Positions 1-3,081 of a stretch of 3,081 nt of DNA are shown here, in pieces; position 1 is the first letter of the stretch, and each line of letters starts with the position of its first letter. Below the pieces are notes generated by a model, which did not search any database, was not told where the DNA came from, and saw only the letters and a list, made by a program, of their open reading frames with translations. The stretch lies in NCBI GenBank assembly GCA_000004985.1, contig GG739234.1. One strand, given 5' to 3'. The stretch comes from Naegleria gruberi. Its lineage: Eukaryota. A program made the translations under genes and the position numbers.

Positions 1-39
1 TGAAAAGGGAAATTATCTCTCATTAGAGACATTAGATCA

Positions 40-2127
40 GTGTTTGGTGAATTGTTACTTAAAATTTACGATTTGGATGGATTTTTAACAAAAGAAGGGG
101 ATTTGAAGGTAAAATTTCTTCATTGGGGTGATGGTTCAAAATTGTTGGGATCTGGGTTTTTCTTAGCTGCAGTTTTGATAGATTATGTTTCGAGTGGTAT
201 CTTTGATACCTCAAACCAACAAGTAATAGCAATTCTGAAAAATTGGTTGCCCTATTATATGAGTTTCCAACAAGAAAATAAGGAGAATATGGAAGAGTTC
301 ATGTTAAAAAGAAAAGATATTATGGAGAGATTAACTGAACCATTTCAACTAACTGAAAAATTAATAGTGACCTTTGAATTACAGGATTATATTGGTGATT
401 TGTCTCATTTTTGGAAAATATTTCAGATAACAAATTCATTCTGTGCTCACTGTATGAGTAATTATCCGAAACTTAAATTCATTCAGGAAAAAACAAAACA
501 AAGGAGAAGCATTTCTACCTTAATAGCTGACTCTTCAAATAAGACACATGGTGTGGGTATTTCATTGCTAAATTGTTTTGGGGAATATGAGAAAAATTGT
601 AATGCTACAACCACTTGTGATGTGTTACATACATTGAAGGGAAGTATTGAAGAAATAATTAATTTATTAGAAAATATTGATGGAATTGATCATGAAATGA
701 TAACAGAAATTCAACAAGAAGTTTTACAGAAAGGGGATGTTTCAATATTAAGTGGAGGTCACACAAGATTATTCCTTTTGAATTATCAAAAGTGGATTCC
801 ACAACTATCCAATCTTCTGAAAGAAAATAGTGATATTTCACAAAGAAGGAAGCAAATATATGAAAGATTTGAATACGGAAAGGATAATTTAGAGTGGATT
901 TTGTTCCTTATGAGTTTAATATCAAAAATGGCCTATAGATCAGAATATAACAAGAAACCATATGAGGTTGCATTTATTGAAACACTAACCTGCTTGTTAT
1001 ATATTTCTTTGAAATCTAGATATGGAGATGAATTCATGACGAAACATTTTCATGGTTTATTAATTCATTTCCCTCAAGACTTTGAAAGAACATTTCAAAG
1101 ATTATGTTCTTGTGAAAGAGGCGAGTTTTTAATTTCTATTCTAAAACGAGTATCTCTTACAGAATCAAACAGAAGTCAAGATAATGCCTTACTTGCAATG
1201 GTTTTATCAGTTACAGCACATTTAGAAAGATTGTTGAGTGGTGAAAAAGATAATTATGTTGATAATTCCAAAATGTTTGATAATATTGATATATCGGATT
1301 GTAATTTTGTTATTAGTGGAAATGTACTGAAATCGAAGTATTTGCCAGAACTAGAATGGTTTTTGGAATATTTAAAATCCAAAAAATTGGATGAATATGT
1401 TAAGGTAGAACGTAATCAACAAAAAATAATAACCTCAATTGAGTTTTGCTTTTCAAATGAATGGGAATTTTGCTCTTTGGATTGTAATTCGTTGATTTAT
1501 GATTCTGCACGTGCTCCAATTGTTGATGCTGCAGAGAATAATTCAAATAGAGAGAAATGCCAATGTGGTAAACCTTGTAATCAAAACTGTACTAGTAATA
1601 TTGTGAAACATTGTAACAAATGTTGCCATATCCAACAATATCAAGATTCTTCCAATAGAAAAGATTGTAAAGCCCACAGAATCTCAAAGAAAGAGTTTGT
1701 TGAAAAATATTTAGTATCTGAATCGGAAGGAATGAAAGCTATTAATTCAAAAAAAGCAAAAGAAAGAAAAATTAAGGATCAATTAAATGAAATTGCAGTG
1801 AGGTTGAAATCAGAACTAGAGAAAGAGGAAGAATCGACGCATAAAAGACGAAAGAACGATGAATCATTTCAGAAAAGGAAGAAATCTAAAAAGGAGAACA
1901 GTATTTTAGATGTAAATAATTCAAAATCAAATGACTTGATTGTGAATAATTTAATTTCGTCACAAAACCATACTCAAACAACCAATTCTACTCAATTAAC
2001 ACTAAGTGCAGACACAGAAATCAACTCCCAACCTAATTTTTCTCAATCACAACACCAAGAATCTCAAATAATTGACACTGGCACCACCAAAAACACAAGT
2101 TCAAGAAGGAAAGGTAGACGAAAATAA
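40..2127 (+). CDS. Uncharacterised protein, 695 codons as drawn in the ORF track. It has a C-terminal Cys/His cluster (about residues 470-546), a basic K/R-rich NLS-like segment and an S/T/N/Q-rich tail, and is probably nuclear. The 5' boundary is uncertain. The frame is open from nt 4, TGA is at 1-3, the first in-frame ATG is at 259-261, and the codon at 40 is GTG. The stop is TAA at 2125-2127.
   Basis: An uninterrupted frame of about 2.1 kb in AT-rich DNA is very unlikely by chance, since TAA and TAG would otherwise be frequent. The composition looks like a real protein, with hydrophobic, helix-like N-terminal two-thirds. The terminal KRRK/KRKKSKK and SSRRKGRRK motifs, the Cys cluster CQCGKPCNQNCTSNIVKHCNKCCH and the low-complexity N/Q/S/T tail are all typical of yeast nuclear proteins. 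I recall no homolog. The two nested antisense ORFs from the track (659..841 minus and 2407..2649 plus) are spurious. Confidence 0.7.
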   Translation: MFGELLLKIYDLDGFLTKEGDLKVKFLHWGDGSKLLGSGFFLAAVLIDYVSSGIFDTSNQQVIAILKNWLPYYMSFQQENKENMEEFMLKRKDIMERLTEPFQLTEKLIVTFELQDYIGDLSHFWKIFQITNSFCAHCMSNYPKLKFIQEKTKQRRSISTLIADSSNKTHGVGISLLNCFGEYEKNCNATTTCDVLHTLKGSIEEIINLLENIDGIDHEMITEIQQEVLQKGDVSILSGGHTRLFLLNYQKWIPQLSNLLKENSDISQRRKQIYERFEYGKDNLEWILFLMSLISKMAYRSEYNKKPYEVAFIETLTCLLYISLKSRYGDEFMTKHFHGLLIHFPQDFERTFQRLCSCERGEFLISILKRVSLTESNRSQDNALLAMVLSVTAHLERLLSGEKDNYVDNSKMFDNIDISDCNFVISGNVLKSKYLPELEWFLEYLKSKKLDEYVKVERNQQKIITSIEFCFSNEWEFCSLDCNSLIYDSARAPIVDAAENNSNREKCQCGKPCNQNCTSNIVKHCNKCCHIQQYQDSSNRKDCKAHRISKKEFVEKYLVSESEGMKAINSKKAKERKIKDQLNEIAVRLKSELEKEEESTHKRRKNDESFQKRKKSKKENSILDVNNSKSNDLIVNNLISSQNHTQTTNSTQLTLSADTEINSQPNFSQSQHQESQIIDTGTTKNTSSRRKGRRK

Positions 2128-2160
2128 ATAAGAATTGGACATGGAAAATTATTAAAGACG
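2121..2160 (+). terminator. Putative 3'-end formation and polyadenylation region of the plus-strand gene. The AATAAA-like positioning element at 2123-2128 overlaps the TAA stop and is followed by an A/T-rich stretch.
   Basis: The sequence 'aaataaataagaattggacatggaaaattattaaag' directly follows the ORF. Yeast-type 3' signals are degenerate, so this is a positional inference only. Confidence 0.25.
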
Positions 2161-2254
2161 CTTTGGCTTAGTGGTGAAATGACAGCCTCATGAGCCAAGT
2201 GTTGCATGTTCAATTCTCAACTCACACATGAAAGATGTCGGACAAAGTCGACCT

Positions 2255-2313
2255 TCCAAAAATAAAAAGACTGAAGCTAGAGAAAAGATAATCTACTCGT
2301 GTTTAAATAAGGT
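2255..2313 (-). terminator. Putative 3'-end formation and polyadenylation region of the PEX7 gene on the minus strand. Read on the minus strand it contains 'TATTTAAAC' and a 'TTTTTATTTTT' efficiency-element-like tract (plus-strand coordinates about 2258-2268).
   Basis: A/T-rich, U-rich elements lie immediately downstream (minus sense) of the TAA stop at 2314-2316. This is a positional inference only. Confidence 0.25.
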
Positions 2314-3081
2314 TTAATCTTCTTCCTCGTCGTCTTCATCTAAATCTTCATCATCTTCGTCATATTCTTCATCTTCAGCACCACCTCCACGAGCAAGTCC
2401 TAAAACTTGTCTGAATTGAGAGACAATTTCATTTTCTTCATCGTCTTCAGCATTTTCATCTTCTTCGTGTGTTGGAACTGGTTCTTCTCCTCTCATCCAA
2501 ACATAGACAGTTTCATCCCAACTGCAACTAGCAATTTCATCCTCCATTTCCAAGTTAAAATCAATACCAACAACAAATTCAGAGTGGTGTTCGTATTTTT
2601 CCAACAGTGCATTATCACTTCCCTGTTCAGTATCCCAAATACACAATGACATGTCATAGCTTACACTACCAATTATATTTTCATCGTGTGGTGAGAATTT
2701 GAGACGTCTAATAGCAAATCCATGTCCAGTTAAAGTACAAATTGATGAATCTTGATTTGAAGATGATCCACTACCCATGATAGCTCCTGATCTATGCTGA
2801 TTTAAATTTCTCAAATCCCATACTTTGATGGTTTTATCTACTGATCCTGTACAAACAATATGTTCATTAAACTTATTCCAATCACATGCCAAAACTTCAT
2901 AATTGTGAACTTGAGCTGATTGTAAACTAGAAATATCATGAATATCCCAAATTTTCATGGTCATATCACCACTGCAACTCATAAAGTGATCACCATTAAT
3001 CGGAGAAAAAATTGTAGAATATACACAATAACGATGTTCATCAAAAGTTTCCATTGAACTACCATTACCACCACTCAAATT
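2314..3081 (-). CDS. PEX7: PEX7, the peroxisomal targeting signal 2 (PTS2) receptor, a WD40-repeat protein. This is a partial CDS. The N-terminal roughly one-third lies beyond the 3' edge of the window, because the frame is still open at nt 3081. The codon the ORF track shows as M at 3078 is TTG, not a real start. The stop is TAA (complement of 2314-2316). The product ends in an acidic extension of about 58 aa.
   Basis: The translated minus strand aligns block-by-block with PEX7 as I recall it. 'SGDMTMKIWD' matches human 'SGDQTLRIWD'. 'VLACDWNKFNEHIVCTGSVDKTIKVWDLRN' matches human '[30 protein letters not shown]'. 'GHGFAIRRLKFSPHDENIIGSVSYDMSLCIWD' matches human '[31 protein letters not shown]' and yeast 'AHGLAIRKVTWSPHHSNILMSASYDMTCRIW'. 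'EHHSEFVVGIDFNLEMEDEIASCSWDETVYVW' matches human 'EHHTEFTCGLDFSLQ..VADCSWDETIKIY'. 'HRYCVYSTIFSP...SCSGD' matches yeast 'NRNCVYQAQFSP...SCSGN'. A variable loop sits between WDLRN and TGHG, as in yeast Pex7. These alignments are from memory and a BLASTP or HMM search is needed to confirm them. Confidence 0.88.
   Translation of the reverse strand, partial: NLSGGNGSSMETFDEHRYCVYSTIFSPINGDHFMSCSGDMTMKIWDIHDISSLQSAQVHNYEVLACDWNKFNEHIVCTGSVDKTIKVWDLRNLNQHRSGAIMGSGSSSNQDSSICTLTGHGFAIRRLKFSPHDENIIGSVSYDMSLCIWDTEQGSDNALLEKYEHHSEFVVGIDFNLEMEDEIASCSWDETVYVWMRGEEPVPTHEEDENAEDDEENEIVSQFRQVLGLARGGGAEDEEYDEDDEDLDEDDEEED

Follow-up and report, generated by a model that had tools for sequence, protein, structure and literature searches.

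A probable RAG1/Transib-like transposase of Naegleria gruberi with a conserved C-terminal Cys/His module

The long open reading frame of a Naegleria gruberi contig very probably encodes a RAG1/Transib-like transposase in an element bounded by terminal inverted repeats (TIRs). The contig, 3,081 bp long and analyzed in full, is referred to here as the window. Its single long ORF (40..2127, plus strand) is uninterrupted over 695 codons and is 100% identical to an N. gruberi predicted protein. The overall explanation favored here is a transposase of the CMCT clade (EnSpm/Mirage/Chapaev/Transib/RAG1) with an accessory DNA-binding C-terminal module that holds two zinc ions. The element looks like a previously unannotated cut-and-paste DNA transposon of N. 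gruberi, and the gene appears to be transposon borne rather than a host gene. The transposase gene is truncated at its 5' end by the start of the contig, and the window comprises the 3' two-thirds of the transposon; homology to relatives continues upstream of the GTG at position 40, back to about nt 16. In relatives of full length, the N terminus carries a Cys/His region of its own, which is missing from the Naegleria contig. The features of the window are listed in Table 1.

Table 1. Features of the window and their positions
Feature	Position	Strand	Remarks
RAG1/Transib-like DDE transposase core	16..1239	+	RNase-H-like, ZnC2/ZnH2-like and C-terminal helical parts
D31, proposed first catalytic Asp (W-x-D-G), RAG1 D600 counterpart	130..132	+	D in 11/13 aligned relatives
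D120, proposed second catalytic Asp, RAG1 D708 counterpart	397..399	+	D in 16/17
C135-A-H-C138, C(2)C motif, RAG1 ZnC2 C727/C730 counterpart	442..453	+	C135 in 15/16, C138 in 16/16
D194-V-L-H197, D(2)H motif, RAG1 D792-A-L-H795 counterpart	619..630	+	H197 in 20/20, D194 in 18/20
H338-x4-H343, H(4)H motif, RAG1 ZnH2 H937/H942 counterpart	1051..1068	+	each H in 15/16
E359-R-G-E362, holds proposed catalytic Glu; RAG1 E959-G-N-E962	1114..1125	+	E359 in 15/17, E362 in 16/17
Small alpha/beta domain, residues about 420-470	1297..1449	+	lies between core and Cys module
Nonconserved C470, C478 and C482	1447..1485	+	T/I/L/N, L/S/A/R and E/S/P in relatives at the respective columns
Conserved C-terminal Cys module, residues 507-557	1558..1710	+	eight candidate zinc ligands, then short helix 550-557
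Long basic helix, residues 570-618, NLS-like KRRK...KRKKSKK	1747..1893	+	AF2 model and composition
Right terminal inverted repeat, 19 nt, CACGAGTAGATTATCTTTT on minus strand	2283..2301	-	degenerate-pattern match
Host gene outside the element, C-terminal half of PEX7-like WD40 protein with acidic tail	2314..3078	-	Pfam and PDB

The AF2 model of the window protein had a pLDDT of 81.8 and a pTM of 0.79. When it was compared with the PDB by Foldseek, the best 35 matches were all to RAG1 or HzTransib (E values of 3.4e-8 to 2.5e-3, about 465 aligned columns), followed by Hermes (E 0.02). The predicted model resembles RAG1 or HzTransib over the whole core, and its fold matches the catalytic cores of RAG1 and integrases. 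An initial annotation of this DNA had recommended searching the N-terminal 460 residues for a DDE/RNase-H-like fold, and the search was positive, returning this RAG1/Transib-like core.

The RNase-H-like DDE triad of the CMCT clade was recognized as D31, D120 and either E359 or E362, which would form the catalytic site. In the model, strand 20-35 contains D31, and the order and spacing of the motifs suggest that it is the equivalent of RAG1 D600. D120 is followed after 15 residues by the CxxC motif, compared with 19 residues between D708 and C727 of RAG1. E359 was matched to RAG1 E962 by hhalign, whereas an ExxE-to-ExxE register would match E362 to E962. The remaining CMCT motifs were present as C135xxC138, H197 and H338x4H343. 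The C(2)C motif is one of those that define the CMCT clade (PMC12730594), and H795 of RAG1 is an active-site residue (PMC7204232). In the window protein, C135, C138, H338 and H343 would make up a structural zinc site internal to the core, with H197 placed near the active site. All core motifs were conserved in 85 to 100% of the aligned relatives, and the spacings between successive motifs were 89/15/56/141/16 residues versus 108/19/62/142/20 in mouse RAG1.

Comparisons of sequence with RAG1 did not reach significance. The segment FHGLLIHFP was paired with FHKTLAHVP of RAG1 by hhalign, a match that is weak alone (E 0.08), and the hhalign comparison with mouse RAG1 gave a Prob of 0.7 and an E value of 0.08. 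The family profile had no match among PDB sequences at E values up to 10, and Pfam RAG1 did not match any of the 24 members of the family alignment. It is thus the predicted structure and the motifs that link the protein to the RAG1/Transib family. In this respect, the element differs from RAG1, RAG1L and Transib, having a RAG1-like core with no significant profile match to RAG1 or any Pfam transposase. No RAG2-like partner gene was seen with it.

The right end of the element was recognized 155 nt past the transposase stop codon. An IUPAC pattern derived from the TIRs of three other elements only, with the window excluded, matched at 2283-2301 with one mismatch and in none of 200 shuffles, and the repeat could be aligned with six other element ends. 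A search with the Willaertia 15-mer, allowing up to 3 mismatches, found no TIR in the window; it was the multielement alignment and the degenerate pattern that located it. Homologous inverted repeats of 18 to 20 nt flank the gene in Willaertia magna (where they are perfect, 20/20) and in two further assemblies, at L002 and L005, and a 5'-truncated copy in L003 also has a TIR. The element ends contain CTCTGGTAGGTTATCTTTTT. The termini read CTCTGG, CTCGGG and CACGAG, with CAC at the window end and CTC in three other elements. Most CMCT members have 5'-CA..TG-3' termini and target-site duplications of 2 to 5 bp. No target-site duplication was evident at L001 and L005, the only two elements with both flanks; these flanks share 1 nt (a/a, g/g), or 2 bp (TT, CC) if one extra terminal nucleotide is assumed. 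Neither a 5-bp duplication at these two elements nor RSS-heptamer-like CACxxTG ends were found. These TIRs, which begin with CTC (or, in the window copy, with CAC) and do not resemble the RSS heptamer, set the family apart from RAG1 and Transib, as does the lack of an evident 5-bp target duplication.

The gene downstream of the element is a host gene. It matched Pfam WD40 (E 9e-24), its best natural single-stretch PDB match was the Pex7 PTS2 receptor (3w15_A, E 6e-32), and 12 nt separate its stop codon from the TIR. Synteny among the loci was considered and rejected, the WD40 neighbors in Naegleria and at the two Willaertia loci being different genes: PEX7-like in Naegleria, PROPPIN-like at L001 of Willaertia and an unrelated WD40 gene at L003. 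In the interval from the transposase stop codon to the TIR, a MAFFT alignment pointed to a conserved "tRNA-like" block, which was likewise rejected; ARAGORN and Rfam found nothing in it, and pairwise local alignment scores were within those of shuffles (z up to 2.4).

The initial annotation had also speculated that the protein is a domesticated, transposase-derived one. The transposase part of this proposal is upheld by the core, and the domesticated part is not, given the family-typical TIR and the TIR-bounded, decayed relatives. Domestication would make the Cys module the chromatin- or DNA-binding domain of a nuclear host factor, and this appears improbable. It would fit the single annotated copy in N. 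gruberi, the low content of transposable elements in this genome (0.28%; bioRxiv 10.64898/2026.06.24.734286) and the open 695-codon ORF in which no catalytic or ligand residue has been lost, but an active transposase is expected to retain its catalytic residues. Several relatives have decayed, with an in-frame TAA in the Willaertia copy, a split gene in L005 and the truncation in L003, and the absence of synteny among the Naegleria, Willaertia and L003 loci also argues against a host gene.

The Cys/His cluster at 1447-1677 described in the initial annotation is present and in frame with the ORF, corresponding to residues 470-546; it contains 11 Cys, where 13 had been counted, and 3 His. These 77 of the 695 residues hold 11 of the protein's 20 Cys (hypergeometric P = 1.2e-6). 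The described core, C-x-C-x3-C-x3-C-x7-C-x2-C-C-H, is exact (C507, C509, C513, C517, C525, C528, C529, H530). Across seven homologous modules that are 21 to 33% identical, C507, C509, G510, C517, C525, C528, C529, C543 and H546 were invariant, leaving a candidate ligand set of seven Cys and one His. C470, C478, C482, C513, H524 and H530 vary among relatives. Since only some of the Cys/His columns are conserved, the limits of the module were narrowed to nt 1558-1677 for the ligand-bearing part, plus a short conserved helix that extends to about nt 1710. The module consensus is C-x(1-2)-C-G-x6-7-C-x5-9-C-x2-C-C-x10-18-C-x(2-4)-H. Lack of conservation at the Cys/His positions had been named in the initial annotation as grounds for refuting the cluster, and the conserved columns do not bear this out; the cluster is an accessory module that has been conserved and did not arise by chance.

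The initial annotation had considered SWIM-like, CXC/tesmin-like and zinc-ribbon folds for the cluster and a MULE-type origin for the protein. This reading is now highly improbable. A CxC...CxH pattern can be read in Naegleria (C507-x-C509...C528-C529-H530), and a distant relative, P0030, has a subthreshold SWIM match elsewhere in its sequence (E 0.05). However, the only such reading requires H530, a position occupied by L or N in relatives, and in the window protein Pfam gave no match to SWIM, CXC/tesmin or zinc-ribbon families. A MULE origin is contradicted by the fold comparison, which points to RAG1/Transib, and by the lack of conservation of the SWIM ligands.

The module was not claimed by any family of Pfam or the PDB. 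Pfam searches of the whole protein, ten relatives, eight isolated modules and all 24 alignment members found no transposase or zinc-finger family, the sole matches among those members being Ulp1 in P0007 and SAP in P0037. Nothing significant came from the PDB when the protein and the alignments of the family and of the module were used as sequence and profile queries; the module profile retrieved only C2H2 fingers, through their CxxCG knuckles, and C1, MYND and GATA domains at weak scores. Further homologue searches with the module alignment and the 24-sequence alignment found no additional relatives. Matches in metagenome contigs were rejected, all being bacterial 2Fe-2S proteins in which the common "CSCERGEFLL" is a chance likeness.

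The finger of the plant SHI/STY/LRP1 proteins (DUF702, C3HC3H) has the same ligand order, with C-x2-C-G, a lone Cys, C-x2-C-C and a terminal C...H. The hhalign comparison of the module with SHI/STY gave a Prob of 73% and an E value of 3.1e-5; the 35 aligned columns take in no ligand beyond the sixth, and profile matches between Cys-rich sequences are easily spurious. The SHI sequences used were confirmed as DUF702 at E values of 1e-27 to 1e-32. Pfam DUF702 did not match the window module, and two of eight relatives scored E values of 1.5 and 2.2 (cutoff, 20.6 bits). Unlike the C3HC3H finger, the window module has no internal His and has longer loops, and the last C...H pair is unaligned. At the level of sequence, the likeness to SHI/STY is one of ligand order, not of membership.

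Judged from its conserved residues, the module probably binds zinc. It is a separate, family-specific unit that most likely holds two zinc ions. Within the full AF2 model (pLDDT 80-86), residues 506 and 512 form a beta-bridge and residues 526-535 a helix, a knuckle-plus-helix arrangement. Site 1 (C507, C509, C525 and C528) would consist of the zinc knuckle and the N terminus of this helix, in a treble-clef-like manner, and site 2 would consist of C517, C529, C543 and H546. The module is preceded by the alpha/beta domain (strands 422-426, 454-458 and 464-469; helix 435-447; pLDDT 77-97), and residues 401-500 are acidic (pI 4.4). The basic NLS-like region that had been noted beside the cluster was found at residues 561-620 (20 K+R, pI 9.8). 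The pLDDT reached 95 in the basic helix and fell below 50 in residues 618-695; the tail from this helix to the stop codon at 2125-2127 is modeled as disordered, and the protein ends with SRRKGRRK.

The module and the basic helix/NLS would most likely act together as an accessory DNA-binding domain. Binding of the module to transposon-end DNA is proposed tentatively, at somewhat less than even confidence. By analogy with the CTT* tail of RAG1L, the module would keep the transposase on the TIRs of about 20 bp or on subterminal DNA. In invertebrate RAG1L, CTT* (Cx2Cx3GHx4C) follows the C-terminal domain and binds TIRs (PMC7204232). The window module, likewise rich in Cys/His, immediately follows the C-terminal domain of its RAG1-like core, and this shared position makes a functional analogy plausible. 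Unlike CTT*, the module has about 50 residues, eight ligands and another pattern, and a regex search for the CTT* motif in the window protein found none; the likeness is positional and does not indicate homology. The piggyBac transposase, also of the cut-and-paste type, has, beside an NLS, a C-terminal Cys-rich Zn-binding domain that binds subterminal repeats. Its fold and superfamily are unrelated to those of the window protein, which has no Pfam match to it.

The N-terminal Cys/His region of full-length relatives, which is of the usual TIR-recognizing kind, could be the main TIR binder, leaving another role to the C-terminal module. Such a module might bind zinc and serve structure or protein-protein contact, in oligomerization or docking to the core, like the RAG1 RING/zinc dimerization domain. 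This alternative is rated as rather unlikely. The module modeled by itself had a pLDDT of only 57.5 and no structural neighbor in Foldseek, so that it is placed confidently only in the whole protein, which fits packing against another domain. The interleaved order of the eight ligands resembles cross-brace protein-interaction fingers, but the MYND and C1 profile matches (E 0.04-0.1) are nonsignificant. The window module has a pI of 9.0, as found in four of the seven modules; the other three are near neutral (pI 6.4-7.7), which weakens a simple electrostatic case for DNA binding. Against a purely structural role stand the strongly basic helix and NLS directly after the module and the TIR binding of the RAG1L tail at the same position. 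Accessory DNA binding is retained as the preferred role of the module.

The family also differs from RAG1 and Transib in its C-terminal module and in its amoeba hosts, which belong to Heterolobosea and, for distant relatives, to Amoebozoa. It is conceivable, though doubtful, that the element founds an undescribed amoeba lineage of superfamily rank, with a core whose fold is no less close to RAG1/RAG1L than to insect Transib, a new two-zinc DNA-binding tail in the role of CTT* and unusual ends. With similar reservation, that lineage may span Heterolobosea, distant relatives in Amoebozoa and environmental eukaryotes, with ends that start with CTC and lack an obvious target duplication. On this view, the habit of placing a Cys/His DNA-binding tail behind the core would be ancient in RAG1/Transib and not a novelty of metazoan RAG1L. 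Independently of this broader view, the history of RAG1/Transib gains a lineage outside animals, fungi and plants in which the RAG1 zinc site and active-site His are kept. Since its C-terminal zinc module and its ends differ from those of RAG1 and Transib, this lineage provides a comparison point for the recruitment of DNA-binding tails.

With the present assignment, a "predicted protein" that had lacked annotation in a model amoeba becomes recognizable as a probable transposase. Pfam-A, the only transposase-bearing library scanned, had no model for the window family, and routine domain annotation therefore reports nothing but hypothetical proteins for the family and for the relative fused to a Ulp1 protease. 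One of these hypothetical proteins is assigned to an archaeal MAG.

The sole long plus-strand ORF in the window (695 codons counted from a GTG; G+C of the window, 32%) matches a 622-aa Naegleria gruberi "predicted protein" at 100% identity. Apart from its C-terminal module, the ORF product is predicted to be a RAG1/Transib-like transposase core. The predicted structure settles this assignment, for which sequence alone is insufficient. By eye, the family has a motif series (W-x-D-G; G-D; CxxC 15 residues on; D-x-L-H-x2-K-G; H-x4-H-x-P; C-E-R-G-E…K…T-E-S-N-R) whose order and spacing in the window protein match those of mouse RAG1, and these residues are kept in 85-100% of aligned relatives. The mouse RAG1 sequence (residues 595-1007) was verified against the PDB, with one residue different from 4wwx/9jpu. 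With hhalign, just the H(4)H…E stretch was aligned to mouse RAG1 (E 0.08); the family profile had no matches in the PDB, and the Pfam CACTA, Plavaka, KDZ and RAG1 models did not match the family. The AF2 model from a 24-sequence alignment had a mean pLDDT of 81.8 and a pTM of 0.79. In a Foldseek search of the PDB with this model, the top 35 matches were all RAG1/HzTransib (E 3.4e-8 to 2.5e-3, about 465 aligned columns), followed by Hermes (E 0.02). No structure is known for EnSpm-type enzymes.

The protein has few relatives. When 5.8 billion proteins were searched by word index, two emerged: a metagenomic fragment with 57% identity and a Willaertia magna protein of 1022 aa with 34%. A profile search, exhaustive over 1.84 billion representatives, yielded 37 proteins. 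Among them are another Willaertia fragment, a Planopodium desertum (Amoebozoa) transcript, metagenomic or assembly contigs that carry no label, and P0007, a protein of 1060 aa filed under a Nitrosopumilus MAG. Pfam recognized no transposase or zinc-finger family in the window protein or any relative. The only Pfam matches among the relatives were a SAP domain in one fragment and a Ulp1/Peptidase_C48 domain fused C-terminally to the Cys module and basic tail of P0007 (residues 876-1058, E 3.5e-21), whose 3.2-kb contig is very likely a mis-binned eukaryotic one. In the libraries searched, neither the lineage nor its C-terminal module has been described.

Full-length relatives are ~400 residues longer at the N-terminus than the window protein. 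The translation 5' of the GTG (…SLIRDIRSVFG…) can still be aligned with relatives, to about nt 16; the transposase gene is cut by the contig start. The public gene model begins only at M74 (nt 259), an artificial start that results from this truncation. An in-frame TGA at nt 1-3 may be a genuine stop, mark an intron boundary or stem from an error at the assembly end. The relatives P0003 (residues 1-55), P0004 (15-75) and P0005 (1-52) have a common N-terminal motif, C-x5-H-x7-H-x-C … C-x2-C … H, which is probably a further zinc finger and could serve in TIR recognition; the truncation explains its absence from the window.

Three related elements, one in Willaertia magna (L001) and two in other assemblies (L002 and L005), have terminal inverted repeats (TIRs) that, on alignment, are clearly homologous. 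A degenerate pattern derived solely from these elements had a single match in the window, with 1 mismatch (0/200 shuffles). This right TIR lies 155 nt 3' of the transposase stop codon, the equivalent Willaertia distance being 127-146 nt. Only 12 nt separate it from the stop codon of a neighbouring minus-strand gene, and the transposon end sits in the 3' flank of that gene. The neighbour, which runs off the contig, encodes a WD40 protein, of which the C-terminal half is present and ends in an acidic Asp/Glu tail; among natural PDB entries, it best matches the Pex7 PTS2 receptor (3w15_A, E 6e-32).

Coordinates of the element features and motif residues (residue numbers of the window protein refer to the 695-codon ORF)
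Locus or protein	Feature	Position	Sequence or spacing
Window	Transposase ORF (+)	40-2127	
Window	Right TIR (-)	2283-2301	CACGAGTAGATTATCTTTT
Window	WD40 gene (-)	2314-3078	
L001 (Willaertia magna JBEGDK010000112.1)	Gene	4122-7226	
L001	TIR, perfect, 20 nt	4050-4069 / 7353-7372	CTCTGGTAGGTTATCTTTTT
L001	In-frame TAA	5985-6000	…DGIK*DIFDD…
L001	Flanks	4040-4069 / 7353-7382	…gatta-TE-attgt…
L002 (encodes intact 1099-aa P0004)	TIR	1-19 / 4503-4521	CTCCGCGTGATTATTTTTT / CTCTGGGTGATTATTTTTT (rc)
L003 (Willaertia magna JBEGDK010000164.1)	5'-truncated copy	8001-8788	
L003	Right TIR	8770-8788	
L005 (metagenomic element)	TIR	22-39 / 3365-3382	CTCGGGTGGTTTATCTTT / CTCGAGTGGTTTATCTTT (rc)
L005	Flanks	12-39 / 3365-3392	…taccg-TE-gccat…
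Mouse RAG1	Motif residues	D600, D708, C727xxC730, D792xxH795, H937x4H942, E962	D-D 108, D-C 19, C-D 62, D-H 142, H-E 20
Window protein	Motif residues	D31, D120, C135xxC138, D194xxH197, H338x4H343, E359	D-D 89, D-C 15, C-D 56, D-H 141, H-E 16

In the second Willaertia copy (L003), only the Cys module, tail and right TIR remain. As in the Naegleria window, the TIR lies close to the end of a minus-strand WD40 gene, here at 5 nt from its stop codon. With 27% identity over 137 aa, the WD40 genes of the two loci are not orthologous, and the shared position may be chance or reflect a bias towards the 3' flanks of genes. The TIR-perfect L001 copy has an in-frame TAA in a conserved stretch, which the deposited annotation spans with a 36-nt "intron"; the copy was probably inactivated recently, or the TAA is a sequencing error. 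The L005 copy is split, and no synteny between species was found. Because of the family TIR, these truncated, TAA-bearing and split relatives and the lack of synteny, the window carries a mobile element, of which the right two-thirds are present, and not evidently a domesticated gene. Domestication is formally possible, as a single annotated copy in a TE-poor genome (TE content, 0.28%; bioRxiv 10.64898/2026.06.24.734286) leaves room for it. The initial annotation, which speculated on a domesticated transposase-derived protein, was right in kind, but the fold and the TIR point to a RAG1/Transib-like enzyme within a transposon.

No ordinary target-site duplication was found at the two elements with both flanks (L001 and L005). 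One nucleotide is common to the two sides of each, or two (TT, CC) if one non-complementary terminal nucleotide is counted as element. The flanks, in these two cases only, are oddly mirror-symmetric rather than directly repeated, a pattern compatible with a duplication of 1 bp, or of 2 bp together with an odd terminal nucleotide. In L002, about 1 kb separates the transposase stop from the right TIR (3432-4502), with further small called ORFs and one weak NHL match; this region may carry cargo or a second gene. Between stop codon and TIR, tRNA-like stretches (TAGTGGT … GTTCGAnTC) were noticed by eye in the window (2158-2236), L005 (3231-3300) and L002 (4392-4466). They were judged not real, since ARAGORN and Rfam returned nothing and pairwise local alignments did not exceed shuffles.

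The C-terminal Cys/His cluster seen in the initial annotation at nt 1447-1677 (residues 470-546) is real and its core spacing exact, but it holds 11 Cys, not 13, with 3 His, and its true extent is narrower. More than half of the protein's Cys (11 of 20) fall within this 11% of the sequence (hypergeometric P = 1.2e-6). In seven modules, 21-33% identical, the invariant columns are C507, C509, G510, C517, C525, C528, C529, C543 and H546 (consensus C-x(1-2)-C-G-x6-7-C-x5-9-C-x2-C-C-x10-18-C-x(2-4)-H-[ND]-x-S-x2-[DE]-F), whereas C470, C478, C482, C513, H524 and H530 vary. Judged by this conservation, the module proper spans nt 1558-1677 and is extended by a short helix that reaches about nt 1710, and its 7 Cys and 1 His are eight candidate ligands, enough for two zinc ions. 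Since the eight ligand columns are invariant, the loss of Cys/His positions that would speak against zinc binding was not seen, and the proposed zinc-binding module is supported. The suggested SWIM, CXC and MULE affinities found no support: the core is RAG1/Transib-like, and no family in Pfam or PDB searches claims the module.

In the full-protein model, the module segment has a pLDDT of 80-86. Residues 506 and 512 are joined by a beta-bridge at the C-x-C knuckle, helix 526-535 begins at C525 and bears C528 and C529, and C543 and H546 lie on a loop before helix 550-557; the chain continues as a long basic helix (570-618) that includes KRRK…KRKKSKK, and its tail is disordered. A knuckle with ligands at a helix N-terminus is a treble-clef arrangement. 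Because the module's ligands match it, zinc site 1 would be C507/C509/C525/C528 and site 2 C517/C529/C543/H546. Modeled alone, the module reached a pLDDT of 57.5, and no structural neighbour was found with this poor model.

The window module is analogous in position to CTT*, the C-terminal tail of invertebrate RAG1L (Cx2Cx3GHx4C, immediately C-terminal to the core), a TIR-DNA-binding segment that full activity requires (PMC7204232). The Cx2Cx3GHx4C motif was not found in the window protein. The module pI is about 9 in four of the seven relatives and near neutral in the other three. Because of the CTT*-like position and these four basic modules, we tentatively favor an accessory DNA-binding domain at the transposon ends, at a little under an even chance. 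The main rival, a structural or oligomerizing module with end recognition left to the Cys/His region seen at the N-terminus of full-length relatives, appears less likely.

The pattern nearest to the module is the plant SHI/STY/LRP1 finger. Four such fingers, verified as DUF702 (E 1e-27 to 1e-32), were aligned by hhalign with the module profile (Prob 73%, E 3e-5); the 35 aligned columns include the first six ligands. The Pfam DUF702 model gave just E 1.5-2.2 in two relatives and no match on the window module, and on these comparisons the likeness is one of resemblance and not of membership. The metagenomic relative P0010 has a second, shorter Cys module at its extreme C-terminus (residues about 600-651, KCGECNKKFLAKKCSQKVCKSCCSDRNCPSHKVK), and this copy is the one most similar to the SHI/STY finger.
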